Both the position numbers and the translations under genes were made by a program. Below, piece after piece: positions 1 to 64,000 of a stretch of 64,000 nucleotides of DNA (positions are counted from its first letter, which is position 1; each line of letters begins with the position of its first letter). The notes under the pieces are model-generated. The model was not told the origin of the DNA. It saw only the letters and a list, made by a program, of their open reading frames with translations, and did not search any database. The DNA is taken from NCBI GenBank assembly GCA_000182565.2, contig KQ257460.1. One strand, given 5' to 3'. This DNA comes from Spizellomyces punctatus DAOM BR117 (lineage: Eukaryota).

Positions 1-2160
1 TTCAGAAATGGACACGGTTGTTCGTGCTTCTCCATTTACCATCATCTTTTCAACAGCGCGATGACGTGCTGACGGCGCATACAGCAGAGTGACGCCGGTG
101 CAAGTCATTACAATGGAAGTGACCTTGGCAAAAGTCTCGTGGATGTAGATAAAAATAAACACCATCGGACACCTGGAGTGCACTTGTCTATTCTATGGCT
201 GAGCTAATCGGCGCATGGATAGACCGCTGAAGGTTGGATCGTATCAGCGCTTGTAGGAGTAACTGGCATGTTACCGTAAAACAGGACATGGTTTTCGGAC
301 ATTTGATAAGCCATTCAACATTTCTCCCCCAAACGAAGCCAATGCCAGCGGCCATCAAGATGGAAGGAAAATGGCACTATTTGTGATTCAATTACAGGGC
401 AAGGGACTCTTTCGGCCTTTGTCTGCTTATGTAAAATTCATTGAGTGAAAGAGCCTAGTTGAGGCGGCCTTTGATTCAACATTGCCCTTGTCGTAAACAA
501 GACCAAGCCTGCAAACGATGGACTCTTCGTCTGCTCATTTTTTAACACCAAATCTGCAGCATGTGCTTGGGAAAGTTGCCTACAGTGTCTGTAGATGGAG
601 AGACGGTTCCCGCTGACTGATGTGGGCAGCTGAAATGGGTAATGAAAAGAAACTCTTGATCACCAGCCTAACATGCAACGTATTCGTCAGGCACTTCAGA
701 AGGCGAGAACAAAAAGTAATCGGTGACCGCCCGTCGCATGATGCAAAAGCGCTAATTATTTATTTCCGTTTGCAGCCCGCAGGCAATGTAAAACCCACTG
801 CTGGTGCGGGCGGGGAACGTTAATGCAGGTCACTGTTGCGATGTGTATACATGCGCAAGGCTACAGCTTGTAAAACTAAGTCTACTATACAAATACATTT
901 ACATATCCTAACCCTAAGAAAGCTCCACCGTTCTCTTCGTTGAATAATTACAACAGGGCGATATTGAGGCCGACGCGAGAGGCCCTTTCGAATTTATATG
1001 ATACCAAGTATTTCTCTGGGAAAAAGGAAAAGTCCAGGGGCCTTTATGGACAACAAAGGCCGGACTACGAGGTGGAAGCGTGATGATGAATTCTGCGAAC
1101 TAGACGATGATGTCCCGAACCATGACTTGGAGTTTGCGCCAGAACGATATATACAGTACTATCAGCAAAACTTATGTAATATCAGGCAAGTCTCCCGATG
1201 CCGAACCGAGAAGAGGACAAAAGCTACACCCTCGCCCCAGTTATATCTATTGGATACTCAAAGCGCAAGAGAGCGTAGTAGCGGCAATCCGATAGCAATC
1301 TATTTGACAAATGTGGGTCGAGGATAGCGCCCACAGCGTATTGAGCCTATTGCTGTGCTGACCAAGGTAATTAGGATTTACAAAAGTCCGATGCGCTGCT
1401 GGATGAATTGATTAACACCGGAAGTACGAGAAGCACGTTCTGCAACTGTAAGCAGTACTATCGAATTAGGCACTTGTGCTATACGTGCTTACCTCCTTGT
1501 GCTCTCTTACCAATAGATGAGATTCGGGCCCTGCGGTCTAATCTTAACTGGTTCAAGTTCTCAACTCGGCACTCAAGGCAAACGGCAGCAGATCCTGCGA
1601 TTACAGTTGACCCATTGTCATACACAACAATCGCTCCCGCTGGCATCCAACCTGGAGCTTGCGTGCTGCCCGCGATTTCATCATTCGATCGTCCATACAT
1701 CCATACCAAAGATGGCACCATTCTTGATATGCATTGAACCATAAATTGGAAATAGACCAGCAGTTATGATAGCCACCGATAATGGTGCTCTGCATAGAAT
1801 AAGAAAGTTAGATGACAGATCCTCATGTACTAAGCCACTCGAAGTGCTTATCAAAGTGTGCTGCACGTCAAAATTCAAGAATTCCACTGACCTTCTTTCG
1901 CCCAACCAATCTGCACATTTCAACACTTTACGCAATGTTTACTGAAACGAATTCCAGACCTGTAAGTATGCATCCGATGAGTTAGGTGGATGGGTGGACA
2001 TATTTCCATGGGCCAGCTGCCATATTCGCTCACACCCGGAATTCTTCTACATATCCAGCATCAGCAAGTCAGAACTTACCATTGGTGTTTCCAACGCTGT
2101 GTCGACAGTACGGCCAAGTTGCTATCTTGTTAACCAGGAGCTAGGACCTGTTCTCCGCAA

Positions 2161-4354
2161 ATGCAATCTCCACCCCCCCGTGCCTTGGCTTCTCAAGAGA
2201 GCCCCAGTCTTCAGTGCTTGCCTCCAGAGACCTTGGCCGCAATCGTCCTACCGCGAAGCGATCAGCTATGTCCAGACTTTGCAACTATTGCCCGTGTTCG
2301 CGCCGTTTGTCGTTCACTGAATGAAAAGCTCCCTTTGTCTCTTCTTGTGGGCGCTTTTGTTCGGTGCATTTCCTATGTTATCTCAGATGCTGGTCGTGAG
2401 AAATGGCGTTCGAGCGCTGGCCGTAAAGAGTGGCGCCAGTGGCTGATTTCGCGTGGAATCCCCTTCTCCCAATATGAAGAAGACGTGGACAATGATTCCG
2501 AACCGGAAATATATTACGAGGATTGGCCTGAGTCACCAAGGGACGTTATCGAAGAAAAGTTGCGTTGCGCATTTCGAACCGTTCTGGTAGATATCCTTTT
2601 CGAGCTGCGTAAGGCGGGTCTGTGGCGGATTCAGTCGTGTACATATGGGGGGTTTTCCGTGAATCCAACCTTTACTCTCAGCGCCGGTGCAGAGAGTGGG
2701 TGTCTAGAGCTGGTGAAGGTGCGGAAAATCAATGAATTCGCGCTCATGTTTGCATTTCACCATGAAATTTCGTCATCGCAGAATTTACATCAAGATCTCC
2801 TCGATCTCGGCTGCTTTTCCATATATTCGCGCTATAGTGAGTCAGAGAGTAAGGTTCTCCATCTATTAAATGGTCTGTTAAACAATTTATTCACAGATAT
2901 ACGCAGTTACTGTGACTGTTTGAACGCAGCTCTTGGAGCAGGGCATATGGAAATAGCAGAATATTTCTTTCAGCACGTGCAGGAAAACTCTACTCGTACG
3001 AAGCGTGAGGATTTTATGTTTTTAAGGACAACTACTGTGCGGCTATGGAGAACGCTGCCCGGTTAGGCTGGCACGACTTTTTGCGCTTCTGTAGCAAGCA
3101 GGGCTTCTCCCTTGATGTGTGCAAATTCGACAATGACAAGCATGGTGGTGCATTATATGTCGCCGCTGTTACCGGACGCTACGATACTGTAAAATTTATC
3201 TTTGATCAAAACGTATCCGTGGTGGATCCCAATCATGCTTTAGCCGGAGCTGCCGTGGGCCGTTCACTCGAGATTGCGAAATTCGCGATAGAACATGGTG
3301 CTCAGGTTGATAGTTTTCTCGACATTGATCATATGTATTGTCGGTCGCCGTTGCAGCTTGCAGCGCGATATAGCCATATTAGGCTTGTTGAGGCTCTGAT
3401 CGAGAAATGGGGAGCGGACGTGCATCTTGGACCAGGTCCGCCTCTACGTCATATGGAAATGACCAACTGGACGGATCAGGCGCTAGTAGAAGCGGCGATG
3501 CATGGGCATGGGGTGGTTACCACTTACCTGCTGGAGAAGGGTGCCGTAGTCAACCGTTCCTATGCAGGACATGTTGCATTTCATACATTCTCATCTGAAA
3601 GGGAGCCCAAGCTTACGGCTTTGGCAGGGGCGGCGGAAGCTGGGCATACTGATGTTATACGAATACTTCTTGCAGCTGGGGTGCGCGTCGACGAGTATAA
3701 TGAATGGGCGCTTCGTGAAGCTGCGCGGTGCGGTCGGGCTGAAGCAGTTTCTATATTGCTGGATGCTGGCGCAGATGTCGAGCCGACAACAATTCCACAG
3801 CACAAACCGTTGACTCTTGCATGTACCTCAGCGAACATTGAGGTCGTCTGTAGCATCAGACAGCGGGGTGCAAAAGTGACGTATGCAAGTCTTGGGATGG
3901 CGATAAGGGGGGGGAGGGAAGTCGTGGAAGCATTGCTCAACTCTGGTGATCACCCTTTCTTTATGTCTGAATTGTACCGCGAACCTTTGAATGAAGACAT
4001 TAAGCAAGGCCCTATGTTCCTTATTCCGGAAGGGTACCCTCTTCGCAAAGCTGTGTCCAGTCGTCGGCCAGACCTTTTACCGCTCTTGTTGCATAAATAC
4101 AAAGCTGATATCTGTTGGAAGGGCCATCGGCGCTGGGTCTTGCTCTGGAGTTAGCGGCCGTGAATGAGGATGAACCAGTGCATGCAGAAAGCATCAAAAT
4201 TCTTTTAGATACTGGAGTCGATGTCAATAAGAAAACAAAACAAATGACGGCCGCGGAGCTTTAAGAGGATGACCCTAGATTGGCCCAAAATTTACCAAAG
4301 GACGTACTTGAACAGCTCTGTCAGCAGATTGCAACAACCTCTCCTAGTTCCTGA
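2161..4354 (+). pseudogene. F-box-like plus ankyrin-repeat protein, disrupted by two frame changes and a late in-frame stop
   Basis: N-terminal F-box-like pattern LQCLPPETLAAIV...IARVRAVCRSL. Many ankyrin repeats (ALYVAAVTGRYDTVKFIF, SPLQLAARYSHIRLVEALIE, ALAGAAEAGHTDVIRILLAAG). The frame changes near a T5 run at about 3019-3023 and again near 4120, where another repeat (ALELAAVNEDEPVHAESIKILLDTGVDVN) continues in a different frame through a TAA at about 4262. Confidence 0.75.
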
Positions 4355-5159
4355 AAGTGATCATGTGTCTGGACAGGAGAGTTACTCTAGAATTGCACCT
4401 AGTTATATGATAGTACTATGGTAGAGTGATCTACACTATTGAAAGAAGGTAGAAGGATAGAAGGATATTAGTTAACCGAGATCAATGGATCCAGTGCTTC
4501 TACACATTCAAAACTAGATATCTACGGAGGATTGCAACTGATAACAATTATACGCTATCCAATGTTCCAATAAGGATAGAACTCCAGTGTGAGAAGTACA
4601 GAGGGAAAATGATATTGAGGAGACTGCATCAAAATTGTTTGTGATTTTTAACGGGTAGGTTTGTTCGAATCAGCACCGTCTGGGCATTGCTATGTAAGTC
4701 CACCACACCACAAAGAGCTCCAATTTTGGTAGAAACACAAGCTGAGTAAGTTGGAGACTGGTAGTTTTACGATTGCTCTATATGCAATCTTACGTGCAAG
4801 TCCATCTTTCCTTTTATGCCAGTGAGTTCATGCTGCACCCAGTCGATTAGACCGAAACGCTGGATGGAACCTCTCAACTAGCATTGAGGTTCTGTCGACC
4901 TCGCTAAAGGTCAAGATGCCCCGGTACCCAACAGAGTTCCTTTTCATTCTTTGGGTTACATCATGGGTACTGCATGTAAGCTGCTAGCTGAACAATGTAT
5001 ATGCAAAGACAGCTTTGACATTGTCAGTCACCAGCTTATGCCATTTTACATACCATGCTCCATGTCCGATGATGAGCAGGCTACCAGCCGATCTCAGGTC
5101 GTGGACATGCAGGACGTGCGACCGCCTATTTATGTAATTTCCTATTTTTCAATTCTAAT

Positions 5160-6790
5160 TGCTAAAGTGTTCCCCATGAAGCCGGCGGCCCGTAAGCCTT
5201 GATGGATTCAGTTCTAAAGACTCCAGCGGAGATTACCGCTTTTCGGAAGCCCCACAATGCCTCTTGCAATTTCAAAGTCGGCATGGAATCTGGGTTCTTA
5301 TGATTTTCTCTGGAGGCTTTGAACAGTTTTGTCATGGACATTCTGTTCTGTGATCTCTTATTTGATATCTGGGTAACAAACGATCCCACCCTCTCGTTTG
5401 CATCGGCATTCAATGCCACCGCGCTGGTTACCGATGAGCTTGGGACATAACCTCCAATTCATCTTGCTTTTTAACTGCCCAGCGTCTCTTCCTATATATC
5501 CATCCTTCCTTCTCCAAATGCCTAACCCTAACCATGCCGTCGACAAACCATTGTTCTCCGAATACGTCTCGAGCTTGCTCCGATAATCAAGCTGCTGAAT
5601 GCTGAGTTGGTTCATCAAATTGTACTGCAGCCCATGGTTGTCCCTGTTTCCGTACTAATAGCTTCACTTTAAAAAAGTATGCGCATTTCGGAACCATGTA
5701 TGCGAAAAACAGAAGGCGTATCCTCCGTGCCAACTACCAAGTTTCCAATTGCTAGAAAGAGGTCCAGTTCGGAGTAAGGTCCGTGCGCACTTTGGCCTCT
5801 TCGCACGGTGGCACAAGGCAACTTCCAGCTGCAATTCTTACTGCTTCAATATCATATCGCCAAAGTTGTTCTTCAACCGAGAACTATCATCCCCTTTGAC
5901 TGTTGGCGATTGTTTAGCGAGAAGCATAAGAGTGGTTATTTTCCCACCAATCACTATTCATTCTTATTATGCTTCCGATCTATTATGTTCGAAATGGCTC
6001 TCTTCACCTCGCTGATGATTTTGTTACCACGGAAGTCGCCTTGGGCGGCACTGAAGCTTCCAGTACTAAACTGATTTGAACCCCAAACCTGGAAGCACCG
6101 TCCACGGGACGGGACGTATATGATGTTATGTAAGTTGCCTGAAATGGCATCTACTGCTGTCAAAGTTATACATACATAATAGGTCAGTCCTACGTCCAAC
6201 GCGGAATCGGGAATTAGCATGCGGACTTTAACAATCGGACGATGCGCCCCACTCTCTCGCTGGGTGTGCTTTTCCAGCTCCTCCGGAACCGTGACTAGAC
6301 CTGTTCTGACCTCGTAGCAGTATCACGCTGATTGTAAACTGAGTCTTCTGGCCAGACAGTCTCCTCTCACCTCAGAACATTACCAATATCCGGAATGGAC
6401 TTCTGCAGACTTATTTATGCTGATGCAGCATCGTCTTAGCAACATGAAGAGTGTATCGTTGGATTCCACGCCCAACACCATTGCGAAGACTCGGAGACTT
6501 TACGAGATAGCATTCACGGTCCAAGCGAAATTGATAAGAGCATCTTTGACAGTCAACCCTGCTTTGATTGGCTTCAGGTGGTGCAGCCGGCCCGTTCTCC
6601 AACACGTTTCTTTATGCAATGTCATTCCAGAAAAGCCAATGAGCATTCTTAGGGCTTTATCTTCCTGGGTTTGTGCGGCTACAACAAGCTCCCGCATTCA
6701 AAACCATACTTTGGTGAAAATGCGCGGGAGTCTAAGTGGCAGCTGCAGACGTTCCTTGGGTTGATGCTTCTTATAGCCTGTATCTCTTTC
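5160..6790 (-). pseudogene. Probable decayed protein-coding gene of unknown family
   Basis: A chain of protein-like minus-strand fragments (ORFs 6500-6697, 5954-6220, 5358-5618, 5162-5419). One frame reads through isolated stops (...FTKVWF*MRELVVAAQ...NAIS*SLRVFAMVL). No family recognised. Confidence 0.3.
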
Positions 6791-6959
6791 TATCTTTAGA
6801 AAATGATTTTTGGTTTCCGCTTTATCCTCTTCGACGCAGGAGGCGTGACATTTATCCTTCTGATTCTACATGAAGACCCCGTCAAAATCCGTATTTTAAT
6901 TGCTCAACTTTTACGTCTGTAACTACTGCCGATTGGTACTAGCCCCCATTTATGCCCGC

Positions 6960-8890
6960 TAAGAATTAATCCAAAATGTTTTTTGCCCCTTCACCTGCCC
7001 TGCTCACCGATGCGTCCCCACAACTTCTTGAGTACGTCGTCTAGTAATCATTCCCCACCAAAAGCTCGGACGATGTCATTTGCAACCCTTTGGCAACCGG
7101 TCCCTCCTTTGCCAGATTGCCGTGGCATGTATCCAGGACCAACGCCAGAATGTCCGCCCAGGCGGAATGGACTGCATGCCACAGCCCCGACGTTGTTTTG
7201 CGAAAAATGGACGGGATGGTTTGCTGCGACGGCATCAGGAGCGATCCGTCGCAAAACTGGAACGGACGATCAGAACCTTCCAGCAATGCTTCCACTGCCG
7301 GTGTTCCGTGTGATTTGGCTTCTTGAAGTGCTTCAAAGGCAAGGGTTTTCCAATGTCTCATCAGACGGATCGCTTCGGGGTTACTCGAAGAGCATGCCAA
7401 GTGGATGGCTGTCTGCTCTGGACGAATAGTCAGGCTCAGAATTATGAATGCACCAGCGGCGAGCAGGATGTGCATAACCTCCATGTGTCCACCTTTTCCG
7501 GCCCCTGAGATGGCAGGTTCTTCTTCGCTCGCGAGCGCAGAGTATCCTTCGCACGAACCGTCGACATTGGCACCTATTTCAAGAAAGTAACTCTCGATTG
7601 CTGCCTGCCCATGCAAAGCTGCTTCAACTAAAGAAGAATCGCATATAAGCGGGAGATGTACAAGACTTTTATAGAGGATTGTACTCTGTTACCTAACGCC
7701 TGAAGAAGAAGAAGGGATCCACTTGGGCGCCGACATGCTCCATCGCCAAATCTGCAATCTGGATGGACCTCCCAGGGTACCTCTGTCTAAGCGCATGACA
7801 TGGATTCGAAAACATGTTTTGGTCCTAGATGAAGCGTACCACATCCATGCGCCCGGGCGAGCAGCGGCGTACAAAGGCCCCGTCTTGTCTGTCATCGTGG
7901 CCCACGGGAAATTGAGGGGAAGGTTGAGTCCGCGGCAGAATCCAAGAAATGTATGTCAACTGACATGGGCAGCAATCTGAACAGTTGCACCGAGGTTTGC
8001 GGTCCGTTCGTTGATACCGGCATGAAAACACTACAACTCATGTAATCGAGAAAATAACTGATATTTCCATATGCTTCGCTTCACGACCTTTGTTGAGCGA
8101 GTTGAGGTATTATTCAGAGCCACGTTTCGAAAGGCATTCTTGGGATCAGAAACATCCTTCGAGTGCGTAAGACCATCAATAGACAATTAACTTGTGACCT
8201 TCTCAAAGGGGAAGTAACCAGACCCAGGAGATCCAAATGCAGGTCCTGTGAAGACCCCGCCTGGTCAAATGAAATTCACAGTTCTCGAAGACTGCCCACA
8301 CCCCTTTACCAGCTCTAGGGAAAAGGGAACCGCTTTCATTGCAGGTGACCAAATTTGGCACAGGATATAGGTCACAACCATTTGTGGTGTGAGATGGGAT
8401 TGGGATCTGCCATCACCGAACATATCGTAAGCGACCGAGGAGTTACCGTAGACCGCTACGGATTACACAAATAACCTTTTTTTTCGATAACTTGCGCAGA
8501 CACTCTTCAGGGAAGAGAAGAAATGTGGTCATTTTACAGTTCAAAATCTTCCTCTTCTTGCTCCTCCTCCTCCTTTTCTTCTTGTTGCTGTTCGTCTTCA
8601 GATCTGGAGAGTCGTCCAAATCATATTTTTCACCGCCCTTTTTTGTTTCCGCAACCATTGATGCCATTCATTCCGACCAGCCCAGGAGGTAACATAAGCA
8701 ATATGCTGGACAAACGTCCAAGCCAGCGGTGACAGAGCAGCCTTTGCACGCAGATCACAACATATCACTCGAAGACTGCCAACCACGCTGACATCAGGAT
8801 GCAGTTGGTAGCTTCAAATCTCGGGAGGGAAGGACTGAAGGCTCGAGGATCTTTAAGCATGGACTTAAAAGTGGCCGAGACAGGGTCATT
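6960..8890 (-). pseudogene. Heavily decayed paralog of the F-box/ankyrin gene at 2161-4354, in inverted orientation
   Basis: Collinear matching fragments: LRVICCDLRAK vs VRAVCRSLNEK; AYVTSWAGRNEWHQWL vs SSAGRKEWRQWL; an acidic tract; FPEECLRKLSKKKVICVIR vs WPESPRDVIEEKLRCAFR; MHGQAAIESYFLEIGANV...GHMEVMHILLAAG vs MHGHGVVTTYLLEKGAVV...GHTDVIRILLAAG. Many frameshifts and stops. Confidence 0.8.
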
Positions 8891-9849
8891 GCTTTGCAAG
8901 CGATAGGAAAGAGGCTCGGAATTTTCCCCATTTCCGTACTAACAGGAAATCTCATCATATTATGATGAAGGGTTAGGAATAGGTTTAATCCTTGCTGTGC
9001 TGCGTTCATGGAATAAAGGTTCTCGGATTCCGAGGCTTTCAGTGGCGTGCTCAGAGAATAGATGTTCCAGGATTCTGGGGCCCGGGATTCCATGGCCGTT
9101 TCTGACCAGGGCGAGCATTTCTGGAAATTCGACGGTTCCCAGTGAGGTTCGCTGAGATGATGCGGTCAATATTTGACCAGGGAGATGACGGACGCGCGAT
9201 TCGGCTGCCTGCCTAATTCTATTTGCGAAATGGGACACCTCTCCAGGTAGGGGCAGATTGGTTGAAGATTCGTGAGATCAATGGGGAAGGAATGATCAGC
9301 ATCTTTCAATAAAAAAAAGCAATTGGCCCTGCAACCGGATACCGTTCAATCAGGGAGAAAAGACAACGGCGACAAATAGGGTTAGAAAGACTATGGCATT
9401 CCGTGCTGAACTTTCCAAACAACAATGCCACTGTGCACCTGCAGTTTGTTGCGGGTCCTGGACACCCAATCTTGCTGTTAATTACTGCTTACGCTTGCGA
9501 TGGGCTGGACCAGCTTGTCGGCGACAAAGTACCTCTCCTCAAATCCAACGGCCCCGTAGGATTTTGGTTTGGGTTATTGGGCAATTTCCGAAATGAGAAG
9601 AGTTCCGCGGCCGAGTGAAGACTGGGACAAACTCATCCGCAACGAGGAAGTCACTAGCCAGATCATCTGGTGTCGCGCAATATTCATTGTCCGTTGGCAG
9701 ATAGCAGATCCTCATCATCCTTCCACAAGCCTTTGGTAAACCGCTGATGTAGACCCAGGGGCTCGACGCCGTAGCGGAAAAGTACTTGGTTTTGTAAAGA
9801 GCCGCAAGAGCCTCCCGTGTTGGTCACAAGAATCTCCTGTCATAACATT

Positions 9850-11000
9850 TCAAACCTGAGAATGAGGCTGCTTGGATACGGCCTGCCCGCACGGGCGTCG
9901 CTCCGGCGCTGGACGCCCGTTGGATGAAGTCCGATCTTCTAGTTTCGAGATGAGGAGCTTGTTTTTCCTTGCTGAGTGGGCCAGTAGCGTCTGGAATGGA
10001 GTATTACCCGAGGCTATGTAATCCAGATCAGCACGATCATTAATAATTGGACACAGTGACAGTAGGAAAGAGGACTTGCGGTGACAGCATTGCGAGAACC
10101 CTGGGTAAGACCCTGGGTAACCACTCATTCACATACAGCGGAGCCTGGGGTTTCCCAAATCCGCGCTCAGCATCAAGTGCTACGAGCAGAAAAGTGTTGA
10201 GATTGGATATCGCGAGCATGGCGACTAAACGTTGTAAATCTGGCTACCTGAATATCCGTGTAATGATCGAGGTCCAGATGTGAAGTAACCATTTCGTCAA
10301 TTAGCCAATTGCACTTTGCTCCATTTCCCACCGTACTTTGTAGGACGGTGACGAAAGGATCCCCGCAATGTTGCTATCCATACCTCCATCAATCATTCGA
10401 CGGTAAAGCTTCTTCAAGCGACAGTCTGCTCTGCGCATAACCAGGTCGTCTGTATAATAGCTTTCGCTTTCGTCTAGGGTAGACTCTTTGCATCTTCAAA
10501 GAGCAACCAGGAAAGATCTGTTCATGAACTTATTTGAGGGCGGAGTGAGGGCATCTAAAACTCCCTTGATCCTCCCGCTGTTACATCCAACGGTGGGTTT
10601 GGACTAAGGGTTGACACCAAGGGGAAGGGCCTGAATGCTGGGAGAACGCTGGCAGGAAGGACAGCAGACGACGCTACGAGAATTCGGTTTCCAGGGCGAC
10701 TTCTGCAGCGAAAGATTTCCCCTTGAGAATTCCGGAAAAGATTGGCGGGTTCCACAAGCACTACTTTTGAAGCGTCCACCACAAAGTTGCTGTCAACCGT
10801 AACAGCAGTTGGCGAGCCTAAGCGGCTCTCTCGATGACGGCGTATTTTAGAGTTTCAATACACCTTGATAGGATCGGCGTCAAGCTCCTTTCTCAGAGAG
10901 ACGGTGACCTAGGTGACTTGATACCTGTAGGAATCAACTGAATTTTCTGGAGGATAGCGAAAAATCTCGCCAACTTGGAGATGATTGTAAGTACGTCAAG
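9850..11000 (-). pseudogene. Decayed ORF of unknown family
   Basis: Long protein-like readings broken by scattered stops, e.g. FLVAL*RCKESTLDESESYYTDDLVMRRADCRLKKLYRRMIDGG...EQSAIG*LTKWLLHIW...FR*PDLQRLVAMLAISNLNTFLLVALDAERGFGKPQAPLYVNEWLPRVL. Includes ORFs 10555-10782 and 9850-10128. Confidence 0.4.
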
Positions 11001-11824
11001 CATAGGCTACCAATTGGTGACCAAAAAGCATGCTACAATTTGCTGCTTTTCCATAGCGGGCGCATTCATCAACTCTTGACGCATGCATCTCCATTCATAA
11101 TTTCGGTACGGTGCCATGATAGTTGGCGGAAGCTTGACAACGAATTAACAGTTTGGCTCATACTTCCGAGCCTAAGAGCGGTCCAAGCTGCTGTGTGCAC
11201 CGACGTTAGCTAGAGTATATTTATTTTAGGTCTAATGCGATATTGGACGAGATACCAATTAAAATATCCAATTACTTATCTTACACATATTACAACTATA
11301 TCTGCTCACTCAAGTTGTAGGTGAATATCCTTCAACCTTTCCTCCTCGCGCCCAGCAAGCACTCGGATAATGGCAGCCTCGTCTCAGGATATCTATGTAA
11401 CATACTGCGCTCACGATACGTCCCATTACCCCCACAACCTGCACGACCATAATAAGCTCGCATATTCAGAGCCGCCCATCTCACTGACCTCCACGCAACA
11501 CTGTATTAACTGAGCCAGCCGACCTCGGTGAATGCCATGCAGATGGTTTGTGTTCTTGCAATAGTTGCCCGCTTTGGAACGGTTGAATGAAGTGTACCGT
11601 TCTGCAGGGCGGAATCCTGCCCACCGGGTGTCGACGCCCAAGTAGTAGAGGGTTTGGTAGATTACTTCGTTTAGGATTACTAGCTGTAGTACGTGCTGGT
11701 GTCATAACGCTACAGGCTATCCTAGACTAACTAATAGCACGACCTGTGATAATGTGATAAGATTGCCCTCAGCGGACTGGGTAATGTAATATAAGAAACA
11801 TCCGTAAAGTCAAACTGTCTAATC

Positions 11825-12776
11825 CTAATTCTCCATCTTGCGGAAAACAAGAATAAAGTTGTTAGCAGGCATATCTTTGATTTCCTGCAATGACAACCCA
11901 AACTTTGCAAACTGGTCGGCGACGTCGGCGATGTCGCGAAGTCCCCAGTCAGCATTTCTGAGGCGCAACTTTTGGTCGAACTAAGGTTATCCGTTTTAGT
12001 TTCCTACCGAAAGACAAATGAATCACTAGGAAAAGCGTGCTACCTCTTCATTGCTTGGAGTCGTGAACTTGCCATCGCGTTTGAACGGGCCGTATATTAT
12101 GAACAGACCCTGCTCGTTTGGCAGCAAGGTTGGTATGTTTTTTGCCACTGCCAAGGTAACATCCCACGGAGCAATGTGGAGCACGTTGCCCATGTACACC
12201 ATATCGAAAGCCCCTTCTTGGGCTACGAGAGAGCGTGCTTGGGACCAGTGTTCATCTTGCATCGCGTTCAATAAAAGTGGCGGAGCAACGTTCGCAAAAT
12301 CCTTAACGTAGCTCCTTATCGATGCCAAAAGAGAAGGATCGTCGATCTCGGAGGGTTGAAAATGGACAGAAGGGTAGGCTTGTGCCCAATGAACGACGTG
12401 TTGTCCTGATCCCGATGCGAGCTCTAGGACTAAGAACGCCAGATCGGGCTTCATGTTACGACCCACGAAGGCAACACATGTGCAGATGCAAAAACATACC
12501 TCGCGTGGCCCGCTGAAGGTACGGAGATATCGTCTCTAGAATAGGGTCCTTGTTTCGTTCGGCGTAAGGGTAAACTATGCGGGGGTTTTCCGGGGTTGCG
12601 TTCACGTTCTCGTACATATTGTGAGCGTGAAGGTTGCTTGCCTTCGTCGAAGTCATGTTGCGTCCTGAACACGAAAACAAAAGGGAGAAAGACGACCTCG
12701 TCAGCTGGCGCGTGTGAATGTTGAAAGCTGCCAGGCGACTTGGGGAGCTACAGAGCCGTCTAGCAATGAAGAGCAT
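11825..12776 (-). CDS. DUF938/UPF0585 (METTL26-like) SAM-dependent methyltransferase, 3 exons
   Basis: Family motifs AERNKDPIL, VLELASGSGQH, YGPFKRDGKFTTPSNEEFD...WGLRDIAD and MPANNFILVFRK. GT-AG introns at 12430-12499 and 11981-12043 join the frames. The start could instead be the ATG at about 12656. Confidence 0.9.
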
Positions 12777-13210
12777 CTCAACCCTACACAGCGTCACCCC
12801 GTTGGGCGGCCCACGAGTTGGAAGTCGGAGCTCTCCGATGGCACAGCCACAGAAGATTGCGCAGCCAAAAAGCTCAGCAGAAAGTTACCCCACACTATAT
12901 CGTTAAATCGCCTACTTATTGGGAGACCATTATCGGTTTTTTTGTAATTGGATGGCCAACGTTTTTAATACCTTTTTGGCTAAAATCTCTTTATCAACAT
13001 CCGTTGCATTGTGTGAATAAGCCGGTGCTTGCCTGGCAGCTGGAACCAAAACAGATAGGCTCATCGCATCAAAAAGAGACAACTAGAGAATGTGCCTTGT
13101 GTGCAGGAGTCTAGTCAATGAGTATTGCATTCTTAATACACTTGATAAACAACCCCTTTCCTACTGTCAACTATTACAATAATGCATCTATATGCTTGTA
13201 AAGATCGACT

Positions 13211-14119
13211 TTACAAATTAGATTCAGCGCTTGTTACGCCAGTAGCGAGGGTATGACCAGGACGACCACTAGTTCCATGTTCAGATTTGTTATTATTGGT
13301 GGGTTTGCTTTCACTAGTTGCAGAGTCGGTTTTTGATGACATGACCTCTTGAATCGTCACACCAAGTTCAACGAGCGTCCAGATCTCGATAGCCATATTC
13401 GTACCACGGAAGTACGAGTCGAGACTCATATACGTTGTCGAGACACTAAGGATCTTGAGTACGGCTTCAGTGACCTTTCCTGCAATGCCGATGAGAAGGA
13501 TGGCCATTTGCACCCCGTGACGCTGTGATTTCCGTTTACTTTTGCCAACCGTGAGTGTCTGTCGGAGTCCAGTGATTTTGGATAGGAGAAGCAGATCTGT
13601 GACCGCCAGCATCACAGTGTATAAAAGGGTTCCTGCCGTTTGCGCTGCCTTGCCGATGTCATTAAAGTACTTGTTGTTTGTGTAAAGGACAATGCTCATT
13701 TTCGACTGAGAAAGGGCATAAAAGCTGACAGCATCGCCGAGAAGATACGCTATGGTGATGGCTGCCGTTACCACGTAGATCGTCATCCTCACAAGGGGTT
13801 TTCGTCCTTCTATGATGGACAGTAATCGTATCATCATAAAGTAGTTGTAAATGTACTGCGAAATGGCGCTGAACCAGGTAGCAAAGAATGCGGCGACAGT
13901 GGTGCGCTGCAGGGTGTACCGCGTCTTCAGTAGATCCATCGCGACAATGGGCATGAGGATATTGAAAACAAGTGCAATGGCAAGTGCTGCCAATTGTAAG
14001 AGTTTGTTTCGGTTCCTGCTGTACTTTCGGCACCAGGTCACCGTGGCGCATACCACAAAGGCTACCCCCATGCCAGAGAGGTATGTGCCAGCAATTCGTT
14101 GCGTGATGGCATCCAACAT
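13211..14119 (-). CDS. Intronless multi-pass (about 7 TM) membrane protein, GPCR-like topology
   Basis: About 7 hydrophobic segments separated by basic loops (RKYSRNRNK; GKSKRKSQRHG) and a Ser/Thr-rich C-tail. The likely ATG is at 14119 (MLDAIT). Confidence 0.7.
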   Translation of the reverse strand: MLDAITQRIAGTYLSGMGVAFVVCATVTWCRKYSRNRNKLLQLAALAIALVFNILMPIVAMDLLKTRYTLQRTTVAAFFATWFSAISQYIYNYFMMIRLLSIIEGRKPLVRMTIYVVTAAITIAYLLGDAVSFYALSQSKMSIVLYTNNKYFNDIGKAAQTAGTLLYTVMLAVTDLLLLSKITGLRQTLTVGKSKRKSQRHGVQMAILLIGIAGKVTEAVLKILSVSTTYMSLDSYFRGTNMAIEIWTLVELGVTIQEVMSSKTDSATSESKPTNNNKSEHGTSGRPGHTLATGVTSAESNL

Positions 14120-15836
14120 GGTGAGGTTTGTGAGATAGGTGAAGTGATGACGAGGAAATATATGGGAGATATAAAGTAACTTATAGTCCAACCAGATAAT
14201 CAAAATGAAAAAGAGGAACTTGTCTACCACCCTACGTTTTTATTGCGCTTTACACGTCAGAACAATGGGATCAGCATTTTTAAGCATTCGTCTAAATCTG
14301 AAAATGCAAACAAAAAAAGGCGCACAGACCTAGGCTTGTGTGAGCGTCTGGGGGAGGTTTCGAGGTGAAAGGTTTTGTTTGTTGAAAATAGCCGCCAGTA
14401 CCAAGAGTTTGGGCAAATCCACCTACAAACATTCTAGCAAAATACCACTATTTTTCAAAAAAAGAAACAAAATACAGTTTGCCGTGGAATTCAAATGGTG
14501 AATGCCGCACTGTCCCTTGTAACAAGTCACTTGCTGAGCTTAAACCATCTTTGCCCTACCAAATCCCGATTGGACCTTTGTTTCATTTAAAACACATAGG
14601 ACGGATCTATTTAAAGGTACTGGTCACTCGGCTGGAAACACGAAAAGGAAATGGGGCACACTAAAGTGACCTTTGAACACAATCCCCCCCGCCTCCCTCT
14701 GGGGTGCTTCGTTTGGTGTCTCCGGTCCCAAACCAGCTGTTTGCTTCCCATTGGGATCTTGGCTTTGTCTGGTAGGCTGGGATTTTGGCGCTGCGGCTGA
14801 AATCAATGATTCTCGCTTTTTGTCACTTTGCCATTAATTAGGGACATTACAACCCTCGTTCGTCCAAACAAAAATGAATAGTATGACAAAACGGTTACGA
14901 CTTCCAGCCCTCCATTTCATACGTTCAGTTATTGTTATATACGTCAGCGCGGTGGCATGAGATGCGGATGGCATTCATCCGTTTGTTTTTTTTTCCGGCG
15001 GGGTGCACTCGCGCAGGAATGCGTACCAAGATGTTGGTGATTTAGACGCAGTTCTCAATTAACACAAATCGAATAGTAACCGTCCTTAGAATATTGTGCA
15101 AAGGACAGCAGAGGTGGATTGGATAGACTGTCTGTCCTGCACGCTGGGATCACTACAATTGTATCGTGTACGGATAGAACACAGGGTTTTCATCATTGAT
15201 GGTATTGCTTGGCGTCGCCCCATTGTCACCTGTGTCTGTTCTATCCAAACACTCAGACACACTCACATTGTCCCCTCCCGCATTTGTCGAATGCGTATCT
15301 TGCCCAGAGCAGCATGACGCCAAAGCCTCAATGCTACGGAAAGCCAAGCATGGCATACTCCAAAGTCAGATCGATCTTATCAGTTGAAAGAAAATGGATG
15401 AATGGAAGCATTAGCATAACAGTAGTCTGATATGGCAGTACTTTGTGTTGGCTGCATTTAGAGGGAGGATGTCTGGATAAATCATGGTTCTGCCAAACCA
15501 TGTACAGGATATGTTCAATGGCAGACCGGAGACAGCTTTCTGATTGTGGTGTCCTTCCAACCAGAGCTGCCTACAGTAGAGCTGCTGTATGGAACATGCG
15601 CTTTCATGGGCTTTAACCCAATGCAACAAGCGGTACGAAATCTTCTGTTGCTGGCAAATTGCTGATGGCATCGCTAGCTAAGCCACATAGCCCCGCGTTC
15701 CTCGATAGCAGGCTTTGACTTGTCTCTCGTCGGGGGGAGATGACTGCCAGTTGCAGATTGGCTTTCTCGCTCTCATTCAGCACTAGTTGACAAGCTCGAC
15801 CTTAATCAAAAGAAAAGAGCGCCGCACTGATTAGAC

Positions 15837-18281
15837 ATGATTAATAAATTGAAGGATAGAGGAAAGGACCGACCAAATGACTCGAAATCAGGGAAATCGT
15901 TTCAAAAGGACGAAAGCTCCGCATCCGACGATGTAGAACCGCAAAACGAGTACCTGCCCGTTGCCCGCGACTTGTCCCTTCCTTATATCGTATCTCACGT
16001 CCGCCGGATACCCTTTTGGGATGCTGTCGTATTTGCGGCAAACTCAGCGTTAGGCTTTTACACAGATGCCTTGTTCGCCATGGGTCTAGACAGCGCCAGG
16101 ATACTCTCCATACCGAATGGAAATGGGCCCATGTCTTCTGTCAGAGCCAAGCTGATGCGCGCGGCGGGGAGCGTCGGAAGGAGATCTGGTATTCTTTGGA
16201 GGGTGAGGAAGGGGTTTGAGATATACTACGTCTGCCGTGGAATGCGGGTCCACGTCGAGGAAAAGCACCTCCGATACCCTTATATACTTTACTGGCACGC
16301 CTTGAAGCGGCTACTAAAAGACGACGATGGTGTTGTACTGAGCGACTTCATTGCCGACTTCATCACGGAAGTAACAAACGCAGCACTGGCAATCGCTAAC
16401 CCGCTCAACATGTTGAGATCGAAGCGAAAGTGGTTTGACATCATCTCGGACAACTTTGCTGCTGTCTATAACGTTCTTTTAGTAGAAAATTACGATATTA
16501 TGCTGTCTGCGGTCAACAGTTCCAAATTTCAATTCGTCATTAGAAACTTTGCTCTCGGTACTCATGTGACTGTCAATGGGAGCGACTATGCTGGCAAATC
16601 ATATGCAGGGTTTTGTGTCACGACCTCCATGCTGAGAAGCGCCATTAGACGCATCGCCGGCGGTGGAGCGGACTCTGTGCTGGGCGAACTTTTATTTGTA
16701 AAATTCTTACCACAGCTGACGAATGACAAGGTCGCAGTCAGCGGGTCCGGAGAGTTCAGCTGTGTGTGGGACTGGGCCTATCAAGTTAACCTGTACCGGG
16801 CTCCAAGGTTGGAAGATGCTACGATCAATGTCACCATTATTTTCGACACCCCTGTGGATATTTCGGGACTGTTGCTAAGGATTGCTCTGGAGGAGTCGAG
16901 GTTGCCCAGTTACTTCCCCTTCCCCCCGTTCATTCCGTCCGTCTACCTCCACACATCCGAAGAAGATCTCGATGGCATCATAGCAGATCGTGTTGCGGTG
17001 AGGGCGGGATATGACCACCTGATGGTACACAGGGATGATCCACGACTTTATCACTGCAGCTTTCGCCACAGCAAGGTGGACCCTGACGATCCCATGACAC
17101 GGAAGAAAGAAGACGAAGAACCTCAACGTTTCGACCCACTGGGACCTCCCACTCCTTACTGGTATGTGGGAACAAAGTTCTGTGGTGTCACAAGGCGCCC
17201 AGAGTTAGCCGACTGCATTGCCATCGAGCAATTGTATCAGGCGCATAAAGATATTCGGGACTGTCCTAGTTCAGCCGCATGTCCAAGACCTACACTTCCA
17301 CAATCACGTCCCACTGGGAAAATCAAAGAGCTTACAGGAAGACTCTGGCGCGCTATTGTGGTCGGTTCTTCGGTGCTTTTTGTTTCAAGCAATTTCTCGC
17401 AAGTCGATCTGCTACGGGAGGCTGCGTTAAGAGTTTGCCCAGCAGGACGTGGTAAAGCACTGTGTCAAAGCTGCGCGGACACTGCAGTAATTAGAAATGC
17501 AAACAAACTGGGGATTTTTCAGAACGAAAGCTGGCTGCCAACTCAATTTGTGGAGACTGAGTCTGACTGGTCAGTTGCCATAACCGATGGTGTCATCCGG
17601 GTGATGATGATTGTTACTTCACTGAAGAAACGAACGCGCGCCGCAACCATCTTAGGCGCTGAATCTGTGGTTGTATCAATGGCCAGCGAGGTGGGGAAAC
17701 AGGGTGGGGTAACGCTAGCGCGCGAGCCGGCTGCGACATTTTCTTTAACAGGGCGCCGCACCGCTCAGGCAAATGTCGGAGACTTTATAGCAAAAGACAC
17801 AACGAAGGTTGACGATGCAGCAAAACTTGTGGCACGTGGTGCAAAGTTACCCCCCGATCAGGAGAAGGCATTGCGATTAGCCATCACTCTTGCAGTTCTT
17901 ACTGCTGAGGATACCCCCATTGACGAAAAACACACATGCTGTGCTCCAGTATTACGGGGCAGTAATCCGGATCTGAGGGTAGGCGATCCCGGTCATAGAA
18001 TACTCAATCTGAGGCCGGTCCCCATAACTATGTTGCAGAAGCTTGGGGTGAAGGGATTTACTATCAATGCCCAGTCGATATACCTACAGCATGAGATAGA
18101 ATCTGACGTGATGGCCGCCGTAGAGCTGCCGCCCGTGAACCGGGGTCCCGTCGTGGCCCACTTGAGATATCTAGAACCAGCAACCAACAAGTGCAAACCA
18201 TACCCGTCGGGCGCTCCACCTCCTGCAGGGAGTGCAGACGAGATCTCACTAGCGAAACAGATATTAGTTAGTATTGACTAG
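15837..18281 (+). CDS. Intronless 814-aa hypothetical protein
   Basis: 2.4-kb ATG-initiated ORF with globular composition and several Cys clusters (CPSSAAC, CQSC, HTCC). No family recognised. Confidence 0.75.
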   Translation: MINKLKDRGKDRPNDSKSGKSFQKDESSASDDVEPQNEYLPVARDLSLPYIVSHVRRIPFWDAVVFAANSALGFYTDALFAMGLDSARILSIPNGNGPMSSVRAKLMRAAGSVGRRSGILWRVRKGFEIYYVCRGMRVHVEEKHLRYPYILYWHALKRLLKDDDGVVLSDFIADFITEVTNAALAIANPLNMLRSKRKWFDIISDNFAAVYNVLLVENYDIMLSAVNSSKFQFVIRNFALGTHVTVNGSDYAGKSYAGFCVTTSMLRSAIRRIAGGGADSVLGELLFVKFLPQLTNDKVAVSGSGEFSCVWDWAYQVNLYRAPRLEDATINVTIIFDTPVDISGLLLRIALEESRLPSYFPFPPFIPSVYLHTSEEDLDGIIADRVAVRAGYDHLMVHRDDPRLYHCSFRHSKVDPDDPMTRKKEDEEPQRFDPLGPPTPYWYVGTKFCGVTRRPELADCIAIEQLYQAHKDIRDCPSSAACPRPTLPQSRPTGKIKELTGRLWRAIVVGSSVLFVSSNFSQVDLLREAALRVCPAGRGKALCQSCADTAVIRNANKLGIFQNESWLPTQFVETESDWSVAITDGVIRVMMIVTSLKKRTRAATILGAESVVVSMASEVGKQGGVTLAREPAATFSLTGRRTAQANVGDFIAKDTTKVDDAAKLVARGAKLPPDQEKALRLAITLAVLTAEDTPIDEKHTCCAPVLRGSNPDLRVGDPGHRILNLRPVPITMLQKLGVKGFTINAQSIYLQHEIESDVMAAVELPPVNRGPVVAHLRYLEPATNKCKPYPSGAPPPAGSADEISLAKQILVSID

Positions 18282-19069
18282 GAAGGGACGGTGACATATT
18301 GTAATTATGATACCCTGGGACGGAAGCTGTATTATATTGTTGGCTGCTGAGAAATGGGGCTAAATAGCTATCTCAGACCATTTTGGAAACGAAAACAAAT
18401 ATGATGACAGGTTGCAAGTCCCAAGCAACATTTAGCGAGATATTAAGTAGTACTTAAACATAGTCAAGAAGGAATTGATGCTTGACTGGTTGCATTATCT
18501 TAGAGATCATGACTTGTCCCCCATTGGTGAATTGCATACAAACCTATTGGTGCACGGTGGCATCCACGGCCAAGATCCTGGTCCCCGTTTCCACCTACTT
18601 AGCCTTGTTGTGGCAGCTGGAGTGCAGGCAAGAGTACTTCGGAGGAGAGTAATGAGAGGAAACAAGCATGGCACTATTTTAGATCACTACTACGACAAGA
18701 ATAGTCGGTGAAAACACTTTCAGTTTCCAGCAAGATCGAAAGATTGCAGCCTCGCAAGTAATTCATCCTGATGGCTGTGGATACATTATGCGTAGAAAAT
18801 AGCAAATAATACACACTTGGGAGATAAAAAGGGAAACCAGAACGGGACATCATTTATAGAACGTCTGCAGACCCTTTATATGACTTGTCGCTATTTCAGA
18901 ATACGCGCATTCTACTTCTGGTGGGCGAATGCCTAGGCCTAGTGGCATCGTACACTGTATCAACGCTCTTACGAAAACCAACAGAAGGCACACTACAGTT
19001 CCTATTTTTGAGATGCATAATGTAAGTATAAAAAATGATCCAACTTCATTACATACCTCTTCAGAAAGA

Positions 19070-20170
19070 TGAACGTCCAAAGCTGCTTATCGGAACCTGT
19101 CGAATGCAAATCGGAGGCAGGGGAAACTGTGTCAAAAGAAAAAGCCGACGATGGCAATCCCGTTTTGAAATGAGAGTGTTGCGTGCAGACTGACGAGACG
19201 TGTGCACAAGAGATGCTTGAAAATATACTACGTGCGGAAAAGCGGCCATTCGGACCTCGAAGCCCCACCCGAAAATTGTTCGCTCGTCGGGCCACTGGTG
19301 GCCGAATAATGGTCGCTCGTCGGTCGACTGATGGCTGGATGTTGGCACTGCCAGGTATACGGTTTGTGTCGGCAGCACTTGGAGCTATTTGGGGAATCCT
19401 TCCAGGCTGGTGTCAAGCTTTCATTCGAGGTACCATGTGGAAACACAATTTGAAGAAACCGCTGGAGAAGGTGGTGGAAAAGATCTCAAAGCGCGATGAC
19501 AAGCTCAAATCTATTGCAGTGTGGGAAGAAAAGTATCTAGAAAGAAATATTGGTGAGTCGCTTCAATACCCTTCATTGACAGACGTCTTTCACTTTAAAA
19601 CTTACTCTAGCACTTGGCTGGTGGCAGCTGCCCTTAAGAACAGATGGAACATCCAAGGAAAGGGTGGACATCTACAGCGTCTTGGTGAGCGTCACCCAAA
19701 TTCTTTGGTGATTTTTGCAAAGTCATCAGCTTACCATCACTTTGCTTTCTGTATACTTTTGCATTTGTTTCGCAGTTGCTATTCAAGAAGCGGTTGTTGA
19801 ATACAATCTTGGTGAGCCTTCCATTTCGTCTTCAGTTATGGGCATGATTTTGAATTGGTTTCATTAATATCTTTTTGGCAGCTGTGCACGAGAAGCGAAA
19901 CGGTATCAAACCCTCCAATATGGATTTCATACAGTGTGCTGGTGAGGACTCTCGACAGCGGCTTGTTATTTTTGGGGAAAGCGTTAATCCACCTCACACG
20001 CTCGCTTGTTCTCATTATTACAGCGAACCTGCATAGATTCTGCGGTTTGAAAATCCCAAACTGTGTCAACGGCCGCGTCGTATATCCATCTTTAAATTGG
20101 AAGTCTGAAGAGCCTACTGGCAGCAACGTTCAAAAGCGCCGGGTACAGTTTAAAGATGAGGTATCTAATT
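19070..20170 (+). pseudogene. Possible multi-exon gene or gene relic
   Basis: ORF 19183-19800 plus GTGAG donors at about 19553, 19685 and 19811 with downstream YAG acceptors. In-frame stops flank it. Confidence 0.25.
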
Positions 20171-20262
20171 AACATCATTGAAGATGCAGAGGCCCACATA
20201 TCGCTATATATCCAAATATGGTAACAGTCACGGGTTTTGCAGACGCGCGGCTAAGCCATCTT

Positions 20263-23200
20263 TCATGATGTCGGAGCTTCAATTGGCGTTCTCAATCGCA
20301 GATATCCTTCAATGGCTGTATAAGGCGCGGCCTCAAATCTCGGGCGCTCATCCACAAAGTCCACTCCCAACTGATAAAAGTTGGTCGTTGGTTTTGCATC
20401 TGTGCCCTTGGTCGTAACATATGGTTGAAGCCACTCCCAGTTTGCCACATTGCTGGCTGGAAAGGGTATTCCCTTCGTTGTTGCTGGCTCTGCATCGACC
20501 GCCTTCGCGTAGGGTGGTACATCCATTGGAATTATGTATGGGCCCATGTGGAAGAAGGCGGTCATCGACTTTAGTGCTTTCTCGAGCGCCCATTGGGGTA
20601 GGAGCAGCGATTGGATCGGGAGGACTTCGGAGTAGGCGTGCACCGCGGTAAACGGGTCTATCAGCATACCAAAGACCGTGAGCTGCTGGTTGTGCAGTTC
20701 TATAAATTCTGAGCCGATTTTTGCCGCTTCAGCCCAGCTGGGTGAAGAATTACTGGAAGCGGCGGGCGCTGGGATCCAGTACGGCTTGAATATGGGATAA
20801 TTCTTATCACCAATCAATTTGAAAGGGCCTTGATCCGTAGGAGACTTTTCAAAGTATGTGTACATCTCCGAGAATTCAAAATCCGGCCCGTCAGAAGCAT
20901 TTCTCGCATTGAAGTAACCGACCAACCCATCGTAGACACGAGCCTTGTCGCCAAACTTTACCCGAAGTTGGTAGTCGAGTAGCGCCAGCTCTGATTTCGC
21001 TTTGTTGTTTATGATTGTAGCCTGGTTCTCAAGTGGTGGATTGGACAATTCAATAGACCAACCCGTGTTGACGAGAGCGAGAGGCTTGCCAATGATAGCA
21101 GAGAGATACTCTGCGTACTGATTCGGCGCGTGGGGCATGTTGTCAAGGGCATCTATGACTACTTTAAAAAAGCCATCCAGGTACTGTGGATCCGCCAGCT
21201 TCTGAACCAAGTAGTCTAGCTGCTGCATGTTTTTAGGGTCGGATGTGCTCGGCTCGAACGGTAACCACCGGGGTGCCGTCGAGGTGCCGTTCCTTGCTCC
21301 CAACCGAACCTCGGTGTAAAATGTCCCGTCTGGTAGGAAGATCTGTAAACCGCGGTCGACATAATTCACGATGAGCCAGCCCCATATCGGATTTTCGTAC
21401 TCTGTAGTAGGGCGCCACTCTTTCGTTTGAGAGTCTCTAACCATAAAGTGAGCATTAACCCGCGCATCCTGATTGAGATTCGGAGGCATCTGTGCGAATT
21501 CACAACTGGTACCACTAGAACCCTTGACTGTTCTTGGAAAAGGCGTAGCCATATCAGGAGAGTTGGGATCTGGTTGAGGACAATAGAATTCGCTCAAGCA
21601 CGGATACAACGACGGTTTGGTCTGGCCAGTTGGGTCGAAAGCGCAAATCGCTTGCCCGAACTTGTCAATTATGTTCAGCTTGGTAAATCGGAATTGTCCA
21701 TGTGCGGCAGGTTTGAATGGATGATACTCTGACAACCCAAAATCATATGCAGCGGCATAAGGTGTTGTTGTGGTTTCGGTGTCCATCTGGCACAGGAGGG
21801 TCTTTGAATAATCGTCAGTTGCCTTGAGTCGGTCCTGAGTGGCCTTGATGACGGCGGCCATAGGTCTGACACTCTCTCCTGGTGGCCGTACATTGGGTTT
21901 AATGTGCGTACCCTGTAGCCTGGTCACAAGGTGATCCCGAAATCCCGATAGTGGAGATGATAGGAAATCTCGTGCCCGTAGGTCTGCCAAAAGGGCCTTC
22001 TGGTCTTCTGCAGAGATGATTTTCTGCAGATCTGGCTGAAAGGTGTTCTTGAAGAGATTGTTCACCTTGGTCTCCAAGCTTAAACTCGCCTGTGGTAACA
22101 GCAGCACCCTCCCTGAAATGGTCCTCACGTTCGTGTCTTCGAGCTTCTCCCCGTCTTTCAACACATACTTAATCTTTGTAACAGGATCTGAACCGACGGC
22201 TTTCAGCTCCCATTTTGTGTAATCAATATGATAGTACTCCACCTCCCATTCTGCAAAGAGCGGGAACCATGGCTGGGTGCCTTGCCATGAATCCCGTCCT
22301 TCCTTGTCATGATAGAGAGGGTATGAACTTAACAACGGGTCGCTATCGGAAGGGGTACGGTCTTGCAATATCCAAAACTCTGAAAACAAGTTCTTGGTAG
22401 CTGCGGCTAGCTCCTTGGGGAGTTTAGCCGATATGCTGTCCGCCCAAGCGCTGAACTCCGCTGGCGGGGGTTGGCTCACACCAGGTGTGCTAGCTGTAAT
22501 CACATGTATGTCCAATCGCACCCGCAGCTTGTCCAAATAATCAACGGGCCATCCAGATTTAATACCAGAAATCAATAGCGTCGGATCTCGCTGTGAGAAA
22601 TACCGGGGGCTCGCCCCCTGCTGCGGCATCCTCCCTTGAAATTCAGTTTGTGCGTTCTTGATTGAAGTGTTTATGAGCTGGGTGGAATTCGTTATTTGCT
22701 TCGTAAGTGCATCAATCCGAGTGGATAGATCTTTAAACTTTTGCTGGTCCAGGACGTGATTAGTGTCGCTGATGACCTTCCACCACTCACTCCACAGCCT
22801 CCACTGTAGCAACTTCCTCTCCTGACTACAAATGTCGACAACCAACTGCATGGCATTCAGATCGCGAAGCTTGGTCAGTACCTCTGTAGGAGGTGCAATG
22901 GGAGATTTCATGCCCGCCCCGTCGTCACCCGACAGATGCCACTGGCTGCCCCCGGGGGAATGCGTGAAGTTGTTACTATACAGCAGGTCCTCAGCTTGTA
23001 TCTGTGAATCTAAATCGTCCTCTGTTTTGCGGAGTAACCTTTCCACCCTTTTGAAATCATCCGCTATCGGCTTTGGCATGTCTGCGTCCTTGCTCTGCTC
23101 ATAAGAGTCAATCAATGCGTACAGGGCATCAAGAGGTGTCGTCCCCAATGACACGGGCATTGTGGAAAAATGGGTTGCTGCGTCGTCGGCGGGTACATGC

Positions 23201-24326
23201 GCAGGTTTTGCATCAACGGAAAACGAGACATTATACATTGCTCCGTGGCAGAGTATCCGAGCCGAGCCGGTCTCTTCTAACCAGGACGGTTGGGGTGCGG
23301 AGGATGGTAGACCGAGAGACATCATGCAAGCGTCCAATCGTGCTGCATGGGTTTGCTGCGCTGTGGGCTGCATGTTGAAAGGGTCGTCCTCAGGCTTCGG
23401 GTGCCAGCCCAAAACATAGTAGCTTGCCTCTGCTTGAGTAAGGTACGCCTTTGTAATCGTGCCAGTAGCAGGATCGGTGGAATCATATTCAAAGTTATCG
23501 AGCATTGAAAAGACGTTCGAGTTGTGAGGCTGGTAGTCTGGAAATAGAGAATTGCTGCTATGCAATATGGACAATGGCACTCGAGCGGCAGTGTCCCCCT
23601 TCTCACTCCATCCCTCAGCGTGCGTCTTTAAGCCGATAAATATCTCTGCCTGAGTGTCAATGGCTGTGTCGTCTTTCTCTGCATTGGTTGCGCATAGGAA
23701 CGGAGATACATCAACCTCCAAGTCAACGCTGGCGTCTAAATCATCAATGTTGCGCAGGCGATCGGATTCAATGACAAACGCTTGGTAGTTGGGAATGTTG
23801 GCGTTTGCTGGTACCTTGGACTTTAGGACTCGCACAATAAGCCAACGTGTGGGAACAGGCCTGAAATTGGGGGTAGAGTAGTCAGCGTTATTCTCGACTT
23901 TGGAGAAGCCTTCTTGTTGCCGCCTCTGTTCGAATTCGTTGGCACTGGACGTTGCTGCAATCCCAGATCGGTAGACCCTGTAACAGAGAAAAGTCTTGGT
24001 TAATACAGTAAATCCTCGAGCAAAGTAAAGAAGAACTTGTACCTCGGCAACATCCAATGCAAATAAACCCCAAACCTCGATCTCCGAAGTTCTTTTGTGG
24101 CCACATTCCTTATTCGGTTATTTACTTCGGGGGATGTTGCATGGAGATCAACATGATCGAGAATATCCGGCTGGATCACCGAAATGTTACGGTCGAGACG
24201 GAGGAAGGTGTAGTTTGGTTGAGTGATTGGGGCGATTTTAGACGGTCCTGAGCAAACACTAGGATTAAGCACGAATGCATCGAGTTTCACCGGAACACAC
24301 ACAGTAGGGTTGTCGCTTGTGGTCAT
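20263..24326 (-). CDS. Module gene A: about 1332-aa uncharacterised protein (2 exons: 24326-24043, 23977-20263)
   Basis: The intron at 23978-24042 (GTACAA...TTACAG) joins VPVKLDAFVLN...GVYLHWMLPR to VYRSG...PVPTRWLIVR...FVIESD. Later motifs: PWFPLFAEWEVEYYH, GQFRFTKLNIIDKFGQ, NPIWGWLIVNYVD, IIGKPLALV, DPFTAVHAYS. The spliced length of 3999 nt is in frame. Confidence 0.9.
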
Positions 24327-24789
24327 TGCAGAATAGGCAGCAACAATGACACTTTTTGCAAGCGGCTTTGTCAGAGGTGATTTACATGCGAACGAGAAGA
24401 GGTCGCTGTGGGTTTGAAGTACTGTTTAAGGTATCCAGCTACAAGAAGGAGCGCAACCTGCTTCATAATCCCCACCCTTCAGCAGGGGGTGATTGCCCAC
24501 ATGAAAGGTTCGCGTGCATAACCCCTGGCCATTCGGTCCTGCGCGCGAAGTAATCAGCCCCAAAAAGCTGCCCAGGTTTCGCTTGCAATCAGGACAGGGG
24601 AGTAGCAGGGAGTGGTTAACGAGCTTGGCGGGTGACAATGGAGAAGGAAAAAAAAAAAAAAACATTATGAGGGCTTTTTGCAAGGAGCCTAGGTTTCGGG
24701 ATCTCATCGTTAATTCATAGGCAGCTTGGTCCACTGAGCTCTTTTTACGTTCAGTTTGGATTTACCACTGCAAGTGAACGCTGCAAACG
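24327..24789. promoter_or_regulatory. Putative bidirectional promoter between genes A and B, containing an A15 tract
   Basis: 463 bp between divergent ATGs. Poly(dA) run at 24648-24662. Confidence 0.5.
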
Positions 24790-27700
24790 ATGCTCGATCG
24801 TCCAGCGAGACAACGTATCCACCGCCATATTCGAACTAAATTCCTTCTCAAGAAGGGGGCAAATGGTGGTGCTAATGATGATGACGGGGACAGACTCCCA
24901 GAACTTCCTCCGGGTCAGATGCAGTTGCATAGCTTCTACGCTCCGGCACTCCTGTCTTCACCTATTCCCTACAAGATCGACGTAACTCAAGTCATCGAAG
25001 CCGATTCCCAGCAAAAGTTGCTCAAGAGTACGCAAACATTTGAGGTGGTCGCTCCCAGGTTTACGCTTGATGCAACCACACAAATCCACTCGCAATATCC
25101 TCCAAACGGACATGCGGATTATGGTACAATACTCCCACACGTCGTTTTGACTGATCCCCACTTGCCGTGGGAACGACAGCCCAGTGTAAATGCTGTTCCT
25201 ACAGAGGCAGGCAAAGAGCGGAATCGCACGCCCTGGCTCGCGTTAGTTGTCTTTGAAACTAGTGAGCTGCAGCTGCCGCTGGCGACCACACCGCCATTGA
25301 TCACCTTCCCGTCCGACGTCACACCCAAGCAATCCAGCACAATGAGTATCAACATGACAATCTCGCAGCTCCGCGCGACGCAGGATATCGTCCATCCTCT
25401 TCCTGCAAATGACAGCACCATCGATCCATCCACAAAGTTAGACGTAATATTCCTCGACCCGAATCTTTTCACCGCTCTCGTATCTTCCTCCCCGGCAAGT
25501 TCAAAGCCCAACTTGGATCGCTACCAACATCTTGCCCATTCGCGTAATGTTAACACAAAATACACTGCGTCGTCGGGTCTTTCCTCGGATAACGGCACAT
25601 TTTCGATCGTCGTGTCTCACCGTACGGGCCCGTTGTCTCTCGACAAGCCGACAAGCTGTGCAGTACACCTCCTTTCCTTGGAGGGTTGGGAGGACAACAT
25701 AACTTTGCCTATTAATTCGACAGCTGTGAGCAGGGTTGCTGTAATCAGTTTGTACAGCTGGAATTACACTTGTCTCCCTCCGCAAAGTATAAATTTCCAT
25801 CAGCTCATGGTCAACCTCGGAGACGAAGCTAAGGGTGGCTACGGGCTGCTTCGTAACTCCATGGATCGCGCAAGCCCTCTAATCAAAGATCGGCTAAACG
25901 ACGGGTACACTCTTCTCAGGTATCGCCTCGCATCCGGAGACGAGACTATCGCCTTCATGCGAGGGCCGTTAACACCTACGTTGGTGCCGTGTCCCCTGAC
26001 ACCCACCTGGCCAACGCATTCATTCTTTTCCACCGATCTTCAAATTTTGGATACCAAACTTGGCGTTATGGACATCACTTATAGTGCAGCATGGCAGCTG
26101 GGGCGTACGCTTGCAATAGCCGACCAGGCCTTTTCCGCTGCGCTAATGCGACTCCGCTCCTCTTTGCACAGTGCTGCTCAGAAGGCCGTGAAGAACGAAA
26201 TCGGTTTGCGTCTGGGGACCTACAAAGGAAAGATGGATAATTTTGAAGCATTGCAGCACGCCGTTGAAGGCTTGAAGGGACTGCACAACGATACCATTGG
26301 GAAGAATGGACCGGACCATCTGAGGAGGTGGTATAGACCATTAGCACAGGCTTCATCGGGCAATGGTACGAACAGCCCTGTTGTTGCACCCATGCCCAAA
26401 GGTCATGCTGCTCTTCGCCTCCACTCCTCCTATTTGCCACATCTCAAGAATCATCTGGTAAAACATGCTCTACTCGATCACAAACACTGTTCAATGAACA
26501 TAATGGTCCCCCGAACTCCAGCGATTGGTCGCTTATCCTCACCTGGCTGCTTGATAAGCTCTACCTACACAATATACCCGCACACTACTTGATACCTGAC
26601 CCTGCCTTTTTGGGCAAAGAAAGCTTGCGCTTCTTTTATATCGATCGGAATTGGACAGACGCTTTGATCGACGGCGCATTGAGTATCGCAAATCATATGG
26701 ACCCGGATGATCAAGTCCGCACGCAAATAAAAGAAATGCTGAAAACGTATTTAAGCACACCCATCGATCCACAAATTGCTAACTATCCGCCCCAGCTCCC
26801 TGTGTACGGCTTCCTACTCCGCTCGGCAATTGTAACCGCCTGGCCGGACCTTGAAGTCCACGCGCCATGGACTGATGCCGCAGCTCAAGCTCGCCGTCTC
26901 GAGGTCATCAGATTGGAAAATATAGCAAAAGATACCATGCTATGCTTACTGGATCGTGCGCCCCAGCCCGGCGGGCAGCTACAGTCCATTCGCTTAAGTC
27001 AACCGGCCCATCAGCAATATTTCGAACTGGATGTAGATGCCCACGAAGAGAGAGCAGCGATGGAGGTAAAGTTTATCGATACCATAAACAAAGGTGCAAC
27101 TTCCCAGACTGGGACGGCGGTTCCCCTAAAGGGTGACGCGGGCAAGCCGGGAGGCTACCTGGAATGGAAGAAAGGAGATGATAAGCCGCAAGTCTTTAAC
27201 TGGGATTCCAGAACGGTTGTTCTGCCATCCCTAGAAAAGGCGATCTTAGATGTCTTAATGCCCTACGACACGATTTTTAAGGATGACACAATGACGGCAG
27301 CGTACATGGGTGTACAGCTTAACTCCCCTATGTTGAATCTTATTTTTGGCAATGGCGAGGTCAGATCGTCCTCAGCAGAAATTCGCGTAGAGCATCCGGC
27401 AAGTAGCGTAAGTCCCGCGCTGTCAGATACGTCAGGTGGAGTCAATCAGGATAGTGCGAACCGAGAATACCTAGAAAGCAAGACATCATCGAAGGACGGC
27501 AGCCTGATAGGGCCTGCTGCTGGTCACAACAACGGATCACTTTCAAGCTCCTTGGGTGCAACTGCAATCCAATTTGATTACCAATGCTTTGACTCTCTCA
27601 CCGGTTCGCTCTCTGTCGGGCAGAATTCACCAAAAGACCTAGTCTTCCACATCACTCCCAGGCAAGCTGGCGCCCCAACCGATTGGCTATTCCTTGAAGC

Positions 27701-27875
27701 GAAGATTAAGATTCCTCGAGGGGAGCAGGCTACGGATCTCATCCTGCCCTATGCTGGGACGGGAGCTCGCATGATCAGTAATCAACGGTTCAATGTGAAA
27801 ATTGAACATGAAAGCAATTACCTCGTCTGTCGCATATTACCCCGATCGACGAGGGTGTGGGTCTTCAACGCATAA
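24790..27875 (+). CDS. Module gene B: about 1000-aa uncharacterised protein (frame change near 26.4 kb; 3' end next to the assembly gap)
   Basis: ORFs 24790-26592 and 26589-27875 read as one protein: FYAPAL, VAPRFTL, LPHVVLTDPHLPWER, PWLALVVF, HLLSLEG, ISLYSWNY, RGPLTP, DITYSAAWQLGRTLAIAD, then WLLDKLYLHNIPAHYLIPDP...ESLRFFYIDRNWTDALIDGALS and GFLLRSAIVTAWPDL. They are joined either by a possible intron (26366-26448) or by a 1-nt indel. Confidence 0.8.
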
Positions 27876-27905
27876 TTTGGCGACTGGTCATTCATTCTGA
27901 ACGTG

Positions 27906-28195
27906 NNNNNNNNNNNNNNNNNNNNNNNNNNNNNNNNNNNNNNNNNNNNNNNNNNNNNNNNNNNNNNNNNNNNNNNNNNNNNNNNNNNNNNNNNNNNNNN
28001 NNNNNNNNNNNNNNNNNNNNNNNNNNNNNNNNNNNNNNNNNNNNNNNNNNNNNNNNNNNNNNNNNNNNNNNNNNNNNNNNNNNNNNNNNNNNNNNNNNNN
28101 NNNNNNNNNNNNNNNNNNNNNNNNNNNNNNNNNNNNNNNNNNNNNNNNNNNNNNNNNNNNNNNNNNNNNNNNNNNNNNNNNNNNNNNNNNNNNNN
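27906..28195. other. Assembly gap (290 N)
   Basis: Run of N. Confidence 1.
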
Positions 28196-28252
28196 TTCAG
28201 ACAGCGTCAAACAAACATGCTATCAATATCCACAACGAACTATATAAACACA

Positions 28253-31200
28253 TTAAGCTGCCATAAGGAGGGGGGCTGCCATATAGATATCGTAGAACTC
28301 ATTAAACATGACCACAGGTTTTTCAGGGCTTAGAGTAGTGACCCATCCCGTAGTATCGTGCCATGCATCAATCAGGGATTTGCGGCTAGGAATTTTATCG
28401 TCGCTGCTCCAGATCGTGTACACTTTGTCAAACTGCTCTGGACTAACTACTTGTGCATCTCCTGGTGTCAATAGCGGGGGTTGAGGAAGCCAAGACGGTT
28501 GCGATTGCGTCGTAGGAGGCAGCTTTGGATGCGCGCCGTTGTAAACGTCATACGACATCGCGCTTGCGGCATCGAACGCAGGGAAAGGTTTGTCCGGATC
28601 GGACAGCTTCGGCGGAGGAGCTGACACCGTAATGCCGATCAACGCTTCCATGGTGGTTTCCGTGTGATCCGAATGATCCAGAAGGGTGTCAATCCGATCT
28701 CCACTACTGGGATCTTCATTTGGAGAGTCTACAGAAACCAATGCAAGAGAAATAACGTTAGAAGGCCCGTACTGTGTAAGGAAGAATGACTGGAGATCCT
28801 ACATTTTCCCCAGTTACCCGTCGGCACTTGTTTCCAGATGGGGCTGAATTGGAATCCGCTTACAACTTCTGATGTGGGGCCTGTGACAGATACGTCCAGG
28901 ACGGAACTCAAGGGTGATTGGAGTTGCATTGGCTTGGCAAAGACATTCCTTCCAACCTGTACGGGATTCGCCTGATCCTGACGATAGGTAACCGCAGAAA
29001 CAAGGAATTTACTCTCGATTCGGAAGCGCAGGATGCCAGCACGAACACTCCATTGGGCCCCTCCTTCTGTCACCATATCCTTCTTGTGATTAGGTTCGTA
29101 ACCACTTTCAACAGTCAAGCGGTGGTCTGCTGTTTTGTCATCAGTTAAATTCAGGTTTGGGTCTCCAGCTCGTAGAGACTTTGGAGTATTTGTATCCTGC
29201 TGCAGGAGAAGCTGCCAGAACTCCTCGAGTTTAAGCGCCGGTGGCCTACCGGGTCGTGGTCCAAAATGTATATCAAATCCAAACACCCAAAAGTCAACAT
29301 GGACAACTCCTCCAAACTCGGGACCTTCCAGCTCGAGCATGGCGCCAATGTCAACCCGGATATGGATCGTACAAATCCAGAGGTCCAAGGTGAATGCTAC
29401 ACCGACAGATATGCCGATGCTACCTAAACAGAGGGCGAAGAGGATTTGCAATGCATCTTTTCTGAAAGTGGAGGTTTGAACTTACCCTTAAAATGGAATG
29501 GGGCCCAGTTGATGAGAAAGTCGGCATGCTCCTCGAAATGGGCTGACAGTGGCCCGCAAGACAGCACCGCAGCGAGGCGCCCTCCACCCATGCACATTTT
29601 TGGAGTTACTGCAAAATAGGCCTCTCCTGTAACAGATAGGTTGCGGTCGAGCTGCCAAGATATACCGAGCCGCTTTGGGTTCGGATAATAGGATGGCCGG
29701 ACGAATGCTGGATGATATCCTCCGATTGTAAAGACAAAGTCTCCGGCTTGCAAAGAAGGCGAGAACCAATAGTACAGTGCAAAACCACCTCTCAAATGGC
29801 AGGACGGATGGAGGACGAATGAATTTGGCGATAGCTCTGCCTCAACTGACATGAAGCCAGCATGCAGCTCAACGCGACAGCTTATCTCCAGTTCAGCATA
29901 CACAAAGCAATTCTGTCTTGGCGTCTTGGCTGGAACACTACATATTGCCTTCGCGAATACGCCGAGGGAGACGTACGGGTTGAACTCCAAGACCACCAAA
30001 GCTTGAACATCTAATACTTGGAATGCTGTCACCTCCAAGCCAGCAGCTATCCAAAGCGACTTCTCCTGGGGTGAAATCCAACCACCTGGTGTCGAGTTCA
30101 AAGATTCGAGCAGCACCATAGGGTCATTTCCTGGCATCGGAACGTTGTTGCCAATCAAGGGAAATGACATTACCTGGTCGACGCTGGGGTATTTCAGATT
30201 CGAATTGTAGCCAAATCCAAGGCTAATGCCTGTGATTTCGGCAAATTCGAGTTCGATCAAAGGACCATTCAGTTTGGCAAAAACAAAGAAAGTTTTGAAA
30301 GTCGCAGTGCTCGGGTGGGTCGCATCGTGAGCCTTCCCGTAAGATCCAAACGCAAGGAAAGAATATGGCGCTATCGCTATGACGACACCACCATTATACT
30401 GTTCGACATCAGGGGAAGACGTTTTCTGAAAAATTCCAGCGATTGTGACTGGAGGTTGCATATACTCAACCCCAAGGCCAGATAGGGTAATATCGAGATC
30501 AGGGTTGGAGAAGTCAGTGAGGGCAGACAGATTCACGCCGATTCCGAATCCGAGTAGTGCCATCTCGATCGGTCCTATGTGGACTGATGCGTCAAGCAGC
30601 ACGTAGAGTTTCTTGTTTTTGTATTGCAAGCCAATATTCTCAACGGACAAGATCCCGTCAGATTTGTGGAGCGGCGACTTTGTCGCTCCAGCATCTTCCG
30701 TATCTCCATCTGGTGTTCTCCCAGAACGGAGCGTATTCGCTTTCGCGCTTCCTGTTTGCTTCCCAAAAACGTAGTCCAATACGACACCGCTGTTGCTCTC
30801 TGTAAGCAGGACATGGGATCCTGGCAGTAACACAACATCAGTTTTCTTTGGGCTAACGCTTGTTAACTTGTATTTTAGGTAAGAATAAGGATCAGGAACA
30901 GCTGTATTGATCACACAGACATCATCAGCGGTTAACCCCATGCTGTTCTCCGAAGGTTGGATCCACAGATACTCTATTTCATCGACAGGCATGGAGAACG
31001 AGGGCACTAGAGGTACAGAGTGTGGAGTCGGAATACCCAGAACACAGTGGACCATGCGCTTCGGAGGAGCGGTCATGTCGGTATTTTGGATTTGAATCAA
31101 CGAAAGATGGAAGTCTTTCGTAGGAGATAATAAAGCATATAGGACGATGCTGTTTGAGGTCGTTGACTTTGAACAACCTAACGAGAGATTGAAGCTATCT

Positions 31201-34200
31201 CGATCAAGCTCAATGTTGTTCACAAGGTCAGGTAATAAGTCGGTATTCCCAAAATATCCAGCTAGTACTTTCCCAGCGGTCAAGTCCGTTGGGACGGCAC
31301 GAGGATCGTCTTTTCGCAGATCAGCTTTAAAGCTCCAAGTCTTGTCTTTCTGATACGCGTAGGTGAAAGTAAGTCTGACCCCGCCAATATCCAGGGTACC
31401 ATCAAACGTGAAGTTGCTTCCAGTATCCTTCTCGTAATCATATTGCAAACCAAGATGCGGCACCCGTATGTGCTCAAGGAGGCTCATAACGGCTTGACCG
31501 TCGTCAAAGAAACTGTATAGCACTCCTAGGTTTACGTCAAACGCCTCACCAGTCAATTGCCACTTCCCGTCATTAAAGGAAAGGGCAACCGACATGGAAG
31601 TACTGCCAGCACTGCTATCCTTCTTATCCTCCTTCGGTCTCGGCGAGAGGGTAATGTCGGCATGCAAAGATAGTGACAGACTTTTTTTCCTCCAATCATA
31701 TCTTGCCTGAAGATCCACTTCATCAAGTGAAATGGGTGTCCAGTTTTTACCGCCATTGTCCGTTGCCACACTTGGCTCATCCGCAAGGATAATACCTGAA
31801 AAAGCGATACTATCCGGGTCGATGGAAAGGGTCGCCAGAATGACATCAGTTGGGAGACCTGGCGGCTTTGTAACAGCACCCTTTGCATTGGGATTCAAGT
31901 TAGCGAGGCATATCGAGGAGCTATACGACTCGCCAGGACCGAGTGGGCTCGGAGTCAGAAGGCGATAGTCCTCGTAGTCTGGTAGCTTCTGCAGCAATTC
32001 CACAAAAGGTTGATCAGGTACCATCCAAAGCGAGCCGCTAAACGAGTTTTTAGGCCAAGTATATGAAAGGAGGAATACTGGCTTTTCCCTTTCCGTATTT
32101 CCTCCAAATTTGAGGATCAGCTCGAAGTCAATAGTGAATTCAGACGGCTTCAGGTTGTTGTCGATGGCTATGTGTGCGCGTAGGAGCCTCAATGATCCGT
32201 GGTCGTTCGGTATCCATTTATCTACATCAATTGTTCCGGATGAGCAAGTGCTTGCGAGCCATTGTAGTATTTGAGACAGAGCAATTCCGTCGCGCCATTG
32301 CAAGGTCAAGATTGTGACGTCCGGGTTATAATCCAGAAAAGCGTCCATTTCAAAATCTTTTGCCTTGAGCGTCATCGACAAGATAAGCTCCGGGACGCTT
32401 TCAACCACAATACCGTCGCTATAAGGACAAGATGTCATCGTCTTGCGGGCTACTACCTTTGCCCCAGTTACCGAGACTGCGCCAGAAAAAATCGTTCCAA
32501 TGGCGCCGTTGATCTTGTTTATGGTTTCCGCTGTTGCACTCGCTTCAAGCCTGATAACAGTCAGATAGTTAGACTGCGGTACGAACCAGAGACAATTCCG
32601 TGACTTTGGATCAACGTTAATTTGGAAAGTCAGATCATCCGCTAACCGCAGCATATTAATCTTCTCTAAATTGAGAAAACGTGCAATATCTTGCATCGAA
32701 CAAGCAAGCACGGCGGTGGTGGGCTGCATGCGGAGATGCAGCATAACCAATTCACTGTCGATACCCTCCCCTGCGCTGTTTGACGTAAAGTATGTTATCT
32801 CTCCATTTGCCGGCTGCCCTGGAAGCCGCAGACCACAAGTGAAAATGACGCCCCCCGTCGAATCAGTAGAAACATATGTTCCGTCAAGTCCGCACCAGCG
32901 TAGCCAGACTGATAGCTCATCTTCGTTCGGATCCAGCGCGGTTCCCGGAAGAGCGGTTACCATTGGCCCTGTCAAAGTCAAATATCCGAATGATAAAGAT
33001 CCTATAAGAACATCCAGAGCCTGTGGCAGCGAGGCTAAGGCGCTTTGCATGCCTGGAACTGGGTCCACATAGCTACTTAAGATAAAGGTCACATTGTCAT
33101 TCGCTACCACATCCGCAGCTGCAAGCGTAACGAGGTTCTCGACCGCTGACGGTGTCGGACCTGTACGGACGGTCGCCGGAACCTCCATCTTTGCGCGGAG
33201 CTCTGAAAGGGACCGGCGCCTTTTCTTGGTAACTTTTCCTATTACGTCAGTAGCTGTTGCAGATGCGATAGGCGCAGCGGCATTAATGCTTGCACGAGCA
33301 GCTGCCCGTGGGGGCTGAACTCTTCTTGGGGGAGGATAGAGTTTCGTAGTCTTAATTTTCCTTCTGAACATAGCTGGAAAAGGAGGTTGGTTCTCGACGC
33401 CAACCACGGTAGATCCGTTATATAAGAGCTGAAGCTTGATGTAGAGCATTGTCGTTGACCCCACAAAAGGGTGATACTCCTTCCCTACTGTGGATAGTGT
33501 TGCCCAAAAGCCCGCTGTTTTTTCGTAAAGCCATGCTTTCATATCCCCAATGGTCGCCTTTGGCTTTGCTAGTCGCTCGGTTTCGAAAGCTGTTTTCAGC
33601 GCATTGCCATCCAGGGCTTTCAGGGCATCTTGGAACTTCACGTTTATTGGATCATTCTCAGTGAACGGATCCAGCGAACCACTTCTGTCAGTATACGCGA
33701 ATGGCCACTTTACGGTGTCAAAGGCTTCCACCAGGTAATATGGGTAGCAAGTCGCGTAGACATTAAAGGTCGGAGGGTTGTTTTTAGCGCGATATGCATC
33801 CAAATAGCATAAAAGTGGCCAGCCTGGATGTCCATATTCTGTGTACGCTGATATAATGATATTACTTGGCTTTAAGCCAGTGATAACCTGCGTTGGTGTG
33901 GAATACGTAGAGCCGTGATGGCTAGCCTTAAGGTTGGGAACCTCCACCGGCCCATCACGGTTGATCCACCGGCAGACCTTGTCCTCCATTGAGTAGTCAG
34001 CATCACCCGCGAGGTAGTGGGCGACACGCACAGGATTGGTAGGCCAGATGACAAGCAAGAAAAGCGAGTACTTGTTCCTCTTTGATGAGTCTGGTTTGTC
34101 CACCACCGTAAACATTGCAGGTCCTAAGCACTGTTCATTGCCAGCCACACAATACAAACCCGGCGCCACTATAGGTCCGTAATCTTTGTTATGGGCTCCT

Positions 34201-34823
34201 ATCAACTCTTTCGGACTTTTAATGTCCTTAGGGCTGGTGGTCGACAAACTACGGTCGCTGAACAGTTCGGTGCCAAGGAAAACGTCAGCGCGGAAACTGT
34301 TCCGCTCCAAAGTCCTGACTTTCACCACGCGTTCGACTTTCGCTTTCGCTGCTATCAGCGACAATTCGTGAGTTTTGGGATCCACTTCCCCGCCCACCAG
34401 TCTAACACCGCCTTTTTCAAGATCGTCATCAGCAGCGTAAGGGGCGTAGAACGTGCTTGTCGGTGCCCCCTTGTCGTCGTATTTAAGACGTGTGCACTGT
34501 GGGGCTGTCGAGCTCAAACCGTCTAGGAGCAAATCAAACAGCCCACGATAGTGATCATCATCCCAATGGGTCAGTACCACAGCATCGAATTTCAACAGAG
34601 CGGTAGAGTCCGCAGCGTACGGTAGATACTTCTGTTCTATATCCTTGATAGCATTCTTGATTACTTGGTAGGCGTTAGGGCTTTGGCCTCCATCTGCCAG
34701 TACGGCCGCCTTGACGGTGCCAGAGATGACCCAAGTGGTGGTAGTGGTATCGACGAGCAAGTATATCGTGCTATCGCCGGTTCCTATATTAACATGAAAT
34801 ACATCTACACGGGTATTGTCCAT
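28253..34823 (-). CDS. Module gene C: about 2144-aa protein with an N-terminal ComEC/Rec2-type metallo-beta-lactamase domain, a beta-rich middle and a C-terminal DUF6603-like domain (exons 34823-29486, 29423-28803, 28728-28253)
   Basis: MBL motifs NIGTGDS, VLADGG, LTHWDDDHYRG, LAGDA, LKASHHGS and ISAYTEYGHP. DUF6603-like motifs ITGISLGFGYNS, WIAAGL, GDFVFTIGGYHP and GEAYFAVTPKMCMGGGRL. Introns at 29424-29485 and 28729-28802 give an in-frame 6435-nt CDS. Confidence 0.9.
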
Positions 34824-35046
34824 TATATCTCGTTGAATTCCTGCACCAGTCCGGGTCTCGTCCGCGTGTCGGTCAGTGACTGGACGGCCAAATAACGACT
34901 ATCCAACTCAACTTGGCCGACGCGGCTCAGCCAACACACGCGCGCGCGATGATGCGCGAGGGCAACCTTCCACCCGCCCCTTGATCACGAAAGACCTCCT
35001 TAGTATGCTCTTTGGCTCGCGCCTGCTAATCAGTTCGTCGCATAAA

Positions 35047-36064
35047 ATGTCTGCTCCTCGCCGCCACTGGTTTCGACTCTTGGTCATAAGTCTCATAACC
35101 ATTACACCGGCGATCCTCCTCTGCGTTGCCTTGTACAGTATCATGATCTTGCTTTTGCACTGCTAGTCTGTAAATACCGGAGTTAGAATACTAAAAATCA
35201 TTTTCACCAAAGGTCTTTCACCTATGTGACAACCACGTCTGCAGAATGGGCGAAGCAAGCTGTTTTTTCTGGGGTCATATATCAAGGGGATAACATGTAA
35301 GTCTCTCCCAGGTGCTAGAATCCTCCCTCAAGTCAGTGAGACCGATGAAATTTCGTCCGCGGGCGGGGTTGGGATTATTCGCGTAGAACGTATGCTCCGT
35401 CCTTGTTTTCCGTTAACGCTGGTCTCTTTTCTCATCAAGGCGCGGCCCCTTAAAAAACTGTATACTGCTGACGGATCCGAGTCGACTTGCCTGCTCGGGC
35501 CCCTTGTGCTCTGTCGCGTCGAGGGATTCCCCCCCATTCTGTGTGCAGGCACGATGGGCAAAGAATTTCTGCATTGCGGCCTGCGTGCTTGTTAGCCTCG
35601 GCGTACTAGGGATTTTGGTCTTGACTGTTATCAAATTAGTCCACTTGAAGCGGGATTTCAAACACGGTGGTCGTCGAATTCGAAAAACTCACCCTGCGTT
35701 GGCTTTTCTCGCCTTCCTGGTTACAATCCTCAACGTTTTCAGTATTTTATGCCTCCTGGCTGCCCTTCTTGTCGGCGGCAACGCTTTTCTCAATCTCCAG
35801 CCACCAAACGGGAACTTTGCAACCGATCTGGTGATACCCGATTCAACCGTAGCCTGGCTACCTGGAAAAGGGATGACGTTTGGGTTGGTGGCCTGGATCC
35901 TTGGAGTATTGGGTATCTCGGCGGGAACTGTGGTATTTGATATGCCAAAATCTCAGAATGAATGGGGACTGTTGCCTCCAAAAGACCCCCATGAAAGACA
36001 AATTGACATTATCGTTGAGGAAGATGAGCTAGAACACCATCGTGACAGCATCGATGTTGCATAA
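35047..36064 (+). CDS. Four-TM membrane protein, claudin/SUR7-PalI-like, spliced
   Basis: N-terminal TM (LLVISLITITPAILLCVAL), a Cys-containing loop (GPLKNCILL...LAC...LC...FC), three further TMs in ORF 35504-36064 and an acidic tail. Exon boundaries are approximate. Confidence 0.55.
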
Positions 36065-37359
36065 TGCCGCCAAATACAACCTTTCACTATAAAATGTCTC
36101 TATAAGAATAATTTCAGAGAAAAGAGATAAAACTGTAGATTCCAAACCTCAGGCCGTCTCCCATCACCGGTTTCTGAGACACCCTAGTATTGGGAGGACA
36201 CAGCATACTGCTGCCAATTACCAGTTATATGCACTGAGAATTATGTGAACCGGCTGCGATGGTAGGATGGCGATGTCACCCATAGTTTGAGATACATAGC
36301 ATCAATAAACTTGATCCTTTCAAGTTCTGAATATTCTCATGCTAGGTAAGATCAAAGTAAAAATAAATGGGAGACAGTAAGTGGCACAGTAATCGACAAG
36401 TTTTACTTAGTGTAGAGGTGACAGAAACTGGCACTAGCTACTACACCAGGGAGTGAACCAGCGTAAACTGGCTCGGAAAAGCTAACTAACTAACTACTAG
36501 GCAATTATACACGCAATACGTAACGGTTGTTCTAACCGGATAATTGCCCACCACCACACACGGTCCCTACTAGGCCTTGATCCAGAACTCTTGATGGCAT
36601 TGAAGCCAGACTCTTGCATCCAGGAGCGAATCGACTGGGCAGCATCACAAGCTGGTGGATTTTCAGTGACAAAGGCTTGGAGACTAAAAAAACTGCATGT
36701 CAGCGAGGTGACCCGATGACAAGAAATGCAAGAAATGCCATCGATACATACCAACCAAGCTCAACTAATGTGGCAGTATAATAGTAGGTTTTGTTATCGG
36801 ATCCGATTGGTTGCCGCTGGTTCTGATCACGGTTGCTGTCGGGCGGTCGAGGTCCTCGACACCACCACATCGGCGTTCTCATGGTTGACCGAGTCGCGAT
36901 GAGGTTGTGTGGGTCGCAATGAGCGTTGCGCAGATGCTTCGACTCGAGGATGGGTAAAGAGGAAAGAGGGAAAAGGTCCCCCTTTTATAGACCTTTGGCA
37001 TGCGCCTCACCGCAGTTTAAAAAAAAAACATTACAATACATGCCACACCAATCTGAGCGATAGAGGGGGGTTCTGATTATGCGATATGATTAACCGGATT
37101 AATCCGGATAATAATGGGTCCTAGTGCCATTTTCAATCGCCTCCACACTATGCTAACGGAAAGGATATTAGTTATTGCATCGAGAGTTATAATAACAAAG
37201 TGAAAGCAACCGAGGAGGTTGCCTTGGATCCAGGCAGTAGTCAAGTTGATAAAGTTGAATCCGTGGTTAGTAGATGATATTGACGATAATCGGTCGCCTT
37301 CACAATCGCGAGCTTGATACACTGTATCGTGTAAGCGCTGCAAGAGTAAACCAGTGCGT

Positions 37360-38250
37360 CTTAAGTAGAGTAGGCGAGGCGGTGAATGGAGTATAATGGA
37401 CGCATAAAAGTGGTCCTCCTTGGGAAATGATTCGGAAATAATTCATAAGACTTTCGATCGGTAGATGAAGTATGATAGATTTGCTTCACAAAATTACAAA
37501 GTTGCTGATTCAACCCCACCTGGTTTCCCTGCGAATCGCTGGCTATAGCCATCCCCGCGGGATCGTCCTGATGTAGCTCTGTTGCAGCGCCTATGTAAAA
37601 CAACAGCTGTTTTGATCTCTCTCAGCAACTACGGATGCTCTGGTTAGCACTCTTATGGGAAATTGATGACAGCTCTCTTCATTTACTATACGCTCCGGGA
37701 AAGGACCATCACAGCGTAAAATGTTGATCAAGTTTCCTTGAAAATGAACCAACTTGGTCCGTTTGGTTATGACACTTGTGGTCAAAGGGGGACATTGCGT
37801 GTATCCCAAGATGCCAATGTCGCTTGGAATCTTGTCAAGCTTTGTTGGAAGAAAGTTTCGCTGAAAAAAAAGGATTACGAGTGCGAGGCACAAGCGTAGG
37901 AGGTATCAGTTCCCTGAGAGGATCCTGGGGAGGAACTATACAGTTTCGGCACATAAAAGCACCGTTGCGCCTGCAGCCCATGTCTTCTTGACAACAATAC
38001 ATGAGGGACGAATGAAGCTGCCAGGTTTTCAAATAGCCAACTTCTTGAAAAGCAGAGTACATCAATACACAAATAGGCCATCAATGAACTGTCTCTAACC
38101 GAGATCTCGAGGCGAGATGATCTCTGGCAAATTCCAAGCGTACTTCTCCGCAGGTATGGTCCAAGGCAATAAGGCAATCGCAACCCAGCCAGTTTCTTTA
38201 TTACTAGTAGAGGGAGAAAACGTTTATTCGAGACAGAAAACTTCAGCAAA
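37360..38250 (-). pseudogene. Possible relic of an SF1 (DNA2/NAM7/UPF1-like, AAA_12) helicase C-terminal domain
   Basis: Ordered fragments resembling SF1B motifs: SSLMAYL, YLKTWQLHSSL, IPSDIGILGY, VHFQGNLINIL and IRVLTRAS, spread over different frames. Confidence 0.3.
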
Positions 38251-38764
38251 ATTAATTGAAAGGAACAAAGTTCCTACTAATTGTCATGCCTCTAATTAAG
38301 CGATAAGCCGTCAAGTCGTGCGCAGCAACGATCTCAAAAGTTGGCGGGCCCGACTCAACAGCAACAAGAATTAACTTAATTTAGGGACAATCCCTCCTTA
38401 TCGACGATAGGCGATTAAAGGTCTACGATATGTAAAAAAAAATCGCCAGTATGAAACAGTTGAATGGCATCCTCCTGTCACCTCACTGCCTGATGAACAG
38501 TGATGAGGCCTTGTATTTACCGTAAGATGGTTTGAGCCTGATTTTATATTGACAATCGCTTTCACTACCAGCATTAAACAATATCCCCAAATGTTATGTA
38601 ACTGTATGGATGAGGTCCCTTGAGGTACCCTAACTTGAGGGTTGGCTGACGTACAACTCACAGTAATCGCGTCGGGGACCCCCGAGAAATCAAACGAGGA
38701 TCTCGCAAGCGCTGAATGGCGACTATGGATGATCGTCAACCCTCCCGGACGCAAAATAGAGTAG

Positions 38765-40295
38765 ATGAAAACAAAGAAGGTCATCATTCTGCAGGTGCTG
38801 CTCGTCACGATTTTTGTTGGCACCTACATTGCAGGCTCTAGAACAACAACAAGTACATTAACTGTGTTGCGCGTGCCGCGCTCGGTTGAAGTTGAATCGC
38901 GACAAGACAGCGTGCCAGTAAGTTCGATCGTAGCCAGATACTGCTCGCAACCTGAGCGTCTCTTGAGTGCCGTATTCTAACTTTAATATCCGTGATTCTG
39001 GATAATCTTGAAAGCAAAGCAAGCCAAGGATTCTTAATAATGCTACTAATGGCCAGGAATCTAAAAAGTGGGCACCATATGTATATTCAAGCTGCGATTC
39101 AACATGGATGCCCGCGCATTTTGCGCCGTGTATCAAGGAGAGAATGAACCAGGGATCCTCATGCAGCCTTAATCCGACGGCACCGTGCATCGCGGAAGCT
39201 GAAGAGCTTATTTTTCCAGATTTTGAGATCCGCGAACCCGGCTTCCACAATGCCACATACCGTAACTACTGGGTGTCATCAGTCACGGACCCTCGTAGAG
39301 ACTTTCATGGCCGGATGCACTGGGTTCACAATGGCTGGGCGCGATATTCCGGGCAGTTTGGGCAGAATTTCATTTTGACAAACGCTGGTTACGAAGCGAC
39401 TCCATTGGCAGATTCATGGTCAGCAGGCGCATGCATGGCATGGGACACGGATTTTTCAGCGATGCTTCGTCCAGTTGCCAATGGAGCAGCCAAGAAGGTC
39501 CGCAAGGCGTTGTTCGCAGCATCCCCCGACTCGTGGAGCTTTCAGCATTTTCTAGATCGTACCACCCACCTTGCCATTCAAGCGGGCGAGCACATAGATA
39601 CAGATACCTACGTTGTGTCCGGGGCTAAGCAGCGACAAGAACCAGTAAAGGAGATGTGGAACCTAGCATTTGGTGTTAAAGCAGACCACCTAGTCTCCTC
39701 ACCAATAACTGCCGAAACGCTTATCTTTCCATGCCGGAGCGTTTTGATACACCCTTACTTCCAGATCCGATTTGCAGAACTCATGGGTGTAGCTCGCACC
39801 CGTCCAATGTCCGAACGGAAGGTTGTACTTTACCTCTCCCGAAATCAGGATAATACGCTTAACGGAGGTCGACGAATTGTAAACGAGGATGCCCTTCTGA
39901 GCGCCGTAACGAAGCTGGTGGAGGAGCGACAGCAGGGAGAGGAACTCGTCATTTACGATCACCGCAAATTTTCGACGATGCAGGAGGTGGTCTCGTTTTG
40001 GTCATCTGTTCGAGCAGTTTTCGGGCCTCATGGGAGCGCATTCCATAACCATTGGTTTGCGCCCAAGAATACGATGCTCATAGAATTTGTTCCTCGAGAT
40101 CGATTCCAAATCTTGTGGTGGGAGCAGTCAGCATTACTGGGGCAGACCTACTGGCCGTTTGCTTTGGCATCAGAGAATGCTCAGCATGATATGAAAGTAC
40201 CGGTGGACGCCGTCGTTTCTATTTTACGAGAGAATCTTGGGAAAATTCCGGAGCCTGTGCTTAGAAAGTATTACCCTTGGGACACTGGATACTAG
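38765..40295 (+). CDS. Type II membrane glycosyltransferase, family GT61 (DUF563)
   Basis: Signal anchor in exon 1 and an in-phase intron at 38918-39014. Motifs FQHFLD, VLYLSR, RRIVNE, FGPHGSAFHN and LIEFVP. Confidence 0.85.
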
Positions 40296-41050
40296 ATACC
40301 CCGCACTTTATGCTCTACCATGTTTCATTTCCACTTTATCGTTTGACATTTTCACCGTCAGCAGCCTCTGAAGGAATAATTTAAGATATCGGAGAATATA
40401 TCTTTCGAGCCGACTATATAAGAAACGGGGGTATTGTAAGCAATAGAGTAGCCTTGATGCTACAATATAGATTTTTTTCAATTTGAACATAATTCCTTTT
40501 TCCGAAAGGTGCCTGACTGCAGAAATCAACTTTGATAAAGTGAATAAGCGATGAAGGCTTGTAGGCCATTGTCTCCCATTAACAATGGCCAGTCATGGAC
40601 AAAAAGTAGCAGTGAAACGAGAGGCAACCCTACAAAACGTGTACAGACAGTGATCATTTCACTTACTAAAACCATCGCAAATGCCTCGGAGTGCCTCATT
40701 GTAATCCAGACTCCAGCTCGATCATTCCAGCTCATCTCACTTCAATATGAAGGAAAATCATGTCCTCAAGTCTCTCTTCCGTGTCCCTGTTTGTTCATCG
40801 ACGGGCATACGGTGCGGAATACCAAAGGACCAACTGACAAGGTATGCAAACGAATTGCAAGTTAAATGAGGATCACTGTCTGTATTCTAGACCCGCCCGG
40901 TATACTCCACCCTCACCGGCGGCTATGAAACGATTGTGCGGACCCATTGGGCCTTCCGTGTCGTGCTCAACACAATAACTATATATTACCGTTTGGTACA
41001 ACAGCCGCAAGACTTTTGCACCACCAGCCCCCTATGGTATTTTACATGGT

Positions 41051-43080
<2,030 letters not shown>

Positions 43081-43340
43081 GATGCAAAAATGGGGATGAA
43101 GGGGGATGAAGGATGCGGGCGAGCGACGAGAAAAACGAGAAGTCGTTTGTCCACGGGAAATTCAATACAAGGAAATGGTTGCTAGGGGATAAAAAATACG
43201 GCGGCGACAAACCCATAAAATGCATTTCAAACCCATCTAAGGTGGCGGGTTCGAATGTGATCGCCACACATTACATAAGCACGTCGGTGTTTTGCGCTTC
43301 ACCTCCATCAACTATTTGACTAGCCTTTGAGTACAGACAT

Positions 43341-45410
43341 CTAACTAATGGCTGCCCGTTCTCGGGAATTTACAGCCTTTTGTAGGTGATCTCTATTCGA
43401 CGAAATAGAACCTGTGAGACCACGCTGCTTGCCGTGCGAGGAACTCGGATCTAGTATGGCCAAAGAAGACCGTAGATCTGCTGGTAGGCCACAGGTGGGT
43501 GGAGCTTGTGCTGCACATCTTCTGTGGTAGACGGCAGAGCAATCTGAAAAATCATGAGCGGTCAATCATTCTTATAATTCAAAAGGGGCGACGGCCATGT
43601 CTCACCATCGCACGAGAGATGCTTATGGCCGAGGCCAACACGCTTGCCGCACCTATTAGAAAACGCTAAGCCGACCAAACTCCATTTTGAGCGGGATTCA
43701 GGAGCAGCTTACGCTTGACACTTATTTAGGGTTGGAGTCGCGAAGAGAGAAAATCGGTGGGGCACAAAATGGCCAATTCGCCGAATCGGACTTGACCCTG
43801 AAGTGAGCTGTCCCGGTGACGCAGATGCGGGGGTTTCAACGCATTCGTCAGTTAGAAGAGACTGGGAGGGTGATTTGTTTGATGACGAGGAAATGGCACT
43901 AGATGGAGGTGTCTCTATTCTTAGATCGGTTTGGGATGCAGTGTGAGACCGTGGTCGTGCGACTACAATGAGATATCATTAAAGGTTAGTGCTTAGACAG
44001 CTGTTGTCGTATGCTGGCAATACCCACGTGATATGGAAGATGATGAAGAGTCTCCATCTGCACTATCGATGCTGGTTGAGGATCCGTAATGTCGCATGCT
44101 GTTGATCAGCGGTAGCTCTGGGGCCAGTATTCCTAGATTTACAGGTTCCTCTTTGGCGAGATCCACTTCAAGCTTTCTCAGTTGTTGTAGTACCTCCTTA
44201 AGTTGTGGTCTCTTGGTCGCGTCGGCATCGGTACATGAGAGAGCTATTTTCAATAGTTCTGGCGGACAACCTGCATCCGGCACCACGGTTGCAGGATCGA
44301 TTCCAAAGTATGGAATTTCTCTACGAAAGTGTTCCTGGTCGGCTACCGACCATGTCACTATTTCGCATAGAATAACCCCGAAGGAAAAAACGTCGACACG
44401 TTCGTCAAAGTCCATTCCCAGCATGATCTCTGGTGCCATATATCCATCGGTCCCGCAAAATGACATCCTTTTGAGTTCCTCGGCTGTTTTGGCTGTTTCT
44501 CTATGCTTCCCGAAGACTGGTTGACACAAGTACCGGCAATGAACATTTATTTTCACCTACCTTGACAACCCAAAATCGCAAAGCTTCAAACGGCAGTTTT
44601 CAGTGACCAGTAAATTTTCAGATTTAAGATCCCTATCAGACAATGTCATTCTCTTAGGCATTTCGGATTCCAGTCGACAATCCGCTGATGTCGCCTAGCT
44701 TACCTATGAATGATACTGTGTGCATGCAAGTACACTAGAGCACGAGCAATGCTGTTCACGCAAATGAGCACTTTTCAACTTGATTTAGAGATTTAACAGT
44801 CAGTACCCACTCCGTTGCAAAACTAACTCGGAGACGCCATGACGCCGGCTTGGTGGCATTTTGAATCCATTTCTTTAAGTTCCCGCCGCTGACATACTCT
44901 GTAATGAGATAAACCTTCAATTGAGAAATCAGTAAAACTGACCGGGTAGCGCTAACAAAAAAGCGGATTACCTTGTTCTCATGGACACAACTTCCCATAA
45001 ACTGAGCAATGTTGGGATGTCGTGAGGCACTAGAATGGGGAAGGCATATCATGAGCCAGCGCTTTATCTTCCTTTGAAAAGTCCTCAATGTACCTCAAAA
45101 TCTCCAGTTCTCTCCCCACGTATTTCTGCAGATTAAAGTCTGGTTGATCGGCAATGTCAAGGAATTCTTTGATGGCAACGTCGGTGCCCTACAGGTAGAT
45201 CGATATATGACATGTCAGTGCATATGCACCAGAGCGATATAAATGAAACCTGGCATTACCAGATAATCTGCCCTGGAAATCAACACTCTCAGCATCAGCT
45301 TCTCATGCGTCGTGGAGAGCAGCCAGTGAAAGGACATACCTCCTTACAACTCCAAAGTTGCCCGCCGCGATATCTTCTTCTATTATCAAATCTGACCATG
45401 CAATGCTCAT
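43341..45410 (-). CDS. TKL-group (LISK/LIMK-TESK-like) protein kinase with a C-terminal C1 zinc-binding domain, multi-exon
   Basis: [48 protein letters not shown] and DVFSFG. The C-terminal exons encode [47 protein letters not shown]. Confidence 0.9.
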
Positions 45411-46355
45411 AGCTAAAAAGGGTTCTCGTTTGCACAACCGCTGTCGATGGTTGAGAAATCCTAGCGATTTGCTACCCGTGACACGAAATCAGTCCTGTCG
45501 CTGCTATAAATAGCGACAATCGCCCTCCGTGATGTGCCGTATAGTGGACAATGCGACCAACGAAGAAAGATAAAAAGACCCTCAACGGGTAGGATACAGG
45601 GTTGCTTCTGGAGAATGGTCACATTTGCCCATCCTTGGTATTTTTCATAGATTACGACGGTGATTTTATGGAAAATGTGAACGAAATCGGTGGGAAAAAG
45701 AGTTAAACCTTGGCGAGAAATCAGAACCCCGGAAAAATCTCCCAGCTAGGACTCCTTTGTAAAGGGCGGGGATGCGCTCAAAGCGTTCATTTCGATCGAG
45801 GCCGTTGAAATTCGGTCAGATGGAACGTTTACAATTGGCCGTCCATTTGATGGATGCAGTTCAGAGACTAAATGGCAGTGGGTTCAATGAGTAGATGCTC
45901 ATTGAGCTTAAGAAAGAGTCCGGCCCAACCTGAGAGGGTGCGTTTGCTCCATTGCATCAGTGCCTCTTACGGCATCGTCGTCAGTGCATCAACTTGCGAT
46001 AGGAATAGCAGCAGACAGATGCTTTTCTGTTCAACCTAGTCACCTTTGTCTGTAAAAAGACCAGCCTCGAACGACATTGGCTGTCGTGGTTGGTTGACAA
46101 TTCGCCTCACCCAGTCTTTGGACGATATTGCACAGATCTACATCAATTTACCTGCTGACCGACATGTTGCCCTCTGGCATTTAGTTGCAGCGTGGTTAAG
46201 CAGCTCATGGTCGCCCTATGAAATCCCGCCATCGCTTCCCTCTTCCTCAAGCGTGGGCATACAAATGCTAAATCTTCCAGTCATGGTGTCTGCGGTTAAT
46301 CTACTAAAAATAATGAATTGTGCTCATTCTATACAATGTTCAAAAATCAAACTCT

Positions 46356-49300
46356 TTACGCCCTCGTTTCCTCCACCCATACTCTAGCGTTCATAAACAT
46401 TCTCATCCATCCTCCCCACTCTCCTTCAGCCCATCCGGTTGCCCGCCCATCCACATCAATCCCCCATGTGTTGGCCCACGCCCGAACTACACGCTCAGGG
46501 TGCGGCATCAGTGCCAAGACCCGACCGTCCCTGCTGCTAACCCCAGTGATACCGCCATCACTTCCGTTGGGATTGAATGGGTACCGCTCACGACCGGCTG
46601 GTGCCCCGTAGTTATCTATGAACCGCAGGGCAACTGTGCCGTCCACAATGGCCGCCTCGGTTTGCTTAGCACCCCCCGGATATTCTGCGCGCCCCTCCCC
46701 GTGGGCGACTGCGATTGGTATCCGTGACCCTACCATTCCCTTCAAAAAGATGCTCGCGGTCGGCAGGACTTCAACCATAGCCACACGGGCTTCGAATTGC
46801 TCGCTTCGGTTCCTCATGAAAGCTGGCCAGTGTCCTGTACCAGGAATCAGCGATTTCAAACCAGATAGCATTTGGCAGCCGTTGCAGATGCCCAATGAAA
46901 AGGTATTTTCTCGCTCGAAGAAATGAGCAAACATGCTTCGGGCGCGCGAATTCAACAGAATGCTCTTGGCCCATCCAGCACCAGCGCCTAACACGTCCCC
47001 GTAACTAAATCCTCCGGGACACCCCAGCCCGACAAAACCGTCAAGATTTACCCTGCCGCTCAGGATGTCGGTCATGTGGACATCTACAGCTTGGAATCCA
47101 GCCTTATAAAAGGCAAATGCCATTTCGCCATAACTGTTGACTCCTTGCTCACGCAACACAGCAACACGGGGAATGTTGTTCGAAGGAGTTTTCAAGATAA
47201 TATTCTGTGTTATATCTTCTTGTGGGTTATAGCTCAATTTTGCCCGTAACCCAGGATCGTGGACATCCAACAGAGAATCATATTCCGCCTGGGCACACTC
47301 CGGATTGTCACGAAGTGCCTGCATTCGATACGACGTCTCGGCCCATCTCCTGTGGTAGACAAGTCGTGAACCCACTAGTCGTACCGAGGCTCCCCATGAA
47401 AAGGTAATTGCATCTGATCCAGTCTGTCCAACAACTCCGATACTGTGAAGGTGCACCGATGGATACCCGGCCTCCTTGAAGACTCGGCGTACCTGGTCAA
47501 CCTGCGAAGTTCGCACCTGAATGACTGCACCAAGCTCCTCATTGAACAGAGCTGCGGTCGGATCAGATCCTCCTAGCGGGGAAAGGTCGATACTACAGCC
47601 CACGTGCCCGGCAAAGCACATTTCCACAATAGTAGTGAATAAACCACCATCCGACCTGTCGTGGTACGCTAACACTAGTCCTTGCTTGCGGGCTATCTGC
47701 ATCGCATCCCAGAACGCTTTGAGGGCTTGAGGACTTTCAACATCCGGCGCTTCTGTCCCCAGTTCATTATAAACTTGAGCCAAACAGCTTCCGCCAAGCC
47801 GCTGTTTTCCGCAAGCAAGATCGATCAGCATCAAGGTGGTCTCTTCCTCTCCAGTACGAAGCTGTGGAGTGAGAGTCTGTCGCACATCCGTGACTGGACC
47901 ATATGCGGTGATGATCAAACTCAACGGCGCTGTAACAGCTTTCTCCTCTCCTTCTGGACTGCGCCATTTTGTCTTCATGGACATGGAATCTTTACCAACC
48001 GGAATGGTCAGACCCAATTTTGGACACAGGTCGAGGCCAACGGCTTGGACAGCATCATACAACGCAGAACCTTCTCCCGGATGGTCCGCAGCGGACATCC
48101 AGTTAGCACTCAGACGTACCGTTCCCAGCTCCTCGACGTTAGCTGCCACCAAATTAGTGAGCGCCTCTGCGACAGCCATCCGCGCTGACGCTGCGGCGTT
48201 TACTAACGCCAGAGGTGTTCGTTCTCCCAGTGCCATCGCCTGGCCCGTATACCCTTCGTAACTCGAGAACGTAATCGATACATCTGCTACAGGCACTTGC
48301 CAGGGGCCTACCATTTGGTCTCGAGCAACAAGGCCAGTCACCGTTCGATCGCCAATTGTGATTAGGAATGACTTGGATGCAACAGCCGGAAGCCGGAGTA
48401 TGCGTTCTGCAGCGTCTTGAATGTCGGCGCCTAGCGGCATTTTGAATGGTGGTCGCTCTGGCGAGAGCGTGGTCGCAGTCCGATGCATTTTGGGTGGCTT
48501 ACCAAAGAGTGTCGACATTGGCAGATCAATGGGTGTGGTGCCAAGGAGAGAGTCCTCCAATTTCAGTCGCTTCTCAGCAGTAGCGACCCCTACGACGGCG
48601 AATGGGCATCTTTCACGTTCGCAGATAGCTTTGAAGAGTTCCAGATGCTCAGGTTGGACAGCAAGTACGTAGCGTTCTTGCGATTCATTGCACCATATTT
48701 CCATAGGGCTCATACGCGGATCATCGCATGGCACATCACGCAGCTGAAATACAGCGCCAAGATCAGAATCATGAACAATTTCTGGAAGAGCATTCGATAG
48801 GCCCCCCGCGCCAACGTCATGAACAGCCACAAGTGGGTTGTCGTCGCCATAAGAAGTACACGTGTCAATGACTTGCTGTGCTCTCCTCTGCATTTCTGGA
48901 TTCTCACGCTGCACCGAAGCGAAGTCAAGTTCAGCCGAACTTTGCCCTTGACTCATTGATGAAGCCGCTCCACCACCCAATCCAATCAGCATTGATGGCC
49001 CTCCCAAGACGATCAGCTTTGCCCCCGGTTCGATGTGCTTTTTGAAAACATGCATGGGCCTCACGGTGCCCATACCGCCGGCAATCATGATAGGTTTGTG
49101 ATAACCACGCACTTCTGAACTACTATCCGTGGCAATACGATCTTCGTACGTACGGAAATAGCCCGCCAAATTCGGCCTGCCAAATTCATTGTTGAACGCT
49201 GCACCGCCAAGGGGAGCTTGAATCATGATTTCCAAGGGTGACGCCACGTGCCCCGGTCGACCGACGTCTTCCCTGGCCTCCCACGGTTGAACAAAGCCCG

Positions 49301-50459
49301 GCACGCGAAGGTTTGAAACGGTAAAACCAGTCAAACCTGCCTTGGACTTTGATCCTTGACCCACCGCCCCTTCATCACGTATCTCTCCACCTGAGCCCGT
49401 TGATGCGCCAGGAAACGGAGACACGGCTGTTGGGTGGTTGTGCGTTTCAACTTTCGCAAGCGTATGAAGCTTCTCGATGTTGACATTGTAGATATGTTGG
49501 TTTGCAGGATCAGCGGAGAATCGAATCCCCTCCGGCCCTTCTAATACCGCAGCATTGTCGGAGTATGCGGAGAGGATGTGCTCGGGGTGAAGTTTGTATG
49601 TATTCCTGATCATGTCAAACAATGAATGATCGCGATTTTCCCCATCGATAGTCCAGGAAGCGCGGAAGATCTTGTGTCTACAGTGTTCCGAGTTCACTTG
49701 GGCAAACATCATGAGCTCAACATCTGTGGGATTCCGAGGTTTCTCTCCTGCTGGAGGGTGCAAGAAAGCTTCAACCAAATAATCAATCTCGTCTTCTGCC
49801 AATGCCAGGCCCCATGCCCGGTTCGCTTCAGCTAAAACTGCTCGTGGATTGCCCCCTGACTTGACAGCGCCAAGAAGATCGACGGATTTTAAAGGCGCGG
49901 GATCTCCAGTATTAAAGACTGCTCCTTCCGCAGGAATGGTACGAAGAACGACTTGAGTCATACGATCGTGTAACTGGTCGGCAAACGAGCTTAAATCGGC
50001 ATCCGAGACTGATTTCCCGCCATCGGTATGCACAAAGAAAGCGATACCGCGTTCGATTCTCTTCACATACTGTCCTAATCCACAAGTGCGAGCAATATCA
50101 GTAGCCTTCGATGACCACGGGGAAATGGTTCCGGGTCGCGGTAAAACGAGAAAGAGCTGGCGGGCGTCTTTTCCATCTGCAGGCAAGCGGCTTCCAGTGG
50201 CCAGAGCGTGCCGCCAAGTCTGCTCTTCTTTGGTAAAAGTGTTTGCTTCCACAGAGCCGTATCGTAGGAGTGCGTTCAGAGTAGCTGTGACTGTTTCCAC
50301 CTTCTCGTGCGACAAAGACGAGAAGGCATCCGAGGTGCGAACAAAGTGGACGTAGAACGCTCGTATGTCGGCTATGGCATTGCATCGAGTCTTCACATCC
50401 AGCAGCAGCTTCTCTGTCCTAAATGCGGACAGAGCGACCGAGCCTGGAAGGACGAGCAT
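46356..50459 (-). CDS. ADE6: Phosphoribosylformylglycinamidine synthase (large PurL type), intronless
   Basis: [43 protein letters not shown] and MPHPER. The ATG at 50459 gives MLVLPG. Confidence 0.98.
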
Positions 50460-50795
50460 CTTGCGTGCCAAAGTTGTGAAATGAAAAAAAAGGTGGGCAA
50501 TGGAAAAAGTCCTGTAGGCCTCCGCCGAAAGCAAAGCGAGAACGAAATTGCCATGCCAACAAGATAACTAAGAACAAACGTGATCTGAATCACGTAAGCA
50601 GTCGATCGCTCACGCGTTTGACGGTTCACCATCTCCCCCCGTGCAGCTGAGATTCCCCCCCTCGATTCTTATCTTTTGAGTCTGCGCCGACAGGATTTTT
50701 TAAAATTACTTATAGATCTTGCTTGATGCTCCGTCCGTCTTGTTGTTGTTTTCCAATTTCATCTAAAAGCCTCATACAGGTCAACATTATAAAGC

Positions 50796-52086
50796 ATGGG
50801 TGTCTCGGAAACCCGCCTTGGAGTGGGGATTCTTCTGGCCAATACATGTGCCCTACTTGTTTCTTTGTTCATTCTTTACACTGCAATTGTTCCTGCATCA
50901 CTCTTTGGATACTCCCTTCCACAATGGCACACTGACAGCTCCATTGCGAAATCCATTATACGAATCGGTTCGTCTTGCAATCTTGATGGACACATTCGGT
51001 GTATTGACGATGGCGCTTCACATAGGTTTCTATGCATACGGAAGTTTACTTCTTGCTACGGCTTTGGGCGGGTTCTTCCATTTGTTATGCAGTAGGGGCC
51101 AAACCAAGGCTTACCAACAGGGTCCCTTTTTGGTCTATGCCATTCTGTCGATTAATACGCTCCTGATTGGGTTTGCCTCATTGGCGCTGGGTATCTACGG
51201 CATTGCGGTGGCTCCAGATGTGCAAAGTTCTCCCAGTTCTACCATCCGTTCTGGTGGTACGGATAATTCTCGGAATCGCTGGATTTACGTAGTAGCGGGA
51301 ATAGCTGTGTCCCAATTGGTTGTAGGCATTGGTTATTTCGCCGCGTTTAAGCGTCGGCAGTTAACCCTGAGGAATATGCACGCAAAACTGATAGCTGAGA
51401 TGGACTTGTCCACCGAACCGGACAATCGATACGACCGCCAGTTTAAGAGGGCAAAAGCCCGCCGAGACCCCGGTGCCGTGGCCACCGTGTCCAATACCAC
51501 GTCGAATCCACACATAGACATAACGCCAACGATGGACAATACTGACACCGGTGCCCTTTCTAAAGCCGTCGATTACCCTACAATCGGATTTTCGGCCAAC
51601 GAACCTCAGTATGAGTACATTTATGTTCCAGAGGCACCATTTCCTGCAATCCAATATCCGGATGATTACGCTCCTACTACAGATGCCGCACATGGTGCAA
51701 TCCTAACGCCTCAGCCAGCCGATCCCGCCACGGGATATTTTACTGATCCCGCCCAATACCCAACCGTCGTCCCCTTCCCGGGTGAGGCACCGGCGACCAT
51801 GTCTTCTTCAATTTGCGCCAAAGAAGAAATTCACAACATGGAACTAGAGAATGAGAAAAGTACTACCTTGAATAGTACTGTCCCTAGCCTCCAATACTCG
51901 TCATATACGAGGCTTGACGAAGATAGCTATTCCATCAAGGACCACCGGCTCTACATTGTCAATAGGGCCCCAAGAGATGATTATGAGTACGACTATCCCT
52001 TAACACTGGAGGCCTACGAGGGTGACGATGGAACGTCTAGCGTGATGGCTGACACAGGATCTTGGCTCGGCTCAATCCGTCGATAA
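50796..52086 (+). CDS. Multi-TM membrane protein with a long Pro/Tyr-rich cytoplasmic tail; apparent frameshift near 50930
   Basis: The ATG at 50796 encodes TM1 in one frame. The further TMs and tail lie in the frame of ORF 50800-52086, whose first ATG is only at about 50986. Confidence 0.6.
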
Positions 52087-52510
52087 CTGCCAACTCCTTG
52101 CCTCTGTTCCGGACTCTGATAACACCGTCCATTTTCTGTGATTTTTCTTTCTTTGTAATGATGTATCTATGTAAATGTTTCTCTGCAACGTCGCTTTAAC
52201 ATGAGGACAGTAACTGGTCCACTTGATCAGAGCGAAAGCGTTCATAGTTGAAGTCCAAATGTTCGGACACACATCCATAGCTGCAAGCATATTCATTTAT
52301 CCTTTTTAGGATGTCCGTCCATCTCGGACACGAATTTCACATTTTGAGGACCTCGAGCAGATATCTATTCCTCCGTTCCCGTCCAGCATCTGTCCTACGC
52401 ACCCGGCAAAGAACTTGTGCTAGGGATTGTGCGGCCACACATAGCTCGTGTATCTGCCACTCCGTTCAAAAGAAACACTTGTACCATTAAGAAATCGTGA
52501 GCAAGACCAA

Positions 52511-55500
52511 ATGGTAAGGCACCTTGCTCAGTGGGTTATCGCTTCATTCTGCCCTAGTTACTGCCGTAGCGTCTTACCGTTTCTTTCCGAATATTAATCA
52601 GGTTGACAGAAAACGTCCTCGTGCAACCTCTCCTGCACCAGATGCTCGGGCCAGTTCTCCGGGACTTGACGACCCTGGAAGGGAAAGGGAATCAAGTCTG
52701 CCACCCTTTGAAGAGGCCGAGGTAGAAGAAGAGGCTATAATTGATGATGTTCTTGACATGGTGGACGAGGAAGAGGAGGATGGGGACGGGGAAGATCTGT
52801 TTGGGGACAATGTCGACAAGTATGCTTTGCGATACGAGCGGCGGCCGAGCAAAACGTCGATCATGTGTCCTTACTTAACTTGTCTTTTAGCGACTATCGC
52901 GAGAATATTCGATTGGATCGATATGAGATTGACGAAGAACTGGAGAATGAGGACTTTGAACAGATGGATATGGAAACACGGCGGCTTGTCGAGGCAAAGT
53001 TGCGTCGAAGGGACCGAGAAGAGGCACGGCGGGATGGAAGGCTTCCAGCTGCATATATGGACGAAGGTGGGGATCTAACCATAAGATGAAATTTCTGATA
53101 TTTCGTCTCTTCTGACCGTTCTGACTCGCCCTAGACGACGACGATTTGGAAGGGCCTATGCCAATACGTCGACGAAGGAGACAGAATATTGATCCTGATT
53201 TGCAGTTGGATCTGGACGGCGATGTAAGAGTCACGCTGTACCGCACTCGGAAGTCATAATCTAATTTGCTTCGCAGATGGAGGTGCCAGCTGACATTGGT
53301 GATGTTAGAGGGCCTTTGAACGAATGGGTGGTTATGGAAGGCCCTCGGCAAACAATCAAACGTGAATTTCATCACTTTTTGACCTCCTTTGTCAATGAAA
53401 ATGGGGAATCTGTCTACGGAGAAAGGATCAAAGCCATGTGTGAAGGTATTCTGAGGGCCTGTGGAACGTTCATGTGTTCAATGAACTGATCTGGTTTCGC
53501 ATAAGCCAATGGAGAGTCTCTGGAAGTTAGTTATCTGCATTTAGCTGAAACGAAAGCAAACCTTGCGTTTTACGTTGCCAATGCACCCGCCGAAGTCCTC
53601 AAAATCTTTGATGTTGTGGCTCTGGAAGTTGTTCTCTCCGGGTTTGAAGAATATGACCAAATCAAAAGTGAAATTCATGTTCGGATAACGGACCTGCCTG
53701 TGTGCGAGACTTTGAGGGACCTCAGGCAAAGTCACCTGAATACATTGGTCAGAGTAACGGGGGTGGTGACTAGACGAACAGGAGTGTTCCCTCAGCTCAA
53801 GTACGTCAAGTACGATTGCGTCAAGTGTGGTGCGGTGATCGGACCTTATTATCAAGATGCAAATACCGAGATACGAGTGGGTAACTGCCCGAATTGTCAA
53901 TCCAAAGGGCCGTTTAACGTTAACAGCGTAGAGGTCAGTGCAACTCCTGTCAGGCTCACCTTGGGTCCCATCCTAAACCTCTGTCCACAGACCGTATATC
54001 GGAACTATCAACGTATGACGTTGCAGGAAACACCCGGCTCTGTGCCAGCCGGGCGGTTGCCAAGGCACAAAGATGTAATATGTTTATGGGACTTGGTGGA
54101 TTATGCGCGGCCCGGAGAAGAAGTGGTATGGGTTGGTTATCGGTATGAGGGAGACGCTGAACGTTCTAGTAATGCATCTCCTTTCTAGGAGGTCACTGGT
54201 ATCTACCGAAACAATTTTGATGTATCCTTGAACACGCGCAACGGCTTTCCTGTTTTTGCAACCGTGATTGAGACAAATCATATCAGCAAAAAAGAGGACG
54301 CGTTTGCAAGCTTCCGTTTGACTGAAGATGATCAGAAGAGCATTCGTGCTTTGTCGAAGGATCCACGTATTTTGACCAGGGTACCTTCGTTCACTATGTC
54401 TAGTTGGGTCGTGCGGCGATCTTACCGGTAACGCTTTTAGATCATAAAGTCAATCGCACCATCTATATATGGCCACGAAGACATTAAAACCGCCCTGGCA
54501 TTGGCCATGTTTGGTGGTGTATTCAAAAATCCCCAAGGAAAGCATCGCCTCCGTGGGGATATCAACGTTCTCCTGCTCGGTGACCCCGGTACAGCCAAAT
54601 CGCAATTCTTAAAGTATGCTGAAAAGACTGCACATCGTGCGGTATACACTACTGGGCAAGGTGCATCCGCCGTCGGACTGACAGCTTCCGTGCATAAGGA
54701 TGCTGTCACCAAGGAATGGACCCTGGAGGGTGGTGCACTTGTCATGGCAGATAAAGGCGTTTGTTTGATTGATGAGTTTGATAAGATGAATGATCAGGAC
54801 CGGTGAGTCAATACATCCCCCCCGCCAGTCTTTCGTCTCTCTTCGACGGCCCGATCCCTGAAACCAGATATTACCCTTATTCAGGACTTCTATCCACGAA
54901 GCAATGGAGCAGCAGAGTATCTCCATATCCAAGGCTGGTATCGTCACTACTTTGCAGGCGCGGTGTGCTGTAATTGCTGCCGCAAATCCTATCCGCGGTC
55001 GTTACAACACGCAGATTCCATTTTCACAAAATGTGGAGCTCACGGAACCCATTCTGTCGCGTTTTGATGTACTTTGTGTGGTCAAGGATGTAGCAGATCC
55101 CGTAGTTGACGAGCGATTGGCTCAGTTCGTTGTGAACAGTCATATTCGCAGCCACCCTCTGTATAAGGAGGAGGAGGGTTCAGAATCATTGGCACCTCCA
55201 GTTGACGAAGATGTAAGCCTGAAGTTTGTTTGAAGCCTGCAACAATGTGCAATGGAAGCTGATGTTCCGTCTGATCACTTTGATTTGGTCTAGATTATCC
55301 CACAAGACCTTTTGCGAAAATACATCATGTATGCCCGTGATAAGGTCTACCCTCGTATTGCAGATATTGATCACCACAAGCTGGAAAAACTCTATTCTGA
55401 ACTCCGGCGGGAATCCATGGTATGTGAAATTGCGGCCAAGGAAGGTCCTAAACAAACAATTTCGCATTAGCTTACATTCGTCTGTTGAAGATGACTGGAG

Positions 55501-55998
55501 GTATTCCGATCACAGTCCGTTATCTTGAATCAATCATCCGTATGTCGGAAGCATTTGCGCGGATGCATCTGCGCGACTTTGTGCGACAAGATGATGTTGA
55601 TCGAGCTATTTCCGTCACTATAAAGAGCTTCATCAGCTCGCAAAAGTACTCTGTTAAGAAGCAAATGGAAAAGGTATCCTCTAATATCATTGCTGATTGT
55701 TTTTTCGACCTCTCTAAGCGCATTGGTGTTCTAGGCATTTGACAAGTATCTCTCAAGAGATCGCGACTTTTTCGAGCTCCTTCATCACATCCTATCCGAG
55801 ATTGTTGCCGAGCACATTCGCTTCAGCTACTTCCGGCGGGATACAATGCCTGACGACGTCGAAATTGATGCGGAAGAGTTGGAAATGCGTGCCAGGCAAC
55901 TTCGTATTCATGATCTGCAGCCTTACTATCAGAGTCGGCTGTTTAAACAAACTTTCAAATACGATAGTCGGAGAAAGAAGATATACAAGAAGCTGTAG
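52511..55998 (+). CDS. MCM2: DNA replication licensing factor MCM2, about 13 exons
   Basis: Acidic N-terminus with GEDLFGD, a C4 zinc finger (CVKC...CPNC), [22 protein letters not shown] and ITVRYLES. The first exon is ATG only, followed by GTAAGG at 52514. Confidence 0.97.
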
Positions 55999-56461
55999 GG
56001 CATTAGTGTAGTGCACAGTCGGTTCGGTAGGCGTGTACTTGAGGTGGATGATGGCAGTCTGCTGGTTTCTCATTATTCTTTACTTTATTTTTGAAATGTT
56101 TTTGTTGCTTCTTGCTGTACATTAGAATTGAGCTTGTTTGAACTTTTACCCCTTGGAGTCTGCAAAATCTTTTCAGTAATGCCATGGTACGGCCACGCAA
56201 TTTATTCGTTGAGCAAACAAGATATGGAATTATATTCTTGTTGCTTATCCCGTCGGATCAGAATGGTTGTGTTGTATGCATATTCTACCGATGAGAAGGA
56301 TATACATGTAAATAGCGCAACCTTCATCTACACGGAGAACTCGTTACAGTACAGCAGTAACTTGATAAGTATTCACAATATCAGCACATATACGACCAAA
56401 AAATACAGCTACATATATAGAAATCCCACCCTCACTTCATTCCTTCACTAGTACTCATCAC

Positions 56462-57483
56462 TTAATCCGTTTTCTTGCTGGGACCAGTGTTTGCAATGGG
56501 TTCCGCCGGCGGTGGTGGCATTCGTGCTAGCTCTCTCAGAAACCTTCGAAAAGTAAAAGTCAGCTGTTATGGCATGCTGAGTTTACGAGAGAGCACATAG
56601 CTTACCATTGAACAGAAAGGAAGAGGCAAATTGCAATGGCCATCAATGCGAGCACATGCATGTTGCCTCCCGTTGCCACCGCCAGAGCGGTGAGCGATAG
56701 GAATAGGCCAGCAAATGACAGATTCATAACGCCCTGAACTCGCGAATTGACACCGGGTGTAAAAATAGAGTTCCAGATCTCTTCCAAAATCCCAACATCA
56801 TGCGCAGGTTGCTGTTCTGTCGGCGGCTGGACGACATGGTGGCGGGCCTCGCGCAAGTCCTCGGCCATTTCATCCTCGATCTTGTCATAATTATTGCTAG
56901 TCAAACGAAGGGCTTCGGCTTCGTCTCCTTCATCGTCAGTAACTATTCCTGCGTCTTCATTTCCTTCGGAGCTATCCTTATCATCAGTTATAATACCACT
57001 GTCCGGAGCGAGCTTGGTTTGAAGGGTTTCGGTTGTTATTGGGTCAGGTACTTGTTGGTTGGGTTCAAGAGAAGACAAGTCCTGTGTCTTGTCAGCGGTT
57101 GGGTCCGTGCCGGGAGAAGAGAGCTCGGTAGACGTCGCTACAGGCTCTGCCGCTGCTGCGGGGCTTGCGGGTGCATCACCGGTAGGATCGCCTTGAAGAA
57201 CTGCCGCTTTTGACAATTGTTCCAATGGCGGAGAGTGAGGTGCAGAGACACTCAAAGCATCCACCAACAATAGTATTTTGGCACCGTCATATAGCGTCTT
57301 GGAGGTTTTTGATTCTGTTGCATCGACGTCTTTGTCGTCGTCCGCAACAAGCGGCGGAATATCATCTTGTTGCTCGAGAGGACTTTCATCCAAGTCCTCT
57401 TCGCTGGGCTTCTCAACGACGACTATGGACTCGGAATCTGTGTCCGTGGCGGAGAGCTGTTCCGATTGCGTTTCGGCTGCCAT
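56462..57483 (-). CDS. PKR1: PKR1-family V-ATPase assembly factor domain with a long acidic N-terminal extension
   Basis: EIWNSIFTPGVN, two TMs with NMH between them, then SVQW/FLRELAR across an intron at about 56544-56605. This is the PKR1 pattern. Confidence 0.7.
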
Positions 57484-57641
57484 GTAGAATTGCAGTTGAG
57501 AGATCAAGCAGCAGCGTGTTTTCACGCTCAGAACTGCTGTGGAAAGGCAGCACAGCACATGACGTAAGGTCGTTTGGACACCCTGCGGAGATTGGCTTTT
57601 GGGGAGGTCTTTTGCAGCGTCCAACCAACAACTTTTCTGCT

Positions 57642-58365
57642 ATGTTTTTCCTGAGATCACTCAACTGCGTATCCCAGCATGGTGCATCGTCTATGCCGAT
57701 GATTGTAGCACCTCCAACGGCTCAGCATACGGGCTTCTTCCATCGCATCGCTCAGATCTATCGGTTTTTTATCAACTCTGTTAGGTTAATTCGCTTAAGT
57801 TTTCACGCGGGAGTGGGGATTTTGAGTACTTCATTGAAGACTTTTTTCAGTCCGTTGACATTGGAGGTTGATAATGCACGACATTTGGGTACGTTAGATA
57901 CGTCCAATCTCACATATGTATGGTATTCTAGCAAGTCCGACGTCGAATACACTTCATTCGTATCCCTGCAAGATATCTCGAGACATTTCTTCGAATTCCA
58001 TTCATCAATTATCGCCTTGGCTTGAGTACACTGCTTCCCCCGGTCGTGGGTACCGCGATAACCATAGCGGTTGCGGCGTATCCAGTAGTTCTCGCGTCAC
58101 AAGTTCCAGATCTCCCGTCTGATGTAATGGGCAGAATGGTCTTTAACATGGCTTTGGGAGGGATATTGAGTATGATGCCGCTGGTTGGCGGACTCTTGAC
58201 CAACGTATGGCGACCGAGTTCGAGAAATCTCAGGTAGCGCTCCGTCTTGTTTATATTTCTGATATGTGAAATATGGTGTTTTAACATATCTCTCCCATAA
58301 GGCTTCTGGAAAAGTCTTTAAAAAGGATCAAAAACGCACCAACTGCTTCCTCGAGCAATATCTGA
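57642..58365 (+). CDS. DUF4112 domain membrane protein, 3 exons
   Basis: Spliced reading (introns about 57867-57931 and 58234-58301): ARYLETFLRIPFINYRLGLSTLLPPVVGTAI...MGRMVFNMALGGILSMMPLVG...SRNLRLLEKSL, which fits the DUF4112 consensus. The start is uncertain (57642 or 57693). Confidence 0.65.
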
Positions 58366-58827
58366 TCCCGATTGCCCAAGCAGCCGAGGGCGACACATTC
58401 TGGGAGGAAAAATTGATAGCTGGGATTGACACAGAGCGCTGTCGAAAACTGCCTAATGTCTACGTCAATGTACTTGTACAATAAATTCTTCCTTAGCGAT
58501 GTTTCTTTTGCAAGTTGGATTCAGTCTTTTACATCATTCCAAGTTCCGACTTTGCGCCAAGAAATGCAAGAAATGCGGTGTGCCATGATGCCATCTTATC
58601 AGATGCCGGAGAGGGAGACAGCCAAGCATCTTGATGGGAAGCCGCGGTCATCTACATGTGCAGTGCTCTCGTCCAGCACCTTTCCAGAAGAAGCTGGGTA
58701 ATCGATCGACAGGGCAAAACTGTGCCACATGCGCGTAGCCGCCTTACATGATCAGTTTCGTTCGAACGCTCTAACATAAAAACCCCATTCCTACTTTCAA
58801 CCCCTAGTCCAATTTCCAGTTTGCGCA

Positions 58828-61041
58828 ATGCCGTCCGTTGCCTACGTTGTCACATGTATCATAGCCTTCTTGACAGATCTTACAGGCACAGTCGGGAACT
58901 ACATCTCACTGGTAGGGTCTTTATTTATGTTTATTTATCATGCTACTAACCTTTTCGTTTTCGTACGCTATTCTCAAGGGAATTTCATTGTTGAACAACC
59001 TCCCCTGGTCTCCTTTTTATCCTTCCAAAAGCAACCGGCCCCAAGCTAATGCACCCCGCGTGGCGATTATAGGCGCTGGTGAGCGCGACTCGGGATGTTG
59101 TTATTTCCTGCTTCCTCTGAAATATATGCTCTAGGTCTCAATGGTATAGGCGCTGCCGCAGCCTGTCTAGCGTCCGGTGTGGAAGTAGTTATTTTTGAAG
59201 CGTCCGACCAAATTGGCGGAGTCTGGTCTAGGTAGGCTCGCCAACTAGCGACGAACGATCTGGACTTGCTGCTTGGAAACAATGGCTTATACCTAGCAAC
59301 TCCTTGAAAGAGTCAATGAGACGTCGTCACTTCAGTTTCCCTCTCTTTTCTACCGCTTCCATCCCCTGGTCGGCTTCCGGACGCAGTTCCCGAAACGTGA
59401 TGAAATTCTTGACGAGGCAAAGGTAGTAGGCGCTTTATATTATTGAAAGTTCATGCAAGGCTAATTTTCGTACCTTTAGCGTATATACCGGCTATACGAT
59501 CTCCATAAGCGCACTCGGTTCAACATACGTGTGAGGAAGGTGACTCCGAGCTCTAATTCGACATGGGATGTGGACGGTGAAACATTTGATGGAGTTATCT
59601 CCGCAGTCGGAACCTGCGGGCCGGAAAACATCCCTGTCTGGGAAGGGCTTTCCTCTTTTGCAGGCACCAAAGTTCACTCAGCGAAAATGGACACTTTGCA
59701 GATACCTTTGCAGATACCAAAAGGAGGGTTGAAATACGTGGTGATAGGATCAGGAGCGTCTGCGGTTGAGTTTGTTGACTACATTCTCAACAAGATTGGT
59801 CCTGATAATGAGGGGATGCTTGGATTTGGACCAGAGAAAATTGAAGTTACGGTTTTGGCAAGACATGACAAGTGGATGTACGTTGTGATACATAAAATCG
59901 CTAAATTGTTCGGAACGAATGCTAAATTTGACACCTTGATGAAGGATGCCGCGTGAGCCCGTCATTGCCTGGCTATCTTCCGTACTTCCAGTTGACTTTG
60001 GTTACCTTTATGAGGGTTTCCTACGCCGCTTTTGGTACGGTCATGAGCTTCGAGGAATGACTCCCAAACGGCCCTTTTACGCCTCAACGCCCTGTCTCAA
60101 CCCGAGATTCCTGCAGCTCATTCGCACTGGCAAAATCCGATACGTCCGTGGTCACATAGAAGCGTTTGATACAACGGGTGTGAACGTGAGCGTGGAGTGG
60201 GACTCCCGAAGCATGATTGGGAAAGACTCCCTCTTGCCCAATCAAAGACGCACAGTGCATTTGTCATCCGATGTTGTTTGCTGCGCTACTGGTTTCAAGC
60301 ATCCCGAGCTGACATTCATCGACCGGAAAGTCTGGCAAGGGTCAAATTCGAACGACGAGTACAAGCCCCCACATTTGCATCTCTTGATGTCTTCGCCAAG
60401 TTATCCAACCCTTTGCTTCCTCAATCATGTAATTGGTATTACGACCATTGCAAGGCGGCCATACACGAGATTTTAATGATTTGGCTTTGCAGACGTACGT
60501 GGATGGTGTGGCCACAGCGGCAGCATTCCACACAGGAATGGTCACCCGTACCATGCTTATGTACTTGCTAGATACTTCCACCCGCCCAAGCACAAAGGAG
60601 GCAGCAGATTGGATATCACAGAGAACAGCAGCAATATCCCAAAAAGAGACCTCGGCGCGACATTATGGCCTGTTCCCAACAGGTAACCGCCACAAGAGTT
60701 CAGGCGGTTACGATCGTTGGAAGGAAGAGGGGCTGAGATTCAGTGAGTATGTTTGTTTATGTCTGTAGCTATTCGAAAGGGCTTATTATCTCCTTTCAGT
60801 GACCTACGGCGAATTTTGCTTTTGGCTAATCGCAAGCTTGGCAACGGTCAATCGTTGGCATTGGCTTCCCTACATACTCGGATGGCAAAGCAGCAAGGGA
60901 TCAGCAGCAGCGCGAGACTATGTGCGTCCAAGCTCTACGGTTGCATTAAAACTGTTGCCGACTAGTGAGTTCCTGAGTCCAACGGACACGGTACAGGCGG
61001 ATCTCAAAAGGAGAGGAATTTCGACCATCCTTGCTGCTTAA
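58828..61041 (+). CDS. Flavin-containing monooxygenase-like (FAD/NAD(P)-binding) protein, multi-exon
   Basis: VAIIGAG/LNG, FEASDQIGGVW, FAGTKVHS (FxGxxxHS), VVIGSGASA and CCATGF. Confidence 0.9.
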
Positions 61042-61132
61042 ACAAGGGACATCTCATGTTGCATACATACATGAAAAGAATGATTTGGTACTGAATAATG
61101 ATCTCAATAAATATCTACATCGTTAAGGAACA

Positions 61133-64000
61133 CTAAATGTGTGGCTCTGTGCTGGCAGTGTCATTGAGCTGTAGTTTCCTCGTTAGCACCGGCAAATTGC
61201 CCTGATCATTCTTGATCAATGAATACTTCAAGTGCCGCGGTGCTTTCACTGCATTGATATCACACAGCACGCTTATAGACATTGGTCTTCCGCCAATTCC
61301 ATTCATAGACACCCACTTGCACGATTCCAGCCGACCTGCCGCTATCCGACACCTGAAATAATAGGTCAGACAGGGATATCATCTCTTGGCCAACCCCAGC
61401 ATCTCCTTGTAAGTATCATCTGCGTGCACGCCAGCCCACAGTGGTCCTCGCTCCTGGCACAAGCTCATGCTTTCCACAAAGTACTCTTTCAAAAATGCGG
61501 GATCGAGGTCCATCTTGGAAAGAATCTCACGACAAGATCTATCTGGCCCTTCCTCCGTCTGAAGTTTCAACCGTGGAGTCTTAGTTTTGCGAATGTAGGT
61601 GGGAGGTGGAGGTCCCATTTTATGTACGTCGACAGCGGAGTGTGGTGGATTTACACCATCGTGCGAAGTAGTAGATGGGTTGCCCTTGCGCGCGGAGGTC
61701 GATGGCTGACGTGGTCGCTTGGTATTCGTAGGCGGATGATACTCCATATCGATCTCTTCTTCCGGCACCGGTGCCCAGATGGTTGGTGGGAGTTGGGGTA
61801 CTTTTCGGCCACTTTTAGTCTTCAGCCACAGGAGGATGAATATTCCCTTTCATACAAATAGTGCAGATGAGGACCAAACACGCACCTGTACCATCTTCCT
61901 TTTGGCGGTAGTGGGTGTCGTAGCGCTTGGTGATATCATCGCCTCCGTTTTGATCGACTTCCGTCGTGATGATCGTGGTTCCAACGCCAAGTCAGAAGAT
62001 TTCACTTTCTTGGATGGGGTGATCGCAGACAGTACTTCTTCCGCAACTCTTTTTACGCCTCTTCGGATTTTTCCAACAATGTCTCGTTTGAACAGAGCCT
62101 GAATCCGAAAGGAAATGTCAATAAAAGCAGAGTCTAGCACAGTCAAACAAGGCCTTTACCGGAGGAGGCTCCACTACGAATTTGTTATCCTTGAACATGG
62201 GACCAGTTGGGTACTGCTTATCGTAAACAAGAACATTAGAATGTCGGTGTTCTAAATAGTGCCCTTGTTCACACACGAAGATAATGTCTCCGGTAGGAAT
62301 GGGGAACGGAATTGGTTTGCTGCTGTCCCATCGTTTGAGGCAGTTCAAGCAGTTGCAGTTGTGATTGCATTTCGGGCATACCCAGTTTCGGTCCTAGATT
62401 ACACCACAATGAAAAGCCCTTTCAGTGGACGGTAAAAACTACATGTTGGGTCAGCAATCATACCTTTTTGACATCAAAGAGCCGGAGACCAAATCTGTTC
62501 CAGAGACACCGCGCACAGTAAGGTGTTCCGCAAGCGTCAGACGCGAAAGTCCTGCAATCAGGTTCCACCGGTAAGCTGAAGTTGCACAAAGGTCTTTCCT
62601 GTACACTCTCAATCTCACCATGGAGGCGACCCCACCGAAGAACGACAAGCGTGACAGCATTTTGATCTGGCATGCTCTCTCTACTTGACCAAAGGGATTA
62701 GCATGCCTAATGAAACCATTCAATGCAGACTACACGAACCCCAGTGCGGAAAAGATATATATGATATGCGATAGTGGCGGTTGGCAGAACATTGCTCGAG
62801 CCATTAAAGATCCTAACCAAATATGGTAAGGTACAAACGATTCCAAACGGAGGCTCTGAGCGGAGGTAGCAACTCACCCCTCTATCCACTCTTTGGAGAG
62901 ATGCCCTTCGGGTGATTTACAAATGCGATTGTACGCTTTTACAGCTTCCTCCAATTGGCTCTTCAATGTTTGCATAGGGAGATACTGATGAAAGGTCATG
63001 GCCTTTTCGTGAGGGCAACTCCGACCACGTGCGTAACACCCCAGACATATATCAAACTCGTCTTCTAGCTCAATTTGGGAGCGGTTCTCCTGCTCATTTT
63101 TCCCAACAATCGTAGCTGTGGAAGAATTTGACTCCTTCATTGATATCGCTGGAGTGGACGTCGGAGCCCTGTTTTCAGTGCTAACTTGCTTGACAGTGCT
63201 GCTGTTGTCTACTTGGCCATTCCCAACAAAGGAGGTACCGTTAGCATTTGGCTCGTCAGGTTTCTTGTTACGGTCCCTGCGGACCCGCTGTATCCTAGGC
63301 TCGCCATGACTAGATGCTGTAGCGTCATCGTTCTCTGGTATTGGCGGAAGTGGGCTGTTGTTGGCTTCAGCTTGTTCGCTACCGTTGGTGACTTCCAGTG
63401 TAGAATTCTTGGCCGTTAACAGGCCTTCCTGCGCGACTGTGCCATTTCGATTGGCCTTCCTGGGTGATGTTGAAGGTGCATGACTTTGCGAATCGCTTTC
63501 CATAGGACTGAAGATCTGGCCAAACGGGTTACCCTTGATTGGTTCGATTATTCCCGTTTGAGCTCTCTTTCTGTTCATCAAAATATGCTCGATATCCACA
63601 GTCTGAACTTCAGATCTTCGTGCATTTTGCGGAAGAGCAGAGGCAACCTCTTCCCCCTTTCCGGATACGTCAGGTAGGTGAGCACATTTTATACAGGTAA
63701 AGCCCCGATTCCAAATGTCTGCTCGACAAAAATCACATGTCCGAGAATGCGGTTGATCTGCATCGCTCCACCGGGTTGGTAGATGTTCAGGCGACCCCTC
63801 TATCCATTCCTCCTTCACCACGGCGGCAAAGCACTCGATTACAGATCTAAAGTCCTCAACAGATCTTTCGTCAGGTCCGTTTTGCATGTCCACAGCTTTT
63901 TTTGTCATCGAGAGCAAAGTATTGTGTACGAGTGCTTTGATACGATATATCTCAGGCCGCATGTGCGCCTGATATTCGGCAAGAACTCGATCCACGCATC
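61133..64000 (-). CDS. 3' part of a Cys-rich chromatin protein with a zf-4CXXC_R1-type finger (fungal JmjC/DMM-1-like architecture); 5' end lies outside the window
   Basis: CDFCRADIWNRGFTCIKC and DICLGCYARGRSC. Spliced CCHAC...CGTPYCARCLWNRFG...WVCPKCNHNCNCLNCLK. The 3' end is approximate. Confidence 0.75.

What the first reader, a model, noticed from the sequence alone, without database searches (positions are those of the whole stretch)
33790..34823. ComEC-type metallo-beta-lactamase domain as a putative swappable payload on the DUF6603 protein
Seen: a full set of MBL metal-binding motifs (GxGDS, DGG, THWDDDH, GDA, HHGS, YGHP) in the first 340 or so aa. Established: this motif pattern (HxDxDH, HHGS, YGHP) is typical of the ComEC/Rec2 beta-lactamase-like nuclease/phosphodiesterase clade, which is mainly bacterial. 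Inference: a nuclease or phosphodiesterase effector fused to a carrier, with the N-terminus likely to differ between homologs.
Basis: partly seen in the sequence, partly recalled or inferred. Interest (0 to 1): 0.8.

Follow-up and report, generated by a model that had tools for sequence, protein, structure and literature searches.

The report
Nuclease head fused to DUF6603 giant
A soil chytrid fungus has a giant gene whose front end is an intact bacterial-type DNA-cutting enzyme, and it sits beside two partner genes that together mirror a widespread, unstudied bacterial gene cassette in which that front position holds different enzymes.

Summary
Window 33744-34823 (minus strand) encodes aa 1-360 of SPPG_06058 of Spizellomyces punctatus (2144 aa, three exons). 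This is an intact metallo-beta-lactamase (MBL) domain of the ComEC/Pce type: Z 19.7 to a ComEC MBL domain, and 69 of 84 relatives keep all 11 metal-site residues.

The "swappable payload" reading is partly right.
- Among the 120 closest fungal DUF6603 proteins listed, the N-terminus is either this MBL (56) or missing (64). I found no other enzyme there. One large MBL-less clade is nested among MBL forms, which points to loss.
- In bacteria the same MBL is usually a separate gene just upstream of the DUF6603 gene. It is linked in 23 of 74 assessable loci and fused in one of them.
- That upstream slot also holds trypsin-like proteases, class-3 lipases, an eCIS_core-domain protein and unknown proteins.

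New here: the window genes at 24790-27875(+) and about 20263-24326(-) are homologues of the two giant genes that follow DUF6603 in 79 and 67 of 80 bacterial loci. Seven metagenome contigs with the fused form also carry them.

I read the MBL as the optional enzymatic head of a conserved, uncharacterised three-protein cassette shared by bacteria and fungi. This scan noted bacterial and archaeal DUF6603 cassettes seven times before, never in a eukaryote and never MBL-headed. Searches for DUF6603 and PF20248 found no paper.

The parts
33744..34823 (-). ComEC/Pce-type metallo-beta-lactamase domain (aa 1-360 of SPPG_06058) with all metal-site motifs. It has about 125 residues more than the ComEC domain, mostly between motif HxDxDH (aa 86-91) and H269.
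   Evidence: Motif coordinates; profile versus PDB; model; Z 19.7 to 9ic4 with 233 residues aligned within model 3-361; site conservation 69 of 84.
32604..33743 (-). Linker between the MBL and the shared core (about aa 361-740). It has a helical stretch, then a Pro/Ala/basic low-complexity stretch with a KKRRR patch at aa 533-537 (33213-33227). Its length varies widely between fungal homologues.
   Evidence: Sequence. Similarity of MBL-less forms to P0002 starts at about aa 560-742. In MBL-bearing homologues the first match beyond aa 400 of P0002 begins at their residue 336 to 1282.
28253..34823 (-). Whole gene A (SPPG_06058, 2144 aa): exon 1 34823-29486, intron 1 29485-29424 (62 nt, GTAAGT..TAG), exon 2 29423-28803, intron 2 28802-28729 (74 nt), exon 3 28728-28253 including the stop codon.
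   Evidence: Sequence. The spliced translation is identical to P0002. P0002 is 100% identical to the window protein and is named by NCBI.
29053..30671 (-). DUF6603 (PF20248) domain, aa 1385 to about 1910, interrupted by intron 1.
   Evidence: Pfam 446 bits (profile 1-381) in exon 1 and 64 bits (profile 380-488) in exon 2. Bacterial DUF6603 proteins hit 28492-31817 by tblastn.
24790..27875 (+). Gene B: two long ORFs (24790-26592 and 26337-27875) that presumably join across a short intron. It is a homologue of the gene directly downstream of DUF6603 in bacteria and is convergent with gene A.
   Evidence: phmmer hits in 79 of 80 (first ORF, best 3.5e-45) and 76 of 80 (second ORF) bacterial loci; tblastn; no Pfam, NCBIfam, PADLOC or PHROG family. 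The intron was not mapped.
20263..24326 (-). Gene C: a 1264-aa ORF at 20263-24057 plus upstream matches up to 24326. It is a homologue of the second giant gene downstream of DUF6603 in bacteria and is divergent from gene B.
   Evidence: phmmer hits in 67 of 80 loci, best 7.8e-39; tblastn segments 20275-23922 and 24042-24326; no family in any library. The 5' exon structure was not mapped.

Best explanation
The first 360 residues form an intact two-metal phosphodiesterase of the ComEC/Pce branch of the MBL fold, most likely a DNase. It is the optional enzymatic 'head' of a conserved three-protein cassette: A (the DUF6603 protein), B and C.

In bacteria the head is a separate gene placed directly upstream of A, and different loci carry different enzymes there. 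In fungi the MBL head became fused to the N-terminus of A through a long, variable, partly disordered linker, and it was lost again in one large fungal clade.

Shown here: the fold, the conserved metal site, the bacterial gene pair versus the fungal fusion, the exchangeable slot, and the A-B-C clustering in bacteria and in eukaryote-type contigs.

Inferred: the MBL is the damage-dealing effector, while A, B and C supply targeting or control. A, B and C are large beta-rich proteins that in various species end in lectin, TIG/Ig-like or beta-propeller domains.

I cannot tell two modes of action apart and give them roughly even odds. In one, the cell's own DNA is cut after a trigger, as with the autoinhibited MBL pro-nucleases of bacterial immunity. 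In the other, the enzyme is delivered to another cell, as with toxin cargo.
For: Fold and active site:
- Six of the 7 PDB sequences found by the domain profile are ComEC MBL domains.
- Z 19.7, rmsd 3.1 A to ComEC 9ic4 and Z 18.2 to Pce, with all other folds at or below 13.8.
- 69 of 84 relatives keep all 11 metal-site residues.
- ComEC's MBL domain is reported to be a metal-dependent nuclease (PMC8579336, title and abstract start from the search listing).

Linkage to A:
- The fungal-MBL HMM hits a separate ORF next to the DUF6603 gene in 18 bacterial loci, and hits the DUF6603 protein itself in L015 (a fusion).
- Four further upstream genes carry HxDxDH and HHG motifs.
- Together that is 23 of 74 assessable loci. 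Gaps to A are mostly between -40 and +28 nt.

Exchangeable slot:
- Trypsin: 31.5 bits in L002. Two relatives score just under the cut-off and one has no Pfam hit.
- Lipase_3: 63.2 and 105.4 bits.
- eCIS_core: 84.9 bits.
- Streptomyces klenkii and S. hesseae each hold one MBL-headed cassette and one headed otherwise.

Cassette:
- Window genes B and C match the genes downstream of A in 79 and 67 of 80 bacterial loci.
- Seven metagenome contigs with the fused form carry B and/or C next to it, in different gene orders. Two of them show intron-like frame hops.

The head is optional:
- 21 of 74 bacterial loci have no same-strand gene within 200 nt upstream.
- A fungal clade of 46 MBL-less proteins (support 100) is nested among MBL forms.

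Effector character:
- In PADLOC the window MBL matches defence-system MBL models: LmuA 9.7e-12, RTasMBL 3.5e-8, Avs1a 5.5e-5. The bacterial head in L063 matches at about 1e-19.
- These defence MBLs are reported to be DNases held inactive by inserted loops (PMC12799240, abstract and passages; bioRxiv 10.1101/2025.09.03.673762, abstract and passages).
Against: - No activity was measured.
- Library scores for Lactamase_B, ComEC_Rec2 and Avs1a are all below the curated cut-offs.
- Pce, a phosphorylcholine esterase, is nearly as close in structure as ComEC (Z 18.2 versus 19.7). The substrate could therefore be a phosphodiester other than DNA.
The known activation route of defence MBLs therefore has no visible counterpart here.
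- A, B and C match no known family or fold that would show what they do. Foldseek TM-scores are at most 0.29, VIA porin matches have rmsd above 10 A, and no PHROG matches the cores.
- Only one eukaryotic genome locus could be inspected in full. The metagenome contigs carry no organism names.
- In one RNA run, only 176 reads lay on the 15.2 kb.
Confidence: 0.6

Rival explanations
1. One reading: fungal DUF6603 proteins are polymorphic toxins whose N-terminal enzyme differs from homologue to homologue.
For: The length of the region before the DUF6603 domain varies from about 120 to about 1970 residues among the 150 best cluster representatives. In bacteria the equivalent slot really is variable.
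Against: - Of the 120 closest proteins listed, 56 have this MBL and 64 have none.
- 18 of 19 MBL-less N-termini align to the post-MBL region of MBL forms.
- Pfam finds no other N-terminal domain in 25 tested.
- Some short forms are truncated ORF calls. P0127 (1864 aa) is 98.6% identical to residues 422-2266 of a 2428-aa Sordaria protein that has the MBL.
- No signal peptide or transmembrane segment was seen.
- Limit: only the closest 120 of 517 hits and 150 of 3498 hits were listed.
Confidence: 0.07
2. The MBL is not a weapon but a working part. It would be a Pce-like phosphodiesterase that trims a wall or membrane polymer, or processes a substrate so that the A-B-C assembly can bind or pass. 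The other heads (protease, lipase, phospholipase-like) would likewise be envelope-opening enzymes.
For: - Pce phosphorylcholine esterase is nearly tied with ComEC in structure (Z 18.2 versus 19.7).
- Other heads act on proteins and lipids.
- The cassette proteins carry glycan- or surface-binding types of domain: H_lectin in fungal P0087 and P0096, TIG and CoaZ repeats, beta-propellers.
- Earlier scan notes report wall-binding modules on cassette subunits (not checked here).
Against: - By sequence, the PDB matches are ComEC nuclease domains (6 of 7), not Pce.
- PADLOC matches are to defence nucleases.
- The fungal protein has no export signal.
- Nothing here shows a wall substrate.
Confidence: 0.15
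3. The domain is a catalytically silent structural or docking module, a pseudo-enzyme.
For: About 125 residues more than ComEC lie in the domain, partly at low model confidence (pLDDT 51-68 over aa 130-180). Defence MBLs of this kind are reported to be inactive until cleaved. H269 is replaced in 10 of 84 relatives.
Against: All 11 metal-site residues are present in the window protein and in 69 of 84 relatives. Four sites are invariant in 84 of 84 at about 30% overall identity. That pattern indicates selection for catalysis.
Confidence: 0.05
4. The locus is bacterial contamination or an assembly artefact in the fungal genome.
For: The genes are long and nearly intron-free, the closest non-fungal relatives are bacterial, and a run of N lies at 27906-28195 between genes A and B.
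Against: - Two GT-AG introns are needed to keep the DUF6603 profile in frame, and with them the translation equals the annotated protein.
- The same window holds ordinary eukaryotic genes: FGAR amidotransferase, an ATP synthase subunit, ER protein Pkr1 and an ankyrin protein.
- GC content is even, 0.45-0.53.
- The source contig is 1,008,920 bp, and a second Spizellomyces species has an orthologue: 74% identical over aa 1-480 and 97% over the DUF6603 domain.
- All 114 fungal DUF6603 rows lie on one side of a branch with support 100.
Confidence: 0.01

Closest known systems
C-terminal MBL nuclease domain of the DNA-uptake protein ComEC/Rec2 (PDB 9ic4; PMC8579336)
   Same: Same fold and the same motif set: GxGD, DGG, HxDxDH, D, HHGS, GHP. 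Best sequence match (E 2.9e-8) and best structural match (Z 19.7, 23% identity).
   Different: There is no transmembrane competence domain and no OB-fold domain. TIGR00361 scores 25.2 bits against a 190-bit cut-off and matches only the MBL end. No transmembrane segment was found. The domain has about 125 extra residues. It sits at the N-terminus of a cytosolic giant protein of a fungus.
Pce/CbpE phosphorylcholine esterase of Streptococcus pneumoniae (PDB 1wra, 2bib)
   Same: Second-best structural match: Z 18.2, rmsd 3.2 A, 236 residues, 20% identity. It belongs to the same ComEC-like sub-branch.
   Different: Pce is a secreted enzyme with choline-binding repeats. It did not appear in the PDB sequence-profile search at E<=1.
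Autoinhibited MBL pro-nucleases of bacterial immunity: HamM and the trypsin-MBL module of Hachiman, AVAST, Lamassu and DRT (PMC12799240; bioRxiv 10.1101/2025.09.03.673762)
   Same: A ComEC/Pce-like MBL encoded by a separate gene directly upstream of a large core gene, used as an add-on effector. PADLOC models of these MBLs match the window domain (9.7e-12) and the bacterial DUF6603 heads (about 1e-19). Both have extra sequence relative to ComEC.
   Different: No trypsin-like protease is fused to the partner. The partner is DUF6603, not a helicase, STAND, SMC or RT protein. NCBIfam Avs1a scores 21.2 bits against a 420-bit cut-off. I could not test whether the insert here corresponds to the two inhibitory loops. 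In fungi the MBL is fused to its partner, whereas PMC12799240 describes the nuclease as always a separate gene.
Toxin cargo of extracellular contractile injection systems marked by DUF4157/eCIS_core, and polymorphic toxins in general (PMC8213781)
   Same: A fixed machinery is combined with exchangeable enzymes (nuclease, peptidase, lipase). One DUF6603 head (L071) carries eCIS_core at its N-terminus at 84.9 bits. Long linkers between marker and toxin are described there (passages).
   Different: In 4 of 4 genomes that had both, the sheath gene and DUF6603 lie on different contigs. The cassette cores match no PHROG. The enzyme sits at the head of the operon or at the N-terminus, not at the 3' end or C-terminus. 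No immunity gene lies between the head gene and A.
Fungal NLR-type proteins with an N-terminal effector domain (recalled from general knowledge, not from a call)
   Same: A cytosolic fungal giant protein with an enzymatic N-terminal module, a large central part and, in some relatives, C-terminal binding domains.
   Different: No NACHT/NB-ARC or any other NTPase domain was found by Pfam. The central part is beta-rich DUF6603. The protein works in a three-gene set.

Membership tests
Metallo-beta-lactamase fold superfamily (Pfam clan; Lactamase_B PF00753) | The alpha-beta/beta-alpha sandwich fold | tested here: met
   AlphaFold2 model with pTM 0.83. 500 of the 1000 re-aligned PDB chains score Z>=8, and all 50 rows shown are MBL-fold proteins.
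Metallo-beta-lactamase fold superfamily (Pfam clan; Lactamase_B PF00753) | Metal-binding motifs: Asp (motif 1), HxHxDH (motif 2), His, Asp/Cys, His | tested here: met
   D17, D44, H86-x-D88-x-D90-H91 (the HxDxDH variant also seen in ComEC), H269, D274, H302/H303 and H332. All 11 are kept in 69 of 84 relatives. The motif scheme itself is recalled knowledge.
Metallo-beta-lactamase fold superfamily (Pfam clan; Lactamase_B PF00753) | Score above Pfam's gathering cut-off | tested here: not met
   16.9 bits against 22.7, covering only aa 28-99. Some relatives are flagged with PF00753 in the precomputed tables. The bacterial heads L063 (35.1 bits) and L068 (28.2 bits) pass.
ComEC/Rec2 DNA-uptake proteins (TIGR00361) | Full-length architecture: OB fold, multi-pass competence membrane domain, C-terminal MBL | tested here: not met
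   25.2 bits against a 190-bit cut-off. Only model positions 556-642 of 663 match. No transmembrane segment in gene A apart from one hydrophobic beta stretch. Only the MBL domain is shared.
Defence-associated gated MBL pro-nucleases (trypsin-MBL module; Avs1a NF041809, PADLOC LmuA/RTasMBL models) | Sequence membership by the curated model | tested here: not met
   NF041809 scores 21.2 bits against 420. PADLOC models match at 9.7e-12 to 5.5e-5, but no cut-off is given for them and coverage is partial.
Defence-associated gated MBL pro-nucleases (trypsin-MBL module; Avs1a NF041809, PADLOC LmuA/RTasMBL models) | [quoted passage not shown] | tested here: not met
No GDSGG-type motif was seen in the seven A proteins inspected. 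Pfam found no protease domain in 12 A proteins.
Defence-associated gated MBL pro-nucleases (trypsin-MBL module; Avs1a NF041809, PADLOC LmuA/RTasMBL models) | Two inserted loops that cover the active site and are cleaved for activation | not testable with these tools
   Extra sequence relative to ComEC exists: 233 residues aligned within model residues 3-361. No HamM sequence or model was at hand to compare positions, and model coordinates cannot be inspected.
DUF6603 (PF20248) | Score above the gathering cut-off over the whole profile | tested here: met
   446 bits (profile 1-381) plus 64.1 bits (profile 380-488) across intron 1, against a cut-off of 27.
Polymorphic toxin systems (as usually defined; the definition is recalled) | A variable toxin domain at one end of otherwise conserved homologues | tested here: not met
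   In fungi the N-terminus is MBL or absent: 56 versus 64 of 120, with no alternative domain. In bacteria the variation is between separate head genes.
Polymorphic toxin systems (as usually defined; the definition is recalled) | An export or trafficking domain and an adjacent immunity gene | tested here: inconclusive
   A simple hydropathy scan shows no signal-like or transmembrane segment. The head gene abuts A with no small ORF between them. No dedicated signal-peptide or immunity-gene predictor was run.

The most novel reading that the evidence does not exclude
The DUF6603 A-B-C cassette is a new class of conflict machinery shared by bacteria and fungi. Its MBL head would be a latent nuclease, held in check by its roughly 125-residue insert or by tethering to A, and released when the binding domains of A, B or C meet their target. 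The fungal fusion would then be the first eukaryotic counterpart of the bacterial MBL pro-nuclease immune effectors. It would have been taken over together with its whole three-gene machine and kept as a gene cluster from chytrids to Dikarya.
Probability: 0.25. Interest if true: 0.9.

Novelty: new variant of a known kind. Interest (0 to 1): 0.72.

Why it matters
DUF6603 proteins are numerous: 3498 cluster representatives at 50% identity, and 324 confirmed loci among species-representative prokaryote genomes. Even so, full-text searches for DUF6603 and PF20248 found no paper.

The MBL head is the one part of this system with a readable chemistry, so it offers the first experimental handle on the cassette. 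The fusion in fungi argues that head and core act together physically.

A three-gene bacterial-type cassette kept as a cluster in fungi would also be a notable case of a multi-gene module shared across domains. If the ComEC-like nuclease acts as an effector here, this would extend the effector logic described for bacterial immunity to eukaryotes.

If the enzyme proves inactive or merely accessory, the finding reduces to a domain annotation of an orphan family.

Tried and rejected
- **Own genome search:** no genome is held for this window, so paralogues in S. punctatus were not counted.
- **'Different' N-termini in the 150 best representatives:** 48 stretches that did not match P0002 were clustered, and Pfam was run on 25 of those proteins. 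It found nothing except C-terminal H_lectin in two. They turned out to be post-MBL sequence or truncated ORF calls.
- **Trypsin-like domain inside A proteins:** none found.
- **Fold of the A protein (L001 aa 99-1298; pLDDT 74.8, pTM 0.52):**
  - Foldseek against PDB gives LptD, SlpA, ApoB and other large beta-sheet proteins at TM 0.03-0.29.
  - VIA-align wide gives porins at Z up to 13.8 but with rmsd mostly 11-17 A, over model residues 483-882 only.
  - BFVD gives TM at most 0.29.
  - I read this as a long up-and-down beta-meander, not as kinship with porins. Other parts of the model were barely tested.
- **PHROGs:** no match to the cores of A, B or C. Only Ig-like repeats in L001 B and C, and a phage 'tail protein' family that matches the MBL half-domain.
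- **PADLOC and NCBIfam:** no family for A, B or C.
- **Link to contractile injection loci:** the sheath family PF04984 and DUF6603 lie on different contigs in 4 of 4 genomes that have both. These are draft assemblies, so this is weak evidence.
- **RNA evidence:** no RNA holder was listed for the stretch. Laying one RNA run of the same species label, with about 6 in 100 of its reads read, put 176 reads on 15.2 kb and showed no joints. The introns and expression are therefore neither confirmed nor denied. Three other runs gave contigs collinear with the genome across intron 1, so they look like DNA.
- **Head-core binding:** Complex prediction gave no verdict because the job was not folded.
- **MBL relatives without DUF6603 within 10 kb (L104-L107):** Pfam on 8 neighbouring ORFs of L104 and L106 found only a SAP domain.
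- **The 814-aa ORF at 15837-18281:** it has no relative near any cassette, so I do not count it as part of the cluster.
- **One large alignment** failed internally and was repeated with fewer rows.


Full report
**What is at the coordinates.** The window is from Spizellomyces punctatus DAOM BR117. The 1799-aa ORF at 29424-34823 on the minus strand is 100% identical to the first part of SPPG_06058, a 2144-aa protein on a 1,008,920-bp contig.

The gene has three exons: 34823-29486, 29423-28803 and 28728-28253. The two introns have GT-AG ends and are 62 and 74 nt long. With them the translation equals the annotated protein.

Pfam finds DUF6603 (PF20248) at aa 1385-1782 with 446 bits, and the profile continues in exon 2. 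The same window holds ordinary eukaryotic genes and has even GC content, so this is not contamination.

Single-sequence library scores are weak:
- Lactamase_B scores 16.9 bits against a cut-off of 22.7.
- ComEC_Rec2 scores 25.2 against 190, and Avs1a 21.2 against 420.

- A profile of the domain plus eight relatives (alignment A1) finds seven PDB sequences at E<=1. Six are ComEC MBL domains, the best at 2.9e-8, with THPDADH, HHGS and GHP aligned.
- The AlphaFold2 model (pLDDT 76.6, pTM 0.83) has the ComEC MBL domain 9ic4 as its best Foldseek match, E 3.3e-8.
- It superposes on 9ic4 at Z 19.7, rmsd 3.1 A, 233 residues, 23% identity. Pce phosphorylcholine esterase follows at Z 18.2, and everything else is at or below 13.8.
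- Of 84 relatives with a full-length domain, 69 keep all 11 metal-site residues. H86, D90, H91 and D44 are invariant.

The domain has about 125 residues more than ComEC, partly at low model confidence.

**Is the N-terminus variable in fungi?** A search with aa 1-480 found 12 long proteins, 11 of them with DUF6603, from Sphaerosporella, Rosellinia, Trichoderma, Amanita, Podospora, Arthrobotrys, Colletotrichum, Orbilia and Fonsecaea. A search with aa 1-400 found eight short MBL-only proteins.

The DUF6603 domain alone finds 3498 cluster representatives at E<=0.001. It also finds 517 proteins of similar length in the second collection, of which 120 are listed.

Among those 120, 56 carry the MBL and 64 do not. 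Five of the 64 are fragments under 1400 aa.

The N-terminal stretches of 19 MBL-less proteins were compared with MBL-bearing ones. 18 align to the region after the MBL, and one (P0096) is low-complexity with no match. Pfam on 25 such proteins shows no N-terminal domain, only C-terminal H_lectin in two.

Several short forms are truncated ORF calls on eukaryotic contigs. P0127 (1864 aa) shares a 90% cluster with 2428-aa and 2460-aa Sordaria proteins that do have the MBL.

I built a FastTree tree of the DUF6603 domain with 193 rows, 79 bacterial and 114 fungal.
- All fungal rows lie on one side of a branch with support 100.
- A pure MBL-less clade of 46 (support 100) is nested inside MBL-bearing lineages.

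So in fungi the choice is MBL or nothing, with loss as the main event. The caveat is that only the closest relatives were listed.

**The bacterial picture.** Back-translated DUF6603 motifs found 324 confirmed loci in species-representative prokaryote genomes. The best 80 were kept. They include Streptomyces, Acidobacteriota, Bacteroidota, Vibrio, cyanobacteria and others.

There the DUF6603 protein (A) is mostly 1300-1850 aa, with 3170-aa forms in L004, L005 and L070.

The HMM built from the fungal MBL hits a separate ORF in 18 loci. In L015 it hits the N-terminus of the DUF6603 protein itself, a 2337-aa fusion. Four further upstream genes carry HxDxDH and HHG at the right spacing; that evidence is motif-only.

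Of the 74 loci whose A gene is not at a contig edge:

| Gene in the upstream slot | Loci |
|---|---|
| MBL-linked | 23 |
| Trypsin-like protease | 4 |
| Class-3 lipase | 3 |
| One unknown family | 4 |
| A second unknown family | 3 |
| Single weak enzyme hits (LCAT-like, M91-like, eCIS_core plus a weak PLC-like hit) | 3 |
| Other unknown genes | 13 |
| No same-strand gene within 200 nt | 21 |

Three Pfam hits pass their cut-offs: Trypsin in L002 (31.5 bits), Lipase_3 (63.2 and 105.4 bits) and eCIS_core (84.9 bits).

Gaps to A are mostly from -40 to +28 nt. Two Streptomyces species each hold one MBL-headed cassette and one headed otherwise. On the tree the MBL-linked loci are scattered, needing 13 changes.

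The slot is therefore exchangeable in bacteria.

**The cassette, and its presence in the window.** Downstream of A, bacterial loci have a gene of about 780-1100 aa (B) and one of about 1200-1600 aa (C). The two fall into one BLAST family.

The window's neighbouring genes are their homologues:
- 24790-26592(+) hits 79 of 80 loci, best 3.5e-45.
- 26337-27875(+) hits 76 of 80 loci.
- 20263-24057(-) hits 67 of 80 loci, best 7.8e-39.
- The reverse tblastn places the bacterial B/C family at 20275-24326(-) and 24781-27341(+).

A scan of metagenome contigs with the fungal-type MBL motif gave 48 loci. 25 of them match window queries.
- Eight show the A core downstream of the MBL on the same strand.
- Seven carry B and/or C beside the MBL-A gene, in gene orders that differ from the window's.
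- Two of these (L090, L094) show frame hops across 50-110-nt gaps, typical of introns.

None of A's core, B or C matches any Pfam, NCBIfam, PADLOC or PHROG family. Various members end in TIG, CoaZ repeats, beta-propellers or H-type lectin domains. A hydropathy scan shows no signal-like or transmembrane segment in the window proteins.

**What the core looks like.** The model of a bacterial A protein (pLDDT 74.8, pTM 0.52) has a run of 12-18-residue antiparallel strands over the DUF6603 domain, at pLDDT 85-95. Structure searches return only generic large beta sheets and barrels with poor superposition. The fold remains unassigned.

**How it most likely works.** ComEC's MBL domain is reported to be a metal-dependent nuclease (PMC8579336, listing only).

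The PADLOC models closest to the window domain are the MBL genes that accompany Lamassu, DRT and AVAST. Two papers report that these MBLs are DNases. They are encoded upstream of the core gene, are kept inactive by inserted loops, and are released by a fused trypsin-like protease. The papers are PMC12799240 (abstract and passages) and bioRxiv 10.1101/2025.09.03.673762 (abstract and passages).

DUF4157/eCIS_core, seen on one head, marks toxins of contractile injection systems (PMC8213781, passages).

I therefore read the MBL as an optional effector enzyme attached to the A-B-C assembly. Fusion in fungi and in one bacterium indicates physical coupling.

I cannot decide whether it acts on the producer's own DNA after a trigger or on another cell.
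- For the first: the defence-type MBL matches, the lack of export signals and the lack of immunity genes.
- For the second: the binding-type end domains, the lipase and phospholipase-like heads, and the eCIS_core domain.
- Against a link to injection systems: sheath genes lie on other contigs in 4 of 4 genomes.

No trypsin partner is visible.

**Earlier notes of this scan.** Seven notes describe bacterial or archaeal DUF6603 cassettes. They mention exchangeable binding arms, S1-protease or JAMM heads, and wall-binding subunits. None concerns a eukaryote or an MBL head.

I had found the operon and its heads independently before reading them. My trypsin-like heads agree with one of the notes. 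The rest I did not test.

**Novelty and limits.** Full-text searches for DUF6603 and PF20248 found no paper. The MBL domain is a new member of a known enzyme branch. Its use as an exchangeable head on an uncharacterised three-protein cassette, and the presence of that cassette as a gene cluster in fungi, appear undescribed in what I could search.

Activity, assembly and expression remain untested. The RNA reads were too sparse to judge, and the complex prediction was not run to a verdict.

Noticed in passing
window 27906-28195: A run of 290 N (an assembly gap) lies between the convergent 3' ends of gene A (stop at 28253) and gene B (stop at 27875).
   Followed up: no
window 33213-33227 (aa 533-537): A KKRRR basic patch lies inside the Pro/Ala-rich linker after the MBL. 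It resembles a nuclear-localisation signal. That resemblance is recalled knowledge and no predictor was run.
   Followed up: no
window 15837-18281 (+): An 814-aa ORF next to the cluster has no Pfam, NCBIfam or PADLOC family. It has no relative in the 80 bacterial or 48 metagenome loci.
   Followed up: partly
P0008, P0217, P0016, P0181 (Amanita phalloides, one 730,935-bp contig): Several DUF6603 genes share one contig (locus tags 002192, 002206, 002209, 002210). Tag 002209 is an MBL-only protein of 542 aa. The next tag, 002210, is an MBL-less 1572-aa DUF6603 protein whose first 60 residues align to aa 562-621 of P0008. This is either a split gene model or a bacterial-style gene pair.
   Followed up: partly
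P0087 (Dactylellina haptotyla), P0096 (Xylographa trunciseda): These fungal DUF6603 proteins lack the MBL but have two or three C-terminal H-type lectin domains. This parallels the binding domains on bacterial cassette proteins.
   Followed up: no
L004, L005 (Vibrio), L070 (Pyrinomonadaceae): Here the DUF6603 proteins are 3173-3174 aa long, with about 2070 residues of unannotated sequence before the domain. Each is headed by a class-3 lipase gene.
   Followed up: partly
L104-L107 (metagenome contigs): These are distant relatives of the MBL (22-24% identity, same THWDxDHY motif) with no DUF6603 within 10 kb. In L104 a SAP-domain ORF follows.
   Followed up: partly
P0001 aa 247-340: The C-terminal half of the MBL matches PHROG 7043, annotated as 'tail protein', at E 3.6e-6. 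Some phage tail proteins therefore seem to carry a ComEC-like MBL.
   Followed up: no
window 24665: In the RNA run X6, 38 molecules end at 24665, in the short stretch between the divergent genes C and B. This may be a transcript end or start.
   Followed up: no
bacterial heads in alignment A5: The Streptomyces-type MBL heads lack the His of the final GHP motif and the His equivalent to H269. The fungal domains and the cyanobacterial head L068 have HP at the GHP position. The heads thus fall into at least two subtypes.
   Followed up: no
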